Notes under the pieces: generated by a model
The model's input: only the letters and a program-made list of their open reading frames with translations
The model's database searches: none
What the model was told of the DNA's origin: nothing
Made by a program: the position numbers and the translations under genes
Source of the DNA: Squalus acanthias
Lineage: Eukaryota
Length of the DNA: 64,000 nucleotides
Direction of reading: 5' to 3'
Assembly: GCA_030390025.1 (NCBI GenBank)
Contig: CM059432.1
Coordinates: 68,078,001 to 68,142,000, forward strand
Shown here: positions 1-64,000 of the stretch, piece after piece
Numbering within the stretch: position 1 is the first letter of the stretch
How the letters are laid out: the number at the start of each line of letters is the position of its first letter

Positions 1-160
1 TATGCAGCCATGGTCTTGCCTGATGTGCCTCCCATAGGTGAATAGCCCTTACTGTATGCAGCCATGGTCTTGCCTGATGTGCCTCCCATAGGTGAATAGC
101 CCTTACAATATGCAGCCATGGTCTTGCCTGATGTGCCTCCCATAGGTGAATAGCCCTTAC
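1..160. repeat. 54-bp tandem repeat (about 3 units, runs off the window start) inside the intron of a Harbinger Myb/SANT gene
   Basis: Unit TATGCAGCCATGGTCTTGCCTGATGTGCCTCCCATAGGTGAATAGCCCTTAC.. starts at 1, 55 and 109. Confidence 0.95.
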
Positions 161-313
161 CTTACTGTATGCAAAGTGTGGAATGTGTGTGTGTGTTTGA
201 TGAAAGGGCCATAAGTGTTGGATGAGTGTTGTGCATTGGGGTTTTAAGACCCTCTGGCCATAGAGTGAGGTTGAGATGGAGGGATGGAGAGGTATTGAGA
301 AAAAGCCACTCAC

Positions 314-550
314 CCTGACGACCCGAGTGAGGTCGTTGAACTTTTTGCGGCACTGGACATGGGTCCTGGGCACCATGCTCCTGGAGGAGACGCTCTGAGC
401 CACCTCCCTCCACACTCTTCTTAACTCGCGTGGCAAAGGCCTCCTGCCACTCTCAGGGAACAGCATACATCGTCTGCGCTCCACTGCGCCAACCAGAGCA
501 TCCAAGGCCCGCTCGGTGAAGCGATGAGCGCGTTCTCTCACCCTCTCCAT
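314..550 (-). CDS. Exon 1 of Harbinger Myb/SANT-like DNA-binding protein (79 codons, open)
   Basis: Manual translation MERVRERAHRFTERALDALVGAVERRR...VWREVAQSVSS...RTHVQCRKKFNDLTRVVR followed by GTGAGT donor. Confidence 0.85.
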
Positions 551-908
551 GCTTGGCAGCAAAATGGATTCACAGGTCTCTCCAGGCTGAGATTCAAGGC
601 TGCAATGAGCAGGGTGTGGCTGGGGAGCAAGTGGCCCCCCCCGCTTTAAGAAGTGGCCGGCGCCAGTGTGTCTGTGTTCCCTCGCTAACTGGCAGCAGCT
701 GCGCTGCGCTCGCGCGCTGAGTTAGCGCCTCACTCCTTGGCCTTTGCGCCTTAAGACAGGTGTGCAGCGCCTGCTTTAGCGCTCCACTCACCTCCCAGGG
801 CGGTAAAAGTGAAGTTTCCAGTCAGTGCCGATAATTAGCGCCAGGCGCTAATTTTTGCATCCAGACGATATTTGCGCCCCAAATGGGGCGCGACCTAATT
901 TCTACCCC

Positions 909-3796
909 TTTGTGTCTTAATGCGAGGAGCATTCGTAATAAGGTGGATGAATTAGCTGCACAAATAGATGTAAACGGATATGATATAATTGGGATTACGG
1001 AGACATGGCTCCAGGATGAACAAGTCTGGGAATTCAACATCCAGGGGTATTCAATATTCAGGAAGGACAGGCAAAAAGGAAAAGGAGGTGGGGTAGCATT
1101 GCTGGTTAAAGAGGAGATTAACACAATAGTAAGGAAGGATATTAGCTTTGATGATGTGGAATCTGTATGGGCAGAGCTGAGAAATACCAAGGGGCAGAAA
1201 ACATTAGTGGGAGTTGCATACAGACCCCCAAACAGTAATGCTGAGGTTGGGGATGGCATTAAACTGGGAAATTAGAGACGTGTGCAATAAGGGCACAGCA
1301 GTTATCATGGGTGACTTTAATCTACATATAGATTGGGCTAACCAAATTAGTAGCAATACTGTGGAGGAGGAATTCGGGATGGTTTCCTGGACCAATATGT
1401 TGAGGAACCAACTAGAGATCAGGCCATCTTAGACTGGGTATTATGTAATGAGAAAGGATTAATTCGCAATCTTGTTGTGCGAGGCCCCTTGGGGAGGAGC
1501 GATCATAATATGATAGAATTCTTCATTAAAATGGGGAGTGAAGTAGTTGACTCAGAGACTAGGGTCCTGAATTTAAATAAAAGAAACTGCGATTGTATGA
1601 GGCACGAGTTGGCTAGGATGGATTGGGGAACATTACTTAAAGGGTTGATGGTGGATAGGCAATGGCAAGCATTTAAAGATCACATGGATGAACTACAGAA
1701 TTTGTTCATCCCTGTTTGGCATATAAATAAAACAAAAAAGGTGACTCAACCGTGGCTAATAAGGGAAATTAGGGATAGCATAAGATCCAAGGAGAGGACA
1801 TATAATTTGGCCAGAAAAAGCAGCAAACCTGAGGATTGGGAACAGTTTAGGATTCAGCCAAGGAGGACAAAGGGATTAATTAAGAGGGGGAAAATAGATT
1901 ATGAGAGTAAGATTGCAGGGAACATAAAAACTGACTGTAGAAGCTTCTATAGATATGTGAAGAGAAAAAGATTGGTGAAGTCAAGCGTAGGTCCCTTGCA
2001 GTCAGAATCAGGGGAATTTATAATGGGGAACAAAGAAATGGCTGACGAATTAAATACATACTTTGGTTCTGTCTTCACAAAGGAGGACACAAATAACCTC
2101 CCAGAGATGTCGGGGAACATAGGGTCTAATGAGAGGGAGGAATTGAATGAAATCAGTATTTGTAGGGAAATGGTGTTAGGGAAATTGATGGGATTGAAGG
2201 CCGATAAATCCCCAGGGCCTGATAATCTACATCCTAGGGTACTTAAGGAAGTGGCCCTAGAAATAGTAGATGCATTGCTGGTCATCTTCCAAAATTCTAT
2301 AGGCTCTGGAACAGTTCCCATGGATTGGAGGATAGCTAATGTAACCCCACTATTTAAAAAAGGTGGTAGAGAGAAAACGGGGAATTATAGACCGGTAAGT
2401 CTGACATCGGTAGTGGGGAAACTGCTAGAGTCCATTATAAAAGATATAATGGCAGAGCACTTGGAAAACGGTGACAGGATCGGACAAAGTCAACATGGAT
2501 TTACAAAAGGTAAATCATGCTTGACTAATCTACTGGAATTTTTTGAGGATGTAACTGGTAGAATAGATAAGGGAGAACCAGTGGATGTGGTGTATTTGGA
2601 CTTTCAGAAGGCTTTCGATAAGGTCCCGCATAAGAGATTAGCATGCAAAGTTAAAGCACACGGGATTGCGGGTAAGGTATTGTCTTGGATAGAGAACTGG
2701 TTGGCAGACAGGAAGCAAAGAGTTGGAATAAACGAGTCTTTTTCCGAGTGGCAGGCAGTGACTAGTGGGGTACCGCAGGGATCGGTGCTAGGACCCCAGC
2801 TATTCACAATATTTATAAATGATCTAGACGAGGGAACTAGATGTAATATCTCCAAGTTTGCAGACGACACAAAGCTGGGTGGGCGTGTGTGCTGTGAGGA
2901 GGATGCAGAGAAACTCCAGTATGATTTGGACAGGTTGGGTGATTGGGCAGCTGCATGGCAAATACAGTATAATGTGGATAAATGCGAGGTTATCCACTTC
3001 GGTGGCAAAAACAGGAAGACAGATTATTATCTGAATGGCAATAGATTGGGAAAAGGGGAAGTGCAACGAGACCTGGGTGTCCTTGTGCACCAGTCGCTGA
3101 AGGTAAGCATGCAGGTGCAGCAGGCGGTTAAGAAGGCAAATGGTATGTTGGCCTTCATAGCGAGAGGATTCGAGTACAGGAGCAAGGATGTCTTGCTGCA
3201 GTTGTACAAGGCCTTGGTGAGACCACACCTTGAGTATTGTGTGCAGTTTTGGTCACCTTATCTGAGGAAGGATGTTCTTGCCATAGAGAGAGTGCAGCAA
3301 AGATTCACCAGACTGATACCTGGGATGGCACTAATGACGTATGATTAGAGATTGGGTTGATTAGGCTTATATTCGCTAGAGTTTAGAAGAATGAGTGGGG
3401 ATCTCATTGAAACTTATAAAATTCTAACAGGACTAGACAGACTAGATGCAGGAAGGATGTTCCCGATGGCGGGGGAGTCCAGAACCAGGGGTCACAGTCT
3501 AAGGATAAGAGGTAAGCCATTTAGGACTGAGATGAGGAGGAATTTCTTCACCCAGAGAGTGGTGAACCTGTGGAATTCTCTACCACACAAGACAGTTGAG
3601 GCCAATTCATTAAATATATTCAAGAAGGAGTTAGATATATTTCTTAAGGCGAAAGGGATCAAGGGATATGGGGAGAAAGCAGGGACAGGGTACTGAATTT
3701 GGATGATCAGCCATGATCTCATTAAATGGTGGAACAGGCTCGAGGGGCCGAATGGTCTACTCCTGCTCCTATCTTCTATGTTTCTATGTTTCTATC
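909..3796 (+). mobile_element. CR1 LINE, ORF2 (APE endonuclease + RT), frameshifted/stopped, with 3' UTR and (TTCTATGT)n-type tail
   Basis: LNARSIRNK, ITETW, YRPP, SDHN, YLDFQKAFDKV, GVPQGSVLGP, KFADDTKL; tail at ~3775-3796; 5' side cut by the Harbinger end. Confidence 0.95.
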
Positions 3797-4036
3797 TTGA
3801 TCATGTTTGTATGTGTTTAGAAATGAATGCCGGAAATAATTCCAGTCGAAACCTCAGACGACTATCGCAACCATTATCAAGAATGGAGTGAGGAGCTGTT
3901 CTGGACCCTTTTTCCATCTGGGACTTTTGATGTTCGGAACATTCTTTATCCTATGGATCATCCATCAAATATGAAAGAATAGGGGACACCAACAGAACAA
4001 CGAAGAAGGACAAGAGGAAATAGAGGCGGTTCGACA

Positions 4037-5738
4037 ATGATGTGTTATATAATAATAACTTGTGTACTTATGATATATGTAGAATTAAACAGGGTACTCG
4101 GTGAACAGAAGGTGATTCTCACCTCCGGGGAAAAAGACTATAATAGCGCGAATTGGATCACTGAGTTTAGTCACTGGAAGGCCCCTACCCACGGAAACCA
4201 TGAATGTAGCTGTAGTGGAATGGCTAGGACATGCCACGAGACTAGCTATGCGGGGAACCTGACTAGGGTGTGTGTGACTTGCAGCCATACTAACCAAGGT
4301 AAACGATATATAGTCTGGCAGGCAAAGGGCGAGAAGGATGGAATATACACAGTATCGTCAGGAGCCAATCCTCTAAGTAGACCAAATTGTACCATCAAGG
4401 GGAGAAAGGTATGTTGTCAGATGGATCCACAGGCAAAGAGTTTACACTTATTCGTGGGATGTAGTAGTAATAGGGCGGTTGGAAACCTGACTTCTAATGC
4501 AAGGGTCTCCCAGAGACCGAATTGCTCCTGCGAAAGTCAAGGGAAGATCATAGTTCATCAGCTCCCTTCCACCCCCACCCAGGACCAACTACCACCCCTA
4601 TGACCACTTCCCCATTACCACCCACTCTGGCTCCTCCGAGAGAATGTCCCCAGAAACGTTAGGACCAAAGGGAGGAGTTGTATTCAGAACCACTGGCAAG
4701 ATTGTGTATGATAATGTACAGTATGCATTGGTACCCGTCGCTTTGAATATGTCAGATATCCAGCTGCCCGCCTGGTGTCCTACTAACCTGCAAGAAATTC
4801 ACCGAGACTTAATTAAGGGGTTGCTCCAACAGGAAATAGGCAATAATACTGGGGGGAACCGAACCCAGGAAGGAACAAGTGAGAGAAGAAGGAGAAGAAG
4901 TACAGTAAATGATATAGGGACTGCTTATGGAGCCGGTATGGCAACAGTAAATACCTTGGATATAACTAATTTGAATAGTAAAATTAAGACGTTAACTACC
5001 CAAGTGAAGAAGCTGTTGGAGAAAATGAATAATAATCAAGGACAAGCCACACAGGCAGGAGAGAGAGCGGCAGGCGCTGAAGGACAAATAATAACAGTGC
5101 TAGAAGGACATGCTAGAACAATTAATAAAATAATAAGTGAGGAAAGACAGGTAAACAATGTAACCACAACCGAGGTCAGCTATCACTATGGGAACAGAGA
5201 ATGTCCCATAGAAACCCCGACTTTCTGTCTGCACCCTTTAATACCGATGAGATTGGGTAATGAAGAAATTATCGATATTGAGCGAAGAGAAACTGTTCAG
5301 ATGAATGTGGCTGACAGCCTGAAAGGAAACTTGGAGAATTACTTTGGAAAATATGACATCAGTATCCAATTAGAGAAGGAACATTTGATTAGGATCAAGC
5401 ATCAGCTTGAACTGGTACATCAGACTTACATACGAGTGGAACAGAACACAAAGGAAATTGGCGAGCACGTAAAGAGCATCAAGATAGACACATGGTGGGA
5501 TGAAATATGGAATTGGGGTACAAATGTCAATATACACCCATGGATTAGAATATTCTCACACATTACAGTTATTCTAATTACTGTAATATTCCTGTGTCTG
5601 TGTGTCACCTGGAGAAGTATGAAGCGATTGGAAAAAAGATTGAAGGGGCGACTCGAAAGGGTGGAAATGGGGCAAGTGATGAAGATGGAAGACCGGAGGA
5701 GGCTACTAACTAAGAAAGGTGATCAATATAATCTATGA
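4037..5738 (+). pseudogene. Endogenous LTR-retroelement env, F-protein-like class I fusion glycoprotein, split by frameshifts near 4560-4660
   Basis: Hydrophobic N-terminus, Cys-rich domain, Pro/Thr linker in third frame, furin site RRRRR|S, fusion-peptide-like TVNDIGTAYGAGMA, heptad repeats, WWDEIWNW, TM ILITVIFLCLCV; followed by PPT and LTR. Confidence 0.8.
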
Positions 5739-5749
5739 TTAAAATGATC

Positions 5750-5760
5750 AAAGGGAGGAG
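5750..5760 (+). other. Polypurine tract of the env-bearing element
   Basis: AAAGGGAGGAG immediately before TGTAGAAAT, about 12 nt after env stop. Confidence 0.8.
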
Positions 5761-6476
5761 TGTAGAAATATGAACTGGTGAATTGTGTAAAAAGGTTGCC
5801 TTTAGAAAATGGTCGAGGACTGCGAAAACTGCAGCCAGAGTGAGGTCTCAAATAAACAAAACCTTGAAGCTGGGGGCCTAGGGCTGCTCAAATAACATAG
5901 TTAACAGGCCTGCAAGAGATGACAAGCTCGCAGGATGATCGAGTCTACGACAATCATTAACTCAAGATAAGGGTGACAATCTAGTCTAATGGTTGAGCAG
6001 TCGCAAATCACATAATAAGGGACCTCTGGAATTCCCTAAACGACCAAGGATACCGATTGGCTAAGGTTAGACACATCTCAGACAAAATGGCCGAACCTGC
6101 ACAAGGCACATAGGTAGTCAAAATATAGATATAAAAGAAGGGAGCCAAGAGCTAGTTTAGCAGCGAGAACCTAGGAATCACACTCTAGAAGGGAGGAGCC
6201 ACAAGTCCGGGACTTGTTGTAGGACACCAGCGCGAAGGCTGATCAACTTTCAAACGGGTAATATTGTTTTAAGCTAGCACACATGAGAAGTGAGCCCTGT
6301 GTCATTTTCCCTGTAAGTTATTCAAACAACTTGTTAACAAATAAAGTAATGAATTTATGCAACTTATTGAGTCCGACCGACATTTGACACTCTGAACTAA
6401 GAACCATAATTGTTGAACTGTTGTTGAACTGACTAATTATTACTAGCTCAATAGATACTGTGAATTCGGGACAACA
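5761..6476 (+). mobile_element. 3' LTR of the env-bearing element
   Basis: Starts TG after PPT; TATAAAA ~6130; AATAAA ~6340; ends ...ACAACA at the minisatellite (end uncertain). Confidence 0.75.
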
Positions 6477-8030
6477 CACAGCCCATTCTACTTCTCCTCA
6501 CACATCCCATTCTACCTCTCCTCACACATCCCATTCTACCTCTCCTCACACATCCCATTCTACCTCTCCTCACACATCCCATTCTACCTCTCCTCACACA
6601 TCCCATTCTACCTCTCCTCACATCCCATTCTACCTTTCTCACACATCCCATTCAGTCTCTCTTCCCACATCCCATTCTACCTCTCCTCACATCCCATTCT
6701 ACCTCTCCTCACATCCCATTCTACCTCTCCTCACACATCCCATTCTACCTCTCCTCACACATCCCATTCTACCTCTCCTCACATCCCATTCTACCTCTCC
6801 TCACACATCCCATTCTACCTCCCCTCCCACATCCCATTCTACCTCTCCTCACATCCCATTCTACCTCTCCTCACACATCCCATTCTACCTCTCCTCCCAC
6901 ATCCCATTCTACCTCTCCTCACATCCCATTCTACCTCTCCTCACACATCCCATTCTACCTCTCCTCACACATCCCATTCTACCTCTCTTCACATCCCATT
7001 CTACCTCTCCTCACACATCCCATTCTACCTCTCCTCACACATCCCATTCTACCTCTCCTCACACTTCCCATTCTACCTCTCCTCACACATCCCATTCTAC
7101 CTCTCCTCACATCCCATTCTACCTTTCTCACACATCCCATTCTACCTCTCCTCACACTTCCCATTCTACCTCTCCTCACACATCCCATTCTACCTCTCCT
7201 CACATCCCATTCTACCTTTCTCCCACGTCCCATTCTACCTCTCCTCACACATCCCATTCTACCTCTCCTCACATCCCATTCTACCTCTCCTCACACATCC
7301 CATTCTATCTCTCCTCACACGTCCCATTCTACCTCTCCTCACACATCCCATTCTACCTCTCCACTCACTGTCCCATTCTACCTCTCCACTCACTGTCCCA
7401 TTCTACCTCTCCTCACACATCCCATTCTACTTCTCCTCACACATCCCATTCTACCTCTCCTCACACATCTCATTCTACCTCTCCACTCACTGTCCCATTC
7501 TACCTCTCCACTCACTGTCCCATTCTACCTCTCCTCACAAACCCATTCTACCTCTCCTCGCACATCCCATTCTACCTCTCCTCGCACATCCCATTCTTCC
7601 TCTCCTCACACATCCCATTCTTCCTCTCCTCACACATCCCATTCTTCCTCTCCTCACACATCCCATTCTACCTCTCCTCACACATCCCATTCTACCTCTC
7701 CTCACACATCCCATTCTACCTCTCCTCACACATCCCATTCTACCTCTCCTCACACATCCCATTCTACCTCTCCTCACACATCCCATTCTACCTCTCCTCA
7801 CATCCCATTCTACCTCTCCTCACACATCTCATTCTACCTCTCCTCACATATCCCAATCTAACTCTCCTCACACATCTCATTCTACCTCTCCTCACACATC
7901 CCAATCTAACTCTCTTCACACATCCCAATCTAACTCTCCTCACACATCTCATTCTACCTCTCCTCACACATCCCATTCTACCTCTCCTCACACATCCCAT
8001 TCTACCTCTCCTCACACATCCCAATCTACC
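6477..8030. repeat. 24-bp minisatellite (CACACATCCCATTCTACCTCTCCT)n with 22-bp variants, block 1
   Basis: Direct reading; gives HTSHSTSP 8-aa repeats in translation. Confidence 0.97.
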
Positions 8031-9297
8031 GCTACTTGAAGGGATAATTAAAAGTCCTAGCCCTTTTCGGGCTACCTCAGATCAGGCATATTCCCCAGAC
8101 GTTCACCTTCAACTAAAGTTAGCGGTAGCCGAATCCTAGTGACGCTTAATTGGGTCTAAAGGTTCAGACTATCTCTCCCTAAAGGAAAGGAATGGCCTGA
8201 AGATGTTACCTGTCCTCCGGATAGCACTTTCCACAAGTTTAACTGGACTGTAACCTTCCAGATATTATGAGCTTCCGGAAAACCCCCCCAGAATTCTGCA
8301 ACTCCTCACTGAAGAGTGTACAGAAATTGAGTTTGCAGGATTGATACAGAAATACTCTTTGAGACAATTTTAAACATATGTAGATTTATTAAAGAACCAA
8401 CATCTAATTAACAGCTGGTATGGCAATCGCAACTTTAACCGTTCAAAATACAAATAGCTTACATTTCTTATCAGAGATCCTTATTCTCAAATCTTAACTT
8501 CGTTACATTTCCACACTTCTACTTATTTCTTAATCCAGAATATCCCCCAAAATCAAATACCTTGATTACCCAAGACTCAGAGTTAAAAACTTACAGAGCG
8601 TGCCTGTGAAGTTGAGAAACGCTTGCCCTTCCAGCGACTTCTGACTCTCTATCTGAAAAGCTCTTATTTTTATACTCTTTTTAAGTAGTATATTCTTTGA
8701 AGTTTTCTTTTGATGTAAGCTAATTGTCTCTAGTGATACTCTATTGAATTCTTTTCTATTCTTACTGTCATTTCAGCTGCCAACTTTTAGAATTCTGTCT
8801 CTACCTTTAGGTGTTTCAAAAGCTATCATAAAATGGTTATTACAGATTTATCTTTTGATGCTATTCTTAGGAAGTCTTTCTATTGAATTCTTAATATCAC
8901 TTAACTGCTTGTAAGCCAGACATCGTGACTCCGTGGTGTTCCAAGTTAACACATAAACAATGTGATTGCTTGGTGTCATCGATTGATATTATATTTTCAA
9001 AGTCTTCTGTCAGTATTTTTTACAATATGTAAATTGAAAACACTTCAACTATGGTGTTTGCTTGTTTTCTAGCTACTTCAATTGGTTTTATATTTAATCG
9101 TGTTTCCTGTCTTATTTGATGTTATTTTATGAAGGCATATGGTTGTTTAATGTTCTAAGTTTCTGTTTCCCTGAGTGTTAGCTTATACACTTTACTTACA
9201 TAGATACATAGATACATAGAAGATAGGAGCAGGAGTAGGCCATCCGGCCCTTCGAGCCTGCTCCGCCATTTAATGAGATCATGGCTGATCCTTCAAT

Positions 9298-11660
9298 TCA
9301 GTATCCCGTCCCCGCCTTCTCTCCGTAACCCTTAACCCCTTTTGCCTGTAGAAATATATCTAATTCCCTCTTAAATATATTTAATGAGCTGGCGTACACT
9401 GCCCTCTGTGGCAATGAGTTCCACAGGTTCACCACTCTCTGAGTGAAGAAATTCCCCCTCATTTCTGTCCTAAATGGTTTAGCCCTTATCCTTAAATTAT
9501 GTCCTCTAGTTCTGTTCTCACCCGCCAAGGGAAACATTCCTTCTGCATCTAATCTGTCTAGACCTGTCAGAATTTTATACACTTCTATGAGGTCCCCTCT
9601 CAATCTTCTAAACTCCAGTGTGTACATCCCTAAACTACATAGTCTCTCCTCATAGGTCAATCCCGCCATTCCTGGTATCAGCCTGGTGAATCGCCGCTGC
9701 ACCCCCTCCATGGCAAGAACATCTTTCCTCAGATGAGGCGACCAAAACTGTACACAGTACTCGAGGTGTGGTCTCACCAGTGCCCTGTACAGCTGCAGCA
9801 AGGTATCCCTGTTCCTGTATTCCAACCCTTTTGCTATGAAGGCCAGCATACCGTTTGCCTTCTTGACCGCCTGTTGCACCTGCATGCTCGCCTTCAGTGA
9901 CTGGTGTACAAGAACACCCAGGTCTCTCTGTACTTCCCCCTCTCCCAATTTATTGCCATTTAAATAATAATTTGCCCTCCCGTTCCTGCACCCAAGGTGG
10001 ATAACTTCGCACTTGTCCACATTATAGTGCATCTGCCATTTATCCGCCCAATCACCCAGTCTGTCCAAATCGCTCTGGAGCTTCCTGGTCTCCTCCTCTG
10101 AGCCCACCCCCCCTCCTAGTTTAGTGTCGTCTGCAAATTTGGAAATGCTGCATTCGACTCCCTGATCCAGGTCATTAATATAAATTGTGAACAGCTGGGG
10201 ACCCAGGACAGATCCCTGTGGTACCCCACTTGTTACTGCCTGCCATTCAGAAAATGAGCCGTTTATTCCAACTCTCTGTTTTCTATCTGACAGCCAGTTC
10301 TCTATCCACGTCAATACTTTCCCCTTTATCCCATGAGCTTCAATTTTCCATGCTAATCTTTTATGTGGGACCTTATCGAAGGCCTTTTGGAAGTCCAGGT
10401 ACACCACATCTACTGGCTCTCCCCCATCTATTTTACCAGTTACTCCCTCAAAAAATTCCAATAGATTAGTCAAGCACGATTTACCCTTTGTAAATCCATG
10501 TTGACTCTGTCCTATCCTGTCCCCATTTGCTAAGTGCTCGGCTATTTCATCCTTAATGATGGACTCCAGCATTTTGCCCACAACTGATGTAAGGCTTACA
10601 GGTCTGTAATTACCTGCTTTTTCCCTACCCCCCTTTTTGAATAGTGGGGTAACGTTAGCTACCCTCCAATCCATGGGCACTGTTCCCGAGTCTAATGAAT
10701 TCTGAAAAATCATGCTTAGTGCATCCGCTATCTCTAGGGCCACCTCCTTCAGTACCCTAGGATGCATGTTATCAGGCCCTGGGGATTTGTCCGCCTTCAA
10801 TCCCTTTAGCTTCCTTAACACCATATCCTTAGAGATATTGATTTGCGTCAGTTCCTCCTTTGCCAATGTCCCTATTTTTCCCGATATCCCAGGGAGGTTT
10901 TTTGTGTCTTCCTTCGTAAAGACTGACCCAAAGTATGCATTTAGTTGGTCTGCCATTTCCTTATTTCCCATTATATATTCCCCCGTATCTGACTGCAATG
11001 GACCAACTTTGGTTTTCACCAGTCTTTTCCTCTTGATATACTTATAAAAGCTTTTGGAGTTAGTTTTTATATTTTCCGCCAGCTTGCTTTCGTAAGCTAT
11101 TTTGCCCTTCTTGATTAAGCCCTTTGCCCTCCTTTGCTCTATCTTAAACTGTTCCCAATCTTCCGCTCTGGCGCGTTTTTTGGCTATTTTATACGCCCTA
11201 TCTTTGGATTTTATGCTGTCTCTAATTTCCCCTGTTATCCACGGTTGAGTCACCTTTTTAGATTTCCTTTTATGCCAGATTGGTATAAACAATTTTTGCA
11301 ATTTTGTCATTCTATCTTTAAATGCTTGCCATTGTTTATCTACCTCCAGTCCTCCCAGGAACGTTGTCCAATCAGACCTACTCAGTTCCCGTCTAATGGC
11401 ATCATAATTCCCCTTGTTTAAATTCAGGACCTGAGTCTCTGAGTCAATTTCTTCGCTCTCCATTTCGAGTGAGAAATCGATCATGTTATGATCGCTCTGA
11501 CCCAAGGGTCCCCGTACAACAAGATTACTAATTAGTCCCTTCTCATTGCACAGTACCCAGTCCAATATAGCCTGTTCCCGAGTTGGTTCCTCGACATATT
11601 GATCCAGATAACCATCCCTTAAACACTCAAGGAATTCCTCCTCCTCATTATTTTTACTGA
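9298..11660 (-). CDS. CR1 ORF2 C-terminal part (endonuclease end + reverse transcriptase), uninterrupted
   Basis: 755-aa ORF with SDHN, YLDFQKAFDKV, GVPQGS, FADD. Confidence 0.95.
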
Positions 11661-12316
11661 TTAGACCAGCGTCGACAGCGGCGGAGCAGGAGCCTTTCTT
11701 TCTTTTTCTCCCACAGAGCGGTCGGCAGCGGGGAAGGAGGAGCGGACCTGGTTGGAGCGGCGGGAGCGGCGGCGAGTCGATAAAGGGAGCCCCGAGGCTC
11801 AGGTAGGCCTCAGACCAGCGTCGACAGCGGCGGAGGAGGAGCCTTTCTTTCTTTTTCTCCCACAGAGCGGTCGGCAGCGGGGAAGGAGGAGCGGACCTGG
11901 TTGGAGCGGCATTTAAGGAGGGTGGTGGCTTAAACCCGAGTTCCTACAGAGTAGGAACCCCCACCCGCCCTCCTCCTCTAACCTAGTAGTCTTTTAGCAG
12001 TCTAAAAACAGAGGTCACAAATTTTTTGGTCTCAGTTTCTTTTCAGCAGAGCAGGAACCGGGAGGAGCGGGAAGTCGGCGTAGGACCAAGGGGACACAAG
12101 ACCGGGAAGTCAGCGAAAGACCAGGGAGGTAAGACTAACTGGTAAGTACTTTCCTCAAACCTTCCTAGAAAGTACAACTAAAACTAGTGCGATTTGGTTA
12201 GTTTAAAAAGGAATAAGAGGAGTACAGTATACATTGGTCTAAGTAAGCTTCGGGAAAACAAAAGTCAATAAATAAACTAAAACTAGAAAATTAATAAGTA
12301 ATATAAGGGTTAAGTC

Positions 12317-13264
12317 ATGGCAGTAGAGCTCGGACCTGTGTCATGCTCCTCCTGTAACATGTGGGAAATCATGGACGCTTCCTGTGTCCCTGACAACCAT
12401 GTGTGCGGGAAGTGTGTCCAGCTGCAGCTCATGTGGGACCGCATGACGGCCCTTGAGCTGCGGATGGACTCACTTTGGAGCATCCACGATTCTGAGAGGG
12501 TTGTGAATAGCACATTTAGTGAGTTGGTCACACCGCAGGTTAAGGCCAGAGTAGATAGTACATGGGTGACCAAAAGGCAGAGCAAGGGCAGGAAGGTAGT
12601 GCAGGAATCCCCTGGGGTTGTCTCCCTCAGCAACAGGTTCACCGCCTTAGGTGCTGTTGTCGGGGGGGATGACTCATCGGGGGAAGGCACCAGCAGCCAG
12701 GCTCATGGCACCATGACTGGCTCTGTTGCAAAGAAGGGAGGGAAAAAGAGTGGCAGGGCTATAGTAATAGGGGATTCGATTGTAAGGGGATTAGATAGGA
12801 GTTTCTGTGGTCGCGACCGAGACTCCAGGATGGTAATTTGCCTCCCTGGTGCAAGGGTCAAGGATGTCTCGGCACGGGTGCAGAACATTCTGGAGGGGGA
12901 GGGGGAACAGCCAGTTGTCGTGATACATGTTGGTACCAACGACGTAGCTAAAAAAAGGGAAGAGGTCCTACAAGTAGAATTTAGGGAGTTAGGAGCCAAG
13001 CTAAAAAGTAGGACCTCGAAGGTAGTAATCTCTGGATTACTACCAGTGCCACGTGCTAGTAAGAGTACAGAGAACAGGATAGTTAGGCTAAATACGTGGC
13101 TTGAGCAGTGGTGTAAGAGGGAGGGTTTTAAATTTTTGAGGCATTGGGACCAGTTTTGTGGTAGGTGTGACCTATACAAAAGGGACGGTCTACACCTGTG
13201 CAAAGATGGAACTGATGTTCTCGGGGTAAATTTTGATAAAGCAGTTCGGGAGCATTTAAACTAG
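12317..13264 (+). CDS. CR1 ORF1p (Cys zinc-finger, coiled coil, SGNH/GDSL esterase domain)
   Basis: CSSC..CGKC, LELRMDSL, IVIGDSIVR, HVGTND, DGLHL. Confidence 0.92.
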   Translation: MAVELGPVSCSSCNMWEIMDASCVPDNHVCGKCVQLQLMWDRMTALELRMDSLWSIHDSERVVNSTFSELVTPQVKARVDSTWVTKRQSKGRKVVQESPGVVSLSNRFTALGAVVGGDDSSGEGTSSQAHGTMTGSVAKKGGKKSGRAIVIGDSIVRGLDRSFCGRDRDSRMVICLPGARVKDVSARVQNILEGEGEQPVVVIHVGTNDVAKKREEVLQVEFRELGAKLKSRTSKVVISGLLPVPRASKSTENRIVRLNTWLEQWCKREGFKFLRHWDQFCGRCDLYKRDGLHLCKDGTDVLGVNFDKAVREHLN

Positions 13265-13817
13265 TATGGCAGGGGGCTAGAAACCCATGTAGTGAAATAG
13301 AGGAAAGTGAAAGGCAGACAGAAATAAATGGTAAAAAGGAGAGGAACAAAAAACAAAGGGCCAAACTAATTCATAAAAAATGTGAGCATAAAAAAAGCCT
13401 GAGGGTTTTATACCTTAATGCGAGAAGCATCAGGAACAAGGTAGATGAATTAGCTGTGGAAATAGAGGTTAATAATTATGATCTAATTGGGATTACGGAA
13501 ACATGGTTGCAGGGTGAGCAGGGCTGGGAGCTTAACATACAGGGGTATTCAGTATTTAGGAAGGATCGACAAAAAAGAAAGGGAGGAGGGGTAGCATTGC
13601 TGGTAAAAGAGGGGATAAATGCAATTGAAAGGAAGGATATTAACTCAGTTAATACAGAATCTATATGGGTGGAGCTAAGAAATAGCGAGGGGCGAAAAAC
13701 ATTAATAGGAGTGGTATATAGGCCTCCAAATAGTAAAATAGAGGTTGGGGAGGGCATCACGAGGGAAATTAGAGAAGCGTGCAATAAGAGCACAGCTGTC
13801 ATCATAGGTGACTTTGA
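13255..13817 (+). CDS. CR1 ORF2 N-terminal endonuclease part, AUG-less, -1 frame to ORF1
   Basis: Open from TTT AAA CTA through LNARSIRNK, ITETW, YRPP, IIGDF. Confidence 0.85.
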
Positions 13818-14106
13818 CTTGGGTCATTCCATTGTGTTTCTCCCAAACTCCAGACCTTCTGGAAGCGCCAATGGTTTGCTTCAATAGGGGCATTGTTTTT
13901 GTGTTTACAACCATCTCCTATTTCAAAGCTTGTGGTGTTTTATAGCTTTTGTTAGCACTTCATCTTATCTCAGAAGCCTATATTGTGTTTGCAGCCTGTG
14001 TCGCCGAGGCTTTCCAGACTTTTAAACTCAGTATGTCTTGTATTAATAATATCAAAATCTGTTCATAGGATGATGTATTTCTTGGAATATGGCTTATTCC
14101 ATTACA

Positions 14107-14715
14107 CCCCCGTCTTGACCAAAAGATGAGCTTAAAACATCAGGGCAGAGTTTGGTCAATGATACTCATAAGGTTACAATAGCATATTAAGTTCATGAGA
14201 TGCACAATCATGTGCTACATGAAAATTATTTTTAAATCATCCTAGGACAATGTTTTGCCTTATTTTAAATTGAACACAATTTAAAAGGATGATAAGTACA
14301 TAGTCATGCAATGAGCGAAACAACATGTACTTAGAATGTCCAATCGGCAGATGTACGTTCCGTAGAGGTGAGTTATTCATACGAGCCAAGGAGATGTCAT
14401 TTGAAAGTAGTTGAAGCTTGACACGCTGTTCCTTCGATCCGGCATGTGTACAGATGCTTGTATTCATCAAGGCCTTGCCAGGCACTCAGTTGATTCCTTC
14501 TTCATCCGCGATGTCTTCCTCCTTCGTTAAAGTAACTCGTTGATCTTTCCTTGTTTCGGTTGTCGCTTCTCGTGAATCCAAATCCTGATGCGTTGCCAAG
14601 CAACGTGTAGCAGAGCCAACGACACCTTTTGACTTCCCATCGTCAGTAATTCGATCGCATCCATTTCCTGTGTCGTGCTCCAAGCTGGGTCTTGAAAGTT
14701 AGTGTGCAACTGCAC
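14107..14715 (-). pseudogene. Possible env-leader/accessory remnants of the foamy-like provirus (most of env deleted)
   Basis: Only ~600 bp between integrase end and PPT; short ORFs 14527-14715 and 14237-14485. Confidence 0.35.
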
Positions 14716-16169
14716 CTTGTATTGTTCCTCCTTTTCGGTATCCTGCAGGACATCTCTTGATATTGTCTATGGAGACAGTTTTAAAAATATGCTTGCCATT
14801 TGACTGGTTAATATATATTCGAACTGTTCTTTCGTTAATAACAGAATGTATTGGAACAGGTTTTTTTCTCTTCGGTCTTAAACCAGGTTTTTACTCAAAC
14901 TTCTTTTCCTGTACCCATTCTCCTACTATGGGTTGCCATGCTTTTATTTGTCAATTTTTCTACCTATTTGCTTCCTTTATCCTCTGATCAATTCGATGAA
15001 TCTCCTTTGTTACTTCTTTTTTTTTTCTACTGTCGCTGTTGGGTCAAGGACTCAAAGTGTGTAGAGGCAATAAAAGAACTATGGGTAAGCGATGTATGCA
15101 TCTCAACCCCATACATCAGATAATATGGAGTTTTAGGGGGCAGATGCGGGCACATTATTGAGTGATAGCTGTACTTCCGAATGATGGCGGTCCACTTATT
15201 CCCCCTGATTCTCAACAATTTGACCAATAACTTTATTACTCCCCGATTTTTACATTCCACCAGCCCCGCTGATTGCGGAAGATGTGGTGTGCTGTGCTCT
15301 AACCCAATCCCCCTTTGTTCACGTAGGCTTTGAAGACCTTGGATACAAAGGCTCCGCCTTTAACGGAGTGTAAGATTTTGGGTGCAGCAGCTACACTAAT
15401 TATATCAGAAATAGCCCTGGCGAGTGCGTTTTCCAAAACAGTTTTTGTGGGGACCAGCCAGCAAAAGGAAGTGCATCCATCCACACAAACGAGAACATGT
15501 CTATATTCCAAAGATGGGGAAAGTGGTCCAATAAAGTCAATAAAGAATTTTCCCATTGGCTCATCAGCTTTCACAGGAGCCAATGGTGGTGGCTTAATTT
15601 AGTGATGACTTATTAGTCAAATAGCATGGTTCACAATTTGCCACGTATGTTTTACAGGCTCTAAGCATGCCTGGCCACCAATATAAGGGGGTCAATTTAC
15701 AGAATGTTGTTCTGGCACTACAATGTGCTTAACTTATGCCCTCGTGAGCTTCTTTTACAAGCTGTTCTCGTTTGTGGCTCGGGGGTACTTCTCGGTTTGC
15801 CTTGAGCAACTTAACTAGTACAATACCCGTAGGGGTTTCCGAGTAAGAGTACTTTGGTGGATATTCTGGTGGATTCTCTGTTATTGGGTCTAATAGCTGA
15901 ATCAGTTCCTCATCCTGATTAGCTGCCCGTTCTGCCCTAGTGATTACACTAACATTGGCAGGCCCCTCTTGAGGGGGTGTGATGCAGACCGAACGTTTCG
16001 CTTGTTCGTCAGCAAGACTGTTTCCTTTTGAGTGTAATATCCCAGTGGTATGCCCGTTTACATGAATCACCTGACAATTCTGTTTCTCCATCCTCGAATG
16101 GAGAATTTCTTCCCACAATGTGGGTTTAATAAAGTCTGCTTTCTCTAAAGCATACCGTAATGTGGATAA
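14699..16169 (-). pseudogene. pol: Foamy-virus-like pol: RNase H C-terminus and integrase, degenerate
   Basis: HVNGH..GNSLADEQA; YPPKYSY; AHC..YWWPGM; KFFIDFIGPLSPS..YRHVLVCVDGCTSFCWLVPTK; HSTPHLPQSAGLVE; WQPIVGEWVQE; TVSIDNIK, collinear with spumavirus Pol. Confidence 0.9.
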
Positions 16170-19165
16170 TTGGAGCACATTCTGGGGAAGGTGGGACCTA
16201 TACAAACAGGACGGTTTGCACCTGAACCAGAGGGGCACCAATATCCTGGGAGGGAAATTTGCTACGGCTCTTCGGGGGGGTTTAAACTAATTTGTCAGGG
16301 GGATGGGAAAAAGGGCTGTAGTCCACGAGCCAGTGGTGAGTGTAGGGAGGTACTGAGGAGGGTATCAAGGTCGCAGGAATGTACCGGCAGACAGGAAGAT
16401 GGCTTGAAGTGTGTCTACTTCAATGCAAGGAGCATCCGGAATAAGGTAGGAGAACTTGGAGCGTGGATTGGTACTTGGGACTACGATGTGGTGGCCATTA
16501 CGGAGACATGGTTAGAACAGGGACAGGAATGGTTGTTGGAAGTTCCGGGGTATAGATGTTTCAGTAAGAGTAGGGAAGTTGGTAAGAAAGGTGGAGGAGT
16601 AGCATTGTTAATCAAGGATAGTTTAACAGCGGCAGAAAGGCAGTTCGAGGGGGATCTGCCGTCTGAGGTAATATGGGCTGAAGTTAGAAATAGGAAAGGA
16701 GCGGTCACGTTGTTAGGAGTTTTCTACAGGCCCCCAAATAGTAATAAAGATGTGGAGGAAGAAATTGCAAAGCAGATTATGAATAGGTGTGGAGGTCACA
16801 GAGTAGTTGTCATGGGTGACTTCAACTTTCCAAATATTGATTGGAACCTTTATAGGTCAAACAGTTCGGATGGGATAGTTTTTGCACAGTGTGTGCAGGA
16901 GGGTTTCCTGACACAATATGTGGATAGGCCGACAAGAGGTGGGGCCACGTTGGATTTGGTACTGGGTAATGAACCGGGCCAAGTGTTTGATTTGTATGTG
17001 GGAGAGCACTTTGGAGATAGTGACCACAATTCGGTAACTTTCACTATTGCAATGGAGAGGGATAGGGCCATACGGCAGGGCAGGGTTTATAATTGGGGGA
17101 GGGGTAATTATGATGCGATTAGGCAAGAATTAGGGAGTATAAGATGGGAACAGAAACTATCAGGGAAAGGCACAAACGAAAAGTGGAGCTTTTTCATGGA
17201 GCAATTACTGCGTGTCCTTGATCGGTATGTCCCTGTCAGGCAGGGAGGAAATGGCCGAGTGAGAGAACCATGGTTCACAAAAGAGGTTGAATGTCTAGTC
17301 AAGAGGAAAAAGGAAGCGTATGTAAGGATGAGAAAACAAGGTTCAGTTGGGTCGATTGAGGGGTACAAGGTAGCAAGGAATGAGCTAAAAAAAAGAGCTT
17401 AGGAGAGCTAGGAGGGGGCATGAGAAGTCCTTGGCGGGTCGGATCAAGAAAAACCCCAAGGCTTTTTACTCTTATGTGAGAAATAAAAGAATGACCAGGG
17501 TGAGGGTAGGGCCGGTCAAGGACAGTAGTGGGAACTTGTGCATGGAGTCAGAAGAGATAGGAGAGGTGATGAATGAATACTTTTCGTCAGTGTTCACCGA
17601 GGAGAGGGGCCATGTTCTTGAGGATGAGAGTGTGATAAAGGTGGATAGGCTGGAGGTGGTAGATGTTCTGAGGGAAGATGTTTTAGCAATTTTGAAGAAC
17701 CTGAGGGTCGATAAGTCCCCTGGGCCAGATGGGATATATCCTAGGATTCTTTGGGAGGCAAGGGAGGAGATTGCAGAGCCTCTGGCTTTGATCTTTGGGT
17801 CCTCACTGTCCACGGGGATGGTGCCAGAGGACTGGAGAGTGGCGAATGTTGTTCCTCTCTTCAAGAAAGGAAATAGGAATGACCCTGGTAATTATAGGCC
17901 GGTTAGTCTTACTTCGGTGGTTGGTAAGATAATGGAAAAGGTCCTGAGGGATAGGATTTATGACCATTTGGAAAGGGGCAACTTAATCAGGGATAGTCAA
18001 CACGGATTCGTGAAGGGTAAGTCTTGCCTAACAAATTTGATTGAATTCTTTGAGGAGGTAACTAAGTGTGTAGATGAAGGTAGAGCAGTTGATGTCGTAT
18101 ACATGGATTTTAGTAAGGCGTTTGATAAGGTTCCCCATGGTCGTCTCATGAAGAAAGTAAGGAGTTGTGGGATAGAGGGAAATTTGGCCGATTGGATAAG
18201 TAACTGGCTATCTCATAGAAGGCAGAGGGTGGTGGTGGATGGAACATTTTCAGACTGGAGACCAGTTACCAGCGGTGTGCCACAGGGGTCGGTGCTGGGT
18301 CCTCTGCTGTTTGTGATTTTTATCAATGACTTGGAGGAGGGGACTGAAGGGTGGATCAGTAAATTTGCTGATGACACCAAGATTGGTGGAGTAGTGGATG
18401 AGGTGGAGGGCAGTTGTAGGCTGCAAAGAGACATTGATAGGATGCAGAGCTGGGCCGAAAAATGGCAGATGGAATTTAACCCTGATAAGTGCGAGGTGAT
18501 TCATTTTGGTAGGGCAAATTTGAATAAGCTTTACAGGGTCAACGGCAGGGTTCTGAGGAACGTGGAGGAGCAGAGGGATCTGGGGGTTCATATCCACAGA
18601 TCTCTGAAGGTTGCCACTCAAGTGGATAGAGCAGTAAAGAAGGCCTATGGTGTGTTGGCGTTTATTAACAGAGGGTTTGAGTTTAAGAACCGTGAGGTTA
18701 TGCTGCAACTGTACAGGACCTTGGTGAGACCACATTTGGAATATTGTGTGCAGTTCTGGTCACCTCACTATAGGAAGGACGTAGAAGCATTGGAAAGAGT
18801 GCAAAGGAGATTTACCAGGATGCTGCCTGGTTTGGGGGGGAGGTCTTATGAGGAAAGATTGAGGGAGTTGGGGCTTTTCTCTTTAGAGCGGAGGAGGATG
18901 AGAGGCGACTTAATAGAGGTTTATAAGATGATGAGGGGGATAGATAGAGTGGATGTTCAGAGACTATTTCCTCGGGTAGAGGCAGCTGTTACAAGGGGGC
19001 ATAACTATAAGGTGCATGGGGGGAGATATAGAAGGGATGTCCGAGGTAGATTCTTTACTCAGAGAGTGGTTGGGGTGTGGAATGGACTGCCTGCTGTGAT
19101 AGTGGAGTCGGACACTTTAGGAACTTTCAAGCGGTTATTGGATAAGCACATGGAGCACACCAGAG
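16170..19165 (+). mobile_element. CR1 LINE (second family): ORF1 end + near-intact ORF2 with one frameshift at A-run ~17390; 3' UTR/tail absent
   Basis: DGLHL..GGLN*; FNARSIRNK; ORFs 16170-17402 and 17431-19281; inserted in foamy RNase H. Confidence 0.93.
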
Positions 19166-19720
19166 TGCTGCGGCTTCAGCATATTGCGCTGTCTATGGCC
19201 AAGGGGTATCGACAGAAATTCCTCTGTATAAAAAGAATAGGAATCTCGAAAAGTCCCTACTACTATCCACATCCCAGCTGAGGATTGTTGGGATGTCTCT
19301 TTTTTAATCGTCATTCATGTTTCATCACAGTAAATAACTTGATGGTATTCTATAAGCAGTCTCACAGGTATTTATCTGATTCCCTCCTCCGTATCATCAT
19401 CCTCCATGATGGGGAGATGCTCTATCTTTCCACATTGATTTAGATGGCATTGTAGATAAGGGTAATATTATTAATTAATTGCTCGAGGAGGTCTTTGCCT
19501 CCCCACTCTAGGCAAGTTCGATCAAGCTGTGTTCGAACATGTTTTTCCCTGTCATCCATGTGGATGCTTGTACAGGTTTGGTTGAAATTTTAAGGTAATG
19601 TTTCATGTTTATTTGTCCTATAATGAGGGAACAGGCCAATTGTGGTACCAGTCCTACATCTAGGGTCACTGTGATTCCATATATAATAATAGGTATTTTG
19701 TAACATTTAATTATTTTGGT
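19166..19720 (-). pseudogene. pol: Foamy-like pol: protease C-end/RT start fused by deletion to RNase H N-terminus
   Basis: Manual translation: LACSLIIG; KDLLEQLINN..NQCGKI; YHQVIYCD..SAGM.IV..SIPLGH..AQYAEAAAL. Confidence 0.8.
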
Positions 19721-20375
19721 ATTCTACCTGTCCTCACACATCCTATTCTAGCTCTACTCACACATCTCATTCTACCTCTCCTCACACGTCCCATTCTACC
19801 TCTACTCCCACATCCCATTCTAACTCTCCACACTCCTATTCTAGCTCTACTCACACATCTCATTCTACCTCTCCTCACACGTCCCATTCTACCTCTACTC
19901 CCACATCCCATTCTAACTCTCCTCACACATCCCATTCTACCTCTCCTCACACATCCCATTCTACCTCTACTCACAAATCTCATTCTACCTCTCCTCACAC
20001 ATCCCATTCTACCTTTCCTCACACATCTCATTCTAACTCTCCTCACACATTCCATTCTACCTCTCCTCTCACATCCCATTCTACCTCTCCTCACATCCCA
20101 TTCTACCTCTCCTCACACATCCCATTCTACCTCTCCTCACACATCCCATTCTACCTCTCCTCACACATCCCATTCTACCTCTCCTCTCACAGTCCATTCT
20201 ACCTCTCCTCACACATCCCATTCTACCTCTCCTCTCACAGTCCATTCTACCTCTCCTCACATCCCATTCTACCTCTCCTCACACATCCCATTCTACCTCT
20301 CCTCACACATCCCATTCTACCTCTCCTCACACATCCCATTCTACCTCTCCTTACACCTCCCACTCTACCTCTACT
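19721..20375. repeat. 24-bp minisatellite, block 2 (same unit and strand as block 1)
   Basis: CACACATCCCATTCTACCTCTCCT repeats. Confidence 0.97.
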
Positions 20376-20379
20376 CAGC

Positions 20380-20810
20380 TACTATCCTGTTCACTATTTA
20401 CTACATTGCTAAGTTTTGTATCATCCACAAATTTCAAACTTGTACTCCCTATACCCAAGTCCAGGTCATTTATGTATAAGAAGTAAAGCAATCATCCTAA
20501 TACTGACTCCTGGGAGACCCCACTGCATACTTCTCTCCAATAAGAAAAACATCTGTTCACCACTACTCTCTGTCTCCTATCCCATAGCCAATTATGTACC
20601 CAAGTTACCACCGTTCCTTTAATACCACGTACTTCTATTTTTCGAATTAGCCTGCTATATGGTGCTTCACCAAGTGCCTTTTGAAAGTCCATATATGCAT
20701 CTACTACACTACCTTCATCAACCCTCTCTTCATCAAAGAACTCCATCAGGTTAAGCTGAGACGATTTGCCTGTAACAAATCACTGCTGACTGTTCCTTAT
20801 TAATCCATCT
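20380..20810 (-). mobile_element. Old CR1 RT fragment
   Basis: YMDFQKAL...SGVSQESVLG. Confidence 0.8.
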
Positions 20811-21799
20811 GAACCACTGGAGCAGATTTAATGTCTCATTCCAAAAACAAATAGACTGGATATTGTTGGTGGAAGGAAAACACTTGATGAACCAAATGGT
20901 TTCTTCTGGTAAGTTTTCTTATTATTACACCAGACATTAGCAATAACTTTGTTTATGACATTTGTTGGAAGCTGGTGAGGAACATTTTTAAGGCTTTAAA
21001 ACCCAAGCAACGTTTAAAAAAAACAACATTGGACATTAACGTTTGTTTACATAAAAATAAACATTTACATTAAATAAATATACAGACGTTAAATGTGATA
21101 ATATTTTTTTTTAATTTACCTAAAAATGAAATATATTCCAAACAGAGGATGATAAAAATATAACTGTATTCACTGATTATTTCCTGCCTGCCGCGCACAT
21201 TGTGGTTTCAAAGCAGTTTGGTGAAACAACACCTGTCGCCCTGGTTACTGCGGAAGCCTTTTCTTTAACTTTTTCCAATCAATAATCGGCTGTCCTGTGT
21301 GTTGTTCCAAAGTGCAGCCACCACTCAGTCCCCAGAAACCAACTGCACGTGTCTTCGTGGAAAAAGTACTGACAACACTCGCCGGGTTCCAGGGGTCCGT
21401 ATCTTAGCAAACGGCGTTCCAATTTGGATTGGCTCTATGAGGTCACAAAGGACTCTACCTGTGAGGATTCCCGGGCCATCCTCTAATCTCTATGACTTTT
21501 TCAAGCTTGTGCTTTGGTCGATGGGTATTGGGCCCCTCCACCACCCCCCCGCCACCCCCAGGGGGGGCTTCAGCTCACTGTGCGCCTGTGAATTTCATTG
21601 CGCGGGACCTTACAGGGACCTTAGAGGGATCATTGGTCTCGGTGTCCCTGGCCATCGGAGATGTGGACCTCCCAGCTACCCAGTGACAGAATGAAATATA
21701 ATGCAAACACATGTCATCCAACACTCAGTCATGTTGACTTGATTTCAGCCGCGAGTGAAATATGATCACTTTCATAATGATAAGTTGTAGCATTCTTAC

Positions 21800-24196
21800 C
21801 TTACCAGTACTAAATCATAATTTCTCTCCGACAGAGCTTTCACACATCCATGGACCTTGCGGACGACAAATCCTGAGAGAAACTGATTTCTTCTGAGGGT
21901 GCATTGTCAAAGGATTCATGCTTACCATGCACCATCACAGATATTAGCACTTCAGTGGGACCAGTTAGACAGATAGTTGGATTTTCACCTGATGACTCAC
22001 ACTTCACAAGTGAGCAAGAGCAACCAGTGGAGAGTCGGTGTCGGAGGGCGCAGCCCTCTCCAAGCTCTGCTCAGCTGCTGTACAGATGCTGTACCCCAGG
22101 AGCCATCGATGAAAAGGATAATCAGTGAGGAGCACCAGAAAATGTCCGATATACTGACAGGCCTTCCAATCACACTGCCCATGATTGCAGAGAGAATGGA
22201 CAGTCCACCTCAAGCATGAGTGGGTTGATGTCGCAGGGCATCACTGCAATCAAATGAGTCAATGCACGCCTTGACCATGGCCATGCACAGTCCGGATGCC
22301 AACATGTCTGGCACTTAAATAGGATGACAGATACCTTAACCTTGACCTTACAGCACCTCCCTGACCTGTACCAAGCTGCTCTCCAGCAGAGTGGGAGCAG
22401 TGAAGTGCAGCTGGCCCATGAGCAGGATGATGGTGAAAGGGGACATGGAAGTGGAAACTCCACTCAAAGCGCTTCCACTTCTCACCCATTGCCCACCAGC
22501 CTTAGCCCCCCCCCTCCCCCCACCCCCCCCCGGTCAGTACCCAACATGCTGCCTCTTGTCTCGATGGCTGACTCTGCCCCTGCACTGGTGCAGGTGAAAC
22601 AGTCTTTGGCGGGGTCCTCAGGGGCTCGAAAATGCAGATGACGTCAGCCAAGAGCATCTCAGCACACAGAGCAGGGATCTGAGTAGCCTGCCTCTACCTC
22701 TGATAAAGGCACAGGGGTAGCATGATGTAGGAGCGGTAGGAAAAGGAAGAGTTTAGCTTTGCAGTTCACCATATAAAATGTATTACTTTGCACCGCTTTC
22801 CCGTGTTGCCCATTCCTGGTTGCTGGGTGGCAAGTTGCCTTTTCACTTGCTTGATGATGAATGGGAAGATATGAATTTATGGGGACCAATGGGGGATGTG
22901 CAAGAGGCGATTGGTTGTTTGCAGGACTGCTTAATGTCAGTGGCATTGGAGCAGGGATGGGGCGGGGGGGACGGCGGAAGAGTGGGCGTTGTATGTGGTT
23001 CTGACATCGGTCCAGTGGTGGTAACTAACTGAACCTTGCATTAATAAGGGCATCTCTGGCACCAATGTGGGGAGCTAGTGCTGCATTGCCCTCAGCGCCT
23101 TCCTCCTCATCATCTTCTCCTCTTCCTCCTCCTCCTCCTCCTCCTCCTCCTCGGATTTGTCCACAGACAGTGTGCACTTTGCACCTTGTTCCTCCTGCAG
23201 CTCCAAACCTTGCTGCTGTGCAATGTTATACAGAGTGCAGCACACCACGACCATTCTGGACACCCTGGCTGGTGCGTACCGAAGGGGGCCTCCAGATCTG
23301 TTCAGGCACCTGAAGCGCATCTTTAGCATGCTGATCACTTGCTCAATCACACATCTGGTGATCATCTGGCTTTCATTGTCGTGCTGTTGGGCTTCATTGG
23401 TCATGTTTGTCACAGGTGTCATCATCCAAGTTTGTAGGGGCTATCCCTTGTCTCCTAGCAGCCACCTCTTAAGTCTGCTTTCAAGTACAAAGACATCAGG
23501 GAGCTTGCATTGCTGCAAGATGAAAGCATCATAACTGCACCCTGGGAATCTTGCACACACCTGCAGAAATATCTTATTGTGCTTGCACACCAGCTGCACA
23601 TTGATGGAGTGCCTCCTGCGAGCTGCACCCTTCTGCTGCTCCCCTCTCTGATGTCCAGCTACATGTCTGTCAACAGTAGGTTGTTGCTACTGGTGCTGGT
23701 CATATTGCTCCTCATCCAAGGTCCAATTTTAGGCAGCCAAGAAGCACCCATCCTGATTTGATTCGGAAAACCTCCAAAGTGTAGAAAGTAAACTCTCAGT
23801 TAAAGTACTGTGAACAAACCCATTCCACTAGTGGGTAAGAAAGCTGTGAGTACTGAGTATTTATTGGAGCATTTGCATGACTTTAAATCAGCTCCATCAA
23901 TTGCCGTTGTGTTATTGCCTTGGTTTCACTGGCAAGTTTCAGGAAGCCTGGGAAACCCATGGATGAAGTGTTAAATTTAAAAGTGTGTTGAAATATCGCT
24001 CCAATTGAGCGATTAGCATATGTTAATAGGTAACTTGCCTCTCTGGAGGGAATTGCGCGCTGCCAGCGTAACGTGCTTGAGCTAAACACGGAAGTTGCCA
24101 GGTTGGAGCTGGCTTTCAGACCCGCTTGCATTTTTCCGACTTTAGCCCCAAAGCCGCACCCAAACCCACGCATTCCTCCATGTTAAAAGTCCCCCA
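21800..24196. mobile_element. Decayed Harbinger element: partner-gene remnant (+) and DDE transposase remnant (- ~23030-23750)
   Basis: IEQVISMLKMRFRCLNRSGGPLRY..CCTLYN + poly-E; TIR-like AAAAGTCCCCC at ~24186-24196. Confidence 0.75.
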
Positions 24197-24569
24197 TTTA
24201 ATTCAGAAACTCAATGCAAATTGGCTAAATTTTCATATGGTACCAAACCAGGAGGAACAGTGGAATTGACGGAGGCACCCCTAAATTACAGAATGAGTTA
24301 GACAACATATGTAAGTGGACTGAACAATGGCAGATCAAAATTAATGCAGACAAGTGTAAAGTATTGCACATAGGAAAAAAAATCGGTGACACATGTAATT
24401 GATGAATGGCATAGAAATTGCTACCGATGGGATTGAAACAGACCTAGGAGTCTGAGTATACTCTGCTCAACATATTGATCCGATACAGAGCAGCAATTAA
24501 CAAGACCAATAGAATGTTAAACTGCATCGCCAAAACAGTACCGTTTTAATTCTGGCAATTTTCCTAGTT

Positions 24570-25810
24570 ATTCCAAAATGTCCTTTTTCCTCAGCCAAGG
24601 ATTCCCAAGGTCAACAGGGCCCTCGACTGTGTCCATCTCATTTCTTGCACATCCGCTCTCACCCCTTCTCCTCACTCCCTGAATCATCATAGGGTTCCTC
24701 TTGTCCTTAGCTTCTACCCCACCAGCCTCCACATTTGACGGATTATCCTCTGCCACTTCCACCATCTCCAACGTGATAGCACTACCAAACACATCTTCCC
24801 CTCCCCTCCCCTTCCAGCATTCCAAACGAACCATTCCCTCCGTAACAGTATGGTCCACTCCTCAATCACCACGAACACCTTCTCTCCATCTCCAGCACCT
24901 TCCTATCAATGTTCCCTCTAATTTTTCTTTGAGCCTTTGACGGCAATTTACATGTACTTCCTCCAACCTAGTATACTATATTCACTGCTCACGATGTGGT
25001 CTCCTTTACATCGGGAAGATCAGACGCAGATTGAGTGATCGCTTTGCTGAACACGTCTGTTCTGTCCACAAATGCAATCCTGAGTTCCTGGTCGCTTACC
25101 ACTTAATTCTCTGTCCCACACCCACTCTGACCTCTTTATCCTTGGTATTCTACACTATTGCAACAAAGGTCAATGCTAGCTCAAGAAACAACACCTCAAC
25201 TTTCTACTAGGTACTTTACAGCCCTCTGGCCTTAATATTGACTTTAAACAACTTCAGACCTTAACCACAGCTCCCATTTTCTCTCAGGACAGCAGGTCCT
25301 GAGAATGTAAGATGGGTGAACCAGCGCATCTAGGAATGGGGGAAGTTGTGGGCTGGTGCTTGGGATGGGAATCCCACCACTGGCGGGGTGGTCTGCACCC
25401 CTGGTGTCACCTGCCTATTTCTTCCACCATACTCCCAAGCCACTGGAGCCTTCTCCACTTTGCCAGATTTTCTATGCATCCCTCCTTCTCTGCTCTGCTG
25501 CTGCAACCATTTACACATCCTCAGGGGCTCCTTTTGGTCTTACACCATTATCACTTCTGTCATTTAATCATCTCCTGACCTCCACCTAATCATAGACATT
25601 TCCCTTTTTTTTCTCCCTGCCCACTTTTCCCTGGTTCTGTTTCTCCTTATAAACTGTTCATCTGTAACATTTGGCGATTCTGATGCAAGGTCATTGACCT
25701 GCCACGCTAACTCTACCTTGCTTTCTACAGAGGCTGTCAGACCTGCTGAGTGTTTCCAGCATTTTCTGTTTTAATTTCAGACATCCAGCATCTGCAGTAT
25801 TTTGCTTTTT
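24570..25810 (+). mobile_element. Penelope-like element fragment (GIY-YIG endonuclease end and terminal repeat)
   Basis: CSRCGLLYIGKIRRRLSDRFAEH near 24985-25053; degenerate hammerhead core at ~25680. Confidence 0.7.
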
Positions 25811-26429
25811 CTACCATTGTTTCCTTGATGGGCTGAATGGCCTGTTTCTGTACTGTAACATTCTACAATTTTAATTTAAGGATGAAATGCTGACTGAAAA
25901 TATAATGAATCTTCCAAAGTTATAGCTTGTCAAATTCACTACACTAGACATAATATGTGAAAAATAAAGTTCCATTAGCTTGCGGTTTCAGTCATTTTTC
26001 ACAGGTTTATTATCAGCATTGCTATATTACTCTGCAATAATAAGACGTGCAGTGATTTCAGCACAATTGTTAACTCTTCATCATCACACATTGAAGGTAC
26101 AAAATGCAGTGATCACCAATACCCATAGATAAAGCCATATATCTCAAACTGAATGCAATTGCTTCCAGGAAATTGGGTCCATTTATCATCTGTCATTATA
26201 TTCAGCCTATGGTTGGCGATGCATTATATTGATGGAGACTGTGGAAGCGGAACACTGCTCTTTTGACAATGTGTGCATCTGTAGTGGTGTGAGCTGACCT
26301 TGCGCTTTAATATGAGATTAGTTCCTTTGCATTGTATTGCATTGCTCCTCACACAGAGCTCATAAAACAAAGGATTACTGGTCACCTTAAAGCTATAATG
26401 CAATTGAGGAGTAGAAATAACTGCAGCAA

Positions 26430-26625
26430 GACCAGGATGCAGCTTTACAGGTCTTGCTGCAAGAGGTGCTGGAGAGTTGGGTGATCTTTCTTGGAGTGGA
26501 GGGTCATCCCCCTGTAAATGGTACAAGAGCAGCTTGGATTGAGATATCAGAAAGAGTGAATGCTGTCTTATCTGTGACTAGATCCTGAGAGTAGGTGAAG
26601 ATGAAATTTGCTGGTTTCAAAAATC
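26430..26625 (+). pseudogene. Harbinger-type Myb/SANT exon remnant
   Basis: RAAWIEISERVNAVLSVTRS*E*VKMKF. Confidence 0.55.
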
Positions 26626-27024
26626 AGTTGTTCACGCTTTGCTTAATTTTACCATGGATCTTAACTGCACTTCATTGTATGCTTGGAGAAACATCACAGA
26701 AGGAGAATACACAGCACTCTAGCAACTATTCACCAGCATGCAGAGTCATGCTTATCTTTTAACATTGCACTCTGTACTGCTGCTCTGCAATGTGTTTATC
26801 TAACAGCTCACAAAACGTGGCAAGGAGCAGACACCAAATTGGTTAAAGATCAGAAAACACAGAGTAGTGGTAAATAGATTTTTTTAATCTGGAGGGATGT
26901 AAACAGTAGTGCCTCTAAGGATCAGTGTTCGGATTATTGTTCTTCCCAGTGTATGTAAGTGAGCTGGTAATAAGAGAAAACTATTTCCACTGGTTGGGGA
27001 ACTAGAGGGAATAAATTTAACACA

Positions 27025-27250
27025 AAAAGAAAATACTGCAGATGCTGGAAATCTGAAATAAAATCAGAAAATGCTGGAGATACTCAGCAGGTCAGGCAGC
27101 ATCTGTGAAGAGAGAAACAGAGTTAACGTTTCAGGTCGATGACCTTTCATCAGAACTGGGAAAAAACAGGAAATGGAACAGATTTTTAAGCAAGGGTAGG
27201 GGCTGGGAAATGGGGGAGGGGATGAAAGAGCAAAAGGGAAGGTCAACTCG
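27025..27250 (-). mobile_element. Penelope-like terminal repeat with minimal hammerhead ribozyme, inserted in a CR1 remnant
   Basis: Minus strand AGTT-CTGATGA-AAGGTC-ATC-GACCT-GAAA-CGTT-AACT. Confidence 0.75.
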
Positions 27251-27904
27251 TTACAAAAAAAATGAAGGGAAATGTTAGGAGAAATGTTTACACAGATGGT
27301 TGTTAGGACATGGGATGGTTGACCAGAAAAAGTGGCAGAAGGAAAATCTATAATAGCTTTCAAAAGAGAAGTAAAGAGGTATTTGCAAATTAAAATATTA
27401 AAAGGGTTTGGGGAAAGGAGAGGAGGATGTGACTACATGGATAGCTCTTTCAGAGAGCTGGCACAGGATGTAGGTAAATTATGGACCTAACACCAGTTGA
27501 AAGACTCCATCGAGAAATGAGTCGGCCCTAAGCGGGGCAGGCGTTGGACCTTTAAGATTCTTCAGCAGCATCCGATTCCAGCGAAGTTAAAAATGTGTTG
27601 TTTGTTAAAACCCTATCCTGTGGAGCCAGGAGGAGCAGGAGTTCTCCCATGACTCCAGAGGAGTTGTGATTGGCTTCCCTCATAGCCCACTCTAAACCCC
27701 ACCCCAGGACTTAACTGAGGGACACTGTCGATGAGGCAGACAGCTCTTTGTATATTGATGAGGCCTGAGACCCAATTTGCTTCGATCCTCGGACCTCTCG
27801 GTACGGGCACTGCTCATGCAGCATCTAGTCTGGGCCCAAAAACAAAACCAGATTAATTTCTAGGCTTGTGTTTCTATGGTGACTGTCACGTTCTGTTTAT
27901 CCCA

Positions 27905-28388
27905 CTGAAGAAAAAAAAAGAAAGAAAGACTTGCATTTATATAGCGGCTTTCATGACCACCAGATGTCCCAAAGCACTTTACAGCCAACGAAGTACTTAT
28001 TGAAGTGTAGTCACTGTTGTAATGTAGGAAACATGGCAGCCAAATTGCATGCAGCAAGATCCCACAATCAGCAATGTGATAATGACCAGATAATCTGTTT
28101 TAGTGATGTTGATTGAGGGATAAATATTGGCAAGGACACCAGGGATAACTCCCCTGCTCTTCTTCAAAATAGTGCCATAGGATCTTTTACATCCACCTGA
28201 GAGGGCAGTCGGGGCCTCAGTTTAATGTCTCATCTGAAAGACAGCACCTCCGACAGTGCAGCACTCCCTCAGTACGGCACTGGGTGTCAGCCTAGATTTT
28301 TGTGTTCAAGTCTCTGGAGTGGGACTATGAACCCACAACCTTCTGACTCAGAGGCGAGAGTGCTACCAACTGAGCCACAGCTGACACA
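27905..28388 (-). mobile_element. tRNA-headed SINE (DeuSINE/SacSINE1-like) with L2-type tail
   Basis: Minus head GTGGCTCAGTTGGTAGCACTCTCGCC..GGTTCA; tail GCTATATAAATGCAAGTCTTTC; related pieces at ~34720-34970 and ~48621-48735. Confidence 0.75.
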
Positions 28389-28730
28389 GAAGAATCCATA
28401 AGTTATGGCTATGTGGAGCAAGATATATTTATCTACTTTAATAAGAAAAAAAATTCTGTAAACACACAGCAGGTTCTGATGAAGGGTCCCACCTGAAGTT
28501 TTAAACTTGCCTTTTCTATTTTCGGATCGCTGACAGTGGGGCTGCATATTTCCTGTAGCTTGTTAGTTTTATTTCAGATTTCAACATTCACAGTTTCCTT
28601 TGTATCTATACAAGCAGTCACAAAGACATATTTGCAATCCTTCTCTTTGGCATTGTTGACGTTTTGTGTTGAATTGTATTATTGACTTCAGTGCTTTAGG
28701 TTTATTGACTTCAGTGTTTTTTAACATTTT

Positions 28731-29585
28731 GGGTTTGAAATTCAGCTCCGTAGCTCCCAGTTTTTCAGCGCTATGGGTGCCATTTTGTGTCCAAAATGGT
28801 CTCTGTGCCACGCGTGCAGACTTCTGGTGCGGGCTGCGCCAGACACCATCTTGGTAAAGGCCAAATAAGAGGCGTCGTTTACCCATGCCTGAAGCAGGCT
28901 TATGTCATTTGCCTATGCAAATAAGGGGCCGAACCCCTGCTCCTGGTCCCTGCTGCAACTTTGGTTTGTGCCTGAGGCAGCCAGCACCAGTGTTAATGCC
29001 TCCAGGAAACCAATGCTAAACACCACGTAAGTAAAAAAAGGTAAGTACTTATCATAATCACCACTGCTGCCGGTCCCAAGATCTCCGATCCCACTCCTGA
29101 CTTCGACCTCCAGGCACTCCTGATGTCCCCCTGGCCCCCACCTCCTAGCCCCTCATGAAAGCACTCCTGACCCCCCAACAATACTCCAGACCCCCACAAT
29201 CCTCCTACCTGTCCTTCGACAGCTCTCCGATCAGACTCCAAGGTCTAGCCGTTCCTCCTACAGACACCCGCGATCCTCCTACCTGTCCCTCGACAGCCCT
29301 CCGATCGGACTCCGAGGTCCACCCATTCCTCCTCCAGACCCCTGCGATCTTCATGCGTGACCCCGACAGCCCTCCGTTCAGACTCCGAGGCCCAGCTGTT
29401 CCTCCTCCAGACCCCCGCAATCCAACCCAATCACTTACCTGGAAATTGGAGCGCTAACCTGTGTGGACTCATTCCGCAGCGCCATCTACATGATAATGAG
29501 GCCCAAAGCCGAAAATCTGGGGCTCCTCGGACCTCCCCACTCTATGGGTAAGGCGCAAAAAAATGGGCGCTTCCGAATTTCTAGG
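28731..29585. mobile_element. Non-autonomous Harbinger-like element
   Basis: Ends GGGTTTGAAATTC ... GAATTTCTAGG. Confidence 0.5.
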
Positions 29586-29589
29586 AAAT

Positions 29590-30410
29590 TATTTTTGGGT
29601 ATGTAATTTTACAATTTTCAGGAACAACACATTCAAGGACTTTGGAGAGGAGATGGAGGTTGGAGGTTGGGCAGTAGTTTGCAATGACAGAGGGGGTGAA
29701 ATGAGGAGGGGGGCAATGACGGCAGATTTTAAAGGGAGGGGGCAGTACCTGAGCAGAGGAAACTGTTTACAAAATCAGCTAGCATGGAAGCTTCCAGGAA
29801 GGAAGTTGGGTGGTCACCAGTACAGTGGGAATAGGGTCGAGACAGCAATAGGTGGGTGTCATAGACAAGATGTGCTTGGTGAGGACATGAGGGGAGATAG
29901 GAGAGAAGCTAGAGAAAGGTGTGTGTTCAAGGCAAGGGCAGGGGGAACCTTAGGGGTAGTTTGGCTTAGTGGGCCAAGGGAAGGGAGGGATGAGGCAGAG
30001 GCAGCTGAAAGGATTCTCAATCTTCGTGACAAAGAAGTCCACGAGCTCTTCGCACTTGTTGTTGGAGGTGAGATTTGAGGGGGCTGAGGAGAGGGGATTA
30101 AGGAGACAAGTGATAGTGGAGAAAAGAAGCCAGGGGTTATCTTTACATTCCAGGTGATCCTGGAGTAGTGAAAAGTTTTGGCGGAGAAGAGTAGGGCCCG
30201 ACAATGCTTGATGTTGTCCAGCCAGATCTGGCATTGAATGGCTAAACCAGTTGTGTGCCACAAACATTCAAATCTGCATCTCTTGGACTTAAAGGTGCAA
30301 AGATGGTGGCCATACCAAGGGGAACGAGCAGGGTGAGAGAGAGTAAGGGTTTTACTGGGGACAAGGGCATCAAAGGTGGAAGTGAGGGTGTGATTGAGCA
30401 GAGGTAGCTG
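29590..30410 (-). mobile_element. L2-like LINE ORF2 fragment
   Basis: AKTFHYSRI..KDNPWLLFSTI..CEELVDFFVTKIE. Confidence 0.7.
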
Positions 30411-31090
30411 TTAATAAATACTATGGAGGAGGGTGCTTACAGTAATTTCTGCAAATGTGCTGGTTACAGAAATCTTTATGACTAGGTGGCTAGCATGTTG
30501 GATAGGTTCTTCCCCCTACCCTTGCCTTGAACCCACACCTTTAAACAGATTCATCAAGCTAGAGACAATAATATGTTTGATAATTCACTTAATTTATAAT
30601 TGACAAAACATTAATCTTAAACACCCTAAACATCCATACAGAGTGGCACACATTAGCCCTGCATCCAAACCTCACGTATGTAGATTTAATGGGGACCCAT
30701 GAAGATGGCTTGTCCAAGCCTATTATCGCCATCAAGTCTCGAAGGTAGCAACAGTCTTTTTCTAACTAAGTAAATACACGGCATCCCTTTAAACCATTTT
30801 CTTTATGGTCTTCTTCCTGTTGGATGCAACAGTATCTGGTGCTTTATGGCCATCCAGTTGGTCAAACCAATTGACAAACAGAGATGAGAGGCCCATGCCT
30901 TTTCACACCATACTGTTACTTCCTATCATTACTTTTCCCCGAGCAATAGCTTTGTTGTAAACAACTTTTGATGCATGCTGTATCCTATTATATTGCAGCA
31001 ATCTCCTTCCCTTATCCTACCCCCTGCTGTGATGACAAGCCTCTATTTTACAAGCTTATGTACCAATTTTAATAACTCTTTAAGCTCAAT

Positions 31091-33516
31091 GGGAGAGAAA
31101 TTTGTGTTTGCTAGTACATTTGCCAGTGTCACTGGCAACTGGAGTTAACGGCCGCTGACAATGGCCGCAACGCTAACAGGGCAAAATTCGTCTAGGGGGC
31201 TGGAGATTGGTGGTGCAGCTCTTACCTTCCATGCAACATCGTCCTGGTGGCATTAGTGGAAATATCCGACCCGAAGTTTCTGTCCAGGTGCGGCGGTTGA
31301 GCTTCGCACAGCCTCTGGAATCGAGGCTGTGAAGCTCGCAAGGAATTGTGGGCAACGAAAAGGCCTGTGAATTAAAGGGGCCATGCACTCTGAACTAAAA
31401 CAAATTAAATTGAAGTGAAACAATGCAGTTTTAAGCCCTTTCTGCCTTTTCAAAAAGATTAACATTAAAAAGAAGTCCCAAATGTGAATATTCAGCACTT
31501 AAAGCTGAATTCCCTCACTAACCTCAAAAAATAGGAAAACTGCCTCAGCACTGACACAAATGGCTCAGCAAGCCAGGGAAGGGACACCCAGGGTCTCGCA
31601 CGCAGCACTCCAGCTTTGTGCAGGGGGTCAACACTGCAAGACAGGCCCTCTACCCAGCGGGGCCAGGAGGCCCTCCAGAAAGAATGATGTGGGACCACAT
31701 CACCGAGGCCGTCATTGCCAGTGGTGTCGCCCCCCACCACCTGGCTCCAGTGCCCAAAGAAGCTTTCTGACCTCAGACAACTGGTCAAGGTCAGTGAATG
31801 CATCTTCAAAAGCCGTCTCCTACCAACTCACCACTAGCCTCACACACTGCTCAATGCACAACCCTCAATCACTCACCTACCAACAATCTGCACCAATCAC
31901 GAGGCACATCTCCCATTCCTAGCCTCACCTCATCCCCTTGGAGGAGACAGTGCAGGCCATTCTTGGCAGGGGCATGGCTGAGCCCTTGGCCAGTGGCAGG
32001 GCTGAAAGGATACAAGATGCGGGTCTCCTCATACATTAGCCTCCTTCTGGCATGCACCTCAGGCTTTCCCACCCTCTGCTCACCGCCACTCCACCCTTGT
32101 GCCTTCCTCATTTCACACGCCCAAGAAATGCAGCCTGCCCAGCCAGTGGGTGATCAAAAAGAGGGAGAGGAGAGTGAAGAAGACGACGAAGAAGAAGAAA
32201 TACCGTCACTCGATTTGACACTCCCAGCCACCAGCTCCTCAAGGTCGACCAGCAAGGCCATTTGCAGTGTCCCCCACTGAAAGTCAGCAGCCTTCCATCA
32301 TCCATGCTGCAGCCACTGGGGTAGCACTTCATGACATCAGTAGGATAGGTAAAGACACACACAAGACAGTCTCTAAGAGAATGCATAGGGTGATGAGTTG
32401 ATTTCTTGATGTCACATTGGATGGATAGATGTATATAGTTGGATTGGAAAGTTTGCCTTGTGGTGGCTTTTATTTCAGCATTGTGGCCAAGTGGACATTG
32501 TGATGGAAGGTATGGTATGGGAGTAATGTTGAAAGGGGAATTGGGGTTGTGGTCACTGGGACCGCAGGCGGATGATTCCATCCTGGATACCCTGTGACGT
32601 AAGAAAACCACTAGGCACTTGGTCTAAGCATTAAACAAAGCTTTAATCAACTGTTTTACAACATGGAGATCTAGTTGTGCCCTTCACTAGTTCCTGTTAA
32701 GAATGTCCTGCACAAGCTGGGCCTGTGCCCGAGTATTTATACTCTCCCTGGACAGCGCCACCCGCAGGCCACTCAGTATTATTTCATAAGTCTTTCTTTC
32801 ATGAATGACAGATTCATGTCACCCTGGCCACAAAGGGGCTGTCTGGGATGCATCCTTGCATCTGCTTCCTCCTCTTCTGTGTCTGCCTCTTCTCTCTGCA
32901 AGCGGATGCTGTAAATGTGAAATGACAGCACAAAATGACGGAAATACTCAGCCGGTCAGGCAGCATCTCGACCTGAGACGTGAACTCTGTTTTTCTCTCT
33001 ACAGATGTTGCCTGACCTGCTGAGTATTTGCAGCATTTTCTGTCTTCTCAAAGACCTTCATTTACTATCCGAGCCCTTGCAAGCGTCCAGCAGCACTCCC
33101 TACACACTTAAAAAACTTTTCACATCTATTGCAGCAAGCCACTGCTTTAATAAAATCAAAAAATTCCAGTCCAAAAGCTTAAATACAAACTTACCTGAAT
33201 GATGTGTGTGTCCCTTTGAGAGGTGCTGACATCGTCACTGTCAGCCAGCACCAGGTTAACCTGACGTGCTTAGGTCCCAGCGCTGAATTCAGCGCTGGGG
33301 TTAAAGTTCGTGTTTGTGATGTTAAGTCGGCGTTACACGCTGATTGACGTCACAACGCCGCCATTTTGTTTGGGATGGCGCTGCCAGTTACTGGCAGCGC
33401 AAAGGTAAGAACCGAAATGGCAGCCGCCGTGGGACTCGCCACCAGCTGGCGAAAGAGCGGCGGCCAGCCATTTAATGGCGCTACGAAGTCGCACTAAGGC
33501 CACGAATTTCTAGCCC
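31091..33516 (+). mobile_element. Internally deleted Harbinger element with Myb/SANT remnants
   Basis: TIRs GGGAGAGAAATTTGTG / CACGAATTTCTAGCCC; 3-bp TSD AAT both sides; WLQCPKKLSDL-like exon remnant. Confidence 0.85.
32595..32821 (-). mobile_element. Solo LTR (227 bp) with 5-bp TSD
   Basis: TGACGT...ATGTCA flanked by CCCTG on both sides; minus-strand TATAAATA and ATTAAA. Confidence 0.7.
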
Positions 33517-35197
33517 AATATTTCTCCACCTAGTTTATTTATTTATATGTGCCTATCTTTGCAGTACAATGTGCCTGGTCCTGAAATTCATCCTTCTCTA
33601 ATGTTTTCAGCATCGTTGAGGGGAAAAGTCAGGCTTTTTGAGAACACGATTTAAAACAATTCTGTCTACATTACTGTTTTATCTTTGTTAGAAATAAAAG
33701 TAATGTAAAAACATCGATATTCTTACAGTGTGACTATGTGATAATGTAAAAATGCATAAAAGAAAAAAGTAAAATGAATGTCAAAATATAAAAATAGTAC
33801 AGAAAGAAAATGGGAAAGAATAAGCATTGTGAAATAAGAATACCAGGGTGAACAGAATTAAAGGGGGGAAGTTTAATCCCCACAAATGGGTGGGTTTGGG
33901 TCGGGTGAGATGTTAAAATTTTAAAAATCTCAAACCCGAATCCAACCTGCCTCGAATCCGCTCACTTCCAGTTTTAATGAGGCAGGTGGCTCATTTAAAT
34001 CTTTTAATGAGGCTGACTGCCTCAGATTTTATCTTCCAGCTTTAGTGCTGGCCAGCCAGGTTTCTTGGGCCTCAGGAAACGCAGTAGCTAAAGTGAGGTG
34101 AGGACTGCTGCATGGAAGAAGTAAGTGCCTTTCCAGCACAGCTTGTGGGCCAGGAGGAGCAGGAGTGCTCCCCCTGGCCCCACAAGCTATCCTGTTTCCC
34201 TCCCCGCGATCAGACCCCATCCCTGCAATCACCGACCACCCCCACGATCATCAACCCCCACAACCCCCCATCTCTGCCCCCAATCTCTCTGACCCCCCTC
34301 CCACATGCTCACCCCCCAACCCTCTGTTTCCACCCCTTCCACCCGCGATCTCTACCCTGAGCAGCAGGTAACCTACCTGCTCCTGAGCTGCGGCCTCTTC
34401 TGCAGCGTTTCCAGCCCGACAGGGAGCCAAGCCTGTTAATCCAGCTGGCTTCCGGGTGGGGATCCTGCTAAAAAAAACTACACACGCTGTGGAGTTAAAA
34501 CTCCACGGGTTTTGGGGACAAGAACGCTTCTCCCCCACATGGAAATCCTGTCCCAGTAAATATCAGAGCCAAAGTGTTCAATTTTTAAAAAATGTTAGTT
34601 AAAGTCACTCGGGTGATTCTATGATCCCGTGCTCCCAACAGTGAGCCGTGCTCACAGGGAGCACAAGTTGGTGATAGGGCGACAACTTTATAGCCCAGAT
34701 TCCTCTTTGTTCACCTATTGTATCAGAAGGCTGTGGGTTCACGACCCACTCTAAGACTTGAGCGCATAATCTAGGCTGACATTTCAGTGCATTACTGAGG
34801 GAGTGCTGCAGTGTCAGAAGTTCTGTCTTTTAGATGAACTGTTAAACCAAGGTCCCGTCAGCCAATTCAGATGGATGTGAAAGATCAGGAAATTTTTCCA
34901 GGGTCCTGCCCAACATTCCTCCCTGAACCAATGCTAACAAAATGCGTTTGTGGCCATTCATCTTATTTGCCCTGTTTATGATCGCTGGAAATATATATTT
35001 TCTGATTTGTCAAAAACAAGGTTTTGGAAAGTTCACTACTTAAGACTGAGGGATCTTGATAAGGTAAATCGGGAAAAATTATTTCCACTGGTGGATGAAT
35101 CGATAAATTAGGAGCATAAATTTAACATCACCACCAGAATATTGCAGTGAGAGATTAAGAGAATTTCATTTTACACGGCGGATTGTAAACACATGGA

Positions 35198-35849
35198 GGG
35201 GCAATTTTCAACTGCCGACCATCCATTTCTCACTTGAGAAATAGGTGACTGGTAGCTGGACTACGGGAGGGTGAGGGCCCTCGGTCACCCGATTGACACC
35301 CAAGGCCCACCTGATACAATTTTCAGGTGGGCGGGTAAATGGGCGAGCAGCACACGCACCTGTTTCCAGCGGAAGGCTGCTTAAACATGCAAATGAGGTC
35401 CTACACAGCTTGTAGGATCCCGATTGGAATTTTCAGATATAAATCGATGGAGAGTGCATGTTTGTACCAGGCATTGAGTTGGCCTAACCATTGATGCTCA
35501 AAGGGACCACTGGAGGCCCTAAGGAATTTTTAATATTTATTTTTGTGGGGCCAGGAGGAGCAGGATGGCTCCTCCTCGGCACCCCCAATAAATCTACAGT
35601 CTACTGGCAACCATGTGAGCCCCCGGAGGATAGTCTCTCCCCCCACCCACCCCCGCCACCTCCAAGGCATGACGGAACCAGTGAGCTGCAGTAGGGTGCC
35701 ATTTGGCACCTGCAGCTCATTGGCACCATTTAAATGAGGCCCAAGATGTAAATTCTTTGGGCCTCCCAATGTCGTTCATGGGCAGGCATGCAGAGAGGCC
35801 ACCTGGCTAATTTTGTGCTCCTCTCAGCCAGAAGTTAAAGATCGTCCCC
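35198..35849. mobile_element. Harbinger-like MITE inside a CR1 3' fragment (~35040-36050)
   Basis: GGGGCAATTTTCAACT / AGTTAAAGATCGTCCCC imperfect TIRs; related element at ~33863-34570. Confidence 0.6.
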
Positions 35850-36399
35850 AGAATTTCCTGCCAGAAACAATGGTGGAAGGAGAGTCCATAATAGCTTTCA
35901 AAAGGGAAGAGGATAAATAATTGAAAAAGAAAAATTTTAAATGGTTTGGGGAAAGGGCAGGGGAATGGGGAGAAGTGTATAGCAGTTTCAGTGAGCCAGC
36001 ATAGGCTGGATGGGCAGAATGACCTCCTTCTGTGCTGTGAAATTCTAAGTTATGCCCTGATTAATTGGTCAGATACATGCAAACAATAAGCACAAAATTC
36101 AGCTTTTCTTTCTGAAACGTCACTAAAACTGGAACTCTAACTGCTCTCTCCTAGGTTACCGATACACAGCACCATGATGTTGAGGAGCAGAAAAAAGCAA
36201 ACCAGGACACGTTTATCTTACGTTATTCTTTTAAAACAAGTATAAGTAGCACATTTATTAAACATAAAAATTGAATTTCTTGAAGTTTCTAAGAATGCAA
36301 TATTTTAGAAACAAATAGTTCGGAGAATACTTAATGTTTGCAATCAAGTATGAATTAAGATCACATAGAAATGGAAAAACAATAGTGTATATTTTCAGA

Positions 36400-39330
36400 T
36401 TGGGTGAAGCTTGATCAAAAATGCAAACATTGCACTACCTTTACATGTATGAGCTGCTCTCCATGCTCCTGTGCAAACGGAGTGGTCTCTCAAATTGCAA
36501 GGTCCTCATCTGACTCCTCTATAGCAGAACTGGTATGTAACCTTGCTCCCTGGCAAGGTGGCACTTGTGGTGTCCCTTCCACCCTTCTGCCCATTAGTGC
36601 CCAGTGCATCCCACTGTGACAATGCCTCTTCTAAGCTAGGATCTAAGTTATGCATGATGCCGGTCTCTGAGCTGCTGCCTATGACAGTGGTAGCCATAGT
36701 TATATATGGAGTAGAATTTTGTGATTTGTGGTAATTTCTGGACTTAGAAGAGGCTGTTGGCTGTTGTTCTGGTGCACAAGGCTGATGGGACTGAGGTGGT
36801 CCTCCTCTCATGATAGATTAGTCCTCAGAAAGACCTACTATGGGTTAAATCTCTATGCATCTGTCTGGGAAGCCTGTTACATAGATCACTGAGGGCATAG
36901 GCCAGATGCCAGCCATGTGGTGTTGTTCTGAGAAATAGATGCCTCATGCAGGTTGACTCTAGCTGGCATCATTCTACTTTGCCCTGAGTGCTATGTATTG
37001 GTCTGATGGCAAATCTATTGGTTGCAATCAAATCCTCCAAGCCCTGAGGGACAGTGGCCTGTATCTCGGCCCAAGTGCCTGAACCCTGGATTGTAAGGTC
37101 TCCCAGTGCCTCCAAGACTGCAGTCTATGCATCAGTGAATCAGGAAACATTGACTGGTCCTGAACCACTTCTGAGGTAGGGACTGTTGCAGACTCCAGTG
37201 AAGCTGCCACAAGCTCCACTGATGTTTGCCACAAAGGAGAAGTTTCCTTAATGTTATCACAAATGAGGGCTGGAGACTGCAAAGCCACACTTGTCAGTTG
37301 CTGCACACCCTGGTAGATTAACCTCAAAGCCTGCACGTAAGTTTGACATTCCTCAAATATCCCCCTAGCCATGTGAAGGGAGGGACAGTTGTACTGTGTG
37401 CCACCTCTCTGGCCCCACAATTGCAGACCAATGTAGGAAACAGTTCAATGGCCTGACAAGAACAGGCAAGGTAAGGGAGATCCACTATCCCATTACTCCT
37501 TTGGGCACCATGGGAACCAACACACTGAGCACCATCTAATATTACTCGTCCTTCACACTGCACTGTGGTCTATTCTTCCTGACCCTTCATTGTGCAATAT
37601 GTGTTGCCATCTCATCTTACTTGTATGTAGTTGCTTAGAAACCTTTCATCTACTTTAACAGACATTTTACAGCAAATCTATAGCACCAGCTGTCTAATGC
37701 CAACTGGGAGACATCCTTCACATGCTACCCTTCATCGAATGCACGCAATATTATTTCAGGAGAAATGGACTCATAATGCCCGTGAAAGGCAGATGTTCAG
37801 AGGCTGCATTCCTAACATCAAAGAGCTAACCTCCCCACAAGAAGCTGTTGGGGAGACACTCAGCTCTAACCATGGGAGATGTCAAGATCAGTGAGGCTTT
37901 GCAGGTTGCAAATTTGTGGGTGCAGATCTTTGCATTCACCAGTTGCAGCCCTGTAGAGTAACAAGCCTGTTGGCAAAGCCTCACCTTTCACTTTATCCTC
38001 AATCTCTCTGGGTTCTGTTCACCCATTCTTTGCTTGTGCCCTCTTTCCCTGCAGATCCATCACAGCAACTGGGGGTAGAGAAAGATGACTTCGGGAATGA
38101 TAATGATGAAGAGGGAAGAAATGTTTTTCCCGTTGGTTATGATGATGATAAGGATGATGATGACAAGGAAGCAAGGAGTCCCTGGGTCAAGATCCTGCCT
38201 CGTGTTCCTCTGCCTCAACCCTCTCAATATCACCCTCTAAGTTACTGATTTCTCATACCCATACATCAGCTCAGATAACTTCATGAGGAGGATGTAGATA
38301 GTAAAAGTGGCACTGGGTGATTCACAGAACACAAGTTAGCCCAAGGAGGGGTGAGTGTGTGAGGATGTGGCAGTTCCTCATTGCAGGCTGTGGAGATAGC
38401 TGTCCTGGCTACAAAGTCATAGGACTCAGGTCTCAAGGATCCCTGTATGAGAAGTAGGTCTGCAGTTGTGGGGGCCTGAGAGGCGGCACTCACTATAATT
38501 GTCATCTCCCTCCACATAGCTCGTGAGACACTGTTTGGAGTTTTCTACCTTGAGAGCCCAGCAGACGCAACAATCCACTGAAGTTATGAGCCCTTTTTTT
38601 CTGTCCCCTAGTAAGTGGACTGTTCCACTCTTTGGGTCCCTCTGGTTGCTTAGTTCAAACCATTCTAAAATAAATTATAGAAATTCTCTGGCAAAGCATT
38701 TTTCCACAAAATCTGATTTGGCAATCCAGGCTGTTACAGTTATCAGTCCTCTCCTACTGGTCCCCCAGTCTGCTGCTGCTTTTCTACTCGCGGAATGCTT
38801 TTAAAGGCAGCTGCCGGAACCCATCGCCACCCCAACTAGCACGGTACACCCATTTTACAATGTCAATGAGGATTCAAGTGAGCTGACCCCTCAAACAGAA
38901 ATGCCATGCATTGGTGGGCAAAAGAGCCACCTCTGGTGCATGACGTCATAAATGGTCTAGTAGGTTTTCAGGCCCCACATCTCTGTAGTGGTCTCCCAAA
39001 ATATTTGATATTATAGGGGCCATTTTACAAATCCACACTCCTGGTGTGGAACCTTATCTGCCAGGAGTCCATTTGGAAATTTGAGCACCTTGCTCCCCCA
39101 ATGAATGATTTTGTAAAATTTCTCCTTAAATTCAAACTACAATTGTAAAATTGCTGGGGAGGGGGAGAATTTCTGCAAGGGTTCTTCTGCTTGTGTGCTG
39201 TAACTTTGGTGGAAAAGTTGCGGAAACCCTGGAAACATGACGTCAATGGCATTTACGTCACCTTTCTGGGGTTTCCACAGTTCCATGGAAATTCACCACC
39301 CCACCCCACCCCTCCCCCCCCCATGTCTAA
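36400..39330. mobile_element. Heavily decayed Harbinger partner-gene remnants
   Basis: EKWTHNARERQMFRGCIPNIKELT resembles exon 2 of the 40311 element. Confidence 0.45.
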
Positions 39331-40651
39331 ATTTACACATGAATGGTTTGAATGTTGTTTATTTTGCTGTTGCTCCTGTGATTCGAGATCACCGTGACTT
39401 ACATCGTCTTTCACCCATCAGAACTTACGATATTTGGTGAAATAGATAAGACATGGACAGAGAGCAGAGCAAAATGGAAAATGAAGTATTGTTTTCATTT
39501 CTGCTTTCCTAGCTGTTTCCCCCTAAATAATCACTGCTGTTCCTGTGCATGCTTCCTTTATAGAATGAGAACTCTGAGGAACTGAGTGGATTACAATTCT
39601 GTTCTTTTATCTATCGGATCATTGAAATAATGAAGGGTTAAAGCCCTCTTTCTGATAGCTGTAAAAATTCTCAGTGAAATGAGATGGGGCTTTCTCAATG
39701 TTCCACGTAAAACTACTGCTAATTAGCACTAAAGTGTCAGAATCATATAAAGATGCAAGGAAGTCTGGCGTGAGAAATGAAAATGTCATGGTGATGTAGA
39801 TGGAGGGTCGAAAAGAAAAACTGATTATAATTAACTAGTATAAAAGTATCTAACAACAATATTCTTCTCATCCAATCATCTAAAATCCCTGCTGCTACCA
39901 GATGGTTTCCTTTAAAAAAAATGCTTTAATAATTTTTCTGTAACTGGTGTCTTTTACATAGTTTTTCTGTTTCCCTTTTCTTCCTGCTATTGATTCATTC
40001 CTCAAATTGTTTTTAAATCTTGCCTTTCCTTTCAGGTTTCTCACCACCTCTTTATTATATTTAATATTTCATTCATTCTTTTTCCTCCTTTCTTTGCTGC
40101 TGTGCAACAAAAATGCAGCCAACAGTGGAGTACAATCAGTGGAGACGCCAGCAAAAGTCCTGCAATCATGTTGTGATAAGTCTCTTCCATCACCATGGAA
40201 ATAGTGGAACCAGTTAAGCTCCATAATAACAGAAATGAAGATACCAGTGCATACACAGACTAATCTAGATTTTTTTTATTAGTTATGCCTGATTTTTGGG
40301 CATAACACTAGGGGGGAAAGATTGGGTATCGCCCATTTTGGGGCGCTAATATCGGCCGGTCGCAAAATTTAGCGCCCGGCACTAATTTTCGCCGCCGACA
40401 GCGAAATTCGTCTCCAGCGCCCCTGGAGGTGATTAGAGCGCTAAATCAAGCGCTCCACACTTCTCTTAGGGCGCTAATGTCAGGGAGCGAGGTGCTACCT
40501 CAGAGCGCTACTCAATTATCTTGTACTCAGACAGACTGGCGCCGTCCAGTTCTTAAAGGGGAGGGTCCATCTTGCTGCACAGCCACACCCTGCTCATTGC
40601 AGCGTTTGACCTCGGCCTGCAAACGCCTACAGATATTCCTCAAACAATTGT

Positions 40652-42500
40652 GATGGATACTCACAGGTCCAGGGAGAGAGCTCAGTGCTTTAGCGACCAT
40701 GCATTGGTGGCTCTGGTTGGCGTTGTTGAACGGCGACGGGCAGTGCACTTTTCAGAGCCTGGCAGGAGGCCATTGGCCGCGAGTTTAGAAGAGTCTGGAG
40801 GGAGGTAGCCCAGCATTTGTCATCGCAGAGCCTGGTGCAAAGGACACATACACAGTGTCGTAAAAAGTTCAACGACCTCACTTGGGTGGTCAGGGTGAGT
40901 ACCTGCTTTTCAATACCTCTACATCCCACCATCTCAACTTCACTCTGTGCACAGATGGTCTAAATACCCAAATGCCCAACACTCATCCAAGACCTATGGC
41001 CATCTCATAAAACACACACGCACATCCCACACCTTGCACACATTAACGGCTATTCAACTATGGTAGGCACATCTGCCAAACACTTGGCTGCACACTCACA
41101 TGCTGTCCTTTTTCTTGCAGGCCAAGCTTTCATATAACTGCCGAGAGACCCAGCGGATGGGAGGAGGACAGGCAGAGCTGCACCCCCTCACAGAATTGGA
41201 GGATAGAGTCCACAGACTCATTGAGAGCCAGGTAGTAGACGCTGTGGCCGTTGGAGAGGTCGACTCCCTTGGGGACAGCAATGGTATATTCATCAGCTTT
41301 CTCTCCTCTCTCATACTACTTCCCCCTCACAACATCAGCCTTTTACACTTTCAATCCAACTAACTGTCTCCAGTCCTTGCTCCCTTCCTGCCCCCCTCCC
41401 CTCACGTTAAAGCCACTCTTGTATCTTCCTGCTTTCAGATAGTGAACCACCAGCTGACCAGCCTGTCCCTCAGCCTGCCAGTGGCAGCGACGTGCCAGAC
41501 GAGGAGGAAGAGGAAGTCGCAGCCTCACCGCCTTCGTCTCCCGAGGGTGACACATCAGACACTGGGGCCAAGCGTTCCCTGGAGGGGAGCAGGGGGATTG
41601 CATCTGATGTGGGTGAAGCTCCGGGACCCAGCAGGCTGCAGCAACACCATAGGGGAAGGGAAGCTTGGGGGCCATCTCCCCAGAGGGTGAGTGTGCGCAC
41701 GAGTTCTGCTGCACAGGACTCGGATGAGGACCTCGATATAGCGGCGATGAATACTCAGGCAATGAACATGCATACGGAGCTCATGGGTGCAATGGCAAGG
41801 GTGCCCGACAGCATGATGCAATGGCTAGGAGCGTGGAGGAGTCCACCGCCAGCACAGCTGTAATCTGTGCGCAAACCCTTGAACCCATCCTTGCCTCGTT
41901 GCAGAGGATGGTTGAATTGCTGAGAGACCGTGGGGACCCAGACCTCATGCCGCATCTAATGGGTGAGGTGGCAGCATCTATTGCAGCACAGGCCAAAGCA
42001 ATGCAATGGCTTAGTGCTGCAATCGAGTCATTGGCTGGTGCCATCCAGTGTCAGACTGCTCTCATGCAGTCTCAGATTGATGCCACGCAAGCACTGACTG
42101 CTGCCATCCTCGTTGGGTCGCCCACAGTCCACCGGGGATCTCACGGTGCCGCAGCAGGCCAGCAATCTGTGCTTCAGCAGATTGCTCAGGATGCTGAGGT
42201 TCTGCCCCGGGGAAGTGGCAGTGTGTCGGTCGAGCAGGAAGGTGCTGTCCTCTCTCAGGATGACAGCATTCCTGCTCCCACCACTGCCACTTTGCCATTG
42301 CGCTTGCCACAGCCTGTAACCCAGCCAGCCCAGACTGCTGCCACCCATGCAGAGTTGGTGCAGTCTGCAGCCGGGCCCTCCAGGCCCAGAGCTGGTTGAG
42401 GGTGTCCTTCAAAGCCATCTGCAGTCTCTGGATCCAGCATTCAGCAGACGTCCGCCAGCCTTGCTGCAGCCACTGGGGCCACATTACGGAGGAGCAGTAG
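40652..42500 (+). pseudogene. Harbinger Myb/SANT-like gene, 3 exons (~40652-40893, 41121-41283, 41439-~42500), frameshifted
   Basis: RERAQCFSDHAL..VWREVAQ..QCRKKFNDL|GTGAGT; acceptors TTGCAG and TTTCAG. Confidence 0.8.
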
Positions 42501-42615
42501 GGTAGGAAGGGGGGAAGTGTGCAGGGGATGGAGATCACCCTCGAAGGCCGAAAAGTAAAAATTATGCACTAAATGGGGGGAATGTTGGTGGTAAAGTTTG
42601 ATGTTCATCTTAATA

Positions 42616-43995
42616 GAAACATAGAAACAGAAAAATAGGAGCAGGAGTAGGCCATTCGGCCCTTCGAGCCTGCTCCGCCATTCAATATGATCATGGCTGA
42701 TCCTCTATCTCAATACCATATTCCCGCTCTCTCCCCATACCCCTTGATGCCTTTTGTGTCTAGAAATCTATCTATCTCCTTCTTAAATATATTCAGTGAC
42801 TTGACCTCCACAGCCTTCTGTGGTAGAGAATTCCACAGGTTCACCACACTCTGAGTGAAGAAATTTCTCCTCATCTCAGTCCTAAATGTCCTACCCCGTA
42901 TCCTGAGACTGTGACCCCTCGTTCTAGACCCCCCAGCCAGGGGAAACATCCTCCCTGCATCCAGTCTGTCTAGCCCTGTCAGAATTTTAAACGTTTCAAT
43001 GAGATCCCCTCTCATTCTTCTAAACTCTAGTGAATACAGGCCTAGTCGACCCAATCTCATACGACAGTCCTGCCATCCCAGGAATCAGTCTGGTGAACCT
43101 TCGCTGCACTCCCTCTATGGCAAGTATATCCTTTCTTAGGTAAGGAGACCAAAACTGCACACAGTACTCCAGGTGTGGTCTCACCAAGGCCCTGTACAAC
43201 TGTAGTAAGACATCCTTGCTCCTGTACTCAAATCCTCTTGCAATGAAGGCCAATATACTATTTGCCTTCCTAACTGCTTGCTGCACCTGCATGTTTGCCT
43301 TCAGTGACTGGTGTACAAGGACACGCAGATCCCTTTGTACATCAACATTTCCCAATCTATCACCATTTAAATAATACTCTGCCTTTCTGTTTTTCCTACT
43401 GAAGTGGATAACTTCACATTATACTGCATCTGCCATGTATTTGCCCACTCACTCAACTTGTCTAAACCGCCTTGAAGCCTCTTTGCATCCTCCTCACAAC
43501 TCACAATCCCACCTAGTTTCGTGTCGTCAGCAAACTTGGAAATATTACATTTGGTTCCCTCATCCAAATCATTGATATATATTGTGAATAACTGGGGCCC
43601 AAGCACTGATCCCTGCGTTACCCCACTAGTCACCACCTGCCACCCCAAAAAAGACCCATTTATTTCTACTCTCTGTTTCCTGTCTGTTAACCAATTTTCA
43701 ATCCATGCCAGTATATTACCCCCAATCCCACGTGCTTTAATTTTTCACACTTACCTCTTATGTGGGACTTTATCAAAGGCCTTCTGAAAATCCAAATACA
43801 CCACATCCACTGGTTCTCCCTTATCTATTCTACCAGTTACATCCTCAAAAAACTCCAGTAGGTTTGTCAAACACGATTTCCCTTTCATAAATCCATGTTG
43901 ACTTTGTCTAATCCCGTTGATATTTTCTAAATGTCCTGTTATCACATCCTTTATAATAGACTCTAGCATTTTCCCTACTACTGATGTTAGGCTAA
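42616..43995 (-). mobile_element. 5'-truncated CR1 inserted in the Harbinger intergenic region
   Basis: RT ORF pieces, tail at ~42616, candidate TSD TAATA. Confidence 0.9.
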
Positions 43996-44229
43996 TATAT
44001 TTGTTTACTGTGTTGACGCTTATCTCGATGTTGTAAGAATGAGTTTTGTTAGTTTAGGAATTGTTGTGTTTGTTTCTAATTGTTTGTCCTGAATAACTAA
44101 GACACAGTTTGTCATATAAATAAAAATTTTATTGGAACTTTACAACTTTGCTCATTTGACTCATTGGAGCTTTGCCCGGCAATAGGGGCTGCGGATGCTT
44201 GCGATGATGTACTTCTTCATCCCAGAAGC

Positions 44230-45398
44230 TATCTTCTCTGTCATTCTTCAGAATGTCTTATCAGGAATTCATGGACGGCCCTTGCAGAGGCAACATTGAG
44301 TGCCTCCCTCCCACGTTGCTGCTGCTCATCCTCTTTATTCTCCTCCTCCTCCTCCTCTCCCTCTTCCTCCTCCTGAGGTGGTGCACCAATCCCTCGTGGC
44401 AATGGCTGGGTCCTCATAATTGTGAGGTTGTGAAGCATGCGGCACACAACAATGAAAAGTGAGACTCGCTCGGGAGAGTACTGTAGAGCTCCTCCAGAGT
44501 GGTCAAACACCGGAACTGTTGCTTCAGCACGCCGATCGTCTGCTCAATGAGGTTCCTAGTGGCGCTATGGCTCTCATTGTATGCAAGCTCAGCAGGAGTG
44601 TTGGGGTTACAAAATGGTGTCATCAGCCAGGTGCAGAGTGGATAACCCTTGTCCCCGAGGAACCAGCCACGAGGGTGATACGGTGGTTGGAACAGGTTTG
44701 GGACACCAGTCTGGCACAGGATGAATGATTCGTGGCTGCTGCCAGGATAGCGGGCATTGATGGCGAGGATGCGCTGTCTGTGGTCGCAAACCAACTGGAC
44801 GTTCAGAGAGTGGAAGCCCTTGCAGTTGCGGAAAACCTCTGCGTTTTCATGAGGTGCCCGCAATGCCACATGTCAATGGTGCCCTGAACCATGGGGAAGC
44901 CTGCTACCCTAGCGAAGCCACATGCGCGTTCACGCTGTTTATCTCGGGTCATGGGGAAAGAGATGTACTCTCTTGACCTTTTATACAAAGCATTTGTGAC
45001 CTCCAGATGCAGCAATGGACAGCGAACTGGGAGATATTCTCTATGTCCCCAGTTGAAGCCTGGAAGGAGCTGCTGGCATAGAAATTCAGAGCCACTGTCA
45101 CCTTCATTGCCACTGACAGAGACGTCCTGATCCTGAGCTGAGGCTGCAGATCTGGTTGCAGGAGGTGGCAGAGCTCAGTGACCACCTCCTTGCTGAAGCG
45201 CAGCCTTCGGAAACACTGCTCCTCAGCCATATAGATATATGAGAATTGCTCCCGGACTACCCTGGGAGGGTAGGGTCTCCTGTGCAGAGGCCTGTTGGCC
45301 CTCCTCCCTCTGGCCACGTTTGCCACTCTCTCTCTGCGCCTCTGCTGCCTCCGAAGGTGCAGCTGGAGGACGACGCCCCGAGTTAGTATAGCCCCCAT
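44230..45398 (-). pseudogene. Harbinger DDE transposase (HARBI1-like), frameshifted
   Basis: FRRLRFSKE; GFPMVQGTID; NCKGFHSLNVQLVCD; YPGSSHES; LGDKGYP; IEQTIGVLKQQFRCL. Confidence 0.92.
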
Positions 45399-46099
45399 TT
45401 AATCTTCTAAATGTGGTAAATATGAAGTTTAGAGAAATAGGAACCTGAAAAATGTTGCTCAGGACCAAAAGTCCTTGTCGGACAGCGTTAAATCTCTCCA
45501 GACGTCTCTCTCTCAACCCGTGTATACCAAAAATTTTGCCGACTAGAAAAAGCAGGAAGTGCACGCCTTTAAATAGCGCTCCCCTAGCTCCTTGCCGACT
45601 GCAAAATTTCCCCCTCTACCTGTCGTTCCTAGCGTTAGGCACTAAGGCAGGGGGCGAGAATCAATTTCCGGTTCCGGGTGCTACCGGGGCGTTGCATGCG
45701 TGGATGACATCACGATCTCCAGGCGCAGGAGATCGTGGCGGTAGTGTTTAGCACCACCGCAAAACGCCAGGTCAATTTCGCGAGCGGCGCAGAAATCACT
45801 GTGCTCGGGCGCTAAGTTGCTAGCGCCCCATTAGCGCCCCAGGAGGCGTTAACGGGAGGCGTTAACCAACCCAATTTTCCCCCCATGATCTCTACCCATT
45901 TAGTATGTCGCACACATTCTAAGTTGTGGTATGAAATTCCAATGATACCATTTAGATACAAATGCTATTTTCCATTGTTTCTATCAATACAGCACTGTTT
46001 AATTTTCCCACCCACAACAAATGGGTATCCAGGTTTGCTAGACATAGACACCCTTAAGGCCTATGTGCTCCCTTGCATAATGTCACTACCTACAGTAAC

Positions 46100-46600
46100 T
46101 GAAAAGAATTCCAGTCTCTGAATACTCAGTTTGTTTACACCAGCTGCACAAGATTATTCAAGTCACTGCGTGATTCCCAGGCAGCTGCCACAATGCCTTC
46201 ATTTTAGATTGTCCACTCTACCATCAATATATGACTCACCAGCATTTACCAGCATGTCTCCTGGGTAATCAAGGCTACGCTAGGTAGTCATGGCTCATAA
46301 TATCTTTTTGGTATTTCAGAACATGAGCTGAACATGGGTATAATGAGGAGTATGCATCCACCAGGGTATTCATCAAGCACACCACTGGCATTTTGAAGCA
46401 GCACTTCTGGATAGATCTGTGAGCATCCTGCAATACATCCCAGCTAAGGTTTCAAGGATCGTGATAGTATAATGCTTGCTGTACAATTTCACCCTGCAAA
46501 GAGGTAAGCATCATGGAGGGCCTAGAAGAGAAAATCTCCCAAGCGTGTTAAGTGGACCATGAAACAAAGCAGGAGGAACTTGTGGAGGCTACAGAGCAAA
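46100..46600 (+). pseudogene. Old Harbinger transposase remnant
   Basis: LLGNQGY..YNEEYASTRVFIKHTTGILKQ. Confidence 0.6.
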
Positions 46601-49459
46601 ACCTGATGCTGATTTCAGGAGCCATTATGTAGGCTCTGAAACAGCAAACCTTGGCCAGGATTTTCCTCCCAGCGGCAGTGTTCTGCCAGGGCATGAATTC
46701 TACCTATTCATCAGCCTTAAACGGTGAATTCTTGATCTCCTGCCGTAAGATTGGTAGAAATTCTGAGAGAACCCCCATGGAAATTGTACCCAAGATCTTT
46801 AATCTCAACCCATGTTATGTGCTTGTGTGCCTACTGTTTGCTTCAATGGGTGCTTCTCATTGGTGGCAGTGCATTACATATGTGCTTTTAAACTTAGCCT
46901 TGTATTTTGTCTAAATGTTGCTTGATTGACAGGAGTACATGAGGTGGTTAGCTGTTCTGTAGCATAGGGAGCTCTTGGGATTGAAGTAACCTATGCTTCT
47001 CAGCAACTGATCTCTGAGGTGGACCGGCTGCTCGCTCCACCAATTTTGCAACTTTATTGGCAGCGTGCACACTTTCTGACACCTGCAGCCATCAGAGGGG
47101 GCTGTTAGGGGTACAGGTGTGTTGCCATCTTGAAAGACAGTACCATCATCCATTCCCATTCCTAATGTGTTCTGCTGCTAGACCCTGCCTCACAATGGCC
47201 ACTGATTGGTGTGAGGACAGAACTAAAGGCACCAATGGTACCAGTGAAATCCTGCTACGTGGCTCTCTCTAGCCAGTCCCCAAGAATGTCAAAATTAGAT
47301 GAAGTTCTTATTCCACTCTGGGACACCAGGCCCATGGCAGCAATCTGTGCCTGCGAGAAACACTAGCTGGCTTCAGAGCCTCTGGCATGACATGCTTGGC
47401 TGCAGATATCACTGCAGTTGCCATATGCTCGTTAGTGGACTGCAAAACAATCATGTAAGGTTGTGAACCTGCCACTAGTGGACTCCTCCTCGCAAGCTGT
47501 TATCTGCTTATTCAACTGTAAACAGAATGTAGTCTTTTGCACCAAACATTTTTGTCTCATTTCACATGTGACATGTATAAATTTAGATGGGTGCGAGTTT
47601 AGCCTCATCCATAGTTTATGCTCTTGTTTAAATTACAAGCTAAACCAGATTCTGTCTCATGTGAAACGTTAGAAAAAGTATAATACTGCAGATGCTGAAA
47701 ATCAAAAACAAAATCAGAAAATGCTGGAAATGCTCAGCGGGTCAGGGAGCATTTGTGGAAAAACAGAAGTCAGTCAGTCGACATTTCAGATCTAAGACCC
47801 TTCCTCAGTACTGCGTGCAGAAATTATTTCCCAGAAACCTTAAGATGGCCAACAGGCAGCAGCATATCTGGACTGATATAATGCTGTTTGTTCTTGGCCT
47901 TCAGACTGGTTGACATGTTAATCAAACCAGGAAGGTCATATTTCAGAGGTGCAAACGATACCCAGACCTCACGATCCCTGATCCGATCCGACCCACTTAC
48001 CTGAGGGCTGCTGGGTCGCTAACACTGGCCCAGTTTTTCGGTACTTTTCGCTCTGAGACCGCACTGGCTTCATTATAATGAGGCCCGAGGCAAAATAGCT
48101 AGGGAGCCTCAGGCCTCGCCATTCAAGTGCAGGGAACGAACCCTGGGGGGTTATTTTGGTAAAAGGGTGAAAACAGGTGCGAATGGGTGCTATGCTAATT
48201 AGACACACCTGTTTGAAAGTCTGGATTTAGCACACAATTTTGGTCCTAATTGCTGATTACCATAATTTGAATTTGCCTGGCTAAAACAGAGACACCTGCA
48301 GGTATAGCACGCAAGCACTGGTTTGATGCAATTTTCATGGAGCAGTATATGTGGGCTCCTCTGGTTCAGGGACCGAGTGAGAGGGCGCATAGGTTCTCGG
48401 ACATGGCACTGGACGCCCAGAGGAGGGGGGATGTCCTGTACCCATGGGGGGAAGGAGTCCACCTCACCCTCTTGTCCCTTTCTCCTGCAGCAGCAGGTGC
48501 TGCTCTGCCTGGCCTCATGTCCTCCTCCCCTTCCTCCTGCAGACCAAGGCGAACCCCTAGCAAGATGCTGGTGACCAAGCACTCCCTTTCTCCTGGTGAC
48601 TCCTATTAGGTGTCTAATCCTACATTACAACAGTGACTCCACTTCAAAAGTACTTCATTGGCTGTAAGGCGCTTTGAGAGGTCCGGTGGTTGTGAAAGGC
48701 GCTATATAAATGCAAGTCTTTCTTTCTTTTCTTTCTAATCAGGTAGAGTAGCACAGCACTTATTTTTTTTAGGTGAAGTCCTCAGAGAATTTCTTGAATA
48801 AATGTTGATAGAGTGTTGGTGAAGTCTTGACAAACTGTCCCAGAAAGTCTCCCGATGTGTTTCAAAAGTCCTCTTCAAACCTCCAGCAGCAAGTGAACAG
48901 TAAAAGGTGATATACCTTTAAGTAGCGCTCGAAATCCTCAGCAACGACTAGTCTCAAGCATGTGGTGGTAACTCCTTGGCAGGCAGTCAATACCCCCAAC
49001 AACTATTAGTGCTTGTCAAAGAGTCTGTTTTTATAGGCTGGGCCTCTGAGGTCTGCATCTCGATCCTCTATAGCAAAGCTTGAACCTTGGTTTGCTCTCC
49101 TGCAAGTCATGCCTTGGGCTTCCCTTTCCACTGCCTCCTGCTAACAAGTGCTGTGCAAATCCTTTCTTGCATCCCTCTCTACCTCACTATCTATCCCAAC
49201 TGATATCTGAGCTCGTGCTTGGAAAAGCGAGTGACAGTGCTTCTTTGGAGGGTTCTCCCTCTAAGGTTTTGCTTCATCTTCCGAAGGATAAAGGAAAACC
49301 TAGCGAAGGGACAAGAATAACAATGGAGTTAACAGTTAACAAAGCAGTAAATGAATGTCAGGGCTAGAAAGCACCAATGTGTCACACAGTGAGAGGAAAC
49401 AGAGATTGCAGTAATAAAGGCAGACAGTCTGCTGTGGGCTTGTACCAGCCTATCTCCAA

Positions 49460-51610
49460 TAGGAACATAAAAACAGGAGTAGGCCATTTATCCGCTCGAG
49501 CTTGTTCCGCCATTCAATGAGATCATGGTTGGTCTGTGACCTAACTCCATATACCCGCCTTTGCCCCATATCCCTTAATACCTTTGGTTAACAAAAATCT
49601 CTCAATCTCAAGATTTAAAATGATCAATTGACCGAGCATCAATTGCCATTTGTGGAGGAGAGTTCCAAACTTCTATCACTGTTTGCGTGTAGAAGTGTTC
49701 CCTAACTTCATTCCTGAAAGATCTGGCTCTAATTTTTAGGCTATGTCCCCTAGTCCTAGATTCCCCAAAAAGAGGAAATAGTTTCTCTCTATCTCCCCTA
49801 TCAATTCCCCTAAATATCTTGAAAACTTCGATCAAATAACCCCTTTACCTTATAAATTCTAGGGAATACAACCCTACTTTGTGTAATCATTTGCCTACAT
49901 TGAACTCCATTTGCCACAGTTTTGCCTATTCACTTAATCTATTAATATCTCTTTATAATTTTATGCTTCCATCTATCACTGCTTACAATGCCGACTATCT
50001 TTGTGTCATCGGCAAACTTGGATATGTGGCTCTCTATCACATCATCAAAGTTGTTAATAAATACAGTGAATAGTTGAGACCCCAACACAGATCCCTGTGG
50101 GACACCCTGGGCTGGATTTTGTGAATGGAGGCAAGTTGGAGGCGGGACTGCTGCTTGTCATGTCAATGTCCCGCCTCCATCCTCGCCTGACCAATCAGAG
50201 GGATTTTCCCCTGATTGACCTTGTTAAGCCCGCCCTGCAGGCTCAGCAGGCCAATTAGGGAGGAAGTCACTGACAGATCACATCAACGTCAGATGTGCTA
50301 TCTGTCAAAACTTCTTGAAAGAAGAAATGACAGCATTTGACAGCTCTGTGAAGCTGTCAAACACTGACATTCTCTTTAGTTTGATGAGACTTTGTGGTGA
50401 GGACTCATCAAACCTTTCAACTTTGTAAATTTCACGTCTGTAGGATCGGAGGATCCAACAGCCATTATGTGAAATTAACAAGGAGAATGTCGGCTCTCCC
50501 CATCCAGCATGGCTAAAGGTTGTAGAAAGAAAACAAGGTAAGTGCACACTTTTTTAAACTTATCACTCACCTTGCATATTTACCACTCCACACTTGCACC
50601 CATCACTCACCTCTACATCTTACTTTCAGGTGCCTCCGACCAGCGTAGACCTCCTCCACGTCTCCTCCAACCCAACGGGGTTCTCCAAGGTCGGGAAGCC
50701 TTCACCTGTGAAGGTAAAATGGCACTAATCTTTTTTTCTGCCTGTTAACTACCTGTTAACAGGCAGTTAAAAGGATTCAATGCCTTTCCCGCCTCCAGGA
50801 GATGGGACCCGAAGCTACACATCTTCCCGCCTCCTGGCAAAAGGGCACGGAGGCGGGATGGGGGCAGGTTTGCCATCCGCCCCCACTTTCTCCGATTTTA
50901 CTGGCTGTCCCGCCTCCATGCCCGCCTCCTCGGGGCTTGGAAAATCCAGCCCCACTAGTCACATCCTGCCAATTAGAATAGCTGACCATTATCCCTGCTC
51001 TCTGTCTCAGCCAATGTCCTCACCCGGTCAATAATTTGCCCTCAATTCCATGAGCTTCAACTTTAGCCAACAGTCTCCTATGAGGGACTTTATCAAATTC
51101 CTTCTGGAAGTCCATATAAATAACATCCATAGACATTCCCCTGTCCTCTACTTTGGTCACCTCTTCAAAAAATTCAATCAGGTTGCCAGGTAAGACCTAC
51201 CCTTTACAAATTCATCTCTCTGATCAGCTGAAAATTTTCAAGGTGTTCAGTCACTCTATCCTTAATTATAGACCCTAATTATAGATGTTAGGCTAACTGA
51301 TTTATAATTCCCTGGTTTCCCTCTCTCACCTTTCTTAAATAGTGGAGTGACATGTGCAATTTTCCAATTTAAAGGAATGGTTCCTGAATCAAGAGAACTT
51401 TGGAAGATTATAGTTAGGGCAGCTGCAATGTTCCCGTCTACTTTCTTTAAATCCCTGGCATGGAAACCATCTGGTCCTGTAGAGTTGTCACTCTTTAGTG
51501 CCATTATTTTCTTCATTACTGTTATTTTGCTTATGTTAATTTTGGTGAGTTCCCGTCTCTGATTCAATATTAGTTTCCTTGGGATGCTATCCTTTTACTT
51601 TACTGTAAAT
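49460..51610 (-). mobile_element. Fragmented CR1 containing a Harbinger-like MITE (50109-50952)
   Basis: CR1 RT remnants on both sides; perfect 12-bp TIR GGGCTGGATTTT/AAAATCCAGCCC. Confidence 0.8.
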
Positions 51611-51818
51611 GCTTCTGGATGTTCATTACTCCAAGATCTGCATAGCCTCCTCCTCCATGATTGAGGGGGTGAATGGAGGCATTCCCCCCCTCCCCCCCCC
51701 CAGAGGTTCAGGGTATCTCCTCTTGTTGTGGGCTATCTTCTCCTGCAGAAAGAGTTGCCGAAAGTTACTATTACTTTGTAAACTGATGCTCAGAAGCATG
51801 AGGCTTCCTCGTCTAGAG

Positions 51819-52522
51819 CAGTGGTTCTCAAACTGGGATCAGCCGTCACCTGGCGGCCCATAGAGACTTTCCAGGGGGTTCACGACTGGAGGTAATTTCA
51901 AGCCTGCTCTTCTTTACAAAACCGACACTGATTCAGTTCTTGCGAATTATTCTCAACAGCTGGGCCCACCTCCTCACAGACGTCCAAAGCTCTCACTCAC
52001 TTTGCAACGAGCGCTCCCTGCGGTCGAGCCGATTCCTCTCCCTGGTGCCACGACCCTGTGCCATCCTCCCGACGTGTGATCAGAGCGCCTGCGGGGCCCT
52101 TCAAACATGTGCCTGAACATGTTCACGCAAACATGTACAATCCCACAGTGCCGCTGTTACAAAAGATGCCAGTGGGACAGTATGGTGGTGAGTCATGCTT
52201 CCAGCAGCATCCCAGCATGTGCATGGGTGCTTGTGCCCTCACTCACCTTGGCCAGCCTGCTGATGGCTTTAAAAATTGTCCAGCACTAAGTGGCTAATAG
52301 TGGTCATCTGTTGCTGTGGAGTACCTTGAATTGGTGTGAGAAGCTGGCACACACATATCACTGATAGCTGTAAGTAAATACCTGTTTTTCTAAACGCATT
52401 AATAAAACACTCTTTACATGCAGCACTTACATATTATGAGTATTAGATGGGGGGGGGGGGGTCCGTGATTATTAATCCATTTGAAAAGGGGTCCTTCAAT
52501 CAAAAAAGTTTGAGAACCACTG
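51819..52522. mobile_element. hAT (Charlie-like) MITE
   Basis: Perfect 16-bp TIR CAGTGGTTCTCAAACT; 8-bp TSD GTCTAGAG/CTCCAGAG (NTCTAGAN-type). Confidence 0.88.
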
Positions 52523-53100
52523 CTCCAGAGAGCATGCCAAGAGAGAGAAGCAGCAAGTTTTGAGAATGGGGAAGTGCTCTTGTGCAAGAGAGTGGCTGCA
52601 GTGAGAAAAGTTGGAAGCAAATAGCAGAAGAGCGAAAGGCCTTGCAGTTATGACCAGGTGAACCCAGGCTGCTGTTTGTGACTGTTGTGAGGACACAAGC
52701 AGCAGGTGAGTGTTTGCAATGAGGAGTGCTGCTGTGAGTGGAGAAGTAGTACGCAGAGTGTGGGGGAGGAGTTTAGCGTGCTTGTGGGGGGTGGTGATGC
52801 CAAAAATCCATGGAAAGGTGTGACACATATAAATGGAGACAGGAAGACCTGCATCTCACACTTGCTGTCGTGGTCAAATTATTAAACCTTTTCCTGCACT
52901 GAACCCAGATCCTCGGGGTGATGCTGCAGATGCAGACGACTTCAGCAACCTCTTTCCAGGATTGCTGCTGTGTCTGCTTTGGAACCCTGGGGAAGACGAT
53001 CTGCCTCCATTCCAGCACTTGCTCCACCAGGACAGCCACTGCCATGTGATCAGGTGGCCAGTTCGATGGCCCGAACACTACCAGGGAGGAAATCTACCCC
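52523..53100 (-). mobile_element. Harbinger end with Myb/SANT exon remnant
   Basis: WKEVAEVV..PRIWVQCRKRFNNL; terminus AAATCTACCCC. Confidence 0.7.
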
Positions 53101-56100
53101 ATGAAGTCCAGGAATTTAGTACAAGGTTTCAAACAAACTTCTTTTGAAGAAGGCATTTAAAGGATAATTTTCTTCATAAATTATGTTTATAATTTCTCGG
53201 ATTTATAAATGGCCTTCACGTATAAGATTTTTAAAGGTTATGACTTGTGGAATTAATAGCAAATTATCTAGCTGAATTGATAACTGGCTTGACAATATTA
53301 ACCAGAACATGGTGATAAATGGGAAAAAAGGTCCATCTAAGGGTCAGTGGCGAGGGAAGGTAGAATTTTGAAATCCTTGTATCTCGCATACCATAAGCAT
53401 GCATCAGAATTTTCTATGTGCCCTTATGGAGTGTAAGGCACAATTGAAAAATCTACCCTATGGAGGTTTACAAGGATCTGTTCTGGTCCTTTGTTCATGA
53501 TACATTAACAGTCTGGAGGACAGGGCCTCTAGTAAAATGACATTTACTGATGATACCAAGCTATATGGACATGAAGGGATGCAAGAAGTGTTCTCCAGCA
53601 ACTTCCATATCTAAGCATGCATGAAAGATTGTGGTCACAGCTTTTGCTATATCCTTGTTGACTTCCCTCAGCATTCTATGATGTGTCTCGCCTGAACCAG
53701 CGCCATTTCCACCTTGATTTCCACCAATTTTCTTCTTTGCTATAGTTATATCTAATTGCTGCACCACTTCCTCTTGTGTCCTTTCATTCCCACTACCCCT
53801 CTCTTCTTTGAAACTGGGGCAAAGTATTCATTTAGTATCTCTGCCATTCCTTCAACCTCCATAATAAAAATTCCTTTTTCATTCTAAATAAGCCCTATCC
53901 TTTCTTTAACTATACTTTTTATGCATTTATAAAATTTGTTACTAAGATTTATTTTAAAAGACTTTTATGTCGCAGTTAAAAACAGAGTTTAAACTTAATG
54001 CCTATATTCTGAGTTTAGCCCCACAAGCCTGTTCCACCATTCAATGAAATCATGGCTGCTCTGTGACCTAACTCCATATACCCACCTTTACCCCATATCT
54101 CTGAATACTTTTGGTTAACAAAAATCTATCAATCTCAGATTTAAAATTAACAAGTGCCCTAGCATCAACTGCCATTTTCAGAAAAGTTCCAAACTTCTAC
54201 CATCCTCATGTGTTTCCTAACTTCACTCCTGAAAATCCTGTCTCTAATATTTAGACTATGCCCCCTAGTCCTAGACTCCCCAACCAGCAGAAATAGTTTC
54301 TCTCTATCTACCCTATCAGATCCCCTTAATATCTTGAAAACTTCGATCAAATCACCCCTTAATCTTTATTCCAGGGAATGCAACATTGTTTGCGCAGTCT
54401 TATTTCGCAATTTTTCTTTCCCGTTTCTCTCAACTAGTTCCCTTTTTTTTATTCTATTGAAATTAACTTTTTTCAGTCAAATATCTATCTTTGATCTTTG
54501 CCTCTCCATTTCAGTTTTTATATCAAATCCAATTATTTATGGTTGCTGTTTCCCAGATGTTCCCTACCCTTACATCAGTTACTTCACTTTCTATAACTTG
54601 ACCCAGACTGCCTCTTGACAAAAACATACTGACCTAAAAAGCAGTCCTAGACACACTGTACAGACCCCTCCCTTTCTCTGCCATTTACATCAGATGCAAA
54701 AAAAGATGGGGAATGCAAAAAACCTGGCAAGATAAGACTACCGGACAATATTGCGTGTCACAAAGTGTCACCTTTCAATCTGTTCTACATTGACTGCTCA
54801 CTTGAGCCAATCCCTCATACAGCCATACAGCTCCTTCACAGCATATGATGCATACTCGTACTCCAGCGGGGCACATTCACAAACTGCAACTTATAACCAA
54901 AAGCCTTAGCACACTTGACATCTTCAAAGGGTTTCACGCATCAAATCATTGTAACACAACCTATCTGCATAATTACTGCTGTCTAGAATGGTCACATCTG
55001 TCGTTGTGTAGATGCTTCTTCAACTTGCATCACAAGATGGCACATAATTCAAGGATACAGACCTGGAACGATTGACATCCGGGTGCATATCTTTTTTCAT
55101 CTTGTACCATTTCAAACATGAAAGACTGTATTTGAGGCATATCCAAAAACCCTGTATCATTAATCTCAGTTTATCAAGACCATGGGACACTGCAACTTGC
55201 ACCTAGATGGCTTGTAGCTGCCTTAGCTTTAGAACAGTGTTGTGACTCAAGAAAGTAGGTTGGCTACAGCAAACATATGAAGACAGAAATAAACTAACTG
55301 CTTGGGACAAATACTCTCATGAACCAGAAATCCAAGCAGATCTAAAGTCAAATTGTTTACCCATAAAGATTTGTTCATTTCAAGCTCACAAGCTTAGATT
55401 TGTTTAAAATATTGCAGTATTTTGTTATTTCCAATGAAAAAGCTGATTAAAATAGTAATAAGGGAATATTGATGCACTTCATTAAAAAGGGTTACTTAGT
55501 AAAGTTTACAGGCATATATAAGGTTTCACCAGAAAGAGTTGCAAGCTGACCTAGATGTGATTAGCTGGAAATTTAGTCCTCTGTACTTTTATTTAAAGTG
55601 AACAACCTTCAACAGTGCTTAGAATTTCTTTAAAAATGAAAGAATTTGACTTAGCACTGATTACCTGGATATAAGGTGTTCAGGAAAGATATGGAAGGAA
55701 AGAAAGGCAGTGGCAGTATTGATTAAGGAGAATATTACAGTGCTGGAGAGAGAGGATGTCCTGGAGGGGTCAAGGACAGAATCTATTTGGTTAGAGTCAA
55801 GAAACAATAGAGGTGCAATTACACTACTAGGTGTATTCTCGTGGGAAGGATATAGAGGAGAAAATTTGCAGGGAAATTACAGCGACTATAGAGTCGTGAT
55901 AATGGGGGACTTCAACTATCCTAATATAGACAGGGATAGTAATAGTGTAAAGGGCAGAGAGGGGGAAGAATTTCTGAAGTGTGTTCAGGAGAACTTTCGG
56001 CCCAATGAGGAAGAAGGCATTGCTGGATCTGGTTCCGGGGAATGAGGTGGGCCAAGTGTCAGTAGGGGAACAGTGATCATAGTAATCATAAGGTTTAGTT

Positions 56101-56856
56101 TAGCTATGGAAAAGGACAGGGAGCAATCTAGAGTAAAAATACTTAATTGGAGAAAGGCCAATTTCAGTGAGTTGAGAATGGATCTGGCCCGGATAAATTG
56201 GAGTCAAAGACTGGCAGGTAAAACTGTAATCAAACAATGGGCTGTCTTTAAAGAGATGGTTCGGGTACAGTCGAGGTACATTCCCACGAGGGGGAAAGGT
56301 AGGGAAACCAAAGTCTGAGCTCCATGGATGATGAAAAAGATAGAGTAAGATGAAGCAGAAAAACGGGCGTATGACTGATGTCAGGTTGAGACTACAAATG
56401 AGAACCAGGCTGAATATAGAAAGTTCAGAGGGGAAGTGAAAAATAAGAAGGGCAAGAGAGAGTATGAGAATAGATTGGCAGCTAACATAAAAGGGAATCC
56501 AAAAGTCTTCTATAGGCATATAAATAGTTAACGGGTGGTAAGGGGGTGGGGCCAATTAGGGACCAAAAAGACCTATGCATGGAGGCAGAGGGCATGGCTG
56601 AGGTACTAAATGAGTACTTTGCATCTGTCTTTACCAAGTAAGAAGGTGCTGCCAAAGGTCATAGTGAAAGAGGAGGTAGTTGAGATACTGGATGGGATAA
56701 AAATTGATAAAGAGGTACTAGAAAGGGATGCATCCTAGGATGCTGAGGGAAGTTAAGGTGGAAATTACGGAGGTACTGGCCATAATCTTCCAATCCTCCT
56801 TAGATACGGGATTGGTGCCAGAGAACTGGAGAATTGCAAATGTTACACCCTAGTAA

Positions 56857-56929
56857 GCCCGTCTAGGTCAGTCGGTAGAGCATGAGACTCTTAATCTCAG
56901 GGTCGTTGGTTCAATCCCCACGTTGGGCG
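56857..56929 (+). tRNA. tRNA-Lys(CTT)-derived copy, a few substitutions, no CCA (probably a retrocopy)
   Basis: GCCCGTCTAGGTCAGTCGGTAGAGCATGAGACTCTTAATCTCAGGGTCGTTGGTTCAATCCCCACGTTGGGCG closely matches vertebrate tRNA-Lys-CTT. Confidence 0.92.
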
Positions 56930-57902
56930 ATTTAACTTTGGCGCCGGAGGAGCTGGTGCAGCGCCTGTCCTGGGCCAACGTCCGGCTCACGGACAAAGCC
57001 ATCGAATTGCTGAAAGTGGCACTGGGCCCTGACTCCACTAGGTGTATCAAGGAGGCTCAAGCATGTGGGGCGATCCCGTCCGAATTGATCCCCGTTCAGA
57101 CGGAATTCCTCATCGAAACCCCTCTCAGGAACCGGCGCCTCACAACTTGAGCCGTCTTGGGGAAATGCCCTCCGTTCCTTTTCATTCTGCATGGAGGGGT
57201 TCCCTGTACGGGCTGCTCCTGCACACTCTCCACTTTGCCATCTTCGTCTGCCGTCCGGACACGCCTTGGCGTGCCATCTTGCCATCCGGCGGAGGTCCCC
57301 AATGGAGGGCTCTCTATGCAGGAGTCCTCCCTTTATCTATTGGGGACTTGGCCTGGAGGGTGTTGCACGGAGCAGTCCCGTGCAATAAAGTTTTAAACAG
57401 GTTCACAGACTCCCAGGCCACCTGCCTTTTCTGCGGCCTGGAGGAGTCTGTTTTTCATGTATATATGGAGTGAGAGAGTCTGCAGCCCCTCTTCCATTAT
57501 TTGAAGGGGCTGCTCCTCGATTTTTGGCTGCACTTCAGTCCCACGCTCCTGATCTTTGGTCAGCCAGTGCGGGGGGAGCGGGCAGATCGGAGGACCTCCT
57601 CATAGGACTGCTCCTGGGCCTGGCCAAAGTGGCCATTAACTGGTCCAGGCAGCAGGCAGTTGAGGGGGTCGTTCGGCCCGATTGCCTGCTTCTCTTCCGC
57701 GGCCATGTTCGCGCTTGGATGGCCCTGGCGATGGAGCACGCGGTGTCCGCCGGCACGCTCGAGGCCTTCCGCGACCGGTGGGCGCCGCGGGGACTGGAGT
57801 GCATCATCACCCCGGCCAATGAAATTTTTATTTAATTTGTTAAGTTTTATTTAAAGTTATTTTAGTTACAGTCCATTTGTTTAAACACCCCATCAGAAAG
57901 AG
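56930..57902 (+). mobile_element. 3' fragment of Tx1/L1-clade LINE ORF2 (CCHC zinc-binding domain) and 3' UTR
   Basis: GDLAWRVLHGAV..CLFCGLEESVFHVYME..; stop 57835; T-rich UTR. Confidence 0.82.
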
Positions 57903-59365
57903 TACACCCTTGTTCAAAAAAGGGTGCAAGAATAAATCCAGCAACTACAGAACAGTCAGTTTAACCTCGGTAGTGGGGAAGCTTTGAGAAACGATAATCC
58001 AGGACAAAATTAGCAGTCACTTGGAAAAGTGTGTATTAATTAAGGAAAGCCAGCATGGATTTGTTAAAGGCAAATCATGTTTAACTAACTTGATTTGAGT
58101 TTTTTGAAGAGGTAACAGAGAGGTTGATGTGGTGTACATGGACTTCCAAAAAGGCTTTTGATGAAGTGTCACATAATAGGCTTGCCAGCAAAGTTGAAGC
58201 CCATGGAATAAAAGGGACAGTGGCAGCATGGATATGAAATTAGCTAAGTGATAGGAAACAGAGAGTAGTGGTGAACAGTTGTTTTTTTGGACTGGAGGAA
58301 GGTATACAGTGGTGTTCCCCAGGGGTAAGTACTAGGACCACTGCTTTTTTTGATATATATTAATGACTTGGATTTGAGTGTACAGGGCACAATTTCAAAA
58401 TTTGCAGATGACACAAAACTTGGAAGTATAGTGAACAGTGAGGAGGATAGTGATAGACTTCAAGACATAGACATAGGCTGGTGAAATGGGCAGACACGTG
58501 GCAGATGAAATTTAATGCGAAAAAGTGAGAAATTATACATTTTGGTAGGAAGAACGAGAAGAGGCAATATAAAGGGTACAATTCTAAAGGGGATGCATGA
58601 ACAAAGAGACCTGGGGGTATATGTGCACAAATCGTTGAAGGTGGCAGGGCAGGTTGAGAAAGTGGTTAAAAAAAGCATACGGGATCCTGGGCTTTATAAA
58701 TAGAGGCATAAGAGTACAAAAAGCAAGGAAGTTACGATGAACCTTTATAAAACACTGGTTCGGTCTCAACTGGAGTAGTGTGTCCAATTCTGGGCACTGC
58801 ACTTTAGGAAGGAAGTGAAGGCCTTAGAGAGGGTGCAGAAAAGATTTACAAGAATGGTTCCAGGGATGAGGGACTTCAGTTACAGGGATAGACTGGAGAA
58901 GCTGGGGTTATTCTCCTTAGAGAAGGTTGAGAGGAGATTTGATAGAGGTGTTCAAAATCATGAGGGATCTGGACAGTAGATAGAAACTGTTCCCATTGGC
59001 AGAAGGGTAGAGAACCAGAAGACACAGATTTAAGGTGATTGGCAGAAGATCCAAAGGCAACATTAAGAAAAACAGTGGTTAGGATCTGGAATGCACTGCC
59101 TGAGAGGGTGGTGGAGGCAGATTCAATTGTGGCTTTCAAAAGGGAATTGTTTAAGTACCTGAAGGAAAAAAAAAATTGTAGGGCCACAGGGAAAGGGCGG
59201 GGCATGGAACTAGCTGAAGTGCTCTTGCAGAGAGCTAGCATGGGCCCAAAGGACCGAATGGCCTCCTTCTGTGCTGTAACCATTCTATGATTCTATAGAT
59301 ACTTGATAGATCCTGCAAAAGTGTAGTAATATTCTGTCTTCCCTATCCCAGCTAAAATCTAGGAT

Positions 59366-59449
59366 CTATTCTCATCTTTATCTTGACTGGATGGAGCGTT
59401 ATAGAAAAATTTCATCTGCTCCATCCAGTCAAGATAAAGATGAGAATAG
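59366..59449. repeat. Perfect inverted repeat, 32-bp arms, 20-nt loop
   Basis: CTATTCTCATCTTTATCTTGACTGGATGGAGC (59366-59397) is the exact reverse complement of 59418-59449. Confidence 0.97.
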
Positions 59450-62439
59450 CTTCCACTGCTTTATTTTATAAAGTATTGTCTATGTTGGAAAAATAATTAA
59501 AACTACCCCTCACCACTCCATCGTGTCTTTGCCCATTTTTAGGTGCCCCTGATTTTCTGCAGGCAGGGTCCAGGGATGTCTAATATATGGGTGGCTATAT
59601 TATAAACCGATGCAAATGAAGGAAACACATCCCTCAACATATTTGCATCATTTGCACCATAGCAATTCTGCATGCCAGGGATGCCTTTTTTAACATGAAA
59701 TAGCCTATTAGTACGATGCAGTTGGAGGCAGATCCCTCAAATTTAACCCTGGTGATACATACTTGTTCCTGGTTCGGTAAGTGATAAACACACAATTCAA
59801 AATTTTGAGTTAAAGGGACCGATTTCCAGTCGGCAATAGCATCTGAACAAAAGTTTCAGAGGGAGAAGTGGTAAAGCCTAGCCTCTGTTATTTGGGGATA
59901 GCTTTTTGGATCGATACAGATAATAAGTGCATTAGCAGCTGCTCCTGTGTTCCTCTGATCCCCAGTAGTCAAGACACCAAAACAATCAAGGGGAAATTAA
60001 CTCCACAGTGGACCATTCTGCAGGCAGGAGGAGATACAACACAATACAGCAACATATTTTATTATTTTTACATCTTGCTATGCAATTATCAATATTGGTG
60101 GTAAATCATCAACTTGCAACCATAATGACAGTATGTAGTTCCTGTATGTTACATGATGTGATCTTCATCAACAATCTATTTCAGGCAGTAAGTATGCTAC
60201 ATTTCCCTAGCTATTATTTTTTTTCTCCAAATAGTCTCATTGTAAAATTACATACAATTGAAGGTGAAGGAAATTTAGTATGTTCAGTTGTAAATGTAAA
60301 GGAATTTGACTTTCCAGTTTAATTGTAAAATATAATTTACTTGATGGTTCCAATAGTGGCATAAGGCTTTTGTTTTAAAAAATCATGAATCAATGCCTCC
60401 ACTGCAAGCAACACTGAACCCATTTATAATGTTCTGTAGTGCTTCAAAAATTGATTCTGACATAAAACCATAAAGGTTAAATGTTGTCTATCTAATGATT
60501 TCAGGTCCACAGAGGAAGTTGTTTAATTAATAATTGATCACTATATTGATATTGGTGTTAATCATTGAGAAGATACAGACAGTACAAAACATGATACACA
60601 GCAGATAATTGTATTTTACAGTATGCTCAGATCATTTTTTCATTGGAAATGTTACTGTAAAATCATACTTGACTAAGACGCAAATAACAGACAACTAGTT
60701 CAAACAATGGCCCTTTCAGGTTACTCATTATGCACATACTTTAATGCCAAATACAGTAAGCTGTTTCATTTAATCAGGATTTATTTTCTATTTTGCTAAA
60801 TACATTACACTATAAAGAAATGCAGCATGTGGACATATGAAAAACACCATTATCCATCAAGATATTATATGCTTAGTTCAATATATTCAGAAACACGCTT
60901 AGTTATACCCTAGAAACAACCAGCCAATGCAATTTAGCACAGACTGCAACAGTGATATGACCATTCAGCTTCTGGTGGTGACAGTTGGTGGTTGTTCTGA
61001 CTGAAGCTGTTTCCCAAGGTACTCCCTGAAAATAAATGGATAAGGGTTACCATGCTTGTTTTTAAAGAACAAACATTGTCCGTTAAAATGCAAAGCCCTT
61101 TTTATTGCATACAAAAATGTATTACACATTTCATTCTAAAAGTGCGAGCAGAGAGCAGTACCAGGTGTACAAAATTAAAGCTTAAAAAAATAAATAATTC
61201 TTTACTTTTTAAAAGGGGGAAAACAGAATTCTTACCAATATGGCAGAGTCAGAGCTAATAAGGGAAAAATTCTTGCTCTGCACCACCACTTAGTAGCCAG
61301 AATACAGAACTGCAGCATCATTTCATCATTGACAGTCGCACTCCATTCACAAGTCCTATTAATCTAGTGTTACTATCACAACAAAAGGGTTACATAACAC
61401 TTTTCAATGGAATGTGGCAGGTCAAAGAAAATTTGATGATATACATTTTTCTCACCAGTTCCACTTCCCCAAGCCTGAAACCAAGGGAGATGGGGGGGGC
61501 CTGGTTTTAGCCATCCACCAATACATGGCTGTGATAAGGTACATGAAGGGGTTCAAGGACAACTCCCTTTTAAAACAATACAACTGTTATTAACTCAGCA
61601 GCATGGAGGAACTGAATTTGTACTCTTCAGTGGCACAGTACAGTAAACCATGCACATCAATAATCATTTTTAATGGATTAAACTAGATAAGAAACTATAG
61701 AAAATAAATAATTTTAACTACAGATTATCTATTTGCATTACTAGTTTTCAAAAAGTATATAATTTAGCTCAATATAAAAAAAATTAGGTCCAAGGAGCTC
61801 TGCAAGAGTAAATACCAGTACTGCATCAGGAGGAATGCAGATCTGGACTAAGAACTAGTCCCATTCAAATTTCATTAAACTGTTTTTTTAAGGCAAGACT
61901 AAAATGTTGTAATTATTTTTTTTACTCAAAATGGCATAACCTGATTTAGTTTTCTACAGATTTACATCAATAATACAACATAACTCAAGTAATTCTTCAT
62001 CAAAAAAATCTGCTGCCAGCAGTGTGGAAAATGTTACCTACTGTAGATAGTCACTGTTAACATGGATCTACAGTATCTATCTTAGAAAGGAGTGCGTCTG
62101 GGTGAAGATTATCCAGAGGAATCAGTCAATAATGTTCAAAGCATTTCTACTGAAAGACGAAAGAGTTAGTGCTGCCTGGGACCAGAACCATAAGTTGGAA
62201 GAAGCACTCAGTACTGCCCATGGCAGCATTCACTGAAAGAAACTTGAAATGTCAATTGGTGAAATTGGGAGCAAATTAGTTCCAAGAACTCTGGACAGGA
62301 GGTCAAACTTAAGGGAATTATAAAATAATTATTAATAAAATGTAATCACTGTTGTAATGCAAGACCAGCAGCACAATTTGAAAATAATCCATTGGCTGAG
62401 AATGCTATATAAATGTAACACTGAGAATGCGAGAGAAAT

Positions 62440-63210
62440 GTAACAGCTCTCATCAAAGTCACAAATGACATCCTTTGTGATTGTGACGAAGGTAAATTAT
62501 ACCTCCTCGTCCTGTCTGCAGCCTTTGACACGGTTGACCACTCCATCCTCCTTCAACGCCTCTCCACCATCTTCCAGCTGGGTGGGACTGAACTCGCCTA
62601 GTTCCATTCTTTTCTATCTTATCGTAGTCAGAAAATCACCTGCAATGGCTTCTCTTCGCACTCACACATCGTTACGTCTGGGGTCCCCCAAGGATCTATC
62701 CTTGGCCTCTTCCTATTTCTCATCTACATGCTGCCCCTTGGCGACATCACCCAAAAACACAGCGTCAGTTTCCACATGTATGGCGACGACACCCAGCTCT
62801 ACCTCACCAGCACTTCTCTTGAACCCTCCACGGTCTCTAAATTGACATACTGCTTGTCCGACATCCAGTGCTGGATGAGCAGAAATTGTCTCCAATTAAA
62901 TATTGGGAAGACCAAAGCCATTGCTTTCATGCCCCGCCACAAACTCCGTTCCCTAGCCACCGACTTCATCCCTCTCCCAAGCATCTGTCGGAGGCTGAAC
63001 CAGACTGCTTGCAACCTTGGTGTCATATTTGACCGTGAAATGAGCTTCCGACCACATATCCGTGGCATAATTAAGACCGCCTATTTCCACCTCCATAACA
63101 TTGCCCGTCTCTGCCCCTACTTCAGCTCATCTGCTGCTGAAACTCTCATCCATGCCTTTGTTACCTCTAGACTTGACTATTCCAACACACTCCTGGCTGG
63201 CCTCCCAAAT
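62440..63210 (+). mobile_element. L2-clade LINE RT fragment
   Basis: [47 protein letters not shown]. Confidence 0.88.
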
Positions 63211-64000
63211 TCTTTTTTTTTTAAATTAGTTCATGGGATGAGAGAGTTGCTGGCAAGGCCAGCATTTATTGCCCATCCCTAATTGCCCTTGAGAAGGTGG
63301 TGGTGAACTGCCTTCTTGAACCTCTGCAGTCCGTGTGGTGAAGATACTCACACAGTGCTGTTAGGGAGGGAGTTCCAGGATTTTGACCCAGAGACGATGA
63401 AGGAATGGTGATATACTTCTAAGTCAGGATGGTGTGCGACTTGGAGGGGAACTTGGAGGCTGTGGTGTTCCCATGCGCCTGCTGCCCTTGTCCTTCTAGG
63501 TGGAAGAGGTCGCGGGTTTCGGAGGTACTGCCAAAGAAGCCTTGGTGAGTTGCTGCAGTGCATCTTGTAGATGATACACAATGCAGCCACGGTATGCCGC
63601 TGGTGGAGGGAGTGAATGTTTAAGGTGGTGGATGGGGTGCCAATCAAGCGGGCTGCTTTGTCCTGGATGGTGTTGAGCTTCTTGAGTGTTGTTGGAGCTG
63701 CACTCATCCAGGCAAGTGGAGAGCATTCTATCACATTCCTTACTTGTGCTTTGTAGATGGTGGAAAGGCTTTGGAGAGTCAGGAGGTGAGACACTCACCG
63801 TAGAATACCTAGCCTCAGACCTGCTCTTGTTGCCACAGTATGTGGCTGGTCCAGTTAAGTTTCTGGTCAATGGTGACCCCTAGGATGTTGATGGTGAGGG
63901 ATTCGGCGATGGTAATGCCATTGAATATCAAGGGGCGATGGTTAGACTCTCACTTGTTGGAGATAGTCATTGTCTGGCGCGAATGTTACCTGCCACTTCT
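63211..64000 (-). mobile_element. Jockey-group non-LTR retrotransposon 3' end with poly(A) tail
   Basis: STIYKAQVRNVIECSPLAW..KLNTIQDKAARLI; AATAAA and A-tail at ~63213-63222. Confidence 0.8.

Follow-up and report, generated by a model that had tools for sequence, protein, structure and literature searches.

How ORF2 of a LINE is translated has been worked out for few elements. For SART1 and mammalian L1 the route is reinitiation, as covered in the available text of PMC5972666, and the available part of PMC5009743 treats L1 ORF2 as a case of unusual initiation and leaves CR1 unmentioned. In Dictyostelium, ORF2 of TRE5-A and TRE3-A needs a -1 frameshift according to a figure legend of PMC5911963, so that -1 frameshifting is a kind of recoding already known for LINEs; the available portion of that paper gives neither a shift site nor an assay for the two elements.

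CR1 is the dominant LINE in most vertebrates according to the available text of PMC13343379. The vertebrate canonical CR1 (subgroup 7, ORF1 type IVB; PMC4120745, PMC13343379) is the closest described system, and the locus studied here resembles it in a Cys-rich esterase ORF1, an ORF2 with APE endonuclease and reverse transcriptase (RT), and homologs in sharks, rays and reptiles. The word 'frameshift' is missing from the main text of PMC13343379, PMC4316615, PMC11303007, PMC4120745 and PMC3905857, and in the available parts of PMC11835228 and PMC4255032 it is used only for retroviruses or decay. We found no paper on CR1 frameshifting in a search that covers few subscription papers; the 1997 CR1 structure papers, the 2005 SART1 paper and the 2003 esterase paper may raise the idea.

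The CR1 junction in the window

The window, which is the whole 64-kb stretch of DNA analysed, is LINE-fragment-rich vertebrate DNA. Two CR1 copies in it (A and B) retain an ORF1/ORF2 junction, and several others are truncated at the 5' end:

11663..12316, + strand: likely 5' UTR of copy A (5' limit approximate)
12317..13264, + strand: copy A ORF1, 315 aa, ATG at 12317 (stop to stop 12314-13264)
13255..13261, + strand: slippery heptamer T TTA AAC, phased X XXY YYZ in ORF1
13262..13264, + strand: ORF1 stop TAG, immediately 3' of the heptamer (TAA or TGA in relatives)
13240..13821, + strand: copy A ORF2 in the -1 frame, variable linker leading to APE endonuclease (PF03372), without Met
13272..13276, + strand: G5 run, 11 bases past the heptamer, candidate stimulator
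16147..16290, + strand: copy B, 3' remnant of ORF1 with a G-L-N-stop end
16281..16290, + strand: copy B junction GGT TTA AAC TAA, phase as in copy A
16298..16307, + strand: copy B G-rich box GGGGGATGGG, at the +11 offset of copy A
16281..19144, + strand: copy B ORF2 with both endonuclease and RT, broken in frame once near 17389 and lacking its 3' end
1345-3795 (+), 9200-11662 (-) and 42613-43993 (-): further 5'-truncated CR1 copies, 77-83% alike

Copies A and B are without 3' ends, and related copies in the window finish in TTCTATG-like repeats. In the three truncated copies the RT frames are long and open, and the 3' ends are intact. Copy A starts back to back with the one that ends at 11662, and a 99-base direct duplication lies in its 5' UTR (window 11663-11910). 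Long C/T-rich tandem arrays at 6475-8036 and 19721-20377 share ~90% identity, with three minus-strand frames open.

The ORF1 of copy A consists of a Cys-rich N-terminus and an SGNH/GDSL esterase with intact GDS, GTND and DGLH motifs. The esterase matches Pfam PF13472 (E 1e-11), and the ORF1-family profile matches the LINE ORF1 esterase structure PDB 4C1B (E 5e-45). Sharks, skates and rays supply the closest named ORF1 homologs, and the esterase falls among those of vertebrates. The elements have the features of the vertebrate canonical CR1, namely an esterase ORF1 and an ORF2 with APE endonuclease and RT (the RT being taken from copy B), and the window junction matches rows labelled CR1 in PMC13343379.

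The ORF1 tail is REHLN*, and the junction reads GAG CAT TTA AAC TAG TAT GGC AGG GGG. The first-pass annotation had described an ORF1 end of CAT TTA AAC TAG with the heptamer phased X XXY YYZ, which is confirmed at 13255-13264. It had also described the -1 frame as open through the endonuclease, with an AUG-less ORF2 that shows no Met ahead of LNARS. The downstream frame is indeed open across the site, from 13240 to 13887, and reads FKLVWQG...YLNARS; the Asn of the NARS motif is codon 55 of this frame (13417-13419), and the 210 codons between the heptamer and the -1-frame stop contain no Met. Openness through the endonuclease holds only for its surviving part, since copy A is 3'-truncated: CR1 similarity stops near 13821, within the endonuclease, and the RT is lost.

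Copy B is the sole other ORF1/ORF2 junction in the window, and both junctions carry the in-phase heptamer. The ORF1 ends of the two copies share 47% protein identity, and the linkers 3' of the junction are not confidently alignable. The earliest Met of copy B ORF2 is codon 167, which lies deep within the endonuclease by alignment to the L1 endonuclease.

Logan contigs from 4 runs of 4 organisms aligned to 12900-13700. In 2 runs they cross all 801 bases with 5 differences and without a gap, and a more distant subfamily also crosses the junction, with gaps only at 13203-13206, where they compensate. Positions 13231-13285 are free of differences among the 40 rows listed (96 further rows exist). 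Such near-identical, gapless contigs indicate that the -1 layout is a property of the family and not a lesion of copy A.

Conservation of the junction in vertebrate CR1

The heptamer alone is common, with 22 occurrences of TTTAAAC on the two strands of the window, so the case rests on its conservation. The longer motif TTTAAACTA occurs 3 times in the window against 0.75 expected, and 6 of 100 shuffles reach 3. Canonical heptamers of any kind fall in phase at 15 places in the ~2,900 window CR1 codons. Given the codon usage of the window CR1 copies, T-TTA-AAC has a probability of ~0.037 for H-L-N and ~0.015 for G-L-N. What exceeds chance is the fixed position at the ORF1/ORF2 junction.

Vertebrate junctions computed as DNA were two, those of copies A and B. 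For a broader view we used the LINE consensus rows in the supplement of PMC13343379, of which the search covers the first 400 letters per row. There, TTTAAACTA has 23 matches, and 16 of the 22 listed sit at the ORF1 end as judged by eye; because the motif itself was the query, exceptions cannot be counted in this way. The rows with the motif at the ORF1 end come from alligator, crocodile, bullfrog, coelacanth, bowfin, halosaur, elephant shark, stingray, sawfish, catshark and dogfish, and the bearded dragon row has TTTAAAC-TGA. Synonymous spellings (Leu as CTG, TTG or CTA and Asn as AAT, each followed by TAG) gave 10 matches in the supplement, none of them in CR1 rows. Searches of the supplement for readthrough or GGGAAAC junctions found none at an ORF1 end. 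A search anchored on DGLH-type motifs was too unspecific for counting exceptions and was rejected.

The first-pass annotation had proposed that heptamer and phase be compared across CR1 consensus sequences, and both are conserved from sharks to crocodilians. In these rows, and within the view of the search, the heptamer is constant across vertebrate CR1, and both the stop codon and the linker beyond it are variable. The heptamer is thus conserved beyond the need of the protein, within the limits of a motif-based supplement search and of the kinship of the homologs.

The C-terminal Leu-Asn of ORF1

Protein homologs were collected by phmmer, a profile search and a search for longer proteins, which together gave 260 proteins, 176 of them with the catalytic DGxH. 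A C-terminal L-N is present in 31 of 106 phmmer matches, and L-N followed by the stop lies within 45 residues of DGxH in 75 of the 176 ORF1 homologs; an earlier count placed L-N exactly 26 residues past the Asp in 53 of 72. Named proteins with this ending come from sharks, rays, alligator, lizard, snake, turtles, eel and sturgeon. In a quick tree, whose alignment excluded the final residues, 24 of 27 rows in the clade that holds the window protein (SH-aLRT 97) finish in L-N.

The heptamer requires a T before TTA AAC, and the residue that precedes L-N is of 12 types, for which a T-ending codon is possible in 74 of 75 homologs and in 29 of 29 after thinning to <60% identity. In the 75 homologs this residue belongs to the two-codon NNY set in 24 cases versus a single E, and Q, K, M and W are never found. 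At position -4, E, Q, K, M or W occurs in 31 of 75 (their share among window CR1 codons is 23%), and these residues are likewise few at -7, -9 and -10 (3, 4 and 2 of 75). The T-ending test lends support to a conserved heptamer and is not proof of it, as other positions are also poor in these residues and the homologs are related.

Outside the clade of the window protein, 10 proteins finish in G-N (8 of them in Q-G-N) and 2 in S-K-N, and many distant ORF1 homologs end in neither L-N nor G-N/K-N. The esterase ORF1s of a fish L2-like group have no L-N ending. The alternative tails are:

P0154, P0156, P0158, P0159, P0168, P0171, P0202, P0217, P0227, P0244, P0180 and P0249: ORF1 ending in QGN, SGN, AGN or SKN

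As protein endings, (Q)GN and SKN fit G GGA AAC and A AAA AAC, which suggests that other heptamers may be used in distant lineages. U_UUA_AAC, G GGA AAC and A AAA AAC are ranked among the most shifty heptamers in the available part of PMC5009743.

Two ray gene models (P0030 and P0250) run from ORF1 without interruption into F-K-L and the endonuclease in a single frame, so that one-base length changes do occur at the junction. Two shark-type CR1 proteins (P0013 and P0263) are filed under bacterial names on short contigs, which are likely host contamination of bacterial assemblies.

Sequence downstream of the heptamer

Strong -1 frameshift sites usually have a 3' hairpin or pseudoknot. The first-pass annotation had called the site coronavirus-type and had suggested folding the downstream G-rich RNA. 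The heptamer agrees with that label. In contrast, four downstream folds from copies A and B showed no stability beyond shuffles and no stable hairpin (z -0.5 to 0), no pseudoknot or stem-loop was found 5-9 bases downstream in the two sequences, and neither a G-quadruplex nor a pseudoknot stem common to both copies was detected. Lacking a 3' pseudoknot or stem-loop, the site in copies A and B is not classed as a coronavirus-type signal.

What the two copies share is a G run that begins at +11 from the heptamer in each. In copy A the G5 run forms the core of a GGGGG(A)(T)GGG box that is present in most relatives, and at least 4 G occur within ~15 bases downstream in 12 to 13 of the 16 consensus rows, often as GGGGGATGGG. 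The box (window 13268-13284) is similar to GCAGGGGG.TGGA, a stretch that amniote CR1 carries in its 3' UTR. A candidate long-range pairing between the G box and the CR1 3' end, with 3' ends taken from other CR1 copies, was rejected after its control failed, as 10 to 49 other windows pair better.

A sister group with an in-frame TGA

A metagenome scan yielded 144 confirmed loci, of which 80 were kept, mostly decayed LINE copies with an esterase ORF1. They are distant LINEs, and vertebrate CR1 is not among them. The ORF1 stop lies 33 codons past DGxH in 29 of the 80 loci; it is TGA in all 29, which form five groups at <75% identity, and the next base is C in 27. In 19 of the 80, the ORF1 frame continues to the endonuclease motif without another stop, and in 3 of these 19 the earliest Met lies beyond the motif. 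The junctions concerned are:

L003, L005, L008, L009, L010, L012, L014, L020, L028-L031, L039, L041, L043, L062, L069 and others: single TGA followed by CTA or CCA between same-frame ORF1 and ORF2, candidate readthrough
L002 (2739-2750 region): TGA CTA, further in-frame esterase LINE junction
L046 and L079: TAG GAT, further in-frame esterase LINE junctions

UGA-CUA is a known readthrough context, and the in-frame TGA-C of the sister group suggests a fusion made by another recoding route. Reinitiation in place of readthrough is a live rival for this group, where ATG is the third codon past the TGA in 12 of the 29 loci. No structure was found 3' of the sister-group TGA (z -0.8 to 1.5). If readthrough is true, two branches of one ORF1 type reach fusion by different recoding.

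One fish L2-like ORF1 (P0094) extends as ...RVRT-W-LTG beyond the stop of its relatives, as if TGA had become TGG, which may hint at a readthrough-type junction in that group too. Viral contigs scanned with ORF1, the ORF1-family alignment and the endonuclease gave no relative, and 66 motif loci in them were discarded as chance because they have no ORF1/ORF2 similarity. A plasmid scan gave no match, and 16 genome-contig loci in bacteria-titled records (23-32% identity) were set aside.

Alternative explanations

The alternative that survives best, which we nevertheless hold to be improbable, is termination followed by reinitiation, or a non-AUG start just past the ORF1 stop, with the G box holding the 40S; a separate ORF2p would result, as in SART1 and L1. 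The LINE precedent (available parts of PMC5972666 and PMC5009743) speaks for it, as do the strictly kept position of the stop, TAATG with an AUG in the -1 frame at 2 of 16 consensus junctions, and the near-cognate ATT that overlaps the stop in copy B. The corresponding codon is GTA in copy A and varies widely in relatives, which speaks against it, and a conserved overlapping UAAUG of the SART1 type was not found and is missing from both copies. Nor is a common ORF2 start visible among homologs. Among the 8 closest of 34 long ORF2 homologs, the annotated start lies 16 to 94 residues before the NARS Asn, past it, or is missing; two alligator ORF2 proteins begin beyond this Asn, and some of the annotated Met may be GTG or TTG. 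Reinitiation further predicts neither a T before TTA AAC, nor fixed TTA and AAC codons, nor the GN and KN tails elsewhere.

Less probable again is that the conserved site has another role, either L-N as a protein end or TTTAAAC as a signal for DNA/RNA binding or for polymerase slippage, ORF2 being made by another route. Such a role would suit the further places where TTTAAACTA is found: ORF2, where it forms ordinary F-K-L codons, and the 5' UTR in two dogfish consensus rows (PMC13343379 supplement). The single-frame ray models, which read ORF1 straight into F-K-L, also favor it. Against it, the fish L2-like esterase ORF1s do without L-N, so the fold does not need this ending, and synonymous codons are not fixed by protein selection. 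As for polymerase slippage, a run of three is short.

It is very unlikely that ORF2 comes from a message, spliced or initiated internally, that links an upstream start with the -1 frame. The 5' UTR of copy A has splice-donor-like sites at 11803 and 12129, and the CTAG at the stop is a possible acceptor; yet the junction has no pyrimidine tract close by (9 of 18 bases at the most), the AG is missing in relatives with TAA or TGA, and the 5' UTR offers no ATG. Chance, with a heptamer that arose from A/T-rich codons (22 such sites in the window) and a -1 offset due to decay, has a negligible probability, since site and phase recur in two diverged copies, in gapless family contigs and across jawed vertebrates.

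Proposed mechanism

The junction site is real and conserved, and it is likely functional, as judged from the sequence comparisons. With a probability of about 0.72, we propose that the conserved U UUA AAC at the CR1 ORF1 stop drives programmed -1 frameshifting to give an ORF1-ORF2 fusion. The first-pass annotation had suggested this fusion from the one junction, and the comparison supports it. The reading draws on a conserved heptamer and phase next to a variable stop, the lack of a usable AUG, the other heptamers implied by distant ORF1 tails, and the readthrough-type junction of the sister group.

For most ribosomes translation would end at the UAG, with the 315-aa esterase ORF1p as the product. 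A minority would slip back by one base with tRNA-Leu and tRNA-Asn on UUA AAC and would read on through the linker, the endonuclease and the RT, giving ...H-L-(N or K)-L-V-W-Q-G at the junction. The weakest step is the pause: the neighbouring stop codon and the +11 G-rich box, perhaps bound by a protein, may cause it jointly in place of a local pseudoknot. Slippage would keep RT at a low level relative to ORF1p and may hold it in the complex that ORF1p forms on the element's own RNA. The esterase-bearing ZfL2-1 is cited in PMC13343379 for low ORF1 dependence, and this L2 relative may therefore make ORF2 without fusion.

A broader idea, which we offer tentatively and consider rather doubtful as a whole, is that esterase-ORF1 LINEs make their RT as a Gag-Pol-like fusion with swapped recoding devices: -1 slippage on U UUA AAC in vertebrate CR1 for >400 million years, G GGA AAC or A AAA AAC elsewhere, and UGA-C readthrough in the sister group. 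The vertebrate site would then be driven by a protein-read G box at +11 and not by a pseudoknot, and it might act as a host/ORF1p switch on RT output.

Comparison with known systems

New relative to the known description of CR1 is the proposed route of ORF2 translation. If frameshifting is true, CR1 has a retrovirus-like Gag-Pol logic in which an esterase domain is joined to RT, and the scattered or too-late methionines of annotated CR1 ORF2 proteins are explained. Anyone setting up a CR1 retrotransposition assay would also learn what protein to express, and the known natural frameshift sites would gain a widespread one that has no obvious RNA structure.

Viral -1 frameshifting, including retroviral Gag-Pol, shares with CR1 an upstream structural ORF and a downstream polymerase. 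In Rous sarcoma virus the gag stop directly follows the shift site. The two cases differ in that copies A and B are without a 3' pseudoknot or hairpin and that CR1 is a LINE in a host genome. The coronavirus IBV uses U_UUA_AAC according to the available part of PMC5009743, and both heptamer and phase are as in copy A. For protein-stimulated frameshifting in PRRSV, the C-rich box is bound by nsp1beta and PCBP, whereas the CR1 box is G-rich and a candidate only.

Among LINEs, TRE5-A and TRE3-A are also APE-type non-LTR elements with two ORFs, the second of which is said to need a -1 frameshift; they belong to another clade and have another ORF1. SART1 and mammalian L1 resemble CR1 in a bicistronic LINE RNA with low ORF2 output. 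In contrast, reinitiation in these elements leads to a separate ORF2p, and the L1 ORFs are parted by a 63-nt spacer where those of CR1 overlap at the slippery site.
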